A DNA stretch of 64,000 nt from Acidobacteriota bacterium (GCA_965209055.1 OZ242374.1:1248001-1312000), one strand, 5' to 3'. Counted from the first letter of the stretch, positions 1 to 64,000 are shown. The notes: generated from the letters alone by a model not told the origin. Numbers and translations are program-made.

Positions 1-2
1 GA

Positions 3-2282
3 TCCTTCCTGACGCGCCTGCTTGCGGGAACCTCGCTCTGGGTCGTTGGAGGGGGCGCCAGAGCCGTCCGCAAGGCCGGGGTTGCAACTTCCGCCTCCGA
101 TCGCGACGAGGGCATCTTTGCCTACATCGCACGCTTGAAAGGCCGATTCGACCCGGCGCTCTACCGGCAACTGCTGGGGGCCGCCAATGAATTCAAGGAA
201 GGAGACCAGGCCATCGGCGTGGCCGCAGCGGACGAGCAGGCGCGAGCCCGGGCCCGGGCCCTGCTGGCCAACACTCGCGTCGGCGACCTGATCGCCCGTC
301 CGGTCTTCGAAGACTCCGTTTCGTCGTACATCGACACCGTGGTTGACCGCGAGATCACCCGAACCGTCGCCGGCTGGACGCTGGCCGGCCTGAAACGTTT
401 CCTGCTCCGGAAAGAGGAAGCTGCCATCAAGGGCATCATGCCCGGTCTGCCCAGCGACATCATCGGGTGCGTGGTCAAGTTGATGAGCAACGAGGAACTG
501 ATCGCGGTGGGACGGAAGGTCTTCAATCCGCTGCCCCATTCCAACCTCGGCGCCAAAGGGTACATGGGCGCCCGGATTCAGCCGAACTCGCCCACGGACA
601 ACGTCGACGACATCCGATGGCAGGTCTTCGACGGGTGGTCGTACGCCGTCGGAGACGTGGTGCTGGGAACCAACCCGGTCTCCAGCGAAGTCGCTTCGGT
701 CGCCTCCATTCAACGCGCTCTGGCTGAAATCCTGGAGGTGTTCGGCCTGGAAGACGCGTTGCCCCATTGCGTCCTCTCCCACGTCGACGTGCAGGCCGAG
801 GTGGAACGGCGGGACCCCGGGTCCACCGCGATCTGGTTCCAGAGCCTCGGCGGCGTCACGGACGCCAATACGACCTTCGACCTCTCCGTCGAGAAGATGG
901 TGTCCCACGCCGAGCGGAGGACGGGGAAGTACGGCTTCTACTTCGAGACGGGACAAGGCGCCGATGCCACCAACGGTCACGGCAAAGGCTTCGACATGGT
1001 GCTGCACGAGGCGCGCAAGTACGGGTTCGCCCGGGCCCTGGTCCACCAGGTCGCCAAGGCGCAGCGCAGCGCCGGCCGGACGCCGGCGCCCTGGCTGCAC
1101 CTGAACGACGTGGCCGGATTCATCGGGCCGGAGATCTTCAGGACCCGTGAGCAGCTCGTTCGCTGCTGCCTGGAGGACACGGTCATGGGCAAGCTTCACG
1201 GTTTGCCCATCGGCCTCGACATCTGCTCGACGCTCCACATGGACATCGATCTGGACGACCTGAACTGGTGCATCGAACGGGTGATGCCCGCCAACCCGGC
1301 CTATCTCATGGCGCTGCCCACCAAGAACGATCCCATGCTGAGCTACCTGACCACCGGTTTCCTGGATCACGTCCGTGTCCGCGAGAAGTTCGGGTTCAAG
1401 GTCAACGACGTGATGTGGCGTTTCTTCCAGTCCCTGAAGGTGATCGACGCGGAGGGAAGGCCCACGGAGCATTTCGGCCAACCCACGTGGGTCTATCTCC
1501 AGTACCTGCGGGCCAAGGGCGACCGGCGACCGGACCGGGAGATCCTGGCCGAGGGCAGGCGCCGGATTGCGGAGGTGCGGAAACGCGGCGTGTTCATCGC
1601 GGAGGGGCACGGGAAGAACCCCTGGGATCCGGAGCCCCGGCTCCGGCAACGAGTCCGCTATCTCTACCGGGATTCCAAGAAGTGCATCCGGGCCGAACTG
1701 CCCAAGGACTTCGAAACCCGGCTCCCCTCGGCGATCATGGTGAAAAGCCGGTCCAGGGACCGCAACGACTACATCCTGCATCCCCCCACGGGAGAGGAAC
1801 TGGACGCCGCCTCGGCCTCGGCCATTCGCCGTCTGGCCCAAGCCCGCGGGGACCGCTACGACGTGCAGCTCGTCATCTCCGACGGCTTGAACGCCTACTC
1901 GCTCACCGACGACGGCCATCTGAATCCCTACCTGGCGGCTCTTCGGGCCCGCCTCGAAGCCGCCGGCCACGATTTGGCGCCGGAGCACATCGTGGTGCGG
2001 AACGGACGGGTCCGCGCCGGCTACCGCATCGGCGAAATGCTCTTCGGGAACCTGGGCGAGACCGGCCGCAGACGCGCGATCCTCCACGTCATCGGCGAGA
2101 GGCCCGGATCGGGACACCACGCCTTCTCCGTCTACATGACCCGTTCGCCGGTCCGCACCTGGGCCCGCGCCGGGGTCACCGACCACAACATCACCAAGGT
2201 GGTTTCCGGAATCGCGGACACGGCATTGGATCCGGTGACGGCGGCCGCCGACACGGTGAGGATCCTGTCACGGACGGCGTAG
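3..2282 (+). CDS. eutB: Fused ethanolamine ammonia-lyase large+small subunit (EutB-EutC), 5'-truncated by the window edge
   Basis: EutB motifs (ARIQPNSPTD, GDVVLGTNP, YFETGQG, NDVAGFIGPE, LEDTVMGKLHGLPIGLDIC) are followed in frame by EutC motifs (SRDRNDYILHP, DVQLVISDGL, GRVRAG, IGERPG). The frame is open to position 3, upstream of the called TTG at 135. Confidence 0.85.
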   Translation, partial: SFLTRLLAGTSLWVVGGGARAVRKAGVATSASDRDEGIFAYIARLKGRFDPALYRQLLGAANEFKEGDQAIGVAAADEQARARARALLANTRVGDLIARPVFEDSVSSYIDTVVDREITRTVAGWTLAGLKRFLLRKEEAAIKGIMPGLPSDIIGCVVKLMSNEELIAVGRKVFNPLPHSNLGAKGYMGARIQPNSPTDNVDDIRWQVFDGWSYAVGDVVLGTNPVSSEVASVASIQRALAEILEVFGLEDALPHCVLSHVDVQAEVERRDPGSTAIWFQSLGGVTDANTTFDLSVEKMVSHAERRTGKYGFYFETGQGADATNGHGKGFDMVLHEARKYGFARALVHQVAKAQRSAGRTPAPWLHLNDVAGFIGPEIFRTREQLVRCCLEDTVMGKLHGLPIGLDICSTLHMDIDLDDLNWCIERVMPANPAYLMALPTKNDPMLSYLTTGFLDHVRVREKFGFKVNDVMWRFFQSLKVIDAEGRPTEHFGQPTWVYLQYLRAKGDRRPDREILAEGRRRIAEVRKRGVFIAEGHGKNPWDPEPRLRQRVRYLYRDSKKCIRAELPKDFETRLPSAIMVKSRSRDRNDYILHPPTGEELDAASASAIRRLAQARGDRYDVQLVISDGLNAYSLTDDGHLNPYLAALRARLEAAGHDLAPEHIVVRNGRVRAGYRIGEMLFGNLGETGRRRAILHVIGERPGSGHHAFSVYMTRSPVRTWARAGVTDHNITKVVSGIADTALDPVTAAADTVRILSRTA

Positions 2283-2302
2283 CCCTCCCGCGCAGGGGGC
2301 CT

Positions 2303-3217
2303 TCAATTCCGCAGCCGGAGCATCCGGGCCCCGTTGTCGTAGGTGATCCTCCTCAACATCAGGGGGTCGGGAAGATACTCCCGCAGGCGGTCCAGCGACC
2401 GCTGGGCGATGCAGTAGCCTGGCGGGTAGGTCGCACCCCTGCCGTCGTGGCAGTAGCAGTCGCTTCCCCAGAGCAGCTTGCGCGAGTGACGGGCGACGAA
2501 ATCGGCGGCGAAGTCCGGGTCCCGGCTGAGGGAATTGAGTCCCGACCCCGCCGAAAGGTCTCCGAACATGTTGGGATAGTCGGACAGGAGCCTGTCGGTG
2601 AGACCGCCCTCGACGACCCGGCCCCGCCCCTCGCCGTCCCGGCTGATGTTGGCCCACCAGGTTCCGGCGTGCCCCAGGAAATTCACCTGCGGATACCGCT
2701 CCAGGATCTTGTGAAACCGGTCCAGGCCGTGGTTGTGCCGGGAGCCGAAATGCAGCAGCACCGGGACTCCGTACTCCCGGGCCACCTCGTACACCCGGCG
2801 CATGGGAGCGGAGTCGGCGGGCACCTCGAACTTCTGCTCTCCGATGCCCCGGGCCCCCTTCTCCAACTGCTCGCGCAGAACCCGGGTCGAATCTTCGCGC
2901 TCCGGGTCCACGTTGCAGAAAGTGACCACCTCGTCCGGATACCTGCGGACGTGGCTCCAGGCCGCCTCGTTTCCGCTGATCCTCCCGGTCATCCAGCCGT
3001 CCGCCGGAAGCAGGACCGTCGTCTTGACCCGGTGGAACCTCTGGTGGCGAATGAGCGTTTCGGCCGGGCGGCCGTCGAAGTCCGGGTGCTGGTGGATGTC
3101 AAGGATGAGCAGGGGTACGCCCGCCTCTCCACGGATGCCGGAAGCGGCCAGCAGCGGCAGGCCCAGACCAGCTCCGCCCACCCGGCGCAGCAACTCCCGG
3201 CGATCGATCCGCCTCAT
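2303..3217 (-). CDS. Amidohydrolase_2 family metal-dependent hydrolase with Tat signal
   Basis: ATG at 3217 overlaps the stop of the upstream gene. MRRIDRRELL leader; DIHQH, GIGEQK, VLLH, FLGHA and LLWGSD motifs. Confidence 0.8.
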   Translation of the reverse strand: MRRIDRRELLRRVGGAGLGLPLLAASGIRGEAGVPLLILDIHQHPDFDGRPAETLIRHQRFHRVKTTVLLPADGWMTGRISGNEAAWSHVRRYPDEVVTFCNVDPEREDSTRVLREQLEKGARGIGEQKFEVPADSAPMRRVYEVAREYGVPVLLHFGSRHNHGLDRFHKILERYPQVNFLGHAGTWWANISRDGEGRGRVVEGGLTDRLLSDYPNMFGDLSAGSGLNSLSRDPDFAADFVARHSRKLLWGSDCYCHDGRGATYPPGYCIAQRSLDRLREYLPDPLMLRRITYDNGARMLRLRN

Positions 3218-4833
3218 GGCGCCGGCTCTTGCCAACCGAGACCGAAGACCCGCTCTTCCCCCGGGTCGTAGAGGCAGGTGACGACGAAGAGATCCTCTTT
3301 CCGGGACCGCTCCGGTGGAATGTTGACCTGGACATAGGTGAAGCCCCGGGCAACCCAACTCAGGTAACCCTCCCGGGGCGAGACGGGCGCGAGGCGGCCG
3401 TTGACCCGGACCTCGGATAGGCGAGCCTTGGGATAGGGGATTCGCAGGCGAAGCGAAAGCCCGTTTTCGATGGGCTCGCTCTCCGTCATCGGCGGCAGCT
3501 CCGACTCGTCGGCGCGGCCCGACATCAAAAGGAGATGCGCCTTGAATTGTCCGTCCGCATCGGGATGGTCCTTCAGCGCCGACTGGATGGGTCCGGCTTC
3601 GATGCTCCCGTGCTCGCCGATTCGCCGGGCGAACCGGGGAAGACTCTTGTCCGCGAGCCAGCGGCGGGCGGCTCTTCCGGTGGTGGAGCAGACGAACAGA
3701 ACCATCCCCTCGGTCTGAGGGTTGTTGAGTGCGGTGACGATCTGTCCCTGCTTGTTCCAGAGCTCCACCCGGGACCGGCGGCGGGCGGCGGCCGTCTCCC
3801 CATAGGCGGTGACGAAGTGAAGCTCGTTCTTGAGGATGACCCGTGTGGGGTAGCCGGGATAGTACTCGCCGGGCCAGATCTCGTGGCCGATCTCCAGCAG
3901 GCGGCGATGACGCAGGAAGCTGCTCCGTTCCCAGGCGTTCTCGTTGGCGAAGGCCAGAGTGTGGTAGTGCTCGTAGCCGTAGGTCGCCGCGTAGTAGAGG
4001 GGCCTTCCGCTCCACAACTTGGACCCCAGCTCCTCGATCTCCGGTCCCCAGTAAATCCGTTCCGCGTCCTGCTCCAACTGGTCGGAAGGGTAGCCCTCGG
4101 CCAGCGCGGCCTGGTCCATCTGCCGGATGATCTCGTGCTTGTACGACTTCAGGGCGATGTTGGAGTAGGCCGCCCCCGAGTTCTCGGCCATGATGTAACC
4201 GCGAAACTGCATTCCGGTCCCGTGGTAGTCGGCGTGGAGTTCGGCCTGGAGCTCGTCCATGAGACTCTTTGCCGCCAAGGCCTCCGGCATCTGCTCCGGG
4301 TACAGGGGCCCCTCCCGGTTCCACTCCTTGTAGGTATCCCGATTGTGGCTGTTGCGCAGGCTGCCGGCCACGTAACCGTCCGGGTTGACCACCGGCATGA
4401 AGGCGATCACCTGCCCCCGGAGGATCTCTCGGGCGCCCGGACTCCCCTTCAGCAGCCAGTCCATGAGATAGAAGATCCCGGTGGCGGCCGAACGTTCCCC
4501 ACCGCAATGGAGCGCCGTAATCAGGACATGCTCCTTTTGATCGGCGGGGGCGCCGGGGTCGGTCAGAACCGCCGCCAGCAGAGGCCGGCCCTGGGCCGAC
4601 TTCCCCAGCTTCCGAAGCGTCATGATCCGGGGGTGGGCCTTCTGCCATTCCAGCAGCCGGTTCTCCAGTTGGGGGAATGTGGGATGGACGGCGGGACCGA
4701 ATTTGGGACCCGGGGCCGCGCCCGCCTTCAACGGCAAGCCGCAGAGCAGGATCGCGAGCATCAGGATGGCGCCGTACGCCCGCTTCATCCCGGTGCCGGC
4801 GGGAACGGACCGATCGAAAGTGGATCGAGTCAT
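3214..4833 (-). CDS. Secreted M14-family zinc carboxypeptidase-like protein
   Basis: Signal peptide (alternative start ATG 4788), LGKSAQGRPL, ALHCGGE, PVVNPDG and ADYHG motifs. Confidence 0.7.
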   Translation of the reverse strand: MTRSTFDRSVPAGTGMKRAYGAILMLAILLCGLPLKAGAAPGPKFGPAVHPTFPQLENRLLEWQKAHPRIMTLRKLGKSAQGRPLLAAVLTDPGAPADQKEHVLITALHCGGERSAATGIFYLMDWLLKGSPGAREILRGQVIAFMPVVNPDGYVAGSLRNSHNRDTYKEWNREGPLYPEQMPEALAAKSLMDELQAELHADYHGTGMQFRGYIMAENSGAAYSNIALKSYKHEIIRQMDQAALAEGYPSDQLEQDAERIYWGPEIEELGSKLWSGRPLYYAATYGYEHYHTLAFANENAWERSSFLRHRRLLEIGHEIWPGEYYPGYPTRVILKNELHFVTAYGETAAARRRSRVELWNKQGQIVTALNNPQTEGMVLFVCSTTGRAARRWLADKSLPRFARRIGEHGSIEAGPIQSALKDHPDADGQFKAHLLLMSGRADESELPPMTESEPIENGLSLRLRIPYPKARLSEVRVNGRLAPVSPREGYLSWVARGFTYVQVNIPPERSRKEDLFVVTCLYDPGEERVFGLGWQEPAP

Positions 4834-5552
4834 GGACCCGGCCCGCCATCCGCGACGGCGTCTTCCCGCCCGGTCCGGGAACCGCTCTCCATGAACTCCA
4901 GAATCGGTCCCATGGGTCGCAGACCCGCCACCGCCAGATCGGGGCCGCAGTCCTTCAGTTCATCGAGCCCGTAGTTGCCGGTGGCAACCGCGATGGTGGT
5001 GGCGCCCGCGGCGCGGCCGTGCCGGACGTCCCGGGGGGTGTCGCCGATGACGAACACTTCCCCTACCGCCAGCGGAGCCGCCAATTCGCTTCCCCGGCGG
5101 ATGGCGGCCCGGATCAACTCGGTTCGATCTCCCGAATCGGAGCCGTATCCGCCGAAAGGGAAGTAGGAGCTGAGCCCCGCCCTCTCCAGCTTCAATCGCG
5201 CTCCGGTTTCGACGTTTCCGGTGGCCAGTCCGATGAGAAAACCGGGATCGGCCGAAAGCCGGATCACCAGTTCCCGCGCTCCGGCCAGGACCTGGAAGCC
5301 GGGGCTCCGGCGAACTTCGTCCGGCAGGATGGACAGGTAGATGTCATAGAGGTCCTGTCCGGGTTCATCGTCCACGCCGTATTTGGAGACGATCTCTTGA
5401 ATGATCAGGGGGTCGGTCTTCCCGTCGAACCGAATCGCCGTCCAATCGGGCTCGATCCCATACCGAATCTGGAAGGCGCGATACAAGGACCTCGTACCGG
5501 CCCCTCCGGAGAGGAGGAGGGTCCCGTCGATGTCGAAGAGGACGAGCCTCAT
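4830..5552 (-). CDS. HAD-superfamily hydrolase (phosphoglycolate phosphatase-like)
   Basis: LFDIDGTL, ATGN and IGDTPRD motifs. Confidence 0.85.
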   Translation of the reverse strand: MRLVLFDIDGTLLLSGGAGTRSLYRAFQIRYGIEPDWTAIRFDGKTDPLIIQEIVSKYGVDDEPGQDLYDIYLSILPDEVRRSPGFQVLAGARELVIRLSADPGFLIGLATGNVETGARLKLERAGLSSYFPFGGYGSDSGDRTELIRAAIRRGSELAAPLAVGEVFVIGDTPRDVRHGRAAGATTIAVATGNYGLDELKDCGPDLAVAGLRPMGPILEFMESGSRTGREDAVADGGPGP

Positions 5553-5559
5553 GCGTCGG

Positions 5560-5568
5560 ATTATAACA
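5560..5568 (-). promoter_or_regulatory. Extended -10 (TGtTATAAT) 7 nt upstream of the HAD ATG; probable leaderless transcript
   Basis: Minus strand reads TGTTATAAT-CCGACGC-ATG. Confidence 0.55.
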
Positions 5569-5606
5569 GCCGGTGAAGCAGGCCGGACAAGGGAGGCGGG
5601 GCGCCC

Positions 5607-6569
5607 CTACGTGGGCGGGTTGACCAGGTTGTCTTCGGTGGGCCGCCTCCCCTCGAGCACCGCCATCATGTCCCCTGCCACCGTTTCCAGGACTCCCCGC
5701 TGGGCACCCAAAGTCGCGCTCCCCACATGAGGAGTCAGAACCGCGTTGGGATGCCGAAAAAGGGGATGGGACCGGTCGGGCGGCTCGTCGAGGAAGACGT
5801 CGAGGGCCACGGCCCGCAGACGGCCCGTCTCCAGTGCCTGGTAGAGAAGATCGTGGCTTTCGACCAGAGCCCCTCGTCCCAAGTTGACCAGGATCGAACC
5901 CGGCTTGAAGCTCCCGATGTTCTTCGAATTGATGAGTCCGCGCGTCTCCCGGTTGAGAGGGGGATGCAGGCTCACGATGTCGGATCTGCCCAGAAGCTCG
6001 GGCAACGGCACCGCTTCCACGCCATGGTCCGCCACTTCATCCGGCGCGAGATTGGGGCTATTCACCAGGACCTTGCAATCGAACGGCGCCAGCAGCCTCC
6101 GGACCTGCCTGCCGATGCGGCCGTACCCCACGATTCCGACCGTGGCCCCTTGCAGATCCAGGTTCCGCCTCCCGTAGCGGTCCTTCCATTCCCCTTCCAG
6201 GAGCACGCGGCGCCAGTGGGGAAGGTTCTTGGCGGCGGCCAGCATCAGCGAGAGCGTGTGCTCCGCCACGGCCCGGGCCATGGCCCCGGGCGTATAGACC
6301 ACCGGGACGCCCCGCCTGGACGCCTCCGCCACGTCCACCGTGTCGTAACCGACGCCGGCGCGTCCGATGACCCTCAGGTTCGGAGCGGCTCTCATCATGC
6401 CGGCATCGATGAGGACCGGTCCCCGGGCCAGGATTCCCACCACCTCCGGACTCATCCGGGACAGGACGGCTTCCCGGGTGAACTGATCGGAGAACAGCAG
6501 CGTGTAGGGGGAGAACAACTCGCGAGCCCACGCGGGCAGGGGCCCGGTGGAAGCGATCGATTCAGACAT
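5607..6569 (-). CDS. D-isomer-specific 2-hydroxyacid dehydrogenase (SerA-like)
   Basis: RAGVGYD, GIVGYGRIG, NLGRG, LDVFLDEP and LTPHVG motifs. Confidence 0.85.
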   Translation of the reverse strand: MSESIASTGPLPAWARELFSPYTLLFSDQFTREAVLSRMSPEVVGILARGPVLIDAGMMRAAPNLRVIGRAGVGYDTVDVAEASRRGVPVVYTPGAMARAVAEHTLSLMLAAAKNLPHWRRVLLEGEWKDRYGRRNLDLQGATVGIVGYGRIGRQVRRLLAPFDCKVLVNSPNLAPDEVADHGVEAVPLPELLGRSDIVSLHPPLNRETRGLINSKNIGSFKPGSILVNLGRGALVESHDLLYQALETGRLRAVALDVFLDEPPDRSHPLFRHPNAVLTPHVGSATLGAQRGVLETVAGDMMAVLEGRRPTEDNLVNPPT

Positions 6570-6605
6570 GGGCGAAACCTGGAACGATTGAGCGATCCGG
6601 CGGGC

Positions 6606-7106
6606 TCAGGCCTCGTCCGTCCGGCCTCCCAGGCGATGATCCAACATGACCAGCGCCGCCGGCTGGTCTCCGATCATGGCCAGTTGCGCCAGGATGTCCA
6701 GAATGGTCTTTTCTTCCTCCACCTGTTCCTGGACGAACCACTGCAGCTCCACCTCGGTGGGGTAGTCCTTCTCTTCCTGAGCCAACCGGTAGAGCTCGTG
6801 AATGGTCCGCGTCACCGACTGCTCCTGCCTCAGCGCTTCCTCGAACATGACCCGGGGAGACTCGAAATCCAATTGGGGCTGAGCGATGCTGCCGAGCCGG
6901 ACCCGGCCCCCGCGGTTCTGGACATAGTCGAAAAGGCGCATGGCATGGCCCCGCTCCTCCTCGCTCTGGGCCCGCATCCAGGCGGCGAACCCGGGCAGGT
7001 TCTGCGAATCGCTGTACCCCGACATGGAGAGGTAAACGTACGAAGAGTAGAACTCGCTCCGGATCTGCTGGTTGAGGGCTTTTTCGATCTTAGTGTTCAG
7101 ACTCAT
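6606..7106 (-). CDS. ftnA: Non-heme ferritin
   Basis: MSLNTKIEKALNQQIRSEFYSSYVYLSM, EERGHA and WFVQEQVEEE ferroxidase motifs; AAGGAGG RBS upstream of ATG 7106. Confidence 0.9.
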   Translation of the reverse strand: MSLNTKIEKALNQQIRSEFYSSYVYLSMSGYSDSQNLPGFAAWMRAQSEEERGHAMRLFDYVQNRGGRVRLGSIAQPQLDFESPRVMFEEALRQEQSVTRTIHELYRLAQEEKDYPTEVELQWFVQEQVEEEKTILDILAQLAMIGDQPAALVMLDHRLGGRTDEA

Positions 7107-7235
7107 GCTTCCTCCTTGGCGCCACCATGATGACACAGAGGGGAGACCAGATTGCCGGTCCGATGCCGCGACGACCTCTGCCACGGACTGCTAGACTACG
7201 GGAAGCTGGCGGCAAGCATTTTCGCAATCGAGACG

Positions 7236-7682
7236 ATGTCGGAATTGACCACGATCACCTTGGGCCTTCTTCTCTTTCTTCCTTCAGTGGAGGCTCGATC
7301 CGGCACGGTGCAGGTCCAGGGACGGCTGATCTGCGTGGAGGCCGGCACCGAGCCGCCTGAACCTGTCGATTGTCCGTCCGAGGCTCCGGTTCGCGCCCTG
7401 CTGGATGAAACCGGACGCCTTTACCGGTTCCTTCCCGACGATCCCAAGGTCACCATGTTTGACGATCCCCGGGTCCGGAGGCGGGAACTCCAGATCACCG
7501 CCCGCCTGAACCCGCCGGACCGGTTGGAGATCGTCCGGGTCAAGTCCATCGTGGACGGGCGCCTCCACCATCTCTACTACCGGTGCGAGGTCTGCCACAT
7601 CACCGCCTACGCGTACGGACCCTGCTGGTGCTGCCAGGACGAGTTCGAGTTTCGCGAGACCCTGACGCCTCCTCCTCAATGA
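7236..7682 (+). CDS. Secreted hypothetical protein with C-terminal CxxC...CxCC motif
   Basis: Hydrophobic leader and YYRCEVCHITAYAYGPCWCCQ; start chosen at ATG 7236 within ORF 7152..7682. Confidence 0.6.
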   Translation: MSELTTITLGLLLFLPSVEARSGTVQVQGRLICVEAGTEPPEPVDCPSEAPVRALLDETGRLYRFLPDDPKVTMFDDPRVRRRELQITARLNPPDRLEIVRVKSIVDGRLHHLYYRCEVCHITAYAYGPCWCCQDEFEFRETLTPPPQ

Positions 7683-7736
7683 CGGGACGGGGGAATTGAA
7701 ACCAGCCGAAACACAATACGGAAGGGACGACCCACC

Positions 7737-8792
7737 ATGCTGACCGTCGATTCTCACCTGGACCTGGCCTTCAACGCCTTGGAATGGAACCGGGACCTGA
7801 CTCAACCCATCCACGCCATTCGGGAATCGGAGGCCGGCATGGGGCAGAAGGGCAGGGGCGCGGGCGTCGTGAACTATCAGGAATTGCGCCAGGGGCGGAT
7901 CGGCCTGTTCTTCGCCACGGTCCACTGCCGGATCGCCTCCCTGGGGCGCCGGTTCGCGGGGGTCCGGAACCAGGACATCGCCTACGCCAAGGCCCGGGGG
8001 GAGCTGGCCTACTATCGGATCATGGAGTCCAAGGGAGTGCTCCGCCAGATCCGGAACCTGGAGGAACTCGAATCCCATCTGGAGGAATGGGACCGCAACC
8101 CCTCCTTCGCGCCTCTGGGATACGTGTTGAGCATGGAAGGATCCGACCCCATCGTGAGTCCCGAACAGGTGCCCGAGTGGTGGGACCAGGGCCTCCGCCT
8201 GGTCAGCCTGTGCCACTACGGCGTGAGCACCTATTCCCACGGCACGGGCGTCCCGGGAGGACTGACTCCACGAGCCCCTGAGCTGTTGCGGGCCCTGGAG
8301 GAGGCGGGAATGATCCTGGATGTGAGCCACTTGGCGGAGCAGGCCTTCTGGGAAGCGCTGGACCAGTTCGGCGGCCCGGTCGGGGCCACGCACAACTGCT
8401 GTCAGGCGCTCTGTCCGGGAGACCGCCAGTTGAACGACAAGCAGATCCGGACCCTGATCAGCCGCGGGGGCGTCATCGGAGTGGCCCTCGACGTCTGGAT
8501 GCTCTCACCGAGTTGGAGCGGCGAGGACCAGGACAACAGCGCCATCAGCCTGGAGACGGTGACCGACCATATCGATCACATCTGCCAGTTGGCCGGCGAC
8601 GCCCGCCACGCCGCCATCGGATCGGACCTGGACGGAGGATACGGCAGGGAGCAGTGTCCGCACGATCTGCATACCATCGCCGACCTGGGGAAGATCCCCG
8701 ACCTCCTGGAAAGGCGCGGCTACAGCCTGGAGGACGTGACCTCCATCATGGGCGGCAACTGGGTCCGGCTGCTGCGGGAAACCTGGAGCTGA
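7737..8792 (+). CDS. Membrane dipeptidase (peptidase M19 family)
   Basis: VDSHLD, SMEG, LDVSHL, ATHNC and IGSDLDG motifs. Confidence 0.88.
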   Translation: MLTVDSHLDLAFNALEWNRDLTQPIHAIRESEAGMGQKGRGAGVVNYQELRQGRIGLFFATVHCRIASLGRRFAGVRNQDIAYAKARGELAYYRIMESKGVLRQIRNLEELESHLEEWDRNPSFAPLGYVLSMEGSDPIVSPEQVPEWWDQGLRLVSLCHYGVSTYSHGTGVPGGLTPRAPELLRALEEAGMILDVSHLAEQAFWEALDQFGGPVGATHNCCQALCPGDRQLNDKQIRTLISRGGVIGVALDVWMLSPSWSGEDQDNSAISLETVTDHIDHICQLAGDARHAAIGSDLDGGYGREQCPHDLHTIADLGKIPDLLERRGYSLEDVTSIMGGNWVRLLRETWS

Positions 8793-8832
8793 CGGCCGGT
8801 TTCGCCCGTCAGACGGCGTTCGGGGCGGAGCG

Positions 8833-9255
8833 TCAAGTCTCCCAGAAGCCGGGAACCGGGACCGCCTCGTCCTCTCCCGGCCAGGGAGGCATGGTGACGA
8901 TGACGATCTCCAGCGGCCCGGCGCCCGTGTTGCGGAATTGAAAACGGGTGCCCAGGGGGATGTCCACCGCCGTCCCCGGACCCACCGCCTCGACGGTCCC
9001 CGAGGCCGCCTCGGCGGGCTTGCGCCACAGTTCTCCGGTTCCCCGCAGGAAGTACCAGATCTCCTCCACGGTCCGGTGGAGCACCGGGCTCGACACCTGG
9101 CCCGGGGCCAGGGCGCAGTGGACCATGCTCCCACCCTTCAAAGCGGGCAGGAACCGGATCCGGGACCCGTCGGGCGCCAGACAGTCATAGCCCGCCTCGC
9201 CTGCTTCCCGCGCGGGCCGATCCAACAGCCGGCTGGAGATCCGCCTGGTCTGCAT
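8833..9255 (-). CDS. Cupin-domain protein
   Basis: APDGSRIR, HRTVEEIWYFLRGTGELWR and FQFRNTG; start ATG 9255. Confidence 0.75.
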   Translation of the reverse strand: MQTRRISSRLLDRPAREAGEAGYDCLAPDGSRIRFLPALKGGSMVHCALAPGQVSSPVLHRTVEEIWYFLRGTGELWRKPAEAASGTVEAVGPGTAVDIPLGTRFQFRNTGAGPLEIVIVTMPPWPGEDEAVPVPGFWET

Positions 9256-9259
9256 GGAG

Positions 9260-10456
9260 TCAGCGCGCCAACATGCGGATGCAGACCGGCATGGGGACAT
9301 CCGCCGTCTGGCCGTTGGCCTCCAGCGCTCCGGTCTGCGAGTCGATCCGGAAGACCACCACGCTGTCCGAGTCCTGGTTGGCCGCCAACAGCCAGGTCCC
9401 CGTGGGATCGATCTCGAAGTTCCGAGGCGTCTTCCCGCGGGTCGGTTCCTGGCCCCGGGCCGTCAGCCGGCCCGTCTCCTGGTCGATGGCAAAGGTCGCG
9501 ATACTGTCGTGTCCGCGGTTGGAACCGTAGAGGAAGCGGCCCGAAGGATGGACCCGCACTTCGGCGGTGTGAGTGACGCCCTCGAAACCTTCGGGAAGCG
9601 TGGTGATGGTCTGAATCGGATCCAGCGTCCCCTTCTCGCCATCGTAACGGAAGGCGGTCACGGTGGAGCCCATCTCGTTGATGACGTAGCCGAACCGGCC
9701 GCTGGGATGGAAGGCGAAATGGCGGGGTCCCCCACCGGGATCGACCGGGACCGAGGCCGGCGTATTCGGTTCCAGTTCTCCCGTTCCGGCGTCGAATCGA
9801 TAGACCAGGACCTCGTCCGTGCCCAGATCTGCCGCCACGGCGAACCGGTTCTCCGGATCCAGGTTGATGCTGTGGGCCCGGGGACCCGTCTGGCGCACCG
9901 GGTCCACGCTGGAACCTTCGTGTTGGATGACCGAAATTGCAGGGCCCAGGCGGCCTTCGGAATCGATGGGGAAGGAGGCGACGCTTCCCCCCGAGTAGTT
10001 GGCCAACAGCAAGGTGCGTCCGGTCCGGTCCACCACCAGGTGGCACGGAATGGCGCCCTGCGAAGGCTGCAGGTTCAGGAAAGAGAGTTGGCCACTGGAA
10101 GAATCGATGGAATAGGCGGAGACGGTCCCCGTCTTGCCGCCCTCGAACTCACCGACCTCGCTGACGGCGTAGAGATGGCGGCCGTTGGGGTGGAGCGCCA
10201 GGAAGGAAGGGCTTTCGATACCCGAGACCACAGAAAGGCGTTCCAGAGCCCCCGATTCGGGATCCATCCGGTAGGTGTAGATCCCTTCGCTGCCGGTCCT
10301 GGTGTAGGTGCCGAAAAAGACGAGCAGATCGCCTGAGCTCTCCGGTTGATCCATGGTTTTCACCTCTTCCCGAGTGCAGGATGCGGCCCCGCCCATCAGG
10401 ATCAGCAGGACCACACCAAGATTCTCCCATCGTTTCCGGGCCGGCCGACTATTCAT
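9260..10456 (-). CDS. pgl: 6-phosphogluconolactonase-type 7-bladed beta-propeller lactonase, probable lipoprotein
   Basis: GTYT, PSFL, ANYSGG, RAHS, DLGTD, GPRH, SNRGHDS and TPRNF motifs; lipobox-like AASC. Confidence 0.85.
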   Translation of the reverse strand: MNSRPARKRWENLGVVLLILMGGAASCTREEVKTMDQPESSGDLLVFFGTYTRTGSEGIYTYRMDPESGALERLSVVSGIESPSFLALHPNGRHLYAVSEVGEFEGGKTGTVSAYSIDSSSGQLSFLNLQPSQGAIPCHLVVDRTGRTLLLANYSGGSVASFPIDSEGRLGPAISVIQHEGSSVDPVRQTGPRAHSINLDPENRFAVAADLGTDEVLVYRFDAGTGELEPNTPASVPVDPGGGPRHFAFHPSGRFGYVINEMGSTVTAFRYDGEKGTLDPIQTITTLPEGFEGVTHTAEVRVHPSGRFLYGSNRGHDSIATFAIDQETGRLTARGQEPTRGKTPRNFEIDPTGTWLLAANQDSDSVVVFRIDSQTGALEANGQTADVPMPVCIRMLAR

Positions 10457-10603
10457 GGCGCCTCCACTTGGTTTGGCATAACGAAAACGTGTCCAGGAGG
10501 GCCCCCGCACGGGGTGCCGCTACCCGCCCTCATGTTACCCTTTTCCGTCACTCCCGTCGGTCCCGGTTCCCGGCGGGCGCAACCCGAACTTTTCGAGGAA
10601 ATC

Positions 10604-12205
10604 ATGCGGAAATCAATACTCAGTTCCATCGGCACCGTCACCGCGATCGTTCTCCTGATCGGCTTGGCAGCCCCGGACCAGGCCGGGGCGTCGTCCCACG
10701 CCGAACGGATCAAGGGGGGACGGGAGCTCCACGACCCCGGACTGCACCTCTTCCTGGACGACGAAGAGGTGCAGGACCGGCCCGGATTCAGCCGGGTGGT
10801 CAAGAATCCGACCCGGATCCGGCGCGATCCGGTGTTGGTTCCCGACCGCCCCTGGGAAGGGCACGCGTTGCAGCTCTGGGGCTCGGTCCTCTACGACCGG
10901 GAGGAGGGGATCTTCAAGATGTGGTACTTCTCCGCCAACACCCCCATGTACCGCCGCACGGGGCGCGGATACCTCATGTGCTACGCCACTTCCAAGGACG
11001 GCATCGTCTGGGAGAAACCGAACCTGGGGCTCGTGCCGATCGACGGCTCGGCCGCCAACAACGTCGTCTACCCCACGCCGGAAGTGCCCGCCTCCTGGGG
11101 CCTCGACCCCTGGGGCGTGGTCAAGGACCCTGACGAGCCGGACCCGGCGCGGCGTTACAAGATGGGCATGTACCAGCAACGCCCCACCGGCGCCGAGTCG
11201 GACCTGGAGCGCCCCGGCATGAATCGGGAGGAAAAGAACCGGGCGCGGAAGGTCTTGTTGCAGGCCATACGGGACCGGCACGGAATGTACGCGGCCTTCT
11301 CTCCCGACGGGATCCGCTGGACCCTGGGAGAGGAGATCCTGGTCCCCCGGGGCGGCGACGCCGGGGCGATGGTCTACGATCCGCTGGGCCGGCAATACCT
11401 GGCCACGACGCGGCGGTTCGGAACCATCATGGATCACTTCGTGGTGGAATGGAAAAGGTACCGCCGCGTCATCGCCCTCTCCACCAGCAAGGACTTCGTC
11501 CATTGGACCCCGCTGAAGACGATCCTCAAGCCGGACGACCTGGACCATCCCCGGGACCAGATGTACGTCATGACCGCCTTCGCCTACGGAAACCAGTACA
11601 TCGGGTTCATCGGCATGCTCCACTCCTCCACCGAGCTGGGGCCGACACAGCTGGCCAGCGCCCGCGATCTGGCCCACTGGCGCCGGGTCGGACGCCGGCA
11701 GGAATTCCTGCCGGTGGGCGCTCCCGGAAGCTGGGACGGGGCCTGGTCCACGCCGTCGGGGAATCCGCCGGTCCTGAAGGGGAACGAACTCTATCTCTGG
11801 TATTCGGGCCGTCCCCAGGCCCATGGCACCTCCGGAATGTGGAAGAGCTCCATCGGGGTCCTGACCCTGCGCAAGGACGGTTTCGTGGCGCTGCGCAGCG
11901 GCATCCGGGGCGGCGACGTCATGACCGAGGCGGTGACGGTCACCGGCCCCAAACTCTACCTCAACGCCTACTCCTTCTTCGGCACCGTCCGGATCCGGGT
12001 CATTCACCATGGAGCGGTTGCGCCCGGCTATGCCTTCGAGGACTGCAACGGCCTGGAAAAGGGGGACGAGACCGATTTTCACGTCACCTGGGGTCCCGGC
12101 CGCAAGGACCTTTCCGCCTTTGTGGGCGAGAAGGTGCGGCTTCACATCCAGTCGGACAACGCCACCAGCCTCTTTTCCTACCGCTTCGCCGCGGCGGACG
12201 ACTGA
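10604..12205 (+). CDS. Secreted five-bladed beta-propeller glycoside hydrolase-like protein
   Basis: Signal peptide, PDRPWEG, FKMWY, YATSKDGIVWEKP, SPDGIRW, TSKDFVHW and LRKDGFV repeats. Confidence 0.7.
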   Translation: MRKSILSSIGTVTAIVLLIGLAAPDQAGASSHAERIKGGRELHDPGLHLFLDDEEVQDRPGFSRVVKNPTRIRRDPVLVPDRPWEGHALQLWGSVLYDREEGIFKMWYFSANTPMYRRTGRGYLMCYATSKDGIVWEKPNLGLVPIDGSAANNVVYPTPEVPASWGLDPWGVVKDPDEPDPARRYKMGMYQQRPTGAESDLERPGMNREEKNRARKVLLQAIRDRHGMYAAFSPDGIRWTLGEEILVPRGGDAGAMVYDPLGRQYLATTRRFGTIMDHFVVEWKRYRRVIALSTSKDFVHWTPLKTILKPDDLDHPRDQMYVMTAFAYGNQYIGFIGMLHSSTELGPTQLASARDLAHWRRVGRRQEFLPVGAPGSWDGAWSTPSGNPPVLKGNELYLWYSGRPQAHGTSGMWKSSIGVLTLRKDGFVALRSGIRGGDVMTEAVTVTGPKLYLNAYSFFGTVRIRVIHHGAVAPGYAFEDCNGLEKGDETDFHVTWGPGRKDLSAFVGEKVRLHIQSDNATSLFSYRFAAADD

Positions 12206-12267
12206 CGCCTCTTGGTTTGTCCTCCCCTCGAACGTATTCTCGTGGGCGGTATGCGGAGACCAACGCT

Positions 12268-13194
12268 ATGAGCCGGGACCCAGGCGCTCCAAAGCGGACG
12301 AAAGCGGGAATGCTGGGTGCCGTGGACATCCCCTGGAACGCCGATTTTTCCCTGGACCAGGAGCATTTCCGGGGGCTGATCCGGCGGCTGCAGACGCTGG
12401 GAGCCGGGCGGCTCTACATCATGGGGACGGCGGGCGAAGGCTACGCCATGTCGGACACCCGCTTTTGCGAGGTGGTGGACGTTTTCGTGGAAGAGATGTC
12501 CGGCTCCGGCATCGAGGCCCAGGTGGGGGTCATCTCCCTGGCCATGGAGCAGGTCGTGGAGCGGCTGGAGTACGCCCACGCCCAGGGAGTCCGATCGTTT
12601 CAGATCTCCCTGCCCGCTTGGGGAGCGCTTGAGGACGCGGAAATGATGGGATTCTTCAAGACCGTCTGCGGCCGGTTCCCCGATTCCGACTTCCTGCACT
12701 ACAACCTGGTTCGGACCAAGCGCCTCCTCACCGGCGACGACTACCGGAGGATCCTGGACCAGGTCCCCAACCTGGTGGCCAGCAAACAGAGCACCACCGA
12801 CATGAACCGGGTCCGGGACTGGATGGTCAAGGCCCCCGAGATGCAGCACTTCATGCTCGAGACCTGCTTCGCCTATGCCTGCCAGTTCGGAGAGTGCTCC
12901 CTTCTCTGCAGCATGCACGGGGCGTTTCCCCGTCTGACCCGCGAGTACTTCGCCGCCGGCCGGAAGGGGGACATCGCCCGGGCGCTGGAGATCGCCGAAA
13001 AGTTCAGGCGCCACGGGGAAGGCCTCTTCGGCCACCTGAACCGGCCCATGATCGACGGTGCCTACGACAAGCTGATGGTCTGGCTGACGGACCCCACGTT
13101 TCCCATTCGCCTGCTGCCGCCGTACGGGGGGTTCACCGACGAAGAGGCGAAGATCAGCCAGGATTACTACCGCAGTCTGCGCGGCGAGGCCTGA
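12268..13194 (+). CDS. Dihydrodipicolinate synthase/N-acetylneuraminate lyase family protein
   Basis: GTAGEG, HYN and ASKQS (Schiff-base Lys); start ATG 12268. Confidence 0.78.
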   Translation: MSRDPGAPKRTKAGMLGAVDIPWNADFSLDQEHFRGLIRRLQTLGAGRLYIMGTAGEGYAMSDTRFCEVVDVFVEEMSGSGIEAQVGVISLAMEQVVERLEYAHAQGVRSFQISLPAWGALEDAEMMGFFKTVCGRFPDSDFLHYNLVRTKRLLTGDDYRRILDQVPNLVASKQSTTDMNRVRDWMVKAPEMQHFMLETCFAYACQFGECSLLCSMHGAFPRLTREYFAAGRKGDIARALEIAEKFRRHGEGLFGHLNRPMIDGAYDKLMVWLTDPTFPIRLLPPYGGFTDEEAKISQDYYRSLRGEA

Positions 13195-13196
13195 AC

Positions 13197-14048
13197 ATGG
13201 GGAGCCACCGGACCTACAACGGCGTTGCCATGCCCGAGTTCATGTACGGGACCGCCTGGAAGAAGGAGGAGACCACCCGCCTGGTCAAGCTGGCGGTCTC
13301 GAGCGGCTTCACCGCCATCGACACCGCCAACCAGATCATCCACTACGACGAGGCCCGGGTCGGGGACGCCCTGCTGGATCTGAGCCGCCAGGGAATCGAG
13401 CGGGAATCCCTCTTCCTCCAGACCAAGTTCACATCCGCCGGAGGCCAGGACCACCGGACCCCTTATGACGCGTCCGCGGACATCACCACCCAGGTGGGGC
13501 AGTCTTTCCGGAGCTCCCTCCGGCATCTGCACACCGACACCCTGGATTCGTACGTCCTGCACGGTCCTTATTCGCGAATGGGGCTGGGGGCGGAGGACTG
13601 GGAAGTCTGGGAGGCCATCGAAGGGATCTACAAGTCGGGCGGAACCCGCGTGATCGGGATCAGCAACGTCAGCGCCGAACAACTCGACGAACTCTGCCGG
13701 AAGGCCGAAGTCAAGCCCATGGTGGTGCAGAACCGGTGCTTCGCCGTCCTGGGATGGGACTTCAGGGTCCGGGAGATCTGCCGCGCCCACGGGATCGTCT
13801 ACCAGGGCTTCTCGCTCCTGACGGCCAACCGCCCGGTTCTGTTCCACCCCCGGGTGCGGGAGATCGCCGGCCGTCTGGGGGTCGGCCCCGCCCAGGTGGT
13901 CTTCCGGTTCGCCCTGGAGGTGGGGATGCAGCCCCTCACGGGCACCAGCAGCCGGGACCACATGTTGGAGGACCTGGCGGTTCGATCGTTGCGGCTCTCC
14001 CGGGAAGAGACCACCTTCATCGAGGCCATTGCCCTGAGCCGGCCCTGA
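13197..14048 (+). CDS. Aldo/keto reductase
   Basis: YGTAWK, IDTAN, FLQTKF, SYVLHGP, IGISN and VQNR motifs. Confidence 0.85.
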   Translation: MGSHRTYNGVAMPEFMYGTAWKKEETTRLVKLAVSSGFTAIDTANQIIHYDEARVGDALLDLSRQGIERESLFLQTKFTSAGGQDHRTPYDASADITTQVGQSFRSSLRHLHTDTLDSYVLHGPYSRMGLGAEDWEVWEAIEGIYKSGGTRVIGISNVSAEQLDELCRKAEVKPMVVQNRCFAVLGWDFRVREICRAHGIVYQGFSLLTANRPVLFHPRVREIAGRLGVGPAQVVFRFALEVGMQPLTGTSSRDHMLEDLAVRSLRLSREETTFIEAIALSRP

Positions 14049-14062
14049 GCCGGGTGACGCCC

Positions 14063-15391
14063 CTACGCCCCTCGGGGGATCGCCCAGTGGCCCTTCCGGT
14101 AAGTGCGGGCCAGCAGGGCGTCCGCTTCCTCGTCGCCGGCGATCCGTTCCTTTTCCGGATCGAAGCGGAAGGATCGGCCCACCCTCACGGCGATGTTGGC
14201 CAGGTGGCAGAGCGAGGTGGACAAGTGCGCCGTTCCGGCGCCGGCCGTGAGCTCGGCCTGCCCCCGTATCGCCTTCACCCAGGTCAGGAAGTTGCTGGTC
14301 ATGTCCATTCGCGGGGTCACGCCCGGACGTTTGTCGAGCGGCTTGTTCTCTTCGTCCCAGAGCTGGAACCGGCCCCGGCGGCTGAACATCATCTTCCCCC
14401 CGGTCCCCAGAAACTCGACGCCGCCGTCCACGTCGTAGGGATGGTTGGCGGACCAGATCCTCATCTCGAACACCAACTGCCGGCGCTCGCCGACTCCTCC
14501 GTTGCCGGGATAGTCGAAGGCCGCGGTGACGGTGTCGGGGAACTCCTGGTCGTCGTCGAAGTAGAACTTGCCACCGGCTACGGCCACCCGGGCGGGATGA
14601 ACGTCCAGCCCCAGGCCCCAGCGGGCCATGTCGAACTCGTGGACGCCGTCGTTACCCAGATCGCCGGTGCCGAAGTCGTACCACCAGTGCCAGGAATAAT
14701 GGTGCCGGTTCTTCTGGAAAGGGACCCTGGGAGCCGGCCCCAACCAGAGGTCGTAGTCGAACCCGCCCGGCGGCGGGCCGGGCTGCTCGCGGCCGATGTT
14801 GCGCCGCTTCTGGACGTTCCAGGCCTTGGCGACGAGCACGTCTCCGATGACGCCCTCGTGGAGCATCCGGACCGCCTCGACGAACCCCCGGCTGCTGCGG
14901 GCCTGGGTCCCGTGCTGGAGGACACGCCCGGAACGCCGGGCGGCTTCCATCAGGAGACGGCCTTCGCGGAGATTGTGGGAGCAGGGCTTTTCCAGGTAGA
15001 CGTGCTTTCCGGCGTCCAAGGCCAGGATCGCCGCCGGGGTGTGCCAATGGTCGGGGGTCGCGATGGTCACCGCGTCGACGGACGTGTCGTCGAGAATCCT
15101 GCGCAGGTCGTCCACCGGCTTGGCGCCGCCGGCCTCGGTGGAGGCCTGATTTCGCCGCTCTTCGTCCGGGTCGCACACGTAGGCGATCTCGGTGTTGACC
15201 CCCTGTGGGAACCGGCCGATGTGGGAGCGCCGCCCCTGTCCTCCGCAACCGATGACCGCGAAGCGGATCCGGTCGTTGGCGCTGGCCGCGGCGGCCGGGA
15301 CTGAGGTCAGAACGGGGGAGGCCGCGGCAACGGTGGCCACTGCCCCGGACCCCTTCAAGAATTCCCTTCGATTGACTTCACCTGTTGTCAT
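14063..15391 (-). CDS. Tat-exported Gfo/Idh/MocA oxidoreductase
   Basis: NRREFLK leader, IGCGGQG, ATPDHWH, YLEKP, WLGPAP and GNDGVH motifs. Confidence 0.9.
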   Translation of the reverse strand: MTTGEVNRREFLKGSGAVATVAAASPVLTSVPAAAASANDRIRFAVIGCGGQGRRSHIGRFPQGVNTEIAYVCDPDEERRNQASTEAGGAKPVDDLRRILDDTSVDAVTIATPDHWHTPAAILALDAGKHVYLEKPCSHNLREGRLLMEAARRSGRVLQHGTQARSSRGFVEAVRMLHEGVIGDVLVAKAWNVQKRRNIGREQPGPPPGGFDYDLWLGPAPRVPFQKNRHHYSWHWWYDFGTGDLGNDGVHEFDMARWGLGLDVHPARVAVAGGKFYFDDDQEFPDTVTAAFDYPGNGGVGERRQLVFEMRIWSANHPYDVDGGVEFLGTGGKMMFSRRGRFQLWDEENKPLDKRPGVTPRMDMTSNFLTWVKAIRGQAELTAGAGTAHLSTSLCHLANIAVRVGRSFRFDPEKERIAGDEEADALLARTYRKGHWAIPRGA

Positions 15392-15478
15392 TGCGCCTCC
15401 TCTTCCCGCGGCGGCCGTCCGGCGCCGAAACCGGAGCGGCTCTGCGAACTCTCAAAATCGTCGTCCTACTCTACACCT

Positions 15479-15505
15479 GCGAGAACGGGACTGTCCCCGT
15501 CTCGC
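15479..15505 (+). repeat. REP-like hairpin, copy 1 (GCGAGAACGGGACTGTCCCCGTCTCGC)
   Basis: Stem GCGAG/ACGGG pairs with CCCGT/CTCGC around the core GGGACTGTCCCC. Confidence 0.75.
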
Positions 15506-15619
15506 GCTCTCAAGCCGCGCCGCAGATGGGAATGACGTTTTCTTACAATTAATTTATGACCTTGTAGTCAACGATATCCTGCCGGATCGAGGCGAACGCC
15601 GAAAGGAGGGGGATGGCCG

Positions 15620-16573
15620 ATGATTCCAGAACCACCACACCGCGAATTCCAATTGAAACTCCTCGGTTGGACAGGCCCCGAGGCCGAGTGGATCGCCTTG
15701 GTCTGCCGGCATAGCGGCCTGTTCACCCACTCCCAATTCTGCAGCTACCTGCACGCGCGGCCCCATCGGGCGCGCCGGTTCGTCCGCTGCTTGCGGGATC
15801 GCCGCCAAGCGGTCGAAGAGAATCTGGCCAGTCTGCCGGCTGCCGCCCGGCCCTGCCGGATCTCCGGCAAGGCCATCTACCGCGCCCTGGGCATCGAGAA
15901 CGTGCGCCATCGCCACACCGCCTCGGGTCCCGTCCTGTTGCGGCGGCTTCTGGCCCTTGATTACATCCTGGAGCACCCGCAGGAGCGTTGGCTCACCTCC
16001 GAACAGGGAAAGGTCGCCGTCTTCGATGACTTGGCCATTCCCCGCCAACTCCTCCCCCGCCGCTATTGCACCCGGAAAGAGACGGTCTGGGTCCGGTACT
16101 TTCCCCAGGAGCTCCCCATTTCCATCAGCCCCGGGAAGGCCACTTTCGTCTACGCGGAGTCCGGTTCCGGCAGCGGCGGGAACCTGGTTTCCTGGGGATC
16201 GGCTCACGCGCCACTCTGGCGGGCATTGCAACAGAACGGAATCCGGATCCGGGTCGTGGCCGTCGCCCGCGACGATGCCGGATCGGCACGGGACAATCGG
16301 ATCTTGCGCCGTTGGACCCAGGGGCAATGGCCCAAGGCCTGCCGTCCGCTTGCGTCCGACGAGGAACAGGAGATGGAAGAGATCCGTCTGGCGTTCTTTC
16401 GGAGTGACTGGAAGGCGCTGGAACGTTGGGGCGGACCCCAATCGGCCCTCTTCCACCAACGCGAACTGAAACGCCGGGCGGCGTTCGAGAACACGGAATC
16501 GGGATTCCGGATCGACCGGGCCGACTCCTGGCGCTCACGACGATTGTCGTCCCCGGGGACTGACCCCAGTTGA
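15620..16573 (+). CDS. Uncharacterised 317-aa protein, possibly a winged-helix/replication-relaxation-like mobile element protein
   Basis: AAAGGAGGGG RBS; GWTGPEAEWIALVCRHSGLFT, IYRALG, LRRLLALDYIL and RYFPQELPI blocks; a decayed paralog lies in the same island. The fold assignment is inference. Confidence 0.65.
   Translation: MIPEPPHREFQLKLLGWTGPEAEWIALVCRHSGLFTHSQFCSYLHARPHRARRFVRCLRDRRQAVEENLASLPAAARPCRISGKAIYRALGIENVRHRHTASGPVLLRRLLALDYILEHPQERWLTSEQGKVAVFDDLAIPRQLLPRRYCTRKETVWVRYFPQELPISISPGKATFVYAESGSGSGGNLVSWGSAHAPLWRALQQNGIRIRVVAVARDDAGSARDNRILRRWTQGQWPKACRPLASDEEQEMEEIRLAFFRSDWKALERWGGPQSALFHQRELKRRAAFENTESGFRIDRADSWRSRRLSSPGTDPS
16555..16567 (+). repeat. Variant hairpin copy GGGGACTGACCCC inside the last codons of the 317-aa gene
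   Basis: One mismatch to the GGGACTGTCCCC core; GGGG/CCCC stem. Confidence 0.5.
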
Positions 16574-16606
16574 TTCGCGTTGCGGGCGTCGATTCCGGAG
16601 GCCGCG

Positions 16607-17149
16607 TCAAAATGCGTAGCCCACGGCGACCGTGGAATGCACCGCGGGAATCAACCCGATACGGAGTTCCGGGGCCACGAAGATACGCTTGCTCAAGAAC
16701 AGCCGGAGGCCGAACCCTCCGGTGAAGTTGAAGCTTCCCTCCTTGCGCCACTCGAACTCCGGGAGCGACCGGTCATAGTAATGCTCCACGTTGGGTTCCC
16801 AACTCCGGTACCGGGTGAATCCGAACCCGACCACCAGGTAGGGATTGATGCGCCGATCCGGCGAAAATTCATACTCCACGATTGGAGTCGCCAAGAGGGC
16901 GCGCCTCTTGTAGTACCTGATGTTGCCGAACAGGTTCGCATTCAGGACTTCCACTCCAACCCGGAAATTCCGCCCGGCGGCAACGGTGACGGCTCCGCCG
17001 CCCAGCCAGGCGTGGGGAGGCGTGTCTTCCAGTCCCAGGGTGTAGCCGGCCTCTCCCCGCAGGTTGATCTTGCGTTCCTGCCCGAACATCGGTTGCAGGA
17101 TCAACGACGAGATTGTGACGCAGTACAGGATCACGCGTGCGGTTGTCAT
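16607..17149 (-). CDS. Outer membrane beta-barrel (porin family/OmpW-like) protein
   Basis: Signal peptide, RINPYLVVGFG, GGFGLRLFL, alternating beta-strand pattern and terminal GYAF; GGAGG RBS. Confidence 0.72.
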   Translation of the reverse strand: MTTARVILYCVTISSLILQPMFGQERKINLRGEAGYTLGLEDTPPHAWLGGGAVTVAAGRNFRVGVEVLNANLFGNIRYYKRRALLATPIVEYEFSPDRRINPYLVVGFGFTRYRSWEPNVEHYYDRSLPEFEWRKEGSFNFTGGFGLRLFLSKRIFVAPELRIGLIPAVHSTVAVGYAF

Positions 17150-17160
17150 GGGTGCCTCCT

Positions 17161-17631
17161 TCAGCGGCGTTTCGCAAATCCCAGGTAGACGGAGAAACGA
17201 AGGTTGGGCTCGAGACCCAGTCGGAACTGGGGCGAGATGAAGAATCGGTCATTGGCCCAGACCTTGACTCCCATCCCCCATCCCAGTCCGCCCAGACCGA
17301 GCACGCGGGCGCGATGCCAGTTGATGCCGCCTCCCAGGAGCGTGTAGAGAACGGCGTTGCGCGAGGGTCGCGTCAGGTCCTTGACCAGGTTCATGATCAG
17401 CATGTGGTCCTGATGGGTGTTGTCTGTCATGAACGAATATTCGGGCTCCACGGCCCAGCCCCTCTTCCCGAAGTAGTAGCGGCAGGAGGCTCCGGCCGCG
17501 ACGTGCCGGCGAGCCTCCCAGAAACTCGCGGTCCCGAAGTGGAAACGGAGTTCCGGCGCGCGCGGTTGCGCCTCCAGCGACGGGCAGGCGAAGACGATCA
17601 TCAAAATGGAAATGCGTCCGGCGACCTTCAT
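17161..17631 (-). CDS. Outer membrane beta-barrel protein, paralog of the adjacent gene
   Basis: Signal peptide; GMGVKVWANDRFFISPQFRLG resembles GFGLRLFLSKRIFVAPELRIG of the neighbour. Confidence 0.65.
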   Translation of the reverse strand: MKVAGRISILMIVFACPSLEAQPRAPELRFHFGTASFWEARRHVAAGASCRYYFGKRGWAVEPEYSFMTDNTHQDHMLIMNLVKDLTRPSRNAVLYTLLGGGINWHRARVLGLGGLGWGMGVKVWANDRFFISPQFRLGLEPNLRFSVYLGFAKRR

Positions 17632-17784
17632 ATCGATCCTCCCGCGAAACGACGGCTACCGGTAAATGTGATTTTTCCGCCTGAGTTGGCTCACGGAGTT
17701 CGTTCAGGTGAGAACCGTCCGGAGGGTGCGAATGTTGTCACCGGCTGGAGCCGCGGGAGGAATCCGGCGCTGATCCTGACGCGT

Positions 17785-17815
17785 GCGCGAGAAAGTGACT
17801 GTCCCTTTTTCGTGC
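17785..17815 (+). repeat. REP-like hairpin copy (GCGCGAGAAAGTGACTGTCCCTTTTTCGTGC)
   Basis: Core GTGACTGTCCC at 17795-17805 with complementary flanks. Confidence 0.75.
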
Positions 17816-17889
17816 GCCACTCTGCGCGTCACAACGGGGAGATTCTGGGAGAGCGCGAGCGATTCTGTACCTTGGATTAGTAGCATCGG

Positions 17890-18066
17890 CGTCTGGCGGA
17901 TGCCGACAATGCTGAGCAGATTCTCCTTGGTAGCCGCGCCTTGCGCGACGAGGGCCGCGACGGCGCGGCCCACCTTCTTTTGGTGGCGACCCAGAAAGCT
18001 TGGCTACTGCGGCGGGGTGAAGACACCGCCGTGGTGGCAGGCCAGGGCAATCAGTTCGGTTCAGCC
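17890..18066 (-). pseudogene. Decayed N-terminal fragment of a paralog of the 15620..16573 protein
   Basis: Translates [48 protein letters not shown] versus GWT..EWIALVCRHSGLFTHSQFCSYL..RARRFVRCL..QAVEENL; stops at 18061-18063 and 18004-18006. Confidence 0.7.
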
Positions 18067-18248
18067 GGATCGTGGACGCCTACCACATTTGGCGGACGGG
18101 AATGGAGGACGGCGGCGCAGATGTTCCGGGCTTCTGCAAGGGCACCTTCCTGGTCGAGGTGCGCAAGCACGGTCACGTCCTTATGCCGGGTCGCTATGTT
18201 AATGTGGAGCCATAAAAGGATGGCGGTGAGCCGTTCGAGGAGAATCTG
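18066..18248 (+). pseudogene. hsdM: C-terminal remnant of type I restriction-modification methyltransferase HsdM
   Basis: Translates [10 protein letters not shown]...[42 protein letters not shown], matching the HsdM C-terminal YHxWR/DVPGFCK/HVLTPGRYVG/DDGEPFEE consensus; internal TAA at 18213-18215. Confidence 0.8.
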
Positions 18249-18433
18249 GTTGCGGTGAGGTTTCAGCCTTTGGCCATGGACGAATGACCAGCTATGCCAT
18301 TCTGCGATCCGCCGCTCGAGTGGTCGGATGGGCAAGGATCTCTCGGAACGGGGCTGCTCCTCGGCACACCCCCTGTTAAACAGTTCCGGTCGCGCAGCAT
18401 CCTACAGTCTAACCGAATCTTAGACGATAGCCC

Positions 18434-18925
18434 ATGGTCGGATACTACACTGACGACGAACTCCGACAACTTCGTGAGCTTCGTAAGAAGGTTACGAATC
18501 CAGGAGCCCGCTGGTCCGAGAAGCCTTCACGAAGTCCGGTCCACAAGCAGCGTACCTTCCAAGCAAGGGGAACCACTTCAGACGGCCGAGAATACCGCTT
18601 CCTGGTCTATCAGCGGGAAAATCTTCGCGACAAGCTCAGTTACTCCTGCGGGATCGTCTACCTGCCGCCAGGTGGTCCGCGGCTCACGCTGGCCCGGTAC
18701 AATGGGCCGAGCCATCAGCATGGAGACATCCGTTACAAACCTCACATTCATCGAACCACGGAGGCTGCCATCTCGGCGGGAAGGAAACCAGAACACGCGG
18801 CCGAAGGAACTCTGCGCTACAACACCCTTGAGGGTGCGCTCGCATGTCTAATCGAAGATTTTAGCCTGTCTGGAGTACGCGCCAGACGCGATCATCCGAG
18901 CTTGTTCAATGGCCATCAATCCTGA
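18434..18925 (+). CDS. Hypothetical protein with His-rich motif (DUF6978/DUF6516-like)
   Basis: LARYNGPSHQH...PHIH motif; overlaps the downstream DUF1828-like gene. Confidence 0.6.
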   Translation: MVGYYTDDELRQLRELRKKVTNPGARWSEKPSRSPVHKQRTFQARGTTSDGREYRFLVYQRENLRDKLSYSCGIVYLPPGGPRLTLARYNGPSHQHGDIRYKPHIHRTTEAAISAGRKPEHAAEGTLRYNTLEGALACLIEDFSLSGVRARRDHPSLFNGHQS

Positions 18926-19688
18926 CGACATCCAGCGGCGACTCTGCGACCAGCTCTGCGCGGTCGTTCGCGTGGAGCAACGTTCCGATGGCGAGCTCAT
19001 GCTCGCTACTGATTTCGAGTTCCCCGATGGGGACCGCTACCCGATCTACCTGTCGGAAACCCCGGGCGGCGTCCGCCTATCCGACAGGGGCGACACGTTG
19101 ATGCGCATAAGCTACGATCATGATATCGAGGCCTTCCTTGCCGGAAGTCGCGGGCTCCTTATCGAGCGCATTCTCGGTGAGGAACGAGTGGACCAAACCC
19201 GAGGCATATTCTACCTGGATACACCCACCGACCGTCTTTCTAGTGCCCTCTTTCGGTACGGCCGCGCCCTCACCCGGATTTACGACCTCACTCTCCACTC
19301 GCGGTCACGGGCCGTCACCACGTTTTACGATGACCTCGCGGACCTAATCCTCCAGACAGCCGAGGAAGAACAGATCCAGCGCGATCACCTTCTGCCCGAC
19401 ATTCCGAACTCGGAGGCCTATCCGATCGATTATCGATTTGAGGGGAAGAGTGGTGGACAGGTTTTCCTGTATGGAATTCCGAATCGAGACAAGGCCCGTC
19501 TGACCACGATCATCCTGTCCCACTTTCACCGAATTCACTTGGATTTCGACTCGATTCTAGTGTTCAACGATCAGGCCGAAATCCCCCGGATGGACTTGGC
19601 TAGACTCTCGGATGTGGGAGGAGACCAAGTCTCGTCGCTAGCGTCGATTGAAGACCTGCGCCGAAAGATGGAACGGCGAATCGCGTAA
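18909..19688 (+). CDS. DUF1828/DUF1829-like protein with a possible C-terminal PD-(D/E)XK-like domain
   Basis: TDFEFPDGDRYPIYL, VRLSDRGDTLMRISY, TFYDDL and YPIDYRF blocks. Confidence 0.7.
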   Translation: MAINPDDIQRRLCDQLCAVVRVEQRSDGELMLATDFEFPDGDRYPIYLSETPGGVRLSDRGDTLMRISYDHDIEAFLAGSRGLLIERILGEERVDQTRGIFYLDTPTDRLSSALFRYGRALTRIYDLTLHSRSRAVTTFYDDLADLILQTAEEEQIQRDHLLPDIPNSEAYPIDYRFEGKSGGQVFLYGIPNRDKARLTTIILSHFHRIHLDFDSILVFNDQAEIPRMDLARLSDVGGDQVSSLASIEDLRRKMERRIA

Positions 19689-20134
19689 TTCCGGCGGGGT
19701 GACGACGCAGACTGGACTTGAGGAACCTCGGGATGCTGAGGAACCGACCAGATGGTCTATGGAGCCACACCAGAACTTCACAAACGAAGCTTGATTGTTG
19801 CTCGTAAAGCGACTGCAACACCCCAAGCATAGTTGTTGATACCGGCCAGTGTGTTTTCCGCCCCGCCGCGAGGCGCTGGCGACCCTCGCACCACCCAGAT
19901 CGACGACCGGAACCGCCGACACGCCGAACTCTCCATAGCGATCCATCCCGCCGTCGGTCGAAGACTTCGTGAGCCTTTCGCTGCCGAAGGAACCGTGTCG
20001 TGAGAGTCGCAAGGGTTCTCGATGGCTATTGACACACCCAAGACTCTTCCATTTGGGAGTTCATGACGGTACGGTTGTTTCCCACCCTGTCTGCTACCTC
20101 AGCGGTCAATTCCCCGGACATTCAGGGGGAAAAC

Positions 20135-20196
20135 CTGACTGTCCCCATCCCGTGTTTCCGCGCGTCTCGACGCGACGTGACTGTCCCCGTCTCGCG
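20135..20196 (+). repeat. Two copies of the GACTGTCCCC motif (20135-20146; 20177-20188 followed by GTCTCGCG)
   Basis: CTGACTGTCCCC and GTGACTGTCCCCGTCTCGCG, 42 nt apart. Confidence 0.72.
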
Positions 20197-20257
20197 ACGA
20201 ACGGTTACGCGCCAGGACTACCTCGGCTTCGCGCTGGGCGTTGTGAAACAACGAAGG

Positions 20258-21751
20258 TCAGAATGTAGCCCGCAGCCCGGGTGAGCGCGGCTCGAGCATC
20301 ATGTGCAGACCGTAGCGCGGGCGAAGGGTAATCCCGCCTTGCGCTTCAACCCGGTGTCCGGGCGCCATACGCAGGCGATAGGCGCGGGCGATGGTGGCAA
20401 GCACCATGCACGCCTCCATCATGGCAAAGCCCCTACCGATACAGATGCGCGGACCGCCGCCGAAGGGCAAATACGCGAAACGATGACGTGCCTTGACCCG
20501 ATCAGGTGTGAACCGCTCGGGATCGAAGCGTAGCGGATCCTCCCACAGCCTCGGATTGCGGTGGGTGAGGTAGGGACTGATCGTCACCACGCTGCCGGCA
20601 CGAATGGCGTGCCCCCCGACCTCGTCGTCCGCGACCGCCACGCGATTGAAAGCGTGGCCCGGCGGAAACAACCGCATCGCCTCCTGGATGACCATTCGGG
20701 TATAGGGCAGCGCTTGGACGTCAGCGAACGTCGTCTCCCCTTCGCCCAGCACACGGTCCACCTCGTCGTGCAGCGCGCGTTCGATGCCGGGATGTCGCGA
20801 CAGCAGGTACAGCGTCCACGTTAGGGCCAGCGCCGTCGTCTCATGTCCGGCGGAGAAGAACGTGAGGACCTCGTTGCGGAGCTGCCGGTCCGTCATCCCC
20901 TCGCCGGTCTCGTCGTCGCGCGCGGCGAGGAGCAAACCCAACAGATCTTCAGGACCGTGCTGGGTGGCGCGTCGTGAAGCGATGATGCCGTAGACCATCC
21001 GGTCGAGCCGAGCCAGCGCTGAGCGGGTGCGGTGCGAGCGCCATCGTGGGATCCATGCCGGGAGGCCGAGAAGGTCGAGCGGATTCGGCGTGCCCAGGGA
21101 CGCAAGGAGTGTCGTCATCGCCCGCCCCAGCTCATCTATCGAGTTGGCAATCTGGCTGGAGAACAGCGCCTCGGCGACGATCTCCATCGTGAGCGACATC
21201 ATTTCGTGGGCGATGTCGAGGCGTTCTCCCCTCTCACACGGCATGCGCCAGCGTTCGATGCGCTGCCGCGCGCGACGCACCATCACATGGGCTACCTGCG
21301 CAAGGTGCTGGTGATGGAAGGCGGGGGCCATGATGCGGCGCTGGCGGCGCCAGAAGTCGCCCTCGCTGATCACCAGGTTGTTGCCCAGAGCCCACTCAAG
21401 AATCTGGCGGGCGAGGTGTCCCTTGACATAGTTCTGGCGGTTGGTGACGAGGATGCGCTCGATGAAATCGGGTTCATTGAGGAGAACGAAGTTGTGAAAA
21501 AGAAGCCGTACTTCGCTGAAGTCGGCGACGAAAGAGTCGCGGGTGTACACGGACAGTTGGTTGTCGCGCAGCAAACGGAGGAACTGGATCAGCTTGACTC
21601 TCTCAGCCAGCGGTTCGGGTACAACGCCTGGTTCATAGGCGACTGCGGGGTGAACTGCCGTCATCGTCGCGTCAACTCCATCTGGACGGCTGGAGCCTCC
21701 AGAAGCAGCGTGTTGCCCCGCTTCCTCGGGACGAGCCGAATGAGTCTTCAC
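20258..21751 (-). CDS. Cytochrome P450
   Basis: AGHETT (I-helix), EAMR (ExxR), FDPERF and FGGGPRICIG heme-binding motif; the true start may be ATG 21664. Confidence 0.93.
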   Translation of the reverse strand: MKTHSARPEEAGQHAASGGSSRPDGVDATMTAVHPAVAYEPGVVPEPLAERVKLIQFLRLLRDNQLSVYTRDSFVADFSEVRLLFHNFVLLNEPDFIERILVTNRQNYVKGHLARQILEWALGNNLVISEGDFWRRQRRIMAPAFHHQHLAQVAHVMVRRARQRIERWRMPCERGERLDIAHEMMSLTMEIVAEALFSSQIANSIDELGRAMTTLLASLGTPNPLDLLGLPAWIPRWRSHRTRSALARLDRMVYGIIASRRATQHGPEDLLGLLLAARDDETGEGMTDRQLRNEVLTFFSAGHETTALALTWTLYLLSRHPGIERALHDEVDRVLGEGETTFADVQALPYTRMVIQEAMRLFPPGHAFNRVAVADDEVGGHAIRAGSVVTISPYLTHRNPRLWEDPLRFDPERFTPDRVKARHRFAYLPFGGGPRICIGRGFAMMEACMVLATIARAYRLRMAPGHRVEAQGGITLRPRYGLHMMLEPRSPGLRATF

Positions 21752-21933
21752 ATTGTAATTTAGTCGGGAACCAGGATCACGTCAGGCAGCCGACCGGCGA
21801 AGCGCAACGCGACCCGGTGCCGGGCAATAGGAAATGGTGGACTCCATTTCGCCGTGAATGCGAGCGGCCTCTCCGGCGCGAGCGGCCTACAAGGGGAAGG
21901 GTCGGCAACCGGGCGGTCGGGGGGCAAGCCGTC

Positions 21934-22005
21934 TGCCGCGCGCCCGAGAAAGTGACTGTCCCCGTCTCGTGCCGCGTGCCCGAGAAAGTGACTGTCCCCG
22001 TCTCG
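21934..22005 (+). repeat. 36-bp tandem duplication carrying two hairpin motif copies
   Basis: TGCCGCG(C/T)GCCCGAGAAAGTGACTGTCCCCGTCTCG twice, with one mismatch. Confidence 0.85.
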
Positions 22006-22023
22006 TTTGCCAGACTGTCGAGC

Positions 22024-22488
22024 ATGAAAGACCTGCAGGTACGGACTGAACCCATTCGGATCGAAGCACCGGTCGGATTGGTCTGGCAGGTTCTGACGGA
22101 CGTTGAAAGATACGGCGAGTGGAATCCGTTCACACCGCATGTACGGACCGATTTCGAGATCGGTTCGCCAGCCCATCTGCTGGTCAGGATGGGGCCGGCG
22201 AAGGTGCGAATCACCGAGACCGTCTCCGCGTTCGAAGCACCCCGGCTCATTGCTTGGGGCAAGGTATTCGGAGCGCGCTGGCTCCTGGCTGCATTGCGGG
22301 AGCAGCATCTGGAACCCGTGAGCGAGACGAGCTGCCGTTACCACAACACGGACCGATTGACCGGTCTGCTTGCGCCGCTGGTGTTGCTTTGTTCCGGCGG
22401 TTATATGCGTACCGGTTTCACCGATGTCGGGCAGGGGTTGAGGCGTCAATCGGAGGCGCTTTACAAGAAGTCGAAGCCACGTGGCTGA
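22024..22488 (+). CDS. SRPBCC (START/polyketide cyclase) domain protein
   Basis: IRIEAPVGLVWQVLTDVERYGEWNPF signature; start ATG 22024. Confidence 0.8.
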   Translation: MKDLQVRTEPIRIEAPVGLVWQVLTDVERYGEWNPFTPHVRTDFEIGSPAHLLVRMGPAKVRITETVSAFEAPRLIAWGKVFGARWLLAALREQHLEPVSETSCRYHNTDRLTGLLAPLVLLCSGGYMRTGFTDVGQGLRRQSEALYKKSKPRG

Positions 22489-22586
22489 CGATTCTCGAAG
22501 GGAAGCACCGAGTGCTCGAAGCGCATGGCAACCTGCAGGCCGGTTGCAAACGCATCGTCAAGCAGGGCACCTTCGGGGGATGAGAT

Positions 22587-22663
22587 TGGTGGAGACGATG
22601 GGATTCGAACCCACGACCTCCTGAGTGCGATTCAGGCGCTCTTCCGAGCTGAGCTACGTCCCC
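22587..22663 (-). tRNA. tRNA-Ala(CGC)
   Basis: GGGGACG/CGTCTCC acceptor stem with G3:U70, anticodon arm CCTGA-ATCGCAC-TCAGG, GTTCGAATC T-loop, encoded CCA. Confidence 0.95.
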
Positions 22664-22701
22664 ACCTGAGAGGGTGGCTATCTTACCAGAAAGGGGAATC
22701 C

Positions 22702-23703
22702 CTACAGGTAGTCCGACGCGCAAGGGTACCCGGGAAGCGGCTCCGCGTGGAGGACGGCGCGGACCACGGCTCTGGCGGTGACCTGGGCGGCCAGAGCCCC
22801 CACGAGACCCAGTTCCTGCCCTCGAACCGATTCGGTTGAAAGGGCGAAAACGGTATCTCCGTCCGACGGCATGTGCACCGGACGGATGGTCCGGGCCAGT
22901 CCGTCGTGGGCCATCTGGGCAATCTTGGTCAGGGACGCCTTGTCGAACTCGGCGTTGGTGGCGACCACGCCCAAGGTCGTGTTCTCGCCCTCGCGGGAGC
23001 GGCGCTTAGGAAGTCCCCGTTCCTTCAGGACCGCCATGGTGTCGGCGAATCCTCTCCCGCCGGCGCCGCGGGCACCGGCAAGGATTCTGCCGGTCTCCGG
23101 ATCGAGGACGTCACCCACCGAGTTGACCGCCACCAGGGCCGCCACCACGAGAGGTCCCGTCCGGATGGCCGCCGAACCCAGGCCGCCTTTCATGGCGCGT
23201 TCGTGACCCAGTATTTTGCCTACGGTAGCCCCGGCTCCCGCGCCGGCGTTGCCCTCGGGGACCGGTCCGGCCGCGGCGTTCCGGCAGGCTTGGCGTCCCA
23301 ATTCGGGACCCGGGCGGACGGATGCGTCTCCCAGCGCCAGGTCGAAGAGGATGGCCGACGGCACGATGGGAACCCGGGCCACCGGCGTCTGGTACCCCAC
23401 CCCCCGTTGCTCCAGGTACCGGACCACTCCGGAGGCCGCGTCCAGACCGAAGGCGCTGCCGCCGGAGAGCACCAGGGCGTGGATGCGCTTCACGGAGCGC
23501 ACCGGGTCCAGCAGGGCGGTTTCGCGGGTGCCGGGAGCGGAGCCGCGAATGTCCACTCCGGCCATCACTTCCCGTTCCGGGAGGACGACGGTGACTCCCG
23601 TGGGCCGCCGCGGGTCTACGGCGTGTCCGACCCGGATGCCTTCGATATCCGTGAGGCCGCCCTCGTAGGCGGGGGACCCTGATGAATGCGAATCACTGCT
23701 CAT
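22702..23703 (-). CDS. P1/S58 family peptidase (DmpA-like L-aminopeptidase/D-esterase)
   Basis: LTDIEGIRVGH, GSAPGTRET, LSGGSAFGL, ENTTLGVVATNA and DGDTVFALST motifs. Confidence 0.88.
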   Translation of the reverse strand: MSSDSHSSGSPAYEGGLTDIEGIRVGHAVDPRRPTGVTVVLPEREVMAGVDIRGSAPGTRETALLDPVRSVKRIHALVLSGGSAFGLDAASGVVRYLEQRGVGYQTPVARVPIVPSAILFDLALGDASVRPGPELGRQACRNAAAGPVPEGNAGAGAGATVGKILGHERAMKGGLGSAAIRTGPLVVAALVAVNSVGDVLDPETGRILAGARGAGGRGFADTMAVLKERGLPKRRSREGENTTLGVVATNAEFDKASLTKIAQMAHDGLARTIRPVHMPSDGDTVFALSTESVRGQELGLVGALAAQVTARAVVRAVLHAEPLPGYPCASDYL

Positions 23704-23726
23704 GCCGGAAGTGGATCAATGCAGGT

Positions 23727-24136
<410 letters not shown>

Positions 24137-24144
24137 CCGGCGAC

Positions 24145-24153
24145 ATTCTATCA
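24145..24153 (-). promoter_or_regulatory. Extended -10 (TGaTAGAAT) for rnpB
   Basis: Lies about 8 nt upstream of the P1 helix start. Confidence 0.55.
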
Positions 24154-24232
24154 CCGGAAGATCAGATGGAACCCGCTTGACCCGGCCGCCTCGACCTGCC
24201 CACCCGCAAAATCCCGCGGATCGGGCACGCGG

Positions 24233-25120
24233 CTACCGGCTCCGGATCAGCCCCCGCCCCACGGCGCCCGCCTCCAGCCCGATGAGTTCGCCGTAGACCC
24301 GGCCGAACTTGACCTCGGCCTCGAACTTGACGGGAACTCGAAGACGGTCCCGCGAGTACCAGACCCGGAGCGTCCTGCCCTTGGAGAGGATTCCCTCCTC
24401 GACCCGGAGCCGGACCGTGTCGAAAGCCCCGACCCGGAGTTCGACTCGCTCCGTTTCCTCCACCCGGACCAGCATCTCCTTGAACTTGCCGCGCTGGGCC
24501 AGATGCGCACGGTATCGGCTCCCGTCCTCCAGCCGATGGAGCCGCGCCACGTAGATGACCGAAAGCAGGTCCGCGACCGGCCCCGGTATCCCATCGGAAG
24601 TGCGGTTGTGAAGCTCCCGCGGCGGATCTTCTGACACGTCCAGATCACGGAAGAACGCGGTGTCCCTGCCGTAGTCGAAGACGGAGAGCAGATCGCGCTT
24701 GCGTCTTCCCTCGCGATGCTCCCGGAAAATCCGATAGGAATGGAAATTCCGGGCGTCGACAATGGACTCGAAACGATTCCGCACCGAGATCTTGGCGACT
24801 TCCGCCAGCCGGCCGGCCGATACGGCCTCCATGATGATGGTCCAGGCCGGCCTCTTTCGATACCGGGAACGTTTCACGGTGAAGGCCAACTCCCCCGCCT
24901 TGAAGGCCGGAGAGGCGAACAGGGGCTTCCAGTTGACCTCGTATCGCAGGCTCTCTCCGGCCTGGAAAGGGGCGCTGTAACGGGTCCCCCGGTCCAGGAG
25001 CGGACGTGGCGCCCCGGGCCCGGCCGGGAGCGGGAAGCAGTCAAGGGCGGGCGCCAGGATCAGGGGGAGGACCGGCAACAGGCGCGTCCACCGCCGGGAG
25101 TCGGGCATTGGGCGCTTCAT
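24233..25120 (-). CDS. DUF3108 domain secreted protein
   Basis: PFQAGESLRYEVNW, GAFDTVR and VWYSRDRLRVPVKFE; ATGA overlap with the upstream gene. Confidence 0.72.
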   Translation of the reverse strand: MKRPMPDSRRWTRLLPVLPLILAPALDCFPLPAGPGAPRPLLDRGTRYSAPFQAGESLRYEVNWKPLFASPAFKAGELAFTVKRSRYRKRPAWTIIMEAVSAGRLAEVAKISVRNRFESIVDARNFHSYRIFREHREGRRKRDLLSVFDYGRDTAFFRDLDVSEDPPRELHNRTSDGIPGPVADLLSVIYVARLHRLEDGSRYRAHLAQRGKFKEMLVRVEETERVELRVGAFDTVRLRVEEGILSKGRTLRVWYSRDRLRVPVKFEAEVKFGRVYGELIGLEAGAVGRGLIRSR

Positions 25121-25656
25121 CCCATTTTCCAGAAGAAAAAGATCGCTGCCAGGACCACCGAGATGAGGAAACGGTATTCCCGGTTCCGGAGAAAGAGCTT
25201 CCACTGGAAACCAGCGATCGCGTCGGCTCCGGCGGCGATGGGGCCCGGGAACCGAACCGGACAGAATCGGGGCACGCCGGCGGCATACCCGGCGTAGTCG
25301 TCCCCATAGTGGCTGAGCATTTCCCGCTCTTCACGAAGTATCACCGGCCAATAAACGCCCGGGAACAGGAGGAGATAGACCAGGAGCAGCCAAAGCTCCG
25401 CCGCCGCCACGGTGAAACCGAGCCCGGCCAGAAAGGACCCCAGGTAGAGAGGATTCCGGGTCAGGCGGTAGGGTCCCGTCCGCGCCACCCCGCGCCACTT
25501 GTCCAGGTGTCCCGAGGCCCAGAGGCGGATGCCGGCTCCCAGCGCCGCCAGCGGCATTCCGAGCCAGAACAGGTCATGACGCGGCTGGGCGAACACGAAG
25601 AGCAGGACCCCGAAGGCGAGACCCGCGGGAACCCGGATTCTCTGAACCACGGTCAT
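25117..25656 (-). CDS. ICMT/PEMT-family integral membrane methyltransferase (LmtA-like candidate)
   Basis: IRLWASGHL, TGPYRLTRNPLYLGS, EEREML and Y...VPRF motifs; translationally coupled to waaC. Confidence 0.78.
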   Translation of the reverse strand: MTVVQRIRVPAGLAFGVLLFVFAQPRHDLFWLGMPLAALGAGIRLWASGHLDKWRGVARTGPYRLTRNPLYLGSFLAGLGFTVAAAELWLLLVYLLLFPGVYWPVILREEREMLSHYGDDYAGYAAGVPRFCPVRFPGPIAAGADAIAGFQWKLFLRNREYRFLISVVLAAIFFFWKMG

Positions 25657-26762
25657 CGGGATGCCGGTCCTTCCACGGCCGCCGACAACCGCCGGCTCAC
25701 GGCCCGGAAGACCTGTTCCACGGAAATGTTCATGCAGATGAACTCCCCGCAGCTCCGCTTGTTGCAGTCCGAGCAGTAGAGGTAACGCTTGACGATCCGG
25801 TCTTCCGGGTGAAAGGGTCCGTTGCGCCGGGCGATGGAGGGACCCATCACCGCCACCGCCGGGGTTCCCAACGCCACCGCCAGATGCAGGGGACCCGTGT
25901 CCCCCGCCACCATCAGGCAGGCGCGCCGGCAGAGCGCCGCCAGTTCCAGGATCGTGGTGGGAAAGGTGACCACGGACCCGGGCCGGGAGCAGTCCCGGAT
26001 CTCCCGGACCAGTTCCTCCTCTCCCGGACCGTAGGTGATGAGCACGGGAAGATCCAGGCGCCGCCGGATCTCCGCGCCCAGACGGGCGAACCTGCGGGCG
26101 GGCCAGAGCTTGGTGGGCCATCCGGCGCCCGGATTCAACAGGACGGGCCGGACGTTGCCGACCGCCTGCAACCGGGAGTCGACATAACGCTTCGCCTCGG
26201 CGGGGATCCGAAAAGGCACCCGGGCCGTGGACTCTCCGGCGCAGCCCAACGACCCTGCCAGCTCCAGGTTCAGATCGATGACGTGGCCGATTCCGCTGGT
26301 CGGGACGGTGTCGGTATAGAAACCGGCCGCCGCCGGCTCGCGGCATCGTTCCCGGCAGAATCCCATCCGCCTCCCGGCGCCGGAAAGACGGGCCAGGAAT
26401 GCCGACTTGATCAGGCCCTGAAAGTCCAGCGCCAGGTCGAAGCGCTCCCGCCGCAAGGCCCGGACCAGGTGGACCAGATCCCATGCCGTCCGGGGCCGGC
26501 GCCGCCACCGCTTGGTGTCGGCGGTCCAGATTCGATGGATTCCGGGAACTGTCTTCAGCAGGCCGCGGTAGTGGGGCTCGACCAGCCAGTGAATCTCACA
26601 ATCGGGGAAGCGGCGGTGGATCTGCTGTTGGGCCGGCAGGGCGTGAACGATGTCGCCCAGCGCGCCCAACCGGACGATCAGGATCTTTTCCGGGCGGTTC
26701 AGCAAGGTGGAGGACGCGGGGCGGGTGCTGCCGGAAGCAACGGAAGAGATGTTTCGGAGCAT
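25653..26762 (-). CDS. waaC: LPS heptosyltransferase I (GT9)
   Basis: KILIVRLGALGDIVHALP, DFQGLIKSA, NPGAGWPTKLW and GDTGPLHLA motifs. Confidence 0.82.
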   Translation of the reverse strand: MLRNISSVASGSTRPASSTLLNRPEKILIVRLGALGDIVHALPAQQQIHRRFPDCEIHWLVEPHYRGLLKTVPGIHRIWTADTKRWRRRPRTAWDLVHLVRALRRERFDLALDFQGLIKSAFLARLSGAGRRMGFCRERCREPAAAGFYTDTVPTSGIGHVIDLNLELAGSLGCAGESTARVPFRIPAEAKRYVDSRLQAVGNVRPVLLNPGAGWPTKLWPARRFARLGAEIRRRLDLPVLITYGPGEEELVREIRDCSRPGSVVTFPTTILELAALCRRACLMVAGDTGPLHLAVALGTPAVAVMGPSIARRNGPFHPEDRIVKRYLYCSDCNKRSCGEFICMNISVEQVFRAVSRRLSAAVEGPASR

Positions 26763-26791
26763 AGGGCCCCTCAAGACGGAAGGCCATCGTA

Positions 26792-27844
26792 TCACGGGCG
26801 TCCGGGAGCCTGATTTCGGGTCAACAGCCTTCGGGCCGCCCGGTAGACCTCCCCGGAGTGAATTCGATCGAAACAGCGCAGGTCGATGGGACACTCCCGG
26901 AGCAGGCAGGGGCTGCACTCCACGTGCTTGTGGATGACGGTCGCCCTGGGGCTCAAGGGTCCCGTGGCCACTTCGTCGGTGGAACCGAATACCGCCACCA
27001 GCGGCACTCCCAGCGCCGCCGACAGGTGCATGGGACCCGAATCGTTTCCCAGAAACAACCGGCACCGGGCCAACACACCGATGAGGGCGGAGAGCGAGGT
27101 CCGTCCCACCAGGAATCGGGGAGTCTGTTTCATCTGCTCCCGGACCCGGACCGCAATCGGCGTCTCCGAACTGGAGCCCAGGAGCACGACCTCGGCGCCC
27201 ACCTCCTCGATCAGGCGATCAGCCACTTCCGCGTAGCGCTCCGGAAACCATCGCTTGGCGGAACCGAAGGCGGCTCCCGGATTCAGGCCCACCAAGGGCC
27301 TGCCGCTCTCGACGCCCGCCTCGCCGAGCAGGGAGTCGGCCGACTCCAGTTGCGCCCGGGAGGGCGTGAGATGGATGTCGGGCCGGAACGAAGAGTCTTC
27401 CAGGTAGTCGATGGAAGAGACGCCGGCCTGGAACAGCAGGTCCAGATAGTAGTAAGTCTGGTGACGGCCAAGGTCCTTGATTCGGGGGCGAACGCCTTGA
27501 GTCAGCAGGAGCCGCCGTCCGTCGGTGGTGTAGCCGATCCGGTTCGGAATGCGCGCCGTCAGCGCCAGCAGCGCCGCCTCGAACGCGTTCTGGAAGAGAA
27601 CCGCCGTATCGAATCCACGGAGACGCCGGCCCACACGGAATACTCCCCGCACCCCCAGGGACCGGTTCTCGAGCGTGACCACCTGATCCGCGATCCCTTG
27701 CCCTTCGAAGATCGGGGCCACCCATTCCCGGGCCAGGAGAGTCAGCCGGGCCTGGGGCTGCAGCCGGCGCAGCTCCCTCAGGGCCGCCAGCGACATGACG
27801 GCGTCTCCGATCCAGTTGGTGCAGCGAACCAGGACCTGCTTCAT
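26792..27844 (-). CDS. waaF: LPS heptosyltransferase II (GT9)
   Basis: TNWIGDAVMS, NPGAAFGSAKRW and NDSGPMHL motifs. Confidence 0.88.
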   Translation of the reverse strand: MKQVLVRCTNWIGDAVMSLAALRELRRLQPQARLTLLAREWVAPIFEGQGIADQVVTLENRSLGVRGVFRVGRRLRGFDTAVLFQNAFEAALLALTARIPNRIGYTTDGRRLLLTQGVRPRIKDLGRHQTYYYLDLLFQAGVSSIDYLEDSSFRPDIHLTPSRAQLESADSLLGEAGVESGRPLVGLNPGAAFGSAKRWFPERYAEVADRLIEEVGAEVVLLGSSSETPIAVRVREQMKQTPRFLVGRTSLSALIGVLARCRLFLGNDSGPMHLSAALGVPLVAVFGSTDEVATGPLSPRATVIHKHVECSPCLLRECPIDLRCFDRIHSGEVYRAARRLLTRNQAPGRP

Positions 27845-27866
27845 CGCTCCTGTCCGAGGCCCTCCT

Positions 27867-28907
27867 TCAGTGCGGATTGGGAAGGCCCGCCACCTCATCC
27901 AAGAGAAACTTGCGGTACTCCGCCGGGTCTTCGGGCAACGCTTCGATCTTCAACACGTAGATCTGTCCGGCGCCGAATTCCAGGCCCTGGAGGCGGACCG
28001 CGTCCTTCTCCGTCGTCATCAACGCCTCGGCTCCGTGTTCGTCCAGATTCTCCAGGGCCTGGTCCAGATCGCTCTGGCTGTACGGATGATGGTCGGGGAA
28101 CAGGAGCTGGCGCCGCACGTCCATCTGGTAGTGCTCCAGGTCCTGGACGAAGATTCCGGGATTTCCGATGGCCGCCAGGGCGATGACCCGCCGTCCCACG
28201 AAATCCCGGGTCCGGAATTGCGTCCGGCTCTTGAGATCGAAGACGCCGACGGCATCGTGATAGAAGTAGGAAATGGGAGTCAGCTTGTTGTGTCTCCGGA
28301 TGACCGCTTCCAGATCGTCCATCTCCCCCATCAGGTGGGACCGCGTGATGACCACCAGATCGGCGCGTCCCATGGCGGCCAGGGGCTCCCGGAGCCTCCC
28401 CGCAGGCAGGAGTTGACCGCCGCCGAAGGGATCGGTGGCATCCACCAGCAGAATGTCCAGGTTGCGCTTGAGCTTCAGGTGCTGGAAACCGTCGTCCAGA
28501 ATGTGGATGACCCTGCCGACCGCGTCCTTTTCCACCAGCGTTCCTGAACGGTGCCGATTCTTCCCGACGGCGACCCGGACTCCGGGAAGCTGACCGGCCA
28601 GCAGAAAGGGCTCGTCCCCGCTGCTGGCCGGGTCGCACAGCACCTTCCTGCCGTCGCTGACCACCAGGGTCGAGTGCTCGGCCCTGCCCCGGTAGCCGCG
28701 GCTCAGGACGACCGGCTGATAGCCCGCCTTCTGGAGAACGCCGGCCAGATAGGCCACGAAGGGGGTCTTTCCGGTCCCGCCCACGGTCAGGTTCCCGACA
28801 CTGATGACCGGGTTGCGGAGGCGGTTTCGCGAAATGAGGCCGCGCCGGTAGAGCAACGCTCTGAGCCGCATGACCAGGGAGTAGAGTTGGGAGAGAAGAA
28901 CCCACAT
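27867..28907 (-). CDS. lpxK: Tetraacyldisaccharide 4'-kinase
   Basis: VISVGNLTVGGTGKTP, LSRGY, GDEP, LDDGFQH and TTEKDAVR motifs. Confidence 0.93.
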   Translation of the reverse strand: MWVLLSQLYSLVMRLRALLYRRGLISRNRLRNPVISVGNLTVGGTGKTPFVAYLAGVLQKAGYQPVVLSRGYRGRAEHSTLVVSDGRKVLCDPASSGDEPFLLAGQLPGVRVAVGKNRHRSGTLVEKDAVGRVIHILDDGFQHLKLKRNLDILLVDATDPFGGGQLLPAGRLREPLAAMGRADLVVITRSHLMGEMDDLEAVIRRHNKLTPISYFYHDAVGVFDLKSRTQFRTRDFVGRRVIALAAIGNPGIFVQDLEHYQMDVRRQLLFPDHHPYSQSDLDQALENLDEHGAEALMTTEKDAVRLQGLEFGAGQIYVLKIEALPEDPAEYRKFLLDEVAGLPNPH

Positions 28908-28913
28908 GCGTTC

Positions 28914-30302
28914 TCAGGATCCGGCGACCGGAGTCAGGTACTCGTCCACGATACGGGCCGTTCGGGCCACGGCGCCTCGATTCTCGCGAAGGATCCGCCG
29001 GGCGTTTTCGCCCAGCCCCCGGCGAGCCGCCTCACTTTCCAGGAGCTCCCTCAGCCGCCGGGCCAATTCCCCCGAGTTTCGGACCTGCAGCGCAGCGCCC
29101 CCTTCCAGGAAATTGCGAGCCATTTCCCGGAAATTATGCATGTGAGGCCCCACCAGTATCGGCTTGCCGAAGTGTGCCGCCTCGATGATGTTGTGTCCCC
29201 CCCACGCCACCAGGCTGCCCCCCACGAAAACCACCTGGGCCAGTTCGTAGAGATGGGCCAGCTCGCCGATGGTGTCCAGGACCAGCACATCGGGCCGGGC
29301 GGGCGGGCCCGCACCCTGGAAACCGTTGAGACCGCTGCGTTTCAGGTGGACGACGCCCCGCTGCCGAAGCAGGCCGGAGATCTCGTCCGATCTCCGCGGG
29401 TGCCGGGGAGCCAGAACCATGCGGAGATCGGGGAATTCCCGCCGGGTCTCCTGGAAGGCGTCCAGAAGCAGCTCCTCCTCTCCTTCGCGGGTGCTGCCGC
29501 AGATCCAGATGGGGTCCGCTCCGAACAGGCTTCGAATCCGCCGCGTCAATGCCGCCGGTCCGTCGTCCGGGCCCAGGCTGTAATCGTATTTCAGATTTCC
29601 GACGGAGCCGGTTCTGGAAGCAACGGATCCCAGTTCGACGATCCGGTCCCGGTCCTGGACCGACTGCATGCAGAGACGATCCAACTGCCGGAGAAAGGGC
29701 CGCAGCGGTCGCCGGAAGCGCCGGTAGCGAGCGAACGACCGGTCGGAGATCCTGCCGTTGACCAGGACCACGGGTACGCCCGACTCCCGGGCGGCGACGA
29801 TGAACCCGGGCCAGATCTCGGTTTCGACCACCAGGACGGCCGCCGGATCCAGCCTCCTGAGATACTTCCTGCAGAGCCAGGGCCAGTCCAGGGGAAAATA
29901 GAAGATCCGGGCCCGGTCCCGGAAAAGCTGGCGGGCCAGACGCTGCCCCGTCTCGGTCGTTGTGGAAATGCACAGTTGAGACGATTTCAGGTTCAGCGCA
30001 TCTATCAGGGGGCGAATCGAGTTGACCTCTCCCACCGAGACGGCGTGGACCCAGAGCCGGGACCGGCCGGAAGGGAGCGGCGAGACGCCATCGGGAACCA
30101 TCATCCTTTTCCTGAAGGGAACGGGACGATGGCCCCGGAGATAACGAAGGAGGCGCAAAGGGAGCCACAGGATCAGGCCGAGCGTATAGGCCAGCGTATA
30201 GGCGGCGATCAGCGGCGTCGGAACCGCCGTGGGGCCGCTCGAGTCCCGGCCGGGACGCTCCGGAGCCGTTCCGGCGTCTCCGTTGCCGGCTCCACGGATC
30301 AT
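28914..30302 (-). CDS. waaA: Kdo transferase (start uncertain)
   Basis: [40 protein letters not shown] and GGHNIIE motifs. Confidence 0.9.
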
Positions 30303-30316
30303 CCGTGGAGCATGTT

Positions 30317-30345
30317 TTGTCAAGGCGGTCACGGACGCATATAAT
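30317..30345 (+). promoter_or_regulatory. Sigma70-type promoter P1 upstream of rpsL
   Basis: TTGTCA-17 nt-TATAAT. Confidence 0.55.
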
Positions 30346-30361
30346 AACTTGTTTCCCGGTC

Positions 30362-30391
30362 TTGACAGGGGGCCGGCCCTGAGGCTAAGAT
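30362..30391 (+). promoter_or_regulatory. Sigma70-type promoter P2 upstream of rpsL
   Basis: TTGACA-18 nt-TAAGAT. Confidence 0.6.
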
Positions 30392-30531
30392 TCATCCGCC
30401 TATCACGGCGTGGGTGGGTCGAGTGCGGATGCCTCAAGGGCATCCTTTTTTTGTCTTATAGGGTTTGTTCTGCTCTCACGCCAAGCGTCGAAAGCGGCGC
30501 CGGTGGGCAGTTCCAGGAGTGGATGGCATCG

Positions 30532-30906
30532 ATGCCGACGTTCAATCAGTTGGTTCGCAAGGGTCGCAAACCGGTGCGGACCAAGACCAAGAGCCCGGCG
30601 CTGCAGGGTTGCCCTCAAAGGCGCGGAGTCTGCGTTCGTGTGTACACGCAGACGCCGAAGAAACCCAACTCGGCGCTTCGAAAGGTGACCCGGGTACGGT
30701 TGACCAACGGGATCGAAGTGACCACTTATATTCCGGGTGAGGGACACAATCTGCAGGAGCACTCCATTGTGCTCATTCGTGGCGGCCGGGTTAAGGACCT
30801 GCCGGGCGTGCGATACCATGTGATCCGCGGGACCTTGGACACGGCCGGCGTAGACAACCGTAACAACAGCCGGTCCAAGTACGGCGCCAAGCGCCCCAAG
30901 GGTTAG
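30532..30906 (+). CDS. rpsL: 30S ribosomal protein S12
   Basis: [21 protein letters not shown] and [10 protein letters not shown]. Confidence 0.97.
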
Positions 30907-30975
30907 CTGGATCTCCAACAGCTGCATCGACGTCGAGTTCCATCGCAGCTTGCTTCGTGTCCAGGAGCCATCGAG

Positions 30976-31446
30976 ATGTCTAGAAGAAGGGATGTTCCCA
31001 AGAGAGACGTGGCTCCCGATCCCGTATTCAAGAGCCGCCTGGTGAGCCGATTCATCAATCAGGCCATGGTGCGGGGAAAGAAGAGTGTTTCCGAGAGAAA
31101 TTTTTACGCCGCCATGAACCTGATCCAGGACAGGACGGGTGAAGATCCGTTGCGGATCTTCAAGAAGGCGGTGGACAGGGTCAAGCCCATGGTGGAGACC
31201 AAGTCCCGCCGCGTGGGCGGATCGACCTATCAGGTCCCCATCGAAGTCAGCACCCGGCGGCAAACCTCGCTCGCCATTCGCTGGCTGGTGGGCTATGCCC
31301 GGGCCCGTCACGAAAAGACCATGAGGGAGAGGCTGGCCAACGAGCTCGCAGACGCCGCGAATGACCGCGGCGGAGCCGTTCGCAGGAAGATGGACGTGCA
31401 CCGGATGGCCGAGGCCAACCGTGCCTTCGCACACTACCGATGGTGA
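30976..31446 (+). CDS. rpsG: 30S ribosomal protein S7
   Basis: [11 protein letters not shown] and [15 protein letters not shown]. Confidence 0.97.
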
Positions 31447-31498
31447 GAGGGAAGGACTCGATTACCAACGGAAGCTGCATCCAGGGAAGATCAGTACA

Positions 31499-33607
31499 GT
31501 GGCAACTCAGTCTGCGCTCGAAAGGACGCGAAATATCGGCATCATGGCCCACATCGATGCCGGTAAGACGACGACGACCGAGCGGATTCTCTACTACACG
31601 GGAATCACCTACAAGCTGGGTGAAGTGCACGAAGGCACCGCCACCATGGACTGGATGCCCCAGGAACAGGAACGGGGCATTACCATCACCTCCGCCGCCA
31701 CGACCTGCCTCTGGAAGAATTTCCGCATCAACATTATCGATACCCCGGGCCACGTAGACTTCACGGCTGAAGTCGAACGATCCCTGCGGGTTCTGGACGG
31801 CGCCATTGCCGTGTTCGACGCCGTCGCGGGCGTCGAGCCCCAGTCCGAGGCCGTCTGGCGCCAGGCGGACAAGTACCGGGTGCCGCGGATCGCCTTCATG
31901 AACAAGATGGATCGGCTGGGAGCCGATTTTTTCGCGGCCATGGAGTCCATGACCCAGAAGCTGGGCGCAAATCCGGTCCCGGTCCAGATTCCGTTGGGAC
32001 AGGAGGAGTCCTTCGAAGGCGTCATCGACCTGATCTCCCGCAAGGCCATCCGCTACGAAGCCGAGACCCTGGGCGCCAATTTCGTGGAGGGTGACATTCC
32101 GGAGGAATGGCGGGAGGCGGCGGAGCACTGGCGCGAGAAGATGGTGGAGACGGTCGTCGAGGTGGACGAGCAGCTGCTGGAAAAGTACGTGCACGGCGAG
32201 CCCATCGATCCCGGCTCCCTCAAGCGCGCGCTGCGATTGGGAACCTGTCAGGGCAGATTCACACCCTGCCTCTGCGGCGCCGCTTTCAAGAACAAGGGGG
32301 TGCAACCCTTGTTGGACGGCATCGTCGATTTCCTGCCCTCACCGTTGGAGGTGCCTCCACCCGAAGGAACCGACCCGGTCACGGGAGATCCCGTGACTCC
32401 CCGAGCCTCCCAGGACGACCCTTTTTCGGCCCTCGTATTCAAGATCATGGGCGACCCCTTCGTCGGCAAGTTGGCCTTCGTCCGCGTCTATTCCGGATGC
32501 CTGCAGGCCCGCTCGAAGGTCTACAACCCGGTTTCCGGGCGGGCGGAGCGGGTGGGACGGTTGCTCAAGATGCACGCCAACAAGAGGGAGGAGCTCAAGG
32601 AACTCGGCGCCGGGGACATTGCTGCCGTGGTCGGACTCAAGACGGCGGCGACGGGAGACACGATTTGCGATCCGGTGCGGCCCGTGTTGCTGGAATCCAT
32701 GGAGTTTCCGGCGCCGGTGATCTCAGTGGCCATCGAGCCCAAGACGCGTCCCGACCAGGATCGGCTGGGATTCGCGCTGGAGAAGCTGGTTCAAGAGGAC
32801 CCGACGTTTCGGACGCACACCGATCCGGAAACCGGACAGACCCTGATCTCGGGCATGGGAGAGCTGCACCTGGAGATCATCGTAGATCGCCTGCTGCGCG
32901 AGTTCGGCGTCGGCGCCAACGTGGGCAAGCCGCACGTGGCGTACCGGGAGAGCATTCTGGGGACAGCCGAAGGGCACGGGCGCTACATTCGCCAGACCGG
33001 AGGCCGGGGCCAATATGGGGACGCCAGGGTCCGGGTCGAGCCGCTGGAACCGGGCGAGGCCGAAAACGGGTTCCTGTTCGAGGACCTGAGCGTCGGCGGC
33101 GTGATCCCTCGAGAATTCGTTCCGGCGGTGAAGGCCGGTGTGCGGGAGGCCATGGAGGGCGGAGTCCTGGCCGGCTGCGAGATGCAGAACGTCAAGGTGA
33201 CCCTTCTGGACGGCTCCTACCACGACGTGGACTCGTCGGAGATCGCGTTCAAGATCGCGGGTTCCCTCGCCTTCAAGCAGGCCGCGCGCAAGGCCGGGCT
33301 CGTCCTGCTGGAACCGGTCATGAAGGTGGAAGTGGTGGTGCCCCAGGAATACATGGGTGATGTCATCGGCGATCTCAACGCCCGCCGGGGCCGGGTCGCC
33401 CAGTTGGAACCGCGGGGAGGAAGCCAGGTGATCACGGCCTACGTGGCCTTGGAGACCATGTTCGGCTACGCCACCGGACTGCGGTCGCTCACCCAGGGGA
33501 GGGCGACCTACACCATGCATTTCGAGCAGTACGAGCAGGTCCCCAGGCAAGTGGTGGAAGAGCAGGTGGCGCGTACCCACGGCCGGATTTTGACCCGGTC
33601 CGGTTGA
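31499..33607 (+). CDS. fusA: Elongation factor G
   Basis: [29 protein letters not shown] and GMGELHLE; GTG start 31499. Confidence 0.97.
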
Positions 33608-33671
33608 ACCGTCCCGAAGGGACACGAAAGCGACGTCGATCAGGATCGACTGAATCGGAAAAGAGGACGAG

Positions 33672-34859
<1,188 letters not shown>

Positions 34860-34871
34860 GCGGTACGGAGC

Positions 34872-35198
34872 ATGAACAACGAGAAGATCCGCATCCGACT
34901 CAAGGCCTACGACCACCGGATCCTGGATCACTCCACCGGTGAGATCGTGGACATCGCGCGCCGCACCGGCGCCCGGGTCTCGGGTCCGATCCCGCTGCCT
35001 ACCCGCATCGGCCGCTACACCGTGCTGCGTTCTCCCCACGTGGACAAGAAGTCGCGGGAGCAGTTCGAAATCAGGACCCACAAGCGCCTTGTGGACATCC
35101 TGGAGCCGACGCCGCAGACGGTGGACGCCTTGATGAAACTGGATCTTCCGGCTGCCATCGACGTGGAGATCAAGGCCTACGGAGCCGAGAAGGAATAG
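34872..35198 (+). CDS. rpsJ: 30S ribosomal protein S10
   Basis: [11 protein letters not shown] and [14 protein letters not shown]. Confidence 0.97.
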
Positions 35199-35200
35199 CC

Positions 35201-35848
35201 ATGCTCCAGGGGATGATCGGCAGGAAAGTGGGAATGACCCAGCTCTTCGACGAAAGGGGCCAGGTCATTCCGGTGACGGTGCTTCAGACCGGCCCATGCA
35301 TCGTGGTCCAGAAGAAGACCCCTGAGAAAGAGGGCTATTCCGCACTTCAGTTGGGTTTCATCGAGCCCGGAACCCGGTCCCGGCGCCTCACCCTGGGCGA
35401 GAGGGGGCATTTGCGTCAGGCCGGTTCGCCGCCGACCCGGATCCTGCGCGAGTTTGCGTACGAAGAGACTGAAGGGACGGCATTGAAAGTCGGCGATGAA
35501 GTTCTGGCCCACCAGGTCTTTCAGGCCGACGACACCGTCAACATCATGGGCACCAGCAAGGGCCGCGGATTCCAGGGCGTGATCAAGCGCCACGGATTCG
35601 GCGGGGGCCGGGCGACCCATGGATCCATGTTTCATCGGGCTCCAGGCTCCATCGGCCAGAGCGCTTCGCCCAGCCGAGTCTTTCCCGGGACCCGCGGGCC
35701 CGGGCGGATGGGGAACAAGCGGGTCACCATCCGAAATCTGCAAGTGGTCAGAGTGGACGAGGAGAACCACCTTTTGCTGGTCAAGGGATCGGTGCCGGGC
35801 AGCCGGGCCAACACCCTCACCATCGTACGTTCGGGGAGGCGGAATTGA
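35201..35848 (+). CDS. rplC: 50S ribosomal protein L3
   Basis: [16 protein letters not shown] and HRAPGSIG. Confidence 0.96.
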
Positions 35849-36486
35849 CTGAGTCGTCGCCGGAAATCCAGGTCAGAAACCTGAGCAACGAGATCGTGGA
35901 GACACTGCCCCTCTCCCGCCGGGTCTTCGACTACCAGGCATCCGAATCCCTGTTGTGGGAAGCGGTGACCGCCTTTCTGGCCGGACGCCGCAAGGGTTCC
36001 CATTCCACCAAGACTCGCGCCGAAGTGCGGGGCGGCGGCCGGAAACCATGGCGGCAGAAGGGCACCGGACGGGCCCGTGCCGGGACCATCAGGAGTCCCC
36101 TCTGGCGATCGGGAGGCGTGACCTTCGGTCCCAAGCCGAGAAACTACGCACAGTCGCTGTCCAAGAAGAAACGGAGAGGCGCCGTCAAGCTGGTCCTCTC
36201 GGACAAGCTGAAGAACGAAAACCTTCTGGTTTTGGACTCGTTGGAGATGTCCAGCCACAAGACCAGGAACTTCGTGGAGGTCATGGGCGCCTTCGACCTG
36301 ACCCGGAAGCTGCTGGTGGTGGATTCGAGGGAGAACCGGAACTTGTTCCTGAGCACTCGAAACCTGCCGGGAGTCAAGATGGTTCCGGCTCTCGGCGTCA
36401 ACGTCTACGACCTGGTGAACGCCGAGGTCCTGATGATCAGCAAGGCTTCATTGCTTGAGCTGCAGGAGGTGTTGCTGAGGTCATGA
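35845..36486 (+). CDS. rplD: 50S ribosomal protein L4
   Basis: [14 protein letters not shown]. Confidence 0.96.
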
Positions 36487-36779
36487 GCAGTTACGATATT
36501 CTCAGGCTCCCCCACATTACCGAGAAGGCCGCCATTCAGAAGGACGATCTCGACGGCCGGGTCGTGGTCTTCAAGGTCCGGCCCGAGGCCACGAAGCAGC
36601 AGGTGAAGGCGGCGGTCCAGAGGATTTTCGACGTCGAGGTCAATTCCGTTCGAACCGCCAACTTCAAGGGCAAGATCAAGAGAATGGGCAAGTACCGGGG
36701 ACGGCGGGCCGCTTGGAAAAAAGCCTATGTGACTCTGAAACCCGGCCAGGATATGCCGGAATTTTTCGACACGGTGTAG
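36483..36779 (+). CDS. rplW: 50S ribosomal protein L23
   Basis: PHITEKA and WKKAYVTL. Confidence 0.95.
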
Positions 36780-36784
36780 AACCG

Positions 36785-37609
36785 ATGCCATTGAAAAGCT
36801 ACAAACCCACGTCGCCCGGCACCAGATTCCGAACCGTTCAGACCGGCGAGGATCTGACCGACATCAAGCCGCTCAAGCGCCTGACCCGGGGCAAGAAACG
36901 GATCAGCGGCCGCAACAGCGACGGGAAGATCTGCGTCCGGCGCCGGGGAGGCGGCCACAAGCGGCGCTATCGAGTCATCGACTTCAAACGAAACAAGGAT
37001 GACGTGCCGGCGCGAGTCGCCGCCATCGAATACGACCCCAATCGGAGCGCCCGCATCGCCCGGCTCCATTATCTGGACGGAGAGAAGCGGTACATCCTGG
37101 CGCCCAACGGTCTGAAGGTGGGCGACGAAGTGGTTTCAGGGCCGGCAGTGGACATCATGCCGGGCAATTGCCTGCCCATCGCCAACATCCCGCTGGGAAC
37201 CATGATCCACAACATCGAACTGACCCAGGGGCGGGGCGGCCAGATGGTTCGTTCTGCCGGCGGAAGCGCACAGTTGCTGGCCAAAGAGGGGAAATACGCC
37301 CAGATCAAACTGCCTTCGGGCGAAGTGCGCAAGGTTCATATCCTCTGCCGGGCGACCATCGGCCAAGTGGGAAACGTCGATCACGAGAACGTCTCCCTGG
37401 GAAAGGCGGGAGCCAACCGTTGGCGCGGCCGGCGGCCCAAGGTCAGAGGCGTGGCCATGAATCCCGTCGACCATCCCATGGGCGGCGGCGAAGGGAAGAG
37501 TTCGGGCGGACGGCATCCCACGTCACCCTGGGGCTGGAAGACCAAAGGCTACCGGACCCGGAAGAACAACCGGACCGGAAAGATGATTGTCCGGCGGAGA
37601 AAGAAGTAG
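36785..37609 (+). CDS. rplB: 50S ribosomal protein L2
   Basis: IEYDPNRSA and [17 protein letters not shown]. Confidence 0.97.
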
Positions 37610-37617
37610 GAGGCTCC

Positions 37618-37902
37618 ATGCCCAGGTCGGTCAAAAAGGGTCCCTTCGTGGACGCTCACTTGGTCAAGAAACTGCGCCACCTCAACGAGACCAACGAGAG
37701 GGCGGTGATCCGGACCTGGTCCCGGAGGTCGACCATTACGCCGGAGATGGTGGGACACACGATTGCGGTTCACAACGGCAAGAAGTTCATTCCCATCTAC
37801 ATCACCGAGAACGTCGTGGGCCATAAGCTGGGAGAATTCGCTCCCACGAGAAATTTCAGGGGACACATTCGCAAATCCGAGCGCATGGCCAGGATGCGGT
37901 AG
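37618..37902 (+). CDS. rpsS: 30S ribosomal protein S19
   Basis: [12 protein letters not shown] and [11 protein letters not shown]. Confidence 0.97.
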
Positions 37903-37941
37903 CGTCATGAGGATGAATTCGAAGGTTCCGGAGCAGAACTA

Positions 37942-38289
37942 GTGGAAGCATCGGCCACGGCAAAATTTGTAAAAGGGTCGCCCCAGAAGGCGCGTCTGGT
38001 CATCGACCTGATTCGGGGCCGGAAGGTGGAGGCGGCGCTGGACATCCTCCGATTCTCGGGGAGGAGGGCGGCTCGCCCCATCTCCAAGGTGTTGCGTTCG
38101 GCCATCGCCAACGCCGAGCAGAAGGAGCCGATGGTCGACGTGGATGATCTGTTCGTGAAGGAGGCCTACGTCGACCTGGGACCGACCAAGTGGCGTTTCA
38201 GAACGCGCCCCGTTCCCATGGGGCGGGCCTTCCGCGAGCGCCGGCGGCAGAGCCACATTACGATCCGGGTTTCGGACGGAGAGTCATAG
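37942..38289 (+). CDS. rplV: 50S ribosomal protein L22
   Basis: [14 protein letters not shown] and SAIANAE. Confidence 0.95.
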
Positions 38290-38299
38290 GAGGCGAATT

Positions 38300-38953
38300 T
38301 TGGGTCAGAAAGTCCACCCGTACGGGTTCCGCCTGGGTTATATCAACACGTGGCGCTCCCGCTGGTATGCGGATAAGAACTACGGGGATCTGCTGCACGA
38401 AGATCTTCAGATCAAGAAGAATCTGAAGCGGCAGTTCTACCATGCCGGGATCTCCTCCATCGAGATCGAGAGGATGGCGGCCAACAAGCTCACGGTCATC
38501 GTGAGAACGGCTCGGCCCGGGATCATCATCGGCCGCAAAGGCAGCGAGATCGACAGGTTGAAGAGTGATCTCCAGGCCGCCACCGGACGTGAGGTCTACA
38601 TCAATATTCAGGAGGAACAGAAGCCTGAGACGGATGCCCAGTTGGTGGCCGAGTCCATCTGCCAGCAGCTCTTGCGCCGCGTGGCCTTCCGCAGGGCCAT
38701 GCGCCGCGCCGTCGAGACCGCGGTGCGTTTTGGAGCCCAGGGGATCAAGGTCCGTTGCGGCGGCCGGCTCAACGGCGCCGAGATCGCCAGAGCCGAATGG
38801 TATCTCCACGGCCGGCTGCCTCTCCATACTCTGCGGGCCCGAATCGACTATGGCTTCGCCGAAGCCTTCACCACCTACGGCGTCATCGGCGTCAAGGTGT
38901 GGGTCTACAAGGGTGAGGTCTTCGGGGACGAGGAGTCGTCCCGGTCCAATTGA
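38300..38953 (+). CDS. rpsC: 30S ribosomal protein S3
   Basis: [12 protein letters not shown] and [10 protein letters not shown]. Confidence 0.97.
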
Positions 38954-38971
38954 ACGGGAGTCATTGCAGTC

Positions 38972-39388
38972 ATGTTGATGCCGAAGAAGGTCAAGTACCG
39001 GAAGCAGCAGAAGGGGAGAATGACGGGCAAGGCCATTCGCGGCAGCACCATGTCTTTCGGCGAATACGGCCTCAAGGCCGTGCAGCCCGGTTGGATCACG
39101 GACCGGCAGATCGAGGCGGCCAGAATCGCAATGACCCGTTATGTCCGGCGGGGAGGGAAGATCTGGATCCGGATCTTTCCCAACAAGCCGATCACCAAGA
39201 AACCGGCGGAGACCAGAATGGGCAAAGGAAAAGGGGCTCCCACGGGATGGGTGGCGGTGGTGCGGCCCGGCACCATCCTCTATGAAATGGAGGGGCTGCC
39301 CCACGACATGGCGAAGGAAGCCATGCGGCTGGCGGCCAACAAGCTGCCGTTGCGGACTCGCTTCGTGACCCGGCTGGATTCGGCATGA
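38972..39388 (+). CDS. rplP: 50S ribosomal protein L16
   Basis: [11 protein letters not shown] and ETRMGKGKG. Confidence 0.97.
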
Positions 39389-39582
39389 ACCCATCCAAGC
39401 TGAGAGAAATGTCATTGGAGGACCTGGAGTCGGAGGGGCAGGCGCTCTCCGAGCAGATCTTCCGGCTGCGGTTCCAAAAGGCCACGGGACAACTGGAGAA
39501 CCGCACCAGGATCCGTCAGATCCGGCGGGATCTGGCCCGGGTCAAGACGATTGTGGCGGAGAGACGGCAACAGCGGCAGTGA
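39385..39582 (+). CDS. rpmC: 50S ribosomal protein L29
   Basis: [14 protein letters not shown] and RRDLARVKT. Confidence 0.94.
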
Positions 39583-39643
39583 GTCGAGACGGGGCGGAGT
39601 TGCCCGGAACAATCCGCTCCAAGGTCAATCGAGGGAATGAGTC

Positions 39644-39922
39644 ATGGCGACTGAGTCGGTGGAAACGCGGAGGCGAAAGAGGAATCGGAAGACCGGACGG
39701 GTGGTCTCCGCCTCCATGACCAAGGGAATCGTCGTGGCCGTCGACCGTCTGGTGGCTCATCGTCTCTATAAGAAGACCATTCGGCGCACCAGCAAGCTCA
39801 TGGCCCACGACGAGGAGAACGCGTGCCGGCCGGGCGACAAGGTTCTGATCGAGGAAACCCGGCCTCTGAGCAAGCGGAAGCGCTGGACGCTGGTGCGGGT
39901 CGTGGAGAAAGCCAAGGGGTAG
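39644..39922 (+). CDS. rpsQ: 30S ribosomal protein S17
   Basis: AHDEEN and [11 protein letters not shown]. Confidence 0.95.
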
Positions 39923-39929
39923 GTGGATC

Positions 39930-40298
39930 ATGATCCAGATGCAGACGGTCCTGAACGTTGCCGACAATTCGGGAGCCCGAAGAATTTCCTGCATTTCGCC
40001 CTTGGGCGGAGACGTGGGACGCGGCGCCAGCCTGGGAGACGTCATCACGGCCTCGGTGAAGGAGTCCAGCCCCAACGGCGCGGTGAAGAAGGGACAGGTG
40101 GTGAAGGCTGTGGTCGTCCGGATGCGCAAGGAGAACCGGCGGCCGGACGGATCTTACATCCGCTTCGACGAGAACGCGGCCGTCGTCATCAACAACGCGC
40201 GGGAACCGGTCGGAACCCGCGTCTTCGGTCCCGTGGCGAGAGAATTGAGGGAAAAGCGATTCATGAGGATCGTTTCGTTGGCTCCCGAGGTTTTGTGA
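39930..40298 (+). CDS. rplN: 50S ribosomal protein L14
   Basis: VADNSGA and [12 protein letters not shown]. Confidence 0.97.
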
Positions 40299-40317
40299 CC
40301 GGATAAGGGTTTTTCGG

Positions 40318-40638
40318 ATGCTCCACGTGAAGGCGAATGACCAGGTGCTGGTGCTGGCCGGGAAAGACCGCGGCAAGACGGGCCGCGTCCTCCAGGTGCT
40401 GTCCGACGGGAAACGCGCCGTGATCGAGAGGATCAACATGATCCATCGGCACACCAGGCAGAATCCGCAACAGAACGTGCAGGGCGGAATCCTGGAAAAG
40501 GAAGCCCCCGTTGCTCTCTCGAATCTGCAGGTGATCTGCCAGGAGTGCAACCGGGCGAGCCGGGTGGGATATACGCGGCTCTCCGACGGGAAGAAGGTCC
40601 GAACCTGCAAAAAGTGCGGAGGCACCATCGACAAATAG
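40318..40638 (+). CDS. rplX: 50S ribosomal protein L24
   Basis: GKDRGKTG and GGILEKEAP. Confidence 0.95.
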   Translation: MLHVKANDQVLVLAGKDRGKTGRVLQVLSDGKRAVIERINMIHRHTRQNPQQNVQGGILEKEAPVALSNLQVICQECNRASRVGYTRLSDGKKVRTCKKCGGTIDK

Positions 40639-40671
40639 CGTCCCGGCGGGGCGCCGGCAGGGGTAGAAACA

Positions 40672-41235
40672 GTGGCTCGGCTCAAACAGAAAATCAAGGA
40701 AGAGGTGGCCCCGAAGCTGGTGGAGGAGTTCGGCTATGACAACGTCATGGCGATCCCCAGGCTGGTGAAGGTCGTGGTCAATCTGGGCCTGGGACAGGCA
40801 ATCCAGAATATTCGCCTGCTGGACTCGGCGTCGGCCGAGCTGACCGCCATCACCGGGCAGAAGGCGGTGGTGACCCGCGCCAGGAAGTCCATCGCCGGTT
40901 TCAAGCTGCGCCAAGGGATGCCCATCGGAGTGATGGTCACCTTGCGCGGCAACCGGATGCTCGATTTCCTGGACCGGCTCATCAACATCGGACTGCCCCG
41001 GGTCCGCGACTTTCGAGGTGTTCCACCCAACGCCTTCGACGGGCAGGGCAACTATACGCTCGGAATCCGGGAGCACTTGATCTTTCCGGAGATCGATCTG
41101 GGCCGGACCGAGACGACGCACGGAATGAACGTCACCATCGTGACGACGGCAAAGTCGGATGAAGAGGCGCGCGTCCTGCTGGCGGGACTCGGCGTGCCCT
41201 TCGGCCGGGAGGAGGACCGTCAACTGATTTTTTGA
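40672..41235 (+). CDS. rplE: 50S ribosomal protein L5
   Basis: KSIAGFKLR and LPRVRDFRG. Confidence 0.96.
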
Positions 41236-41312
41236 GCAGCCAGGGGACTCTCGCAGGCGAAAGTCTCGAATCTGGTTCGTTGCCTGTACGCCGGCAGGGG
41301 AGGTTTACGAGG

Positions 41313-41498
41313 ATGGCCCGAAAGGGTTTGATTGCGAAACAAAGAAGACCAGCCAAGTTCTCTACGCGGCGCTACAACCGATGCCGGCTTTGCGGGCGTT
41401 CTCGCGGTTATATGCGCAAGTTCCAGCTCTGCAGGATCTGTTTCCGCCAGTTGGCCTTGATGGGAGAGATTCCGGGAGTGATCAAGTCCAGTTGGTGA
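41313..41498 (+). CDS. rpsN: 30S ribosomal protein S14 (zinc-binding type Z)
   Basis: 61 aa with CRLC...CRIC and PGVIKSSW. Confidence 0.95.
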
Positions 41499-41553
41499 AG
41501 CCGTTGCAGCGGCGGCCGCCGGCGATTGCGGACGAAGGCGAAAGAAGATTCTC

Positions 41554-41952
41554 ATGTCAGTCACGTATCCCATAGCCGATCTTCTCACCCGGATCAGAAA
41601 CGCCCTCGTGGCCCGGCACGATGCGGTCCAGATCCCCCACTCCAGGCTCAAGGCGGAAGTGGTGAAAATCCTCCATCAGGAGGGGTACATCTCCGGCTAT
41701 ACGACCGACGGCGAACCGCCGTTCCAGAAGCTGACGGTCCGCCTCAAGTACGGTCCCGACAATGTGCCCGTGATCCAGGTCCTTCGCTGTGTCAGCACTC
41801 CGGGGCGCCGCAGATACGTGGGCAGGAACGAGATCCCCCTGGTTTTGGAGGGGCTGGGCATCAACATCCTATCCACCTCTCAGGGAATCCTGACCGGCAA
41901 GAAGGCACGGGAGTCGGGTATCGGAGGAGAGTTGCTTTGCGAGGTGTATTGA
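41554..41952 (+). CDS. rpsH: 30S ribosomal protein S8
   Basis: PIADLLTRIRNA and GIGGELLC. Confidence 0.96.
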   Translation: MSVTYPIADLLTRIRNALVARHDAVQIPHSRLKAEVVKILHQEGYISGYTTDGEPPFQKLTVRLKYGPDNVPVIQVLRCVSTPGRRRYVGRNEIPLVLEGLGINILSTSQGILTGKKARESGIGGELLCEVY

Positions 41953-42016
41953 GCCGGCGAGGCCGGCCGAGTGCGGGCCGGTATACGGCCGTGTCCAGGA
42001 TTGTGAGTAGAACGTC

Positions 42017-42577
42017 ATGTCGCGCGTAGGCAAAATGCCCATCCCCATTCCCAGCGGGGTGAAGGTTTCGGTTCTGGGTGGTCAGGTTCGCGTGCAGGGC
42101 CCGCTGGGGTCCATGTCGACCGCGGTTCCGCGAGGAATCACCGCCGCGGTGGAGAACGGCGAGCTCCGAGTCCGGAGGGGCGGCGAGGACAAGACCTCCC
42201 GGTCGCTGCACGGATTGGCCCGGTCGCTGCTGGCGAATTCGGTGACGGGCGTCACCAAGGGCTTCCGCAAGGAGTTGGACATTGTCGGAATCGGTTTCCG
42301 TGCGGAACTGCGGGGCCGATCTCTGATCCTGTCGCTGGGGTTTTCCCATACCATCGATTTCCCCGTCCCGGACGGCATCACCATCCGGGTGGAGCGGACC
42401 AACCGCCAGATTCAGAACTACGTCGCGACGATTCAGGTCGAAGGGGTGGACAAGTACCGTGTCGGACAGGTTGCCGCCAACATCCGCGCCCTGAAGCGGC
42501 CGGATGCCTACAAGGGGAAGGGAATCCGGTACAGAAACGAGCATATTCACCTGAAGGTGGGCAAGAAGGGAGCCTGA
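42017..42577 (+). CDS. rplF: 50S ribosomal protein L6
   Basis: MSRVGKMPI and [11 protein letters not shown]. Confidence 0.96.
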
Positions 42578-42582
42578 GGGGA

Positions 42583-42948
42583 ATGGCGAAGCAGGCGAGT
42601 CGGACTTATCGAAGATCCCGGATCCACCGCCGGATCCGGAAGGCGCTGTCGGGAACCGCCGAGCGGCCCCGCCTTTGTGTCTTTCGCAGCCTGAAACACA
42701 TGTATGCCCAGATTATCGACGACCAACACGGCCGGAGTCTGGTGAGTGCTTCGACCTTGAAGGTGAACGGCGAGAAAATGCCCAACGGAGGCAATATCGA
42801 CGCCGCTCGCCGCGTCGGGACCAGCATCGCCCGACAGGCTCTCGCCTCCGGGATCAACGAGGTGGTCTTCGATCGCGGCGGGTACAGGTATTTCGGCCGG
42901 GTCAAGGCTCTGGCGGACGCCGCCCGGGAGGTGGGGCTCAAGTTCTAG
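42583..42948 (+). CDS. rplR: 50S ribosomal protein L18
   Basis: RPRLCVFRS and VVFDRGGY. Confidence 0.96.
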
Positions 42949-42955
42949 ACACGGA

Positions 42956-43453
42956 GTGCTCATGGCGCATAAGGACTACAACGACGAACTGAAGGATCAG
43001 GTCATCTCAATCAACCGGGTCACCAAGGTGGTGAAGGGAGGAAAGAACCTCAGCTTCGGCGCACTGGTAGTCGTGGGCGACCAGAACGGGAAGGTCGGTT
43101 GGGGCATGGGCAAAGCGCGCGAGGTCCCCTCGGCCATCAGAAAAGGAATGGAGAAGGCCAAAAAATCCATGATCGGCGTTCCACTGAACGGGTCGACGAT
43201 CCACCATGGCGTCAAGGGACGTTTCGGCGCGGGACTGGTCATTCTCAAACCGGCTCCGGAAGGGACCGGCATCATTGCCGGCGGTCCGGTACGGGCGGTG
43301 ATGGAATCGGTCGGGATTCGAGACGTGGTGACGAAGAGCGTGGGAACCACCAATCCCCACAACGTGGTCAAGGCCACTTTCGATGGGTTGTCCCAGTTGC
43401 GCAGTCCGGAGGCGGTGGCCCTGAGCCGCGGCATTTCCGTGGAGGACCTCTAG
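42956..43453 (+). CDS. rpsE: 30S ribosomal protein S5
   Basis: [11 protein letters not shown] and GTGIIAGG. Confidence 0.96.
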
Positions 43454-43675
43454 GTGGCCGAAGAGAGGGAGCCGCAGGGCCGCCGGACGGGGACCATCCG
43501 AATCCGCTACGTTCGGAGCTCCATCGGGCGATCGAAGCACCAGAAACTGGTGGTTCGGGGATTGGGCCTGAGGAAGTTGAATCAGGTGGTGGAGAGGCCC
43601 GATACCCCGGAGATCCGGGGAATGGTGGCCAAGATTCCCCACCTGGTGCGGATCGTTGAGGAAAACGAGCAATGA
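43454..43675 (+). CDS. rpmD: 50S ribosomal protein L30
   Basis: RSSIGR, LGLRK and DTPEIRGMV. Confidence 0.92.
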
Positions 43676-44121
43676 GTCATGCACTCCACACTTTGAAGCC
43701 GGCTCCAGGGACGCGTCACGTTCGCAAGCGGGTCGGCCGTGGACCGGGCTCCGGAACCGGAAAGACCGCCGGCCGCGGTGTCAAGGGTCAGAAGTCCCGC
43801 TCCGGATACTCGGCCCGGGCCGGTTTTGAAGGCGGCCAGATGCCCCTCTATCGAAGGCTTCCCAAGCGCGGATTCAAGAACCCCTTCCGCAAGCGGTTCG
43901 CGGTGATCAACGTTCGGGACCTGAATCGTTTCGAGGACGGAACCGCCGTCGGTCCCGAGCAGCTCATGGAGCGGGGTATGATCAAAAAGTTGGGTGACGG
44001 CCTGCGCATCCTGGGCGAAGGGGAACTGGAACGCAAGTTGACGGTTCGCGCGCACCACCTCAGCCAGTCGGCCCGGGAGAAGATCGAGCAGGCCGGAGGC
44101 AATGTCGAGGTCTTGAGCTGA
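43672..44121 (+). CDS. rplO: 50S ribosomal protein L15
   Basis: [18 protein letters not shown]. Confidence 0.96.
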
Positions 44122-45527
44122 TGGCCGATTTCAGTCCGGTTCTGGGCAGTTTCCGGAACATCTTTCATATTCCCGATCTGCGGAGGCGGGTCCTCTTCAT
44201 GCTGGGGCTTCTGGCCGCGTACCGCGTGGGGAGCTGGATCCCGACTCCGGGAGTGGACAGCGGCGCCCTGGAACTGGTCTTCAACCAGCAGGCCGGGACC
44301 GTCCTGGGCTTCCTGGACATGTTCTCAGGGGGCAACCTGAGCCGGTTCTCCATCTTTGCCCTGGGCATCACTCCCTACATCACCGCGTCCATCATCCTGC
44401 AGTTGCTGACGGTGGTCTGGCCCTTCCTGGAGCGGCTCTCCAAGGAAGGTCAATTGGGCCGGAAGAAGATCAATCAATACACCCGGTACCTGACCGTGGG
44501 CCTCTGCCTGTTCCAGAGCCTGGCTTCCGCCTCGGTGCTGGAGCGGATGGAGGCGGTCCCGCCGGTGGTGCCGCATCCGGGCTGGGGCTTCCGGCTCATG
44601 ACCATGCTGACGCTCACCACCGGAACGACGCTGGTGATGTGGCTCGGCGAGCAGATTTCCGAACGGGGCATCGGCAACGGGATCTCCCTGATCATCTTCG
44701 CCGGCATCGTGGTCGGCCTGCCGTCCGCCGCCTACTCGCTGTGGCAGGACTGGATGCTGGGAACCCGGTCCGTCTTCACCATCATCCTGCTCCTGGTGAT
44801 GATGATCCTGGTGGTGATCGGGATCGTGATCGTGGAACGGGGGCAGCGGCGGATCCCAATCCAGTACGCCAAGCGGGTGGTGGGCCGGAGGATGTACGGC
44901 GGGCAAGCCACACACCTGCCTCTCAAGGTGAACTCGGGCGGAGTCATCCCGGTGATCTTCGCCGCCTCCATTCTCGCCTTTCCTTCCACCATGGGCCTGG
45001 TCTTCGAGGCCGAGTGGGTGCAGAGCCTTGCCACGCAGCTTCAACAGGGCTACCCCCTCTACAACCTCATCTATATCGCCGGGATCATGTTCTTCTGCTT
45101 CTTCTACGTGAGCATCATCTTCAACCCGGACGAGGTGGCCGACAACATCCGCAAATACGGCGGCTATATTCCGGGGATTCGGCCCGGCCGGCGAACCGCA
45201 CAGTACATCGACCGGACCTTGAGCCGCCTCACGGCGGCCGGCGCCGTCTACCTGGTTCTGGTCTGCCTGCTCCCCGAATTCCTGATGACCGGATTCAAGG
45301 TCCAGCCGATTCCCTGGGTGGGTCCGGTTATGGACAACTTTCTGATCGACAACAATCTGGATTTCTTCACCAACGGGTTGGGGGTGACCTTCTATTTCGG
45401 AGGAACGTCTCTCCTCATCGTGGTGGGAGTGGGGATGGACACGGTCAAACAGATCGAGTCGCAACTGATCATGAGGCACTACGAAGGCTTCCTCAAGAAG
45501 GGCCGGATTCGGGGACGAAGAGGGTAA
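44121..45527 (+). CDS. secY: Preprotein translocase SecY
   Basis: SIFALGITPYITASII, GIGNGISLIIFAGI and GGTSLLIVV. Confidence 0.97.
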   Translation: MADFSPVLGSFRNIFHIPDLRRRVLFMLGLLAAYRVGSWIPTPGVDSGALELVFNQQAGTVLGFLDMFSGGNLSRFSIFALGITPYITASIILQLLTVVWPFLERLSKEGQLGRKKINQYTRYLTVGLCLFQSLASASVLERMEAVPPVVPHPGWGFRLMTMLTLTTGTTLVMWLGEQISERGIGNGISLIIFAGIVVGLPSAAYSLWQDWMLGTRSVFTIILLLVMMILVVIGIVIVERGQRRIPIQYAKRVVGRRMYGGQATHLPLKVNSGGVIPVIFAASILAFPSTMGLVFEAEWVQSLATQLQQGYPLYNLIYIAGIMFFCFFYVSIIFNPDEVADNIRKYGGYIPGIRPGRRTAQYIDRTLSRLTAAGAVYLVLVCLLPEFLMTGFKVQPIPWVGPVMDNFLIDNNLDFFTNGLGVTFYFGGTSLLIVVGVGMDTVKQIESQLIMRHYEGFLKKGRIRGRRG

Positions 45528-45548
45528 CGGACCGGAGATGCGATTCTG

Positions 45549-46196
45549 ATGTCCGAGAACCCGCTGACCATTCTGCTCGGCCCCCCCGGAGCCGGGAAAG
45601 GGACCCAGGCCAAGCGCCTCGCGGACCGCTTCGGCTACCTGCACGTCTCCACCGGGGACATCCTGAGAGAGGAAGTCAGGGCCGGCACCAATCTGGGCAG
45701 CCGGGTGGAAGCCATCATGAACTCGGGAGAGCTGGTTCCGGATGAGTTGGTGGCCGAGATCGTGGGAAAGACGCTGGCGCGGAACACGGGCAACGGAATC
45801 TTGTTGGACGGATTTCCCCGAACCCTCGCTCAGGCCACCTACCTGAGTCGAATCAGCAACGGTCTTCCGCCCGTGGTGATCAATTTGAAACTGGAGGACG
45901 CGGAGGTTGTCAGGCGCCTCAACGGGCGCCGCCATTGTGCCCGCTGTGGTAATATCTACAACCTTTATTACTCCCAGCCCCGGAAGGAGGGCGTCTGTGA
46001 TTCGTGCGGCGGGGAATTGGTGCTCCGTCGCGACGACCGCGAATCGGTGATTCGGGAGAGACTGCGAGTCTACCGGGATCAGACTCAGCCGCTGGTCGAT
46101 TACTACAAAACAAAGGGCCGTTACGGAGAGGTGGAGGCTTCCGGAGGAATCCGGGAGGTCTTCGACTCCGTCGTCGAGACCATGTCGCGGAAGTGA
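45549..46196 (+). CDS. adk: Adenylate kinase with zinc-binding LID
   Basis: GPPGAGKGTQ, LDGFPR and CARC...CDSC. Confidence 0.96.
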   Translation: MSENPLTILLGPPGAGKGTQAKRLADRFGYLHVSTGDILREEVRAGTNLGSRVEAIMNSGELVPDELVAEIVGKTLARNTGNGILLDGFPRTLAQATYLSRISNGLPPVVINLKLEDAEVVRRLNGRRHCARCGNIYNLYYSQPRKEGVCDSCGGELVLRRDDRESVIRERLRVYRDQTQPLVDYYKTKGRYGEVEASGGIREVFDSVVETMSRK

Positions 46197-46240
46197 CGTT
46201 CGGTCTCGAGGAATCGTTTCGCATCAGGAACCTGATTGGG

Positions 46241-47047
46241 ATGATCGTCTGCAAAGGCGCTAAGGAACTGGAGAGAATGCGCGAGGCCAACCGCCTAGTG
46301 TCCAAGACACTGGACCTCCTGGGGACCATGGTCCGGCCCGGCATGACCACTCGGCATCTGGATGGCGCCGCCGAAGACTTGATTCTGGGGAGCGGGGCCA
46401 GGCCCGCCTTCAAGGGTTACCGGGGATTTCCCGCCAGCGTCTGCGCTTCCGTCAACAACCAGATCGTCCACGGGATTCCCAACGACCAGCCTCTCGAAGA
46501 GGGAGATATCCTGTCCCTGGACGTCGGCGTCTACTACAAGGGATTCTACGGCGACTCCGCCTGGACCTTCTGCGTGGGTGAAGTTTCGCCCGAACTGAGG
46601 AATCTGTTGGACGTGACTCGCGAGTCCCTCTACCTGGGGATCGAGCAGGTGGTGGTGGGAAACCGAATCTCCGACATCTCTCATGGCATACAGAAGTACG
46701 TGGAAGCCTACGGTTTTTCGGTGGTGCGGGAATTCGTGGGCCATGGGATCGGCAGATTTCTGCATGAGGAGCCGCAGGTCCCCAACTACGGCGATCCGGG
46801 AAAGGGCCCCCGATTGAAGCCGGGCATGGTTCTGGCGATCGAGCCCATGGTCAACAGCCGGGGCCCCGGCGTCAGAGTGTTGGAAGACCGGTGGACGGCG
46901 GTGACGGCGGACGGGGGTTACAGCGCCCATTTCGAGCATTCGGTCGCCGTCACTGAAAACGGCCCCTGGATCCTCAGCAACTCCAGCGGCAGGACCCGGC
47001 GCGGCGCATCCAGTCCCGATTCCGCGATTGCAGGGAGCCAGGAATGA
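46241..47047 (+). CDS. map: Methionine aminopeptidase type I
   Basis: VHGIP, GHGIG, AIEPM and SAHFEHSV. Confidence 0.95.
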
Positions 47048-47157
47048 AGGTTCGAGCGTCGGTCAAGCGAATCTGCCGGCAATGCAAGATCGTCCGGCGC
47101 AAGGGTGTGGTCCGAGTCATCTGCGTCAAACCGAAATGCAAGCAGCGTCAGGGGTAA
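47044..47157 (+). CDS. rpmJ: 50S ribosomal protein L36 (not in ORF track)
   Basis: Manual translation [37 protein letters not shown]; ATGA overlap with map. Confidence 0.95.
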
Positions 47158-47188
47158 TCGTCCAGCAAAACCGGAGCGAATCGGCACA

Positions 47189-47563
47189 ATGCGGCTAATT
47201 GGAGTGAACATACCGGACAGAAAACGGGTTCTGATTTCGCTGACCTACATCTACGGGATCGGCCAGGCCCGGTCCCGGAAGATCCTGGACGCGGCGAAAG
47301 TGGATGCGGACAAGCAGACCGGTCACCTCACCGAGGAGGAGGCCACCCGGCTCCGCCGCGTCATTGAAGACGCGGGGCGGATCGAAGGGGATCTGCGCAA
47401 GGAGCTCCAGATCAACATCAAGCGTCTCATGGACATCGGCTGCTACCGGGGGCTTCGGCATCGCCGGGGGCTGCCCACCCGGGGCCAGCGCACCCACACC
47501 AATGCCAGGACCCGCAAGGGCCCGCGCAAGATCCGCATCATGCGGAGAAAGAGGGGGCGCTAG
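47189..47563 (+). CDS. rpsM: 30S ribosomal protein S13
   Basis: LTYIYGIG and [14 protein letters not shown]. Confidence 0.95.
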
Positions 47564-47716
47564 AGGCTCTCGGAAACCGCGGGCGCCGGGGTCCGGCGAT
47601 GACCTGCGCCGCGGGTTTGCCGACGGCGCATGTCCGCACGGAAGACGCGGCGAATTCGCGCACGGAGCCGGTGAACGGCGGACTCGAACCAGGGGACCGA
47701 TCAGAGGAACAGGCAG

Positions 47717-48124
47717 ATGGCCAAGGGTAAGAAGACAAAACGACGGAAGTCGGGCAAGAGGAAGGATCGCCGAACCGTTCTTCACGGCATCGTCCACGTG
47801 AAGGCGACGTTCAACAATACGATCATCACCATCACCGATCAGGACGGGAACGTTCTATCGACCGCCACCGCCGGTATGCAGGGCTTCAAGGGGAGCCGCA
47901 AGAGCACTCCCTTCGCCGCCTCTCAGGCCGGGCACACGGCAGCCAATCGGGCCCGCGACCTGTACGGAATTCGCACCTGCGAGGTCTGGGTCAAGGGACC
48001 CGGCGGAGGCCGCGAGGCGGCCGTGCGGGCCATTCAGTCGTCCGGAATCGATATCAAATCAATTCGGGACGTGACGCCGATCCCACATAACGGTTGCCGT
48101 CCACCCAAGCGGCGCCGGGTTTAG
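47717..48124 (+). CDS. rpsK: 30S ribosomal protein S11
   Basis: TFNNTII and [12 protein letters not shown]. Confidence 0.96.
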
Positions 48125-48191
48125 GGGTCTTTGGCAACGGACCGGGAGTACTGCATGTCATCGGCAGGTCAGTTCGGGAAGGAGAAAGAGC

Positions 48192-48827
48192 TTGGCACGC
48201 TATAAGGGCCCTGTCTGCCGTCTCTGCAGACGCGAGGGGATGAAACTGTTCCTGAAGGGAAATCGCTGCTTTTCGGATAAGTGCGCCATCGAGAAGCGGA
48301 ACATCGTTCCGGGAGAGCATGGGCGCGACATGCGGGGCCGGCCCAGGATCATGGGTTACGGCCAGCAACTCCGTGAAAAACAGAAGGTCAAGCGAGTCTA
48401 CGGCGTCCTGGAGCGCCAGTTCCGCAGCTATTTCGCCAAGGCCGCCAAAAAGAGGGGCGTCACCGGCGAACTCCTGTTGCAGTTTCTGGAACGGAGACTC
48501 GACAGCGTCGTCTATCGGCTCGGTTTTGCCTCCTCCAGGAACCAGGCCCGGCAGTTGGTCCGGCACGGCCATATCCGGGTCAACGGACGGCGGGTCGACA
48601 TCCCTTCCTTTCTGGTCAAGGCGGGGGATGAAGTCTCGCTGCAACAGAAGATCTGGAACAATTTGCTGGTTCGCGCCGCATTGGACGCCGCCGCCGGACG
48701 CGGGGTTCCCGCGTGGCTGAGTCTGGAAAAAAATCAATTCAAGGGCCAGGTGTTGGAGCTGCCGACCCGGGAACATATCTCGCTGACTATCGAGGAGTCC
48801 CTGGTGGTGGAACTCTATTCCAAGTAG
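48192..48827 (+). CDS. rpsD: 30S ribosomal protein S4
   Basis: CRLCRREG and [13 protein letters not shown]. Confidence 0.96.
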
Positions 48828-48986
48828 CCGCCGGCCGGCGCGGGCCCGCTCGGACAGATTCCCCATGATTTCGTCTGGGCTCTGCCGGCAACCGCGGGTT
48901 TGAGTCATGCCCCCCGCGAGGGCGGTGGGCGCGGACCGGAGCCTCGTCGAGGCGGCAGTTGAAAGAATCGTCGGAGATATAGATCC

Positions 48987-49970
48987 ATGAGAGAGTTTCA
49001 GAAACCGAACAAGCTCTTTTATGACCCGGACACCTTGACCGCGACCCTGGGCCAATTCCACGCCCAGCCGTTCGAGCGTGGCTTCGCCACCACGGTTGGG
49101 CATTCCCTGCGGAGGGTCCTGCTCTCCGCTATCGAGGGAGCGGCCCTGACGGCGGTCAAGATCGACGGAGTCCTGCACGAGTTCTCGTCGATCCCGGGTG
49201 TCCGGGAAGACGTGACCGACATCATCATGAACCTGAGGCAGATCCCCTTGATTCTGCACTCCGGTGAGCCCAAGACCCTCTACCTTGAGGCCGCGGGAGA
49301 AGGGGAGATCAAGTCCGGAGACTTCAAGCCGGACCCGGACGTGGAGATACTGGACCCGGACGTCCACATCGCCACCCTGAACCAGGAAGCCAGCATCAGC
49401 ATGGAGGTGCGGGTCAAGAACGGCCGGGGCTATGTCCCGGCGAACGAGAACCACGATGAGGACTTGAGTCTGGGATACATCGCCATGGATTCGGTCCATT
49501 CGCCGGTTCGGCGGGCCAACTTTCATGTGGAGGCGGCGCGCTTGGGGCAGTCGACCGAATACGAGCGACTCAATCTGGAAGTGGTGACCAACGGGAGTGT
49601 CGCTCCGCAGGATGCCGTGGCCCAGGCCGCGCAGATCCTCAAGGAGCACCTGTTCATGTTCATCAATTTCGAAGAGGACTCGGAAGAGGACGTGGTCGAG
49701 GAAGACGAGGACCAGGCCGTCAACGAGAACCTGATCAAACCGGTCGAAGAGCTGGAGTTGTCGGTTCGGGCCTACAATTGCCTCAAGAACGCGAGTGTGG
49801 AGACCATCGGCGAGTTGGTCGTCAAGACCGAAGCCGAGATGCTCAAGACCAAGAACTTCGGGCGGAAGTCCCTGAGCGAGATCAAGGAACTGCTGGCGGA
49901 GATGGGCCTGTCGTTCGGCATGAAGATCGACAGCAAGGGGCGGCTGGTCCGCGAGACCACGGAGGTCTGA
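48987..49970 (+). CDS. rpoA: RNA polymerase alpha subunit
   Basis: [22 protein letters not shown] and NFGRKSL. Confidence 0.97.
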
Positions 49971-49975
49971 CGGTC

Positions 49976-50368
49976 ATGAGACACCGTCGAAAGGGAAAAA
50001 AGCTGGGGCGGACCGCGAGTCACCGAAAAGCGCTGATGCGCAATATGGTGACCGAGTTCCTGGACAACGAGCGGATCGTCACCACCATTTCCAAGGCCAA
50101 GGCGTTGCGTCCGGTGGCCGAGAAGATGATCACGTTGGGCAAGCGGGAGAACCTGCATGCCCGGCGGCGAGCTCTGAGCTTCATCCGGCGCAAGGAGGTG
50201 GTGTACAAACTCTTCGACGAAATCGGCCCCCGTTTCTCCGAGCGCAACGGCGGCTACACTCGCATTCTCCGCCTCGGGTTCCGCCAGGGAGATCAGGCGG
50301 AGATGGCTCTTCTGGAGCTGGTGGGGAGTGAGTTTGAACCGGTGGTGCCCGACAAGAAATCGAAGTAA
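49976..50368 (+). CDS. rplQ: 50S ribosomal protein L17
   Basis: [12 protein letters not shown] and RNGGYTRI. Confidence 0.96.
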
Positions 50369-52625
50369 GCGGCCAACTGGAAGAGACTCGTCTCGTATTG
50401 ACCCGCCCGATTCGAAATCGTCCGCCGGACCCTTCCCAATTCTCCCGATTCGCGGCTGGCTGGCGGGTTTCCTGTTTCTCTCCCTCTTCTCTGCTCTCGC
50501 CGGATCGCAGAAGTCCCGCCTGACCCTCCAGCATCTCTACGATCCCCGCACCAAGCTGGACTTCACCGGCTCGCCTCCCGGAGATCTGCGTTGGACGCGG
50601 GACGGACGGCACTATCTCCACCGGGGCAGGAAATCGCGCACTCTGTTCAAGACGGATGCCGTCACGGGAAGCGTGACGACCGTGCTGGATGAGACGCGAA
50701 TTCGAAAATCGCTCTCGGAACCCGGTCTCGACACCCCGAACCCCGAATCAGCCGTGCTCGGCTGGTTCCGATTGAGTCCCGACGAAAAGGCCCTCCTGTT
50801 CAAGCACGCCGGGGACCTCTTCCTTTACGACCTGGAATCCGGAACCGCGACGCGGCTGACCCGTTCCTGCGATCGGGAGGAACTGGCCGAGTTCAGCCCC
50901 GACGGACGCCTGGTGAGCTTCGTTCGCGGCCAGGACCTCTACATCGTCCAAGTCGAAAACGGCCGCGAGTCCCGCCTCACTCAGGGCGGGGGCGGTGAAA
51001 TCTCAAACGGCAAGCTGAATTGGCTCTACCAGGAGGAGCTCTACGGCCGGGGCAACTACAAGGGTTACTGGTGGAGTCCCGATTCCTCCCGCCTGGCGTT
51101 TCTGCAGTTGGACGACTCCCCGGTGCCGGCCTTCACGCTGCTCGACTACGAGCCGCTCTACCCGTCCACACGGACGACCCGTTACCCCAAGGCGGGAGAC
51201 CCCAACCCCCGGGCGCGCATCGGCGTCGTCGCGGTCTCCGGCAAAGCGGTCCGCTGGATCGAAAACGAGCCCGAAGACGACCGCCTGCTCGTCCGGGCCG
51301 GTTGGAGCCGGGATGGAGGCGCCGTGGTTTTTCAGGAGCAGAACCGGATTCAGACCCGGTTGGACCTGAAGCTGCACCGGCTCTCATCGGCGGTGACGAC
51401 GACGCTGTTGCGGGAGGAGGGCGCGGCCTGGATCGACGTCCTGGCCGAGCCGCGCTGGCTGCCGGACGGTTCCTTCCTCTGGATGAGCGATCGCACCGGA
51501 TGGCGGCACCTGTACCGTTACCGGGCCGACGGAACCCTCATCGGACCGGTCACCAGCGGACGATGGAACGTCCATGAACTGCTCCACCATTCCCCCGGGA
51601 ACGGGCAGATCCATTTCACGGCGGACCGGGACGGCTCCGGCGAGAGACACCTTTACCGCTCGACTCTGAGCGGTGGACCGATTGCGCGAGTCTCCCGCGA
51701 ACCGGGCACCCATCGTCCCCGGTTCAACGACCAGGGCTCCCTCTATCTCGACACCTGGAGCGACATCGACACCCCTCCCCGGTTGAGCGTTCACGACGCG
51801 AACGGAACGCTCTTGAGGGAAATCCACCCCAGCCGCCGCGAGAACCTGGATCAGTTTCGACTCTCTTCTCCCCGGTTTCTGCAGGTGCCCACCCGGGACG
51901 GGTTCGTCATGGAGGCCATGATGATCCTGCCCCAAGAATTCGATCCCGCCCGAAAGTATCCGGTTCTGGCCTATGTCTACGGTGGGCCGGGACTGCCCAG
52001 GGTCAGAAGGAGATGGGGAGGAACCAACCACCTCTGGCACCAGCTCATGGCCCAGGAGGGCTATCTGATCTGGGTCTGCGACAACCGAAGCGCCAGCGGG
52101 AAGGGCGCCCGTTCGGCGTGGCCGGTACATGGAAACTTCGGCGCCCAGGAGCTGCGCGACCTGGAAGACGGCCTGGAATGGCTCCGGGAGCGCCCCTACG
52201 TGGATTCGGACCGAATCGGAATCTGGGGCTGGAGCTTCGGCGGCTACCTGGCCAGCTATGCGTTGACCCACAGCGACAGCTTCCGGATCGGCATCGCGGG
52301 GGCTCCGGTGACCGACTGGAGGCTCTACGACACCATTTACACCGAGCGGTACATGGGGCTTCCCAAGGACAATCCGGAGGGCTACCGGAAGAGCTCGGTG
52401 CTGGAGGCGGCCGGCAACCTGAAGGGCAAGCTGCTTCTGATCCACGGCGGCCTGGACGACAACGTCCATCTCCAGAACACCCTCCGCCTGGTCCATCGCC
52501 TCCAGGAAGAGGGAAAGGACTTCCAGATGATGATCTACCCCCGGGCCCGGCATGGGGTGAGGGACCCGGAGCAGGTCCACCACCTCCGGAGGCTGATGAC
52601 GCGATTCATCCTGGACAACCTCTGA
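50328..52625 (+). CDS. Dipeptidyl peptidase IV-like S9 peptidase (start uncertain)
   Basis: YQEE, WWSPDS, YPKAG, GWSFGG (catalytic Ser), DDNVH and RHG; signal peptide. Confidence 0.9.
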
Positions 52626-52699
52626 GCCAAGGAGGGGACCCTCCCCCCACATTGACCGGTTCTCTTGCCCGCCGGGAAAGGCCCTGCAAGAATGTCGCG

Positions 52700-54016
52700 A
52701 TGACCCTTTCAGAGTGGCAGGCCAGGATCGAATCCCATTACCGCGAGCGCACGCCCAAGTCACGCGAGTTGTTCCGGGAAGCCCGGCGTTTCCTTCCCGG
52801 CGGCGATACGCGGCTGGGAACCTGTTTCCCCCCGCATCCTTCCTATTTTGTTCGGGGCGAGGGAAGCACCCTTCATGACGTGGACGGCAATCGAATCCTG
52901 GATTTCACCAACAACGCCACGACGCTCATCCACGGACATTCCCACCCGGAGATCTCCGCGACCATTCGGAGGCAGGCCGGGCGGGGCACCGGGTGGATGG
53001 CCCCCAACCCCCACCAGGTGAAGCTGGCCCGGCTGCTCTGCCGCAGGCTGCCCTCGGTCGACCGCATCCGCTTCTGCAATTCGGGCACGGAAGCCAACAT
53101 GCACGCCATCAAGGTGGCGCGGGCCTTCACCGGACGCGACGTCATCCTGAAGATGGCGGGCGCCTACCACGGCACGTACGAGGGAACCGAGTTCACCCGA
53201 GCGGATGACGGGAGTCCCCTGGCGCTGGTCACCGGCATTCCGGGAAACGAGAGCGACAACGTGCTGGTGGCCCCCTTCGGCGACGAGGCGGCGGCCCGAA
53301 ACCTGATGGAGACCCACCGCGACCGCCTGGCGGCCGTCGTCGTGAATCCGGTCATGACGCAAGGAGGCCTGGGGCTGCCCCCGGAGGGTTATCTCCAGTT
53401 CCTGCGGGAAACGACGCGGCGCCTGGGCATCCTGCTGGTTTTCGACGAGGTCATCACCTTCCGGGTCGCCTCCGGAGGGGGTCAGGAACATTACGGCGTG
53501 GTCCCCGATCTCACGGCCCTGGGCAAGATCATCGGCGGCGGGCTCCCGGTCGGCGCCTTTGGGGGGAGAGAAGACATCATGGCCCTCTTCGCCGATGGCC
53601 CGACACCCTCCGTGTCCCACGCCGGCACCCTCAACGGCAATCCCATGACCTCCGCCGCGGGCTTGAAGGCCATGGAGATGCTGACGCCCGAGGCCTTCGA
53701 ACATCTGAGCCGCCTCGGCGGGTCGCTCCGTGACGGGCTGCAGCGGATCGTCCGGGACCTCCGGCTCCCCTTGGAGGTGAACCGGATCGCTTCCCTGGTC
53801 AGCCTGGACCTGGACGCTCAGGTTCGATCCGACGCGGCGGCCCTGGAGCGGGGCTCGCGGATCATGTCGCTGGTCCACCTGGCCCTGCTGAACCGCGGCA
53901 TCAAGCTCTACGCCCTCTTTGCCCTCACCACGGTCATGGGAGAGGCGGAGATCCGCATCCTGACCGGCAACCTGCGGGAAGTCCTGGAGGAAGCGCGCCC
54001 CCGGTTTTCTTGCTGA
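52700..54016 (+). CDS. Class III PLP aminotransferase (glutamate-1-semialdehyde aminomutase-like)
   Basis: NSGTEA, FDEVITFR, LGKIIGGGLP and HAGTLNGNP motifs. Confidence 0.88.
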   Translation: MTLSEWQARIESHYRERTPKSRELFREARRFLPGGDTRLGTCFPPHPSYFVRGEGSTLHDVDGNRILDFTNNATTLIHGHSHPEISATIRRQAGRGTGWMAPNPHQVKLARLLCRRLPSVDRIRFCNSGTEANMHAIKVARAFTGRDVILKMAGAYHGTYEGTEFTRADDGSPLALVTGIPGNESDNVLVAPFGDEAAARNLMETHRDRLAAVVVNPVMTQGGLGLPPEGYLQFLRETTRRLGILLVFDEVITFRVASGGGQEHYGVVPDLTALGKIIGGGLPVGAFGGREDIMALFADGPTPSVSHAGTLNGNPMTSAAGLKAMEMLTPEAFEHLSRLGGSLRDGLQRIVRDLRLPLEVNRIASLVSLDLDAQVRSDAAALERGSRIMSLVHLALLNRGIKLYALFALTTVMGEAEIRILTGNLREVLEEARPRFSC

Positions 54017-54029
54017 GCGGAGGAGCTCC

Positions 54030-54953
54030 ATGTCGATTCAGACCGTTCTCGGCCCCATTGAACCTGCGGACCTGGGCGTCACCCTCATGCACGAGCACAC
54101 CCTGGTGGACGCCTGGGAATGGGGAGGGCGACTGGGATACGACAGCACCGTGGATGACGAAGAGTTGCTGGTGGAGGAACTGGCCTTCTATCGCGACGCC
54201 GGCGGCTCCGCCCTGGTGGACGTGACTCCCATCGGACTGCGGCGCGACCCGTCCGGGATGCGAAGACTGGCCCAGGCCACCGGACTCCACATCATCATGG
54301 GGTGCGGCTGGTACCGGGAACGAGTCTATCCGGCCTACATCCATGAACTCAGCACCAATGCCCTCGCCGGGATGCTGGTGAAAGAGCTGGAAGAGGGGGT
54401 GGAGGGCGGCATCCGGCCCGGCATCATCGGCGAGATCGGCACCGAGCGATTCCACGTCACGCCGGCGGAGGAAAAGGTGTTCCGCGCGGCCGCCAGGGCG
54501 CAGCGGGCAACCGGCGCCACCGTGACCACCCACACCACCCATTTCGGCGACCTGGCTCACGAGCAGATGGACATCCTGATGGAGGAGGGGGTTCCGCCGG
54601 AGCGGATCGTGATCGGACACCTGGGAGAACGGCGCGGCGTCAAGGGCGAGCTGGCCATCGCCGAGCGGGGCGTCTACGTGGAGATCGACCACGTGGGCCG
54701 TCCCGCCAGCGCCGGAACTCAGCCGGAATGGAGAAGAGCCCGGAATGTTGCCGAGCTGGTTCAGGCAGGCTACCTGGACCGGGTCCTGATCTCCATGGAC
54801 ATCTGCGCCAATTCCCTGCTGCGCTGGAACGGAGGACACGGTTTCGACTACCTCCTGACCACCTTCGTCCCCCTGCTCCGGGAGGAAGGCCTCACCGACG
54901 AACAGATCCGCATCATCCTGGTGGACAACCCGATCCGGGTCCTGGATTTCTGA
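54030..54953 (+). CDS. Phosphotriesterase-family protein
   Basis: IQTVLGPI, MHEH, GIIGEIG, TTHT, VIGH and ISMD motifs. Confidence 0.9.
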   Translation: MSIQTVLGPIEPADLGVTLMHEHTLVDAWEWGGRLGYDSTVDDEELLVEELAFYRDAGGSALVDVTPIGLRRDPSGMRRLAQATGLHIIMGCGWYRERVYPAYIHELSTNALAGMLVKELEEGVEGGIRPGIIGEIGTERFHVTPAEEKVFRAAARAQRATGATVTTHTTHFGDLAHEQMDILMEEGVPPERIVIGHLGERRGVKGELAIAERGVYVEIDHVGRPASAGTQPEWRRARNVAELVQAGYLDRVLISMDICANSLLRWNGGHGFDYLLTTFVPLLREEGLTDEQIRIILVDNPIRVLDF

Positions 54954-54954
54954 G

Positions 54955-55115
54955 GGAGGCGGTTTCCGATCGCCCGGTTCCCCTCGTTCGCCGACGCCCG
55001 AAGAATCGGCGGTTGGGAAACCGCCGCTCCGGTGTTCGGAAGGGCGATTTCCAGTCGGCCGGTTCCCCTCGTTCGCCGATGCCCAAAGAATCGGCGGCTA
55101 GGAAACCGCCACTCC
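54955..55115. repeat. Two tandem copies (about 76-78 bp) of a REP/REPIN-like palindromic element
   Basis: 54955-55030 and 55038-55115; each runs GGCG(G/A)TTTCC...GGAAACCGCC around the shared core CCGGTTCCCCTCGTTCGCCGA; located between convergent genes. Confidence 0.85.
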
Positions 55116-55883
55116 AAGGTCGGCGACGACCGGGCAATGGTCCGAGGCGGTCATGCCCTCTTTCTTCTTCCGGTAGTCGCGGTCGATCTCAACCCGTCGC
55201 AGCCGTTTGGCCAGCGCCGGGGTCGACAGAAGGAAATCGATTCGGAGTCCCCGGTTCCGGTGGAAGGCTCCGTACCGGTAATCCCACCAGGAGAATTTCC
55301 GTTCCTGCGGGAAGCGCTCCCGGTAAAGATCCACCAGTCCCCAATCCAGCAATCGCCGGAACCGGGTTCTTTCCTCGTCGGTGTGGAAGATCTTCCCTCC
55401 GAGCTCCTCTTCGTTCCAGGTGTCCAGCGGAGTGGGACAGATGTTGAAGTCGCCGCACAGGACCAGGGACTCGGAAGCCTGGTGCCGCTCCTCCAGGTAG
55501 GACAGGAGCGCATCGAACCAGAAGAGTTTTCTGGGGAAGTCGTCGTGGCTCACGTGCTTTCCGTTGGGACAGTAGACGGTGATGAAGGTCACGCCGGCCA
55601 CGCGGGCGCTCACCAGGCGGGTGCCCAGGTGCTCCTGCCCCGGCAACCCCGACTGAAGAATGGCGGCTGGTTCCCGGCTCAGGATGGACACGCCGTTCCA
55701 GGCCTTGGCCGCATGGACCGCCGCCTGGTAGCCCCGCGCCCGGAACTCGGCATGAGGGAAGAGGTCCTCGTGCATCTTCAACTCCTGCAGTCCCACAAGG
55801 TCGGGACGGCGGGAATCGAGCCAGTGAAAAACGTAGTCGAGACGGGCCCGAAGCCCGTTGATGTTCCAGGTGGCGATCCTCAT
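55098..55883 (-). CDS. xth: Exodeoxyribonuclease III
   Basis: MRIATWNINGLRAR, LQELK, GDFN, SWWDYR, GLRID and SDHCPV motifs. Confidence 0.93.
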   Translation of the reverse strand: MRIATWNINGLRARLDYVFHWLDSRRPDLVGLQELKMHEDLFPHAEFRARGYQAAVHAAKAWNGVSILSREPAAILQSGLPGQEHLGTRLVSARVAGVTFITVYCPNGKHVSHDDFPRKLFWFDALLSYLEERHQASESLVLCGDFNICPTPLDTWNEEELGGKIFHTDEERTRFRRLLDWGLVDLYRERFPQERKFSWWDYRYGAFHRNRGLRIDFLLSTPALAKRLRRVEIDRDYRKKKEGMTASDHCPVVADLGVAVS

Positions 55884-55952
55884 GCCTGCAGCCCGGCGGC
55901 CAGTGTATACGGCAACCGGTGGGAATGCCGAACCCGGAGTCAAGAATGGAGG

Positions 55953-57011
55953 TCAGGATTTGCTGCCGGCGCTCCGGTCCGGAAGGTGGATCACGGTCCC
56001 GGTTCGTGACGCCTCCAACATGGCGGTGACGGCCTCCACGCCGGCGCGCCCGTCCCGACCCGATCCGATCCGGCTGGACCTGCCTTCGATGGCGTCGCCA
56101 AAGGCCCGGAGTTGGCGCTCATACGCGCTGAGGCGCGCCGGGCTGAGGGGCACGTCGGCGGCAATGAACCGGGCCGCGGGCTGGGTGGAGACGGTGTGCC
56201 AGGTTCCGCCGGCCGCCAGTTTCAGGTCCCCGAAGGGATCCAGGTCCATCAGTCCCTCCGAGCCCATGATCCTGAGACGAAAGGATTCGCCGGGAAATCC
56301 CGGGTCCGGCATCAGATTGGTGGAGTAGAGGCTGAGCAGGGCGCCGTTGTGGAAACTCAGCAGCGCCAGCGTCGTGTTCTCCACCGGGGCCCGGGTCGGA
56401 AAACCGCGGGAAAGGGCGCTCACGGCGGCGACTTCCGTCCCCATGCACCAGCGGAGCAGGTCGATGCCGTGCGGCGCCGAGTTCAGCACGTGGCCCAGGC
56501 TGGCAGGATCGTCCCACCATTCCCATCCTCCGCCGTCCCGGAGAGAGGCCTCGGTCGACATGGTGGCCTGGACGGTCAGGATCCGGCCGATGGCCCCCTC
56601 CCGAATCAGCCTCCGGGCCTCCACGTTGTTCCTGCGAAACCGTTGATGGTAGCCCACGGCCAGGGTCACGGAACGCCGTCGCGCCGCAGCGATCATGCGG
56701 TCGCAGTCGGACACGGTGGTGGCCAGGGGTTTCTCCACCAGCACGTGCTTTCCCGCGGAGATGCAGGCCATGGCGTCATGGACGTGGACATGGTGGGGAG
56801 TCGTGACAATGACGGCGTCCACGTCGGCACGCCGAACCAGGCGTTGTACATCGGGCTCCAGATCGGCTCCGAACCGTTCGGCCAGACCTTGCGCACGGCC
56901 GCCGCTGGTCACCGCAACCAGCCTGAACCCGGGCACGGCGCTCACCGCCTCGGCGTGAGTCCGTCCCATGAATCCCGAGCCGGTGATTCCAATTCCGAGA
57001 TCACGCCTCAT
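55953..57011 (-). CDS. Gfo/Idh/MocA oxidoreductase
   Basis: GSGFMG, TTPH, GKHVLVEKP and HGIDL motifs. Confidence 0.88.
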   Translation of the reverse strand: MRRDLGIGITGSGFMGRTHAEAVSAVPGFRLVAVTSGGRAQGLAERFGADLEPDVQRLVRRADVDAVIVTTPHHVHVHDAMACISAGKHVLVEKPLATTVSDCDRMIAAARRRSVTLAVGYHQRFRRNNVEARRLIREGAIGRILTVQATMSTEASLRDGGGWEWWDDPASLGHVLNSAPHGIDLLRWCMGTEVAAVSALSRGFPTRAPVENTTLALLSFHNGALLSLYSTNLMPDPGFPGESFRLRIMGSEGLMDLDPFGDLKLAAGGTWHTVSTQPAARFIAADVPLSPARLSAYERQLRAFGDAIEGRSSRIGSGRDGRAGVEAVTAMLEASRTGTVIHLPDRSAGSKS

Positions 57012-57091
57012 CGACGCCTGAGTCTACCAACCTGCGGCATTTTCGGGAGCAACGGAACCCACTGCTTTTGGTATACTTTCCGCCAACTGTC

Positions 57092-59890
57092 ATGCGTGCA
57101 TTTCTGTTGCTTCTTCTTGGTGTCACGGTTTCCACATCTCCTCTGCCGGGTCAGGATGCGGCGGCGGAGTACTTCGAGAAGCGGGTCCGTCCGGTTCTGG
57201 CTAACAAGTGCCAAGCCTGCCACAACTCCGGACTCAAGACCGGCGGACTGGATCTGTCCAGCGCCGAGGGATTCGCGAAGGGCGGCCAGAACGGCCCCGT
57301 GGTTTCCAGCGAGGCGCCGTCCGAAAGCCGGATCCTGGAAGTCATCCGGTACCAGGAGCGAATCAAGATGCCTCCCGGCGGGATGCTGCCCCAGGACGAG
57401 ATCGCCGCCCTGGCGGACTGGGTCAGGACCGGGGCTCACTGGCCGGGAGCCCCCGTTGCGGACAGTCCGCCGGTTGGAGCCGAAGGGGGCGGCCAATTCA
57501 CGGCGGCCGAGCGGAACTTCTGGGCTTTTCAGAGGATCGAGGATCCAAAACCTCCCCAGGTGAAGGATGTGGACTGGGTCCGGTCCCCGCTGGATCGTTT
57601 CGTGCTGGCCCGGCTGGAGGCGGCGAACCTGCGCCCCGCCGCCCCCGCTTCCCGGCTTGCATTGTTGCGCAGAGCCAGCTACGACCTCACGGGGCTGCCT
57701 CCCAATGAGAAACAAATCGCCGATTTTCTGAGTGACGAATCGCCCCGCGCTTTCGAGAAGATGGTGGACCGGATGCTGGCTTCTCCCCGGTACGGCGAGC
57801 GCTGGGGGCGCCATTGGCTCGACGTGGCCCGGTACGCCGACTCCACCGGCAACGACGAGGATCACCGCTACCCCTACGCGTGGCGTTACCGCGACTACGT
57901 GGTTCAGGCGTTCAACGACGACCTGCCCTACGACGAGTTCATCACGGAGCAGTTGGCCGGCGACCTGCTCCACTCCGGCGCGCCCGTCGAGAAGCGGCGC
58001 CGCGGAATCGTCGCCACCGGATTCCTGGCCCTGGGCCCCAAGGCGCTGGCGCAGCAGGACAAGCAGCGGATGCTCTACGACGTCTGGGACGAGCAGTTGG
58101 ACGTGGTCTCCAAGGGTTTCCTGGGGCTCACCGTGACCTGCGCCCGCTGCCACGACCACAAGTTCGATCCCATTCCCACCAAGGACTACTACTCCCTGCT
58201 CGGCATGTTCGCCAGCACCCGCAGCTTTACGGCCATGGGAAGGACCGTTTCCAAGCTCCTGTTCACACCGCTGGTCCCTGCGCACGAGTACCAGGCGTAC
58301 AAAGACCACAAGGAGTCGATCGGCAACAAGAAGTTCGAGATCGAAGACGTCGTGGACCGGGAACTGCAAGCCTACGTGTCCAAGCTGAGTCCCCGCCTGG
58401 CCGACTACATGCTGGTTGCCGGCAATGCCGGCGGAGACGAGCAGCCCGAAGCGCTGGCGGCGGACCACGATTTGCAGGCTCCCATATTGCGGAAGTGGAT
58501 CGATTACCTCCGGCCGCGCGAGGTCCGCAGACCCCACATGGACGAGTGGCGTCAGGCTTCCGATGCGAACCGGCCGCAGACGGCGGCCGCTTACCAGAAA
58601 CGGTTCCACGAGCGCCTGGAGGAATGGAACGAAACCCTCCGGAAGTGGCGGGAGCGGGTCCGCCGCATGCTCAAGGAAATGAACATGCCTCCGCCGCCGA
58701 GGCCCAAATTCGAGCCGGGGGAGGACCGCTTTTTCCACGAAGTCTACTTCGCCGGCGAAGGACCGTTCTTCCTGGGGGAGAAGGCCCAGGAAAAGGTCTT
58801 TTCCCAAGAATCCAACCGGCGTCTGGAACTCTACCGACAGGAACTGAAGCACTTGGAAGAGACCTTGCCTTCCGAGCCGGCCATGGCCTGCGCCGTGGAG
58901 GACGGAGATCCGGTCCGGCAACGGGTCTTCGTCCGGGGGGACTACAACAACCTGGGCGAGGAAGCGCCCAAGCGCTTCCCCCAGATTCTGGCGGGGGTGG
59001 ACCAGGATCCGATTTCCAAGGGCAGCGGCCGCATGGAGCTGGCCCGCTGGTTGACCGGTCCGGACCATCCACTGACGGCCCGGGTGATGGTCAATCGCAT
59101 CTGGCAATGGCACTTCGGACAGGGACTGGTGCGAACACCCAATAACTTCGGGAAATTGGGCACTCCTCCGACCCATCCTCAACTGCTGGACTACCTGGCT
59201 CGCCGCTTCGTGCACGAGGGTTGGTCCATCAAGAAGATGCACCGTCTGATCATGACTTCGGCCACCTACCGAATGGGTAGCGGGACCACCCCGGAGAAGA
59301 ATTTGCGGGACCCGCAGAACCAGCTTCTGTCCCGCTTCGAACGGCGCCGCCTCGAGGTCGAGGAGATCCGGGACGGACTGCTGTCCATGGACGGTTCCCT
59401 GGACCTGACCATGGGCGGAACCCTCCAGTCCGGGTTCGGCACCGACACCGAGAACAGCAACGACCGCCTGAGTTTGAATCCGGAGACGGTCCGCAGGAGG
59501 ATGGTCTATCTCCCCCTCCGGCGCGCCAATCTCCCGACGCTCCTGAACCTGTTCGACTTCGGCGACGCTACCACCAGCATGGGCAAACGGGCGCACACCA
59601 ACGTCGCCCCCCAGGCCCTGTTCATGATGAACAGCGAGTTCGTGGCCGACCGGGCCCGGAATCTGGCGGCCCGGCTGGAAAAGGAGGACGCCGGTCCGGC
59701 CGAGCGGATCGACCGGGCCTACCTCATCACCCTGAACCGGATACCGGAGGTGGAAGAGCGGCAAGCTGCGCTGGCCTACCTTGGTGACTTCACGGGGAAA
59801 TTCGAAGGGGCGAAGGCGCCCGGTCTGGATGCCTGGGGCAGCTTCTGCCGGATTTTGATGGCGTCCAACGACTTCATGTATGTTGACTAG
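57092..59890 (+). CDS. Planctomycete-type cytochrome c / DUF1549 / DUF1553 (PSD1) protein
   Basis: Signal peptide, CQACH, YGERWGRHWLDVARYAD, CARCHDHKFDP and ARVMVNRIWQWHFG. Confidence 0.9.
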   Translation: MRAFLLLLLGVTVSTSPLPGQDAAAEYFEKRVRPVLANKCQACHNSGLKTGGLDLSSAEGFAKGGQNGPVVSSEAPSESRILEVIRYQERIKMPPGGMLPQDEIAALADWVRTGAHWPGAPVADSPPVGAEGGGQFTAAERNFWAFQRIEDPKPPQVKDVDWVRSPLDRFVLARLEAANLRPAAPASRLALLRRASYDLTGLPPNEKQIADFLSDESPRAFEKMVDRMLASPRYGERWGRHWLDVARYADSTGNDEDHRYPYAWRYRDYVVQAFNDDLPYDEFITEQLAGDLLHSGAPVEKRRRGIVATGFLALGPKALAQQDKQRMLYDVWDEQLDVVSKGFLGLTVTCARCHDHKFDPIPTKDYYSLLGMFASTRSFTAMGRTVSKLLFTPLVPAHEYQAYKDHKESIGNKKFEIEDVVDRELQAYVSKLSPRLADYMLVAGNAGGDEQPEALAADHDLQAPILRKWIDYLRPREVRRPHMDEWRQASDANRPQTAAAYQKRFHERLEEWNETLRKWRERVRRMLKEMNMPPPPRPKFEPGEDRFFHEVYFAGEGPFFLGEKAQEKVFSQESNRRLELYRQELKHLEETLPSEPAMACAVEDGDPVRQRVFVRGDYNNLGEEAPKRFPQILAGVDQDPISKGSGRMELARWLTGPDHPLTARVMVNRIWQWHFGQGLVRTPNNFGKLGTPPTHPQLLDYLARRFVHEGWSIKKMHRLIMTSATYRMGSGTTPEKNLRDPQNQLLSRFERRRLEVEEIRDGLLSMDGSLDLTMGGTLQSGFGTDTENSNDRLSLNPETVRRRMVYLPLRRANLPTLLNLFDFGDATTSMGKRAHTNVAPQALFMMNSEFVADRARNLAARLEKEDAGPAERIDRAYLITLNRIPEVEERQAALAYLGDFTGKFEGAKAPGLDAWGSFCRILMASNDFMYVD

Positions 59891-60001
59891 ATCAGAATTC
59901 GGCGGCAAGATCGGGACAGACCCGCTCGACGCGACACAAGTCCCGGATCCGGAACCGGGATCGGGCTTGCTACGGGATTGAACCATACTCGAGGTGATCT
60001 C

Positions 60002-61450
60002 ATGATCGAGAATCCATGGAAGAATTTGCAGCGGCCCCCGCTGTTGACGCGGCGCTCCATGCTGAGAGACACGGCCTGCGGCTTCGGAGTTCTGGGACTG
60101 GCGGGACTCCTGTCCGAGGCGGACCGGCTCGCCGCCGCATCCGCAGAGGCCAACCCGCTGGCCGTTAGGAAGCCGCATTTCGAGCCGCGGGCCAAACAGG
60201 TCATCTTCCTGTTCATGCACGGCGGACCCTCCAGCGTCGACATCCTGGATCCCAAGCCCCGGCTCTACCGGGATCACGGGAAGCCGCTCCCCATCAAGCG
60301 TCCCCTGGCCTTCGACGAGGATCCTCCGGGACCGCTGATGAAACCGCTCTGGGACTTCAAACGAACCGGCCAGAGCGGCATTCCCATGAGCGACCTCTTT
60401 CCCCACGTCCGGACCTGCGTGGACGACCTCTGCGTGATCCGGTCCATGGTGGGCGAAGGCGTGGACCACGGAGCCGCGCTGCTGCAGACCTTCACCGGCA
60501 CCAGCACCTTCACCCGCCCGTCCCTCGGATCCTGGGCCCTGTACGGCCTGGGCACGGAGAACCAGAACCTGCCGGGCTACATCACCATCAAGCCGGCTTT
60601 GGCCCACGGCGGCGCCAAGAACTGGAGCTCGGCCTTCCTGCCCGGGGCCTACCAGGGCACCGCCATCGGCCATTCGGGGCTCAAGGTCAAGGACTTTCGG
60701 GGAGAACCCATCGAGTACCTGGTTCACCGCGGCTTCACGCCGGAGCAGCAGCGCTACGAACTGGACATGCTCCAGAACATCAATCGGCGCCACGCTCAAC
60801 TTCGAAAGCACGATGCCGAGCTGGAGGCCCGCATCCAGGCCTTCGAACTGGCGTTTCGAATGCAGATGAGAGCGCCCGAGGCCTTCGAAGTCGAGAAGGA
60901 ATCGGCGGCCACCCGGAAGCTCTACGGCCTCGACCGGGAGGATACCCACGAGTTCGGCTGGCAGTGCCTGCTGGCGCGGCGCCTGGCCGAGCGGGGCGTG
61001 CGCTTCATCCAGTGCACCCACAGCTACAAGTGGGATCAGCATTCCCAACTCTACGAGAAGCACACCGAGAACGCCCGGGAAGTGGACCTGCCCATCGCCG
61101 GTTTGCTCAAGGACCTGAAGTCCAGGGGCATGCTGGAGGAGACGCTGGTGATCTGGGCCGGAGAGTTCGGACGCACCCCGGTCTCCCAGGGAGGAGACGG
61201 CCGCGACCACAACCCCTACGGCTATTCCATCTGGATGGCCGGCGGCGGAGTCAAGCCCGGATTCGTCTATGGCGCCACCGACGACATCGGCTACCACGCG
61301 GTGGAGGACCGGATGCACATCCATGATTTCCACGCCACCGTACTTCACCTGCTGGGGCTGGACCACGAGAAGCTGACCTTTCACTACACCGGACGCGACT
61401 TCCGCCTGACCGACGTCGCCGGCGTGGTGGCCGAGAAGATCCTGGCGTAG
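60002..61450 (+). CDS. DUF1501 protein (sulfatase-like, Tat-type leader)
   Basis: TRRSML, VIFLFMHGGPS, CLLARRL, WDQH, GEFGRTP and GRDHNP. Confidence 0.9.
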   Translation: MIENPWKNLQRPPLLTRRSMLRDTACGFGVLGLAGLLSEADRLAAASAEANPLAVRKPHFEPRAKQVIFLFMHGGPSSVDILDPKPRLYRDHGKPLPIKRPLAFDEDPPGPLMKPLWDFKRTGQSGIPMSDLFPHVRTCVDDLCVIRSMVGEGVDHGAALLQTFTGTSTFTRPSLGSWALYGLGTENQNLPGYITIKPALAHGGAKNWSSAFLPGAYQGTAIGHSGLKVKDFRGEPIEYLVHRGFTPEQQRYELDMLQNINRRHAQLRKHDAELEARIQAFELAFRMQMRAPEAFEVEKESAATRKLYGLDREDTHEFGWQCLLARRLAERGVRFIQCTHSYKWDQHSQLYEKHTENAREVDLPIAGLLKDLKSRGMLEETLVIWAGEFGRTPVSQGGDGRDHNPYGYSIWMAGGGVKPGFVYGATDDIGYHAVEDRMHIHDFHATVLHLLGLDHEKLTFHYTGRDFRLTDVAGVVAEKILA

Positions 61451-61493
61451 CGGGATTTTCGCCCGGAGGGTTCTCCCTCAAGCGGAATTCGTC

Positions 61494-64000
61494 ATGATCA
61501 AGCGTGGACTGGCATTGGCTGTCATCGCGGCCGCCTGTGGCTTGGTTCACGCTTCCGAACCGGCCCCCCGGTTCGACTCCCAGGTCCGCCCCCTCCTGAA
61601 CCGGTATTGCCTTCAATGCCACGGCGAGAGCCTCCAGATGGGAGACCTGGATCTGCGGACCGTCTCCTCCATGGAAAAGGGAGGCAGCCAGGGTCCGGCT
61701 CTGGTGAAGGGGAATGCCGGCGGGAGTCTTCTCTACCAGCGGGTCGCGGACCACAGCATGCCTCAGGGGGAGGAGAAGCTGGAACCGGAGGAGGTCCGGC
61801 TGCTGGCCGATTGGATCAATGCCGGTGCTCCGTGGGATCCGCTTCCGGAGCAACCCGGTTTGGAACCGGCCGCGGCGCATCTGCCGTCCCATTGGTCATT
61901 CCGCCCGATCCGGAAACCTCCCGTCCCGTCCGTCAGGAATCGGCATTGGGTCCGGACGCCCGTCGACGCCTTCATCCTGAGCCGGTTGGAGGAGAAGGGC
62001 ATCCAACCCGCGGCCCTGGCGGACTCCAGAACCCTCATCCGGCGGCTGACCCTGGTCCTGACCGGCTTGCCGCCGTCTTTGGAGGAGTCGGACCGGCTGA
62101 CCCTGGGTCCGGGCGATCCCGCCTACACACGACTGGTGGACGAACTCCTGGGCGCCCCCCAATACGGTGAACGCTGGGCCCGGCACTGGCTCGACGTGGT
62201 GCGTTATGCCGAATCCAACGGCTACGAGCGAGACGGCACCAAACCGCACGCGTGGCGTTATCGCGACTACGTCATCGACGCCTTCAACCGGGACAAGCCC
62301 TACGATCGCTTCCTCACCGAGCAGTTGGCCGGAGACGAAATCGACGGCACCGACGCCGAAACTCAGATCGCCACGACCTTCTTGCGTCTCGGGACCTGGG
62401 ACGACGAACCGGCGGAGGAACGCCTGGACCGCTACGAACAACTGGACGACGTTCTGGGGACCGCCAGCAGCACCTTTCTCGGCCTGACCCTGCGTTGCGC
62501 CCGCTGCCATGACCACAAGTTCGAACCCTTCAGCCAGGAGGACTACTATCGCTCCCTCGCCTTTTTCGAACCGCTCAAGCGTCCCAAGAATCTCCTGAAA
62601 CCCCGCGCCGATCTGGACCGGATGGTGGGCACGCCGGAAGAACTGGAACGGTACCGGGTGGCCTCCATGAATCTGAGGATTCAGATGGAGGACCTGCAGG
62701 CGGAGAAGAAGAAACTGAGCCGGAAGATATTGAATCGGCTGCTCTCCGGCGGGGACTCCGACCGGGATCTGAGCTGGGCGCACCACGCCGAAACCGTCCT
62801 GGCATTCCGGACCCGGGAAGAGGTCCGGACCGACGAGCAGAAGTCCCTGGTCCGCAAGTTCGAGGAACGCATGGATCGGGAGATCCTGGCAGAAGCCACC
62901 ACCGAAGAGGCCGGAAACCTGAGTCGATGGGAGCGGGAGATGGCCCGGGCGAAGGCGGAGGCCCCCGCCGAACCTCCTCGGGCCTACGTCTGGTATGAAG
63001 ACACTCCTTACCCTGCCGCCACCCGGATTCTGCTGCGCGGCGACCCGGGGACGCCCGGGGAGGAGGTTCACCCCTTGGTTCCCACCATCCTGGGCCGTCC
63101 CGACCTCTTGTCCCGGCTCGGACCCGTCGAGCCGACCGTCGACACCAGCGGACGGCGGCGCTGGTTGGCCCGGTGGATGAGTCACCCCGAAAATCCCCTG
63201 GTGGCCCGGGTCATGGTGAACCGGATCTGGCAGTGGGTCTTCGGCGACGGCCTGGTGGCCACCGAGAACGATTTCGGCGTCGCGGGGGACACCCCCAGCC
63301 ACCCCCGGCTGCTGGACTGGCTGGCCTCCGAATTCATCGACTCCGGCTGGAGCGTGAAGCACCTGGTCCGGCTGCTGGTCGGCTCCTCCACCTTCGCCCA
63401 ATCGTCCGACTGGAACCCGCAGGCCGCCGGCGCGGATCACCAGAATCGCCTCCTCTGGCGATGGCAGCCCCGGCGCCTGGAAGCCGAGGCCGTCCGGGAC
63501 TCGATGCTGGCCGTCAGCGGCAGTCTGAATCACTTCATGCACGGTCCCAGCATGTATCCCCGAATTCCCGACTCGGTCCTGGCCGGACAGTCGATGCCGG
63601 GACTCAACTGGGGAGACCCCGATCCGGAGCAGAACCGCCGGCGGAGCATCTACATCTTCGTCAAGCGCTCCCTGGCCGTTCCCGAACTGGAATTGCTGGA
63701 TTCACCCGACACCACCTCCAGTTGCGAGCAGCGCCGGGTCTCCACCACCGGGCCCCAGGCCCTGACGTTTCTGAATGGAGACTTCGCCCATGAGCAGGCG
63801 CGGCGCCTGGCGCAAAGAGTGATGCGCACGGCCGGCGACGAACGGGACAACCAGGTCCGGGGCGCCTTCCGGATGGGACTGGCCAGGGGACCCAGCCCCG
63901 AGGAATTGGAAGCGGCGCTGGACTTTCTTCGGGTCCAGGAAGCGCAGATCCGACAGGACCTGACCGGGACTGAAACGACCCCGGCGATCAAGGCGCGGGC
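61494..64000 (+). CDS. Second cytochrome c / DUF1549 / DUF1553 protein, 3'-truncated by the window edge (absent from ORF track)
   Basis: Manual translation MIKRGLALAVIAAACG...YCLQCHG, YGERWARHWLDVVRYAE, CARCHDHKFEP and ARVMVNRIWQW. Confidence 0.88.
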   Translation, partial: MIKRGLALAVIAAACGLVHASEPAPRFDSQVRPLLNRYCLQCHGESLQMGDLDLRTVSSMEKGGSQGPALVKGNAGGSLLYQRVADHSMPQGEEKLEPEEVRLLADWINAGAPWDPLPEQPGLEPAAAHLPSHWSFRPIRKPPVPSVRNRHWVRTPVDAFILSRLEEKGIQPAALADSRTLIRRLTLVLTGLPPSLEESDRLTLGPGDPAYTRLVDELLGAPQYGERWARHWLDVVRYAESNGYERDGTKPHAWRYRDYVIDAFNRDKPYDRFLTEQLAGDEIDGTDAETQIATTFLRLGTWDDEPAEERLDRYEQLDDVLGTASSTFLGLTLRCARCHDHKFEPFSQEDYYRSLAFFEPLKRPKNLLKPRADLDRMVGTPEELERYRVASMNLRIQMEDLQAEKKKLSRKILNRLLSGGDSDRDLSWAHHAETVLAFRTREEVRTDEQKSLVRKFEERMDREILAEATTEEAGNLSRWEREMARAKAEAPAEPPRAYVWYEDTPYPAATRILLRGDPGTPGEEVHPLVPTILGRPDLLSRLGPVEPTVDTSGRRRWLARWMSHPENPLVARVMVNRIWQWVFGDGLVATENDFGVAGDTPSHPRLLDWLASEFIDSGWSVKHLVRLLVGSSTFAQSSDWNPQAAGADHQNRLLWRWQPRRLEAEAVRDSMLAVSGSLNHFMHGPSMYPRIPDSVLAGQSMPGLNWGDPDPEQNRRRSIYIFVKRSLAVPELELLDSPDTTSSCEQRRVSTTGPQALTFLNGDFAHEQARRLAQRVMRTAGDERDNQVRGAFRMGLARGPSPEELEAALDFLRVQEAQIRQDLTGTETTPAIKAR

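Follow-up and report, generated by a model that had tools for sequence, protein, structure and literature searches.

A 64-kb stretch of acidobacterial DNA (in the following: the window) carries short repeats that all point in one direction and stand between unrelated genes; they are bordered by a conserved oxidoreductase gene on one side and, next to a tRNA-Ala, by a conserved SRPBCC gene on the other. What are these repeats, and do they assemble the genes around them? An earlier note on this DNA proposed an integron-like platform, in which hairpin-delimited modules are captured and shuffled by a resident 317-aa protein or by an HUH enzyme acting in trans. According to our analysis, the GACTGTCCCC repeats are probably dispersed, gene-less end-repeats of a RayT/TIRYT-type HUH-Y1 family that may serve as hot-spot breakpoints, with no integron-like machine behind them and without the 317-aa protein as their enzyme.

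Exact copies of GACTGTCCCC are located at 15489, 20137, 20179, 21954 and 21990, all on the + strand. These are five copies within 6.5 kb, while 0.27 are expected for the window and none of 100 shuffles reaches five. A scan of the rest of the 64 kb yielded no further exact copy, in agreement with the first reading of this DNA. Two sites in the region deviate by one mismatch, 17797 (GACTGTCCCT) and 16558 (GACTGACCCC). The former, also on the + strand, is a genuine family member because it shares the 17-mer GAGAAMGKGACTGTCCC with the sites at 15481, 21946 and 21982 (four found, 0.00 expected). The latter (16558..16567, +) was rejected: It belongs to the coding sequence at the very C-terminal end of the 317-aa ORF, a GAGAAMGKGACTGTCCC-type arm is missing, and the closest congener has GACCGACCCC instead. 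This leaves six credible copies at the locus, all on one strand. The earlier note was right about the motif and its uniform orientation, but had listed the cores 2-3 nt too low and had counted the coding variant, placed at 16555, among them.

Copy 1 (15480..15504, +; CGAGAACGG-GACTGTCCCC-GTCTCG) separates the GFO/IDH/MocA gene from the 317-aa ORF. Copy 2 (17786..17818, +; GCGCGAGAAAGT-GACTGTCCCT-TTTTCGTGCGC) forms the left end of a genome-specific segment. Copy 3 (20126..20159, +; GGGGGAAAACCT-GACTGTCCCC-ATCCCGTGTTTCC) is followed by copy 4 (20166..20196, +; CGCGACGT-GACTGTCCCC-GTCTCGCG), which adjoins the 3' end of a P450 gene. Copies 5 and 6 (21945..22006, +) are a 36-bp tandem duplication of CCGAGAAAGT-GACTGTCCCC-GTCTCG that stops 18 nt short of the SRPBCC start codon; G001 and G008 retain one repeat copy at this position. 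Four window copies share CGAGA/TCTCG arms, which confirms the flanking complementarity described before in part. In DNA folding, however, only the 15489 copy clearly beats shuffles (-10.1 kcal/mol, z -3.4), whereas the other six of seven sites are no better than shuffles (z +0.5 to -1.4). Across the genome, the arms pair at best over a mean of 4.0 bp, compared to 3.5 +/- 0.1 bp when arms are swapped between copies (0/500 shuffles reach the observed mean), and only about 40% of the 118 exact copies have arms that pair over at least 5 bp. This pairing is mostly due to a purine bias of the 5' arms and a pyrimidine bias of the 3' arms that the copies have in common, and not to copy-specific compensation. 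The view that differing flanks keep pairing and thereby conserve a structure is weak, and so is the hairpin potential of the GACTGTCCCC repeats.

The modules between the repeats were confirmed. The 317-aa ORF (15620..16573, +) has no Pfam or other family match. Its predicted structure (model pLDDT 82.8) comprises a winged helix and a restriction-endonuclease-like domain: Residues 15-92 resemble a MarR-like domain (Z 8.7), residues 100-309 SdaI (Z 7.5) and NucS (Z 7.2). The ORF is a variable module, absent at this locus in G001 and G004. Among its 11 other genomic copies or fragments, none has the repeat 9-mer within 2 kb, and most adjoin tyrosine-recombinase genes. The protein proposed earlier to act on the repeats thus shows no link to the motif and is probably not their enzyme. 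Two small outer-membrane beta-barrel-like ORFs follow on the - strand (16607..17134 and 17161..17631), both with weak OMP_b-brl matches below the cut-off (E 8e-4 and 5e-3). This variable module (16607..17631) is missing in G002 and G004 and partial or ~70% identical in others. A 4.1-kb segment (17786..21919) contains gene fragments, a DUF1828 ORF (18909..19688) and the P450 gene (20258..21664, -; E 1e-88). The SRPBCC/Polyketide_cyc2 ORF (22024..22488, +) is conserved in all eight congeners and delimits the variable region on the right. It is followed by tRNA-Ala(CGC) (22587..22663, -), beside which congeners have further insertions. As stated in the earlier note, neither an integrase nor a RAYT was found in the window. 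None of the 58 Phage_integrase matches of the genome falls inside it; the nearest ones are situated 1-4 kb ahead of the window start, ~17-19 kb from the array.

The repeat is not confined to this locus. Genome-wide, 118 exact GACTGTCCCC copies were found at 73 loci, 65 on the + and 53 on the - strand, with ~12 expected per strand. The motif can therefore not be regarded as locus-specific, and its spread over many loci and both strands is half of what had been named in advance as speaking against a cassette platform. Of 18 multi-copy clusters, 17 are co-oriented. The motif is present in all eight congeners. Where RayT is at least 70% identical, i.e. in these eight and in G023 from another family, a 12-mer version occurs 17-66 times per genome, and its reversed control 0-1 times (0 in the eight congeners). 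In a sister genus, in which RayT homologs are 44-56% identical, 0-3 copies of the 12-mer were counted; G021 has six copies without a RayT match. Could a G+C-rich 10-mer simply recur by chance in a G+C-rich genome? One-mismatch matches as a class are at chance level in the window (11 found, 9.5 expected) and the background of the 8-mer is large (314 copies). Nevertheless, the exact and 17-mer counts in the window, the ~5-fold genome-wide enrichment and the near-empty reversed control leave practically no room for such a compositional artefact, which we consider refuted.

Repeats of this kind might instead act at the transcript level, as terminators, mRNA-stabilising hairpins or operators of a regulator, with the connection to RayT being secondary. 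They are mostly intergenic (95 of 185 9-mer copies lie outside predicted genes, although intergenic DNA makes up only 13% of the genome). In an island at 2.017-2.022 Mb they are found in sense orientation 31-106 nt past stop codons between co-directional genes, and in several congeners one copy is retained 18-34 nt ahead of the start codon of the SRPBCC gene. A separate subfamily of ~15 copies (GGGGGACAAGACTGTCCCCCC) has a strong hairpin, and several of its members are located 6 nt from a gene end. Yet the intergenic copies show no orientation preference (43 sense, 52 antisense to the upstream gene), most copies fold no better than shuffles and a search for an Rfam match to the repeat was negative. 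Moreover, a regulatory role would not explain why RayT genes in several phyla are surrounded by inverted arrays, and we consider it highly improbable.

These RayT genes bear on the origin of the repeats. The guess that an HUH/Y1 enzyme might act in trans has been borne out insofar as six RayT-like paralogs were located in the genome, all of them outside the window, and their genes are bracketed by the inverted motif. Each congener has 3-13 matches. The transposase has 311 aa and 36.8 bits against Pfam Y1_Tnp (cut-off 23); its match to the NCBIfam equivalog REP_Tyr_transpos has an E-value of 6.9e-14, but with 51.9 bits remains under the cut-off of 80. H63 and H65 (NHYH) and Y162 (YVELNA) are invariant in 24/24 aligned homologs. 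The JGI name 'REP element-mobilizing transposase RayT' appears on 6 of 120 homologs, among those listed. Searches by sequence and profile did not reach a solved Y1 structure. The six paralogs are 72-82% identical. In the 1.5-kb flanks of 51 related loci, GACTGTCC was found upstream 79 times as reverse complement and 7 times forward, and downstream 107 times forward and 9 times reverse. This inverted pattern fits both sides at 39/51 loci. The core arrays comprise 1-8 copies per side, with the two sides mutually inverted; in this genome, inverted motif copies flank the paralogs at 3.75, 1.74, 5.16 and 4.99 Mb. Outside the phylum, ten Y1 loci were examined: Three, encoding ~40%-identical homologs in a gammaproteobacterial and an Allosphingosinicella MAG, have the same core in their flanks, and near the other seven it was not found. 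Because RayT genes are bracketed by the inverted motif, the motif occurs genome-wide and no paralog lies in the window, the window copies are to be seen as orphan RayT/TIRYT repeats. Just 10 of the 118 exact copies have a RayT paralog within 1.5 kb, and any RayT activity on the orphans is therefore putative.

The relatives give an indication of what happens at the orphan copies. The region 15479-22019 differs in all eight congeners, in which it carries, among others, a giant LRR protein with a nucleotidyltransferase, XRE HTH proteins, a DDE transposase, or IrrE with DUF4411. This shows that the repeats are located in a hypervariable accessory-gene hot spot that extends from the conserved GFO/IDH/MocA oxidoreductase to the conserved SRPBCC gene beside tRNA-Ala. 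Homology with six of eight congeners breaks off at 15476-15485, i.e. at repeat copy 1, and that with G008 and G001 ends at 17785, the foot of copy 2. The 4.1-kb segment is present at the locus in this genome only and absent in 8/8 congeners. Contigs in X5 (17783 to 21976) and X6 (17708 to 21970) skip it, and its right end (~21919) is 34 nt from a core. An alternative contig path of run X1 lacks a 2.36-kb sub-segment (17806..20160; fragments and DUF1828 ORF), and its joint (17805 + CATCT + 20161) falls inside the repeat cores 17797 and 20137; this joint comes from a contig with a shorter side of 30 letters, matched at 90% likeness. A second island elsewhere in the genome displays the same block pattern of junctions at repeats. 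Thus, the expectation that breakpoints in relatives coincide with the motif was correct for several junctions. Part of this coincidence is to be expected, since breakpoints must hit short intergenic spacers and the congeners are not independent. Together, the gain/loss junctions at repeats and the X1 joint within two cores suggest that recombination or insertion probably takes place preferentially at the repeats.

Is this an HUH-driven cassette platform, in which RayT in trans excises and inserts modules at co-oriented cores on single-stranded DNA, as an integron with HUH in place of IntI? Such a system would account for the uniform orientation of all six window copies and of the GACTG[TA]CC copies in the eight congener loci (22/22 on one strand). 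It would also fit the nested forms of the locus, with no insert (G001, G008, X5, X6), P450 only (X1 alternative path) or DUF1828 plus P450 (this genome). In addition, the 4.1-kb insert starts exactly at a repeat foot, and genomes differ in whether the orthologous site at 3.75 Mb contains the RayT unit itself (occupied in G000, G002, G003 and G004, empty in G001, G005, G006 and G007). In X6, the DUF1828 part is found elsewhere in the locus (22485 to 18662), but both joints in X6 that go back are away from repeats. Furthermore, the P450 segment that recurs in other contigs breaks off at a distance of 40-130 nt from the repeats and carries none along, G004 has 5.9 kb of other cargo without any repeat, and the RayT gene flanks are inverted instead of co-oriented. 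Neither a circular or excised form nor a module at a second repeat-bounded site was seen, and the core joint can be explained without an enzyme by deletion between 9-18-nt direct repeats. Nothing here indicates directed capture, and a cassette platform is accordingly an unlikely reading.

For orphan end-repeats, a less directed course is more probable. The repeats would spread locally as direct arrays, as exemplified by the 36-bp tandem pair, and such a spread could account for the co-orientation of the window copies. They would also be favoured as break sites when neighbouring DNA is gained or lost, either because RayT cuts and rejoins single strands at the core or because the 9-18-nt identical cores permit slippage or recombination.

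The locus can be compared with several known systems. As in integron attC arrays, short co-oriented repeats mark the junctions between unrelated modules, and the array is variable. However, the window lacks IntI, the repeat is found genome-wide on both strands, and modules have 0, 1 or 2 repeats each instead of one attC per cassette. By eye, its conserved part is central and the arms are variable, while attC sites show the reverse (outer R boxes). IS200/IS605 elements use the same HUH-Y1 chemistry on single-stranded DNA, but their ends have hairpins on one strand and their copies are near-identical, whereas the RayT genes have inverted flanks and are diverged paralogs. According to the parts of PMC11893778 used here, Ssn (GIY-YIG)/NTS-SRM systems likewise combine a dispersed repeat around accessory genes with a repeat-flanked, single-strand-specific enzyme, albeit from another family and with another motif (SRM: HGTCWY...). 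For each of the three GIY-YIG matches in this genome, the distance to the closest exact GACTGTCCCC is ~50 kb or more, and none of them is flanked by the repeat.

REPIN-RAYT/REPtron systems of Pseudomonas and Enterobacteria are more similar: In the portions of PMC3116915, PMC2817692 and PMC5581495 drawn on here, a Y1 gene is flanked by its own short, extragenically dispersed repeat. Here, too, the partner is an HUH-Y1 transposase with HUH motif and catalytic Tyr, and its own repeat surrounds the gene in inverted orientation. In contrast, REPtron repeats are stable palindromes headed GTAG or GTGG, while our consensus has no GTAG head and only weak hairpins, and most of its copies stand alone or form direct arrays instead of inverted doublets. 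Furthermore, the RAYTs of such systems are single-copy and vertically kept (Bertels groups 2 and 3), whereas this transposase occurs in several copies per genome, of which at least one occupies its orthologous site in some genomes and is missing there in others.

The reverse complement of GACTGTCCCC, GGGGACAG, fits the GGGGWSAS signature of TIRYT/TIRtron end-repeats. In the excerpts of PMC3733652 and PMC6006769 considered, TIRYT genes have TIRs with shared GGGGWSAS and dispersed repeat families in dimers and clusters, and a distinct acidobacterial group is described. A RAYT-like HUH-Y1 gene between such inverted repeats, a moderately abundant dispersed family with multi-copy clusters and the acidobacterial host are all found here. 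Differences are the 3-13 diverged paralogs per genome and the ends, each of which is a direct-repeat array and not one long TIR. In the part of Quentin et al. 2018 (PMC6006769) used, the TIRYTs of Di Nocera et al. 2013 (PMC3733652) are suggested to be the probable equivalent of subclass 2.1, which has a C-terminal HTH extension (Bac_DnaA_C, HTH_23 or HTH_28). A Pfam search of a 369-aa frame (E up to 0.1) returned Y1_Tnp only and no further domain in the ~130-aa tail. Judged by printed signatures and not by a tree, our transposase (NHYH, YVELNA, ~100 aa from HUH to Y, ~311 aa, multi-copy) looks more like subclass 2.3 (NHYH, YVDLNP, 325 aa, 3.9 copies), for which the same part of PMC6006769 reports no repeats. 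The repeat/transposase family spans this acidobacterial genus and belongs to an already known kind of system.

The repeat element has the core GACTGTCCCC, of which the + strand of the window carries five exact copies (15489, 20137, 20179, 21954 and 21990) and the - strand none. In dinucleotide shuffles 0.27 copies are expected and none of 100 shuffles reaches five. The longer word GAGAAMGKGACTGTCCC is found four times (15481, 17789, 21946 and 21982; 0.00 expected), and since the site at 17789 shares it, the one-mismatch copy at 17797 joins the family. Overall, one-mismatch matches are at chance level (11 vs. 9.5 expected). The repeat copies reported in an earlier note are largely real and its map of gene modules is correct. 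The variant at 16558 that it had counted as a member was rejected: It is located within the last codons of a 317-aa ORF (15620-16573, + strand), has no arm and reads GACCGACCCC in the closest congener. The proposed hairpins persist in a weaker form. CGAGA/TCTCG arms are common to four copies, but only the copy at 15489 folds clearly better than shuffled sequences (z -3.4), whereas the remaining six range from z +0.5 to -1.4. An Rfam search of 14500-23500 with E up to 5 yielded the tRNA as sole match. In a full-text literature search with the motif strings, the matches listed were primers or eukaryotic sequences, none of them relevant.

The motif is not confined to the window locus. In the source genome G000 (6.08 Mb, single contig, 62.8% G+C, rated 7.4% contaminated), where the window spans C1:1248001-1312000, 65 exact copies are present on the + strand and 53 on the - strand, grouped at 73 loci, compared to about 12 per strand expected from base composition. 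A 9-mer of the repeat is found outside predicted genes in 95 of 185 cases, while intergenic DNA makes up 13% of the genome. Genes were predicted by a home-made codon-score caller that wrongly called a tandem array at 1.752 Mb coding, so that this intergenic share of copies is a lower bound. The array (G000:C1:1751934-1752488) comprises 16 exact cores plus variants in 550 bp with a period of 25-30 bp and is located about 10 kb from a pseudogene of the transposase RayT (see below). With respect to neighbouring genes the 9-mer follows no rule of orientation (27, 27, 25 and 16 copies in the four classes), and a role as promoter or terminator was rejected because of this inconsistency. No leading/lagging-strand bias was detected (36 vs. 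37 clusters), with the GC skew of G000 being weak. Clusters with several copies within 3 kb are co-oriented in 17 of 18 cases. This means, co-orientation is a general habit of the family and not special to the window locus.

Two further observations concern copies elsewhere in G000. A distinct subfamily, GGGGGACAAGACTGTCCCCCCTCC, occupies about 15 sites (e.g. 430560, 777491, 2619217 and 4598625) and forms a strong 10-bp hairpin; several copies lie 6 nt from a gene end and resemble a terminator or a classical REP. In addition, motif copies with identical 60-nt contexts are located at mirrored positions in G000:C1 (84-139 kb vs. 516-571 kb), which suggests either an assembly artefact or that 55 kb or more have been duplicated in inverted orientation.

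The search for a partner enzyme led to a Pfam Y1_Tnp match at 3.751 Mb in G000. The protein, called RayT here, has a called length of 311 aa and carries both an HUH motif (GNHYHLIV) and a tyrosine motif (LYVELNAVRAGL). Its gene is flanked by copies of GGGACAGTC on one side and of GACTGTCCCC on the other. RayT passes the Pfam Y1_Tnp cut-off (36.8 bits, cut-off 23). The NCBIfam equivalog for REP-associated tyrosine transposases aligns to residues 64-239 with E 6.9e-14, although below its cut-off (51.9 bits vs. 80). H63, H65 and Y162 are invariant in all 24 aligned homologs, and 6 of at least 120 homologs among the matches listed bear the JGI name 'REP element-mobilizing transposase RayT'. PDB searches with the sequence and with a profile returned no meaningful match to a solved structure. 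G000 encodes six RayT paralogs, all located outside the window; one contains two stop codons. The earlier note had proposed an HUH enzyme acting in trans; judged from their sequence and motif-flanked genes, these paralogs are candidates for it. The second Y1_Tnp match in G000 (1.143 Mb, locus L130) was discarded, as it has no core nearby.

Both the enzyme and a 12-mer of the repeat, GTGACTGTCCCC, were searched for across 31 genomes, including G016, which is marked unpublished and on which none of the conclusions depends. All eight congeners contain 17-66 copies of the 12-mer (reversed control: 0) and 3-13 RayT matches each. In the sister genus, the 12-mer is at background (0-3 copies) and RayT homologs are only 44-56% identical. 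G023, a genome of another family, has 20 copies of the 12-mer and RayT copies with 76% identity. Taken together, high-identity RayT and motif co-occur; an exception is G021, with six motif copies and no RayT match. In a scan of a species collection, inverted pairs AAAGGGGACAGTCACC...GGTGACTGTCCCCTTT were found in MAGs labelled Gammaproteobacteria, Allosphingosinicella, Hyphomicrobiaceae, Vicinamibacterales and Acidobacteriota. Here, paired matches alone were relied on, since single matches to a 14-mer are expected by chance. Ten Y1 loci were examined in five motif-bearing genomes of other phyla. At three of them (L189, L190 and L197) the gene is flanked on either side by this core; the other seven have none.

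The link between repeat and enzyme was examined at 51 loci encoding RayT relatives, i.e. 53 returned loci minus two short fragments (L186, 48 aa, and L187, 35 aa). In the upstream 1.5-kb flanks, GACTGTCC is found 79 times as reverse complement and 7 times forward, in the downstream 1.5-kb flanks 107 times forward and 9 times reverse. Both flanks fit this inverted pattern at 39 of the 51 loci. The upstream consensus is GGAAAAACA-GACTGTCCCC-TTCT and the downstream consensus GGGAATCGA-GACTGTCCC-TTTCC, and at each end there is usually an array of one to eight direct repeats spaced 25-70 bp apart. The RayT unit at 3.75 Mb is present in G000, G002, G003 and G004, whereas the same site is empty in G001, G005, G006 and G007. 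At its edges, this 2.3-kb unit has the two copies of a diverged duplication (L209:5750-5815 and L209:8040-8106) that comprises about 60 bp from the 3' end of the gene upstream; the right copy resembles the insert-free congener allele.

RAYT-like genes flanked by terminal inverted repeats have been described as 'TIRtrons' or 'TIRYTs' (Di Nocera et al., 2013, PMC3733652). According to these authors, many of the TIRs have GGGGWSAS in common, some TIR families are moderately abundant and dispersed, in dimers or clusters, and the acidobacterial TIRYT group is sharply defined. In Quentin et al. (2018, PMC6006769) this consensus appears as GGGG[AT][CG]A[CG]; the authors propose that TIRYTs probably correspond to their subclass 2.1. 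The reverse complement of the core, GGGGACAG, fits this consensus. Compared by printed signatures, RayT looks closer to subclass 2.3, with NHYH, YVELNA, about 100 residues between HUH and Y, a length of about 311 aa and multiple copies. The Ssn/NTS system was rejected, since neither the SRM motif nor the GIY-YIG enzyme fits the present case. With these results, a previously unexplained repeat is paired with an enzyme and placed in a published class, that of TIRYT/RayT end-repeats. The class is extended to a genus of uncultured Acidobacteriota where the transposase is multi-copy and the repeats mark variable islands.

The 317-aa protein, to which the earlier note had tentatively assigned the role of repeat enzyme, does not fit it. 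It belongs to a family of ~310-aa hypothetical proteins without a family match in Pfam (E up to 5) or NCBIfam. A single-sequence model was unusable (pLDDT 41), and Foldseek against PDB found nothing at E 0.001 or better. The alignment-based model (pLDDT 82.8) has a MarR-like winged helix at the N-terminus (Z 8.7, 76 residues aligned) and a second, restriction-endonuclease-like domain whose similarity to the nucleases SdaI (Z 7.5, 117 residues aligned) and NucS (Z 7.2) is moderate. Besides the window copy, G000 encodes five full-length paralogs (478539, 1582321, 1832423, 1992741 and 2522630) and six fragments. None of these 11 has a 9-mer repeat within 2 kb, while most lie 0.5-2 kb from a Phage_integrase (tyrosine-recombinase) match. 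The protein looks like a remnant left behind by an integrase-type element rather than the repeat enzyme, and its family suggests an unnamed integrase-linked mobile element. G000 has 58 Phage_integrase matches, and the nearly equal scores (~93-100 bits) of about 25 of them suggest a proliferated integrase-bearing element. Furthermore, G000 contains four 100%-identical copies of a 1.9-kb element with a 559-aa ORF, one of them at C1 ~2014793-2016706; the element is probably an active insertion sequence.

At the window locus, 13200-15478 and 22020-25200 are kept in all eight congeners, and the intervening DNA, a hypervariable hot spot, is different in each. In six of the eight, homology ends at 15476-15485, where the first repeat has its 5' foot; in G004 it ends at 15449 and in G007 it continues through the first-repeat position. 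The 317-aa gene is absent from the locus in G001 and G004, the OMP genes in G002 and G004, and 17786-21919 is found there in G000 only. In G008 and G001, 17785 is followed after 13-22 bp by the flank of a resident repeat equivalent to that at 21990. By this alignment, the 4.1-kb insert starts exactly at a repeat and stops 34 nt short of another. Congener cargo at the locus includes an LRR giant protein with a nucleotidyltransferase, XRE-type HTH proteins, a DDE transposase, IrrE/M78 with DUF4411 and an alpha/beta hydrolase. GACTG[TA]CC occurs 22 times in the loci of the eight congeners, in each case on the strand that carries the repeats in G000. At a second island (2.017-2.022 Mb) with six co-oriented copies, repeats likewise delimit the congener homology blocks, with one block replaced in G001.

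Public sequencing runs were used as contigs only, aligned at 90% likeness; for X6 and X9, interpretation was confined to the parts that contigs cover. Contigs of runs X5 (17783 to 21976) and X6 (17708 to 21970) skip the 4.1-kb segment. A branch contig in X1, whose shorter side has only 30 letters, joins 17805 via CATCT to 20161; the DUF1828 part is gone and the joint lies inside two repeat cores. Another X6 contig places 18662 onwards after 22485. X6 contigs with 99% likeness that carry the P450 gene only end at ~20230 and ~21822, near repeats but not at them. Their word depth is ~435-454 compared to 20 for a locus-flank contig, values that are depths per contig and not cell shares. In X6, the P450 gene probably has a second context that is more abundant or multi-copy. 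The expectation that module breakpoints in relatives coincide with the motif is therefore borne out at several sites and fails for the P450-only contigs.

We consider it probable, with good confidence, that the repeats in the window represent orphan RayT/TIRYT end-repeats. Local spread in a tolerant island with fast turnover would account for their concentration and shared orientation. The repeats very likely act as breakpoints, either enzyme-driven, through single-strand cuts made by RayT at the core, or passively, by slippage or recombination between identical 9-18-nt cores. The coincidence of breakpoints and repeats is partly expected, since breakpoints are confined to short spacers and the congeners are related. 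A more far-reaching proposal, which we regard as improbable, is that a RayT paralog acting in trans cuts single-stranded DNA at GACTGTCCC and rejoins it, so that modules are exchanged between co-oriented cores. This would be the HUH-enzyme counterpart of an integron, building accessory-gene islands. The nested forms of the locus and the population joint inside two cores would be expected from such a system, but equally from ordinary deletion between repeats. The integron-like gene-capture platform of the earlier note is not supported. The locus occurs in a full form, a form with P450 only and a form lacking the insert; these three differ by whole gene modules, include one junction inside a core and could separate enzyme-driven exchange from passive repeat-mediated deletion. 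It is a concrete, testable case for the role of domesticated-looking HUH transposases in their hosts. If only the origin as orphan end-repeats is true, the value lies in annotation: In several phyla, GACTGTCCCC (GGGGACAGTC) can serve as a marker of RayT-type repeats and of likely hot spots of rearrangement.

Beside the tRNA-Ala gene (22584-22871; loci L200 and L202-L205), congeners carry insertions of 0.6-2.2 kb. In G008 the flanks are formed by a duplication of the entire tRNA, in G003, G005, G006 and G007 by a 180-bp duplication of the 3' end of the S58 peptidase gene; the latter four insertions have a repeat copy at the left edge. A segment of about 110 bp (19908-20021) recurs with 73-82% identity at several places in G000 and congeners, once 3 kb from a paralog of the 317-aa protein, and may be an element end.
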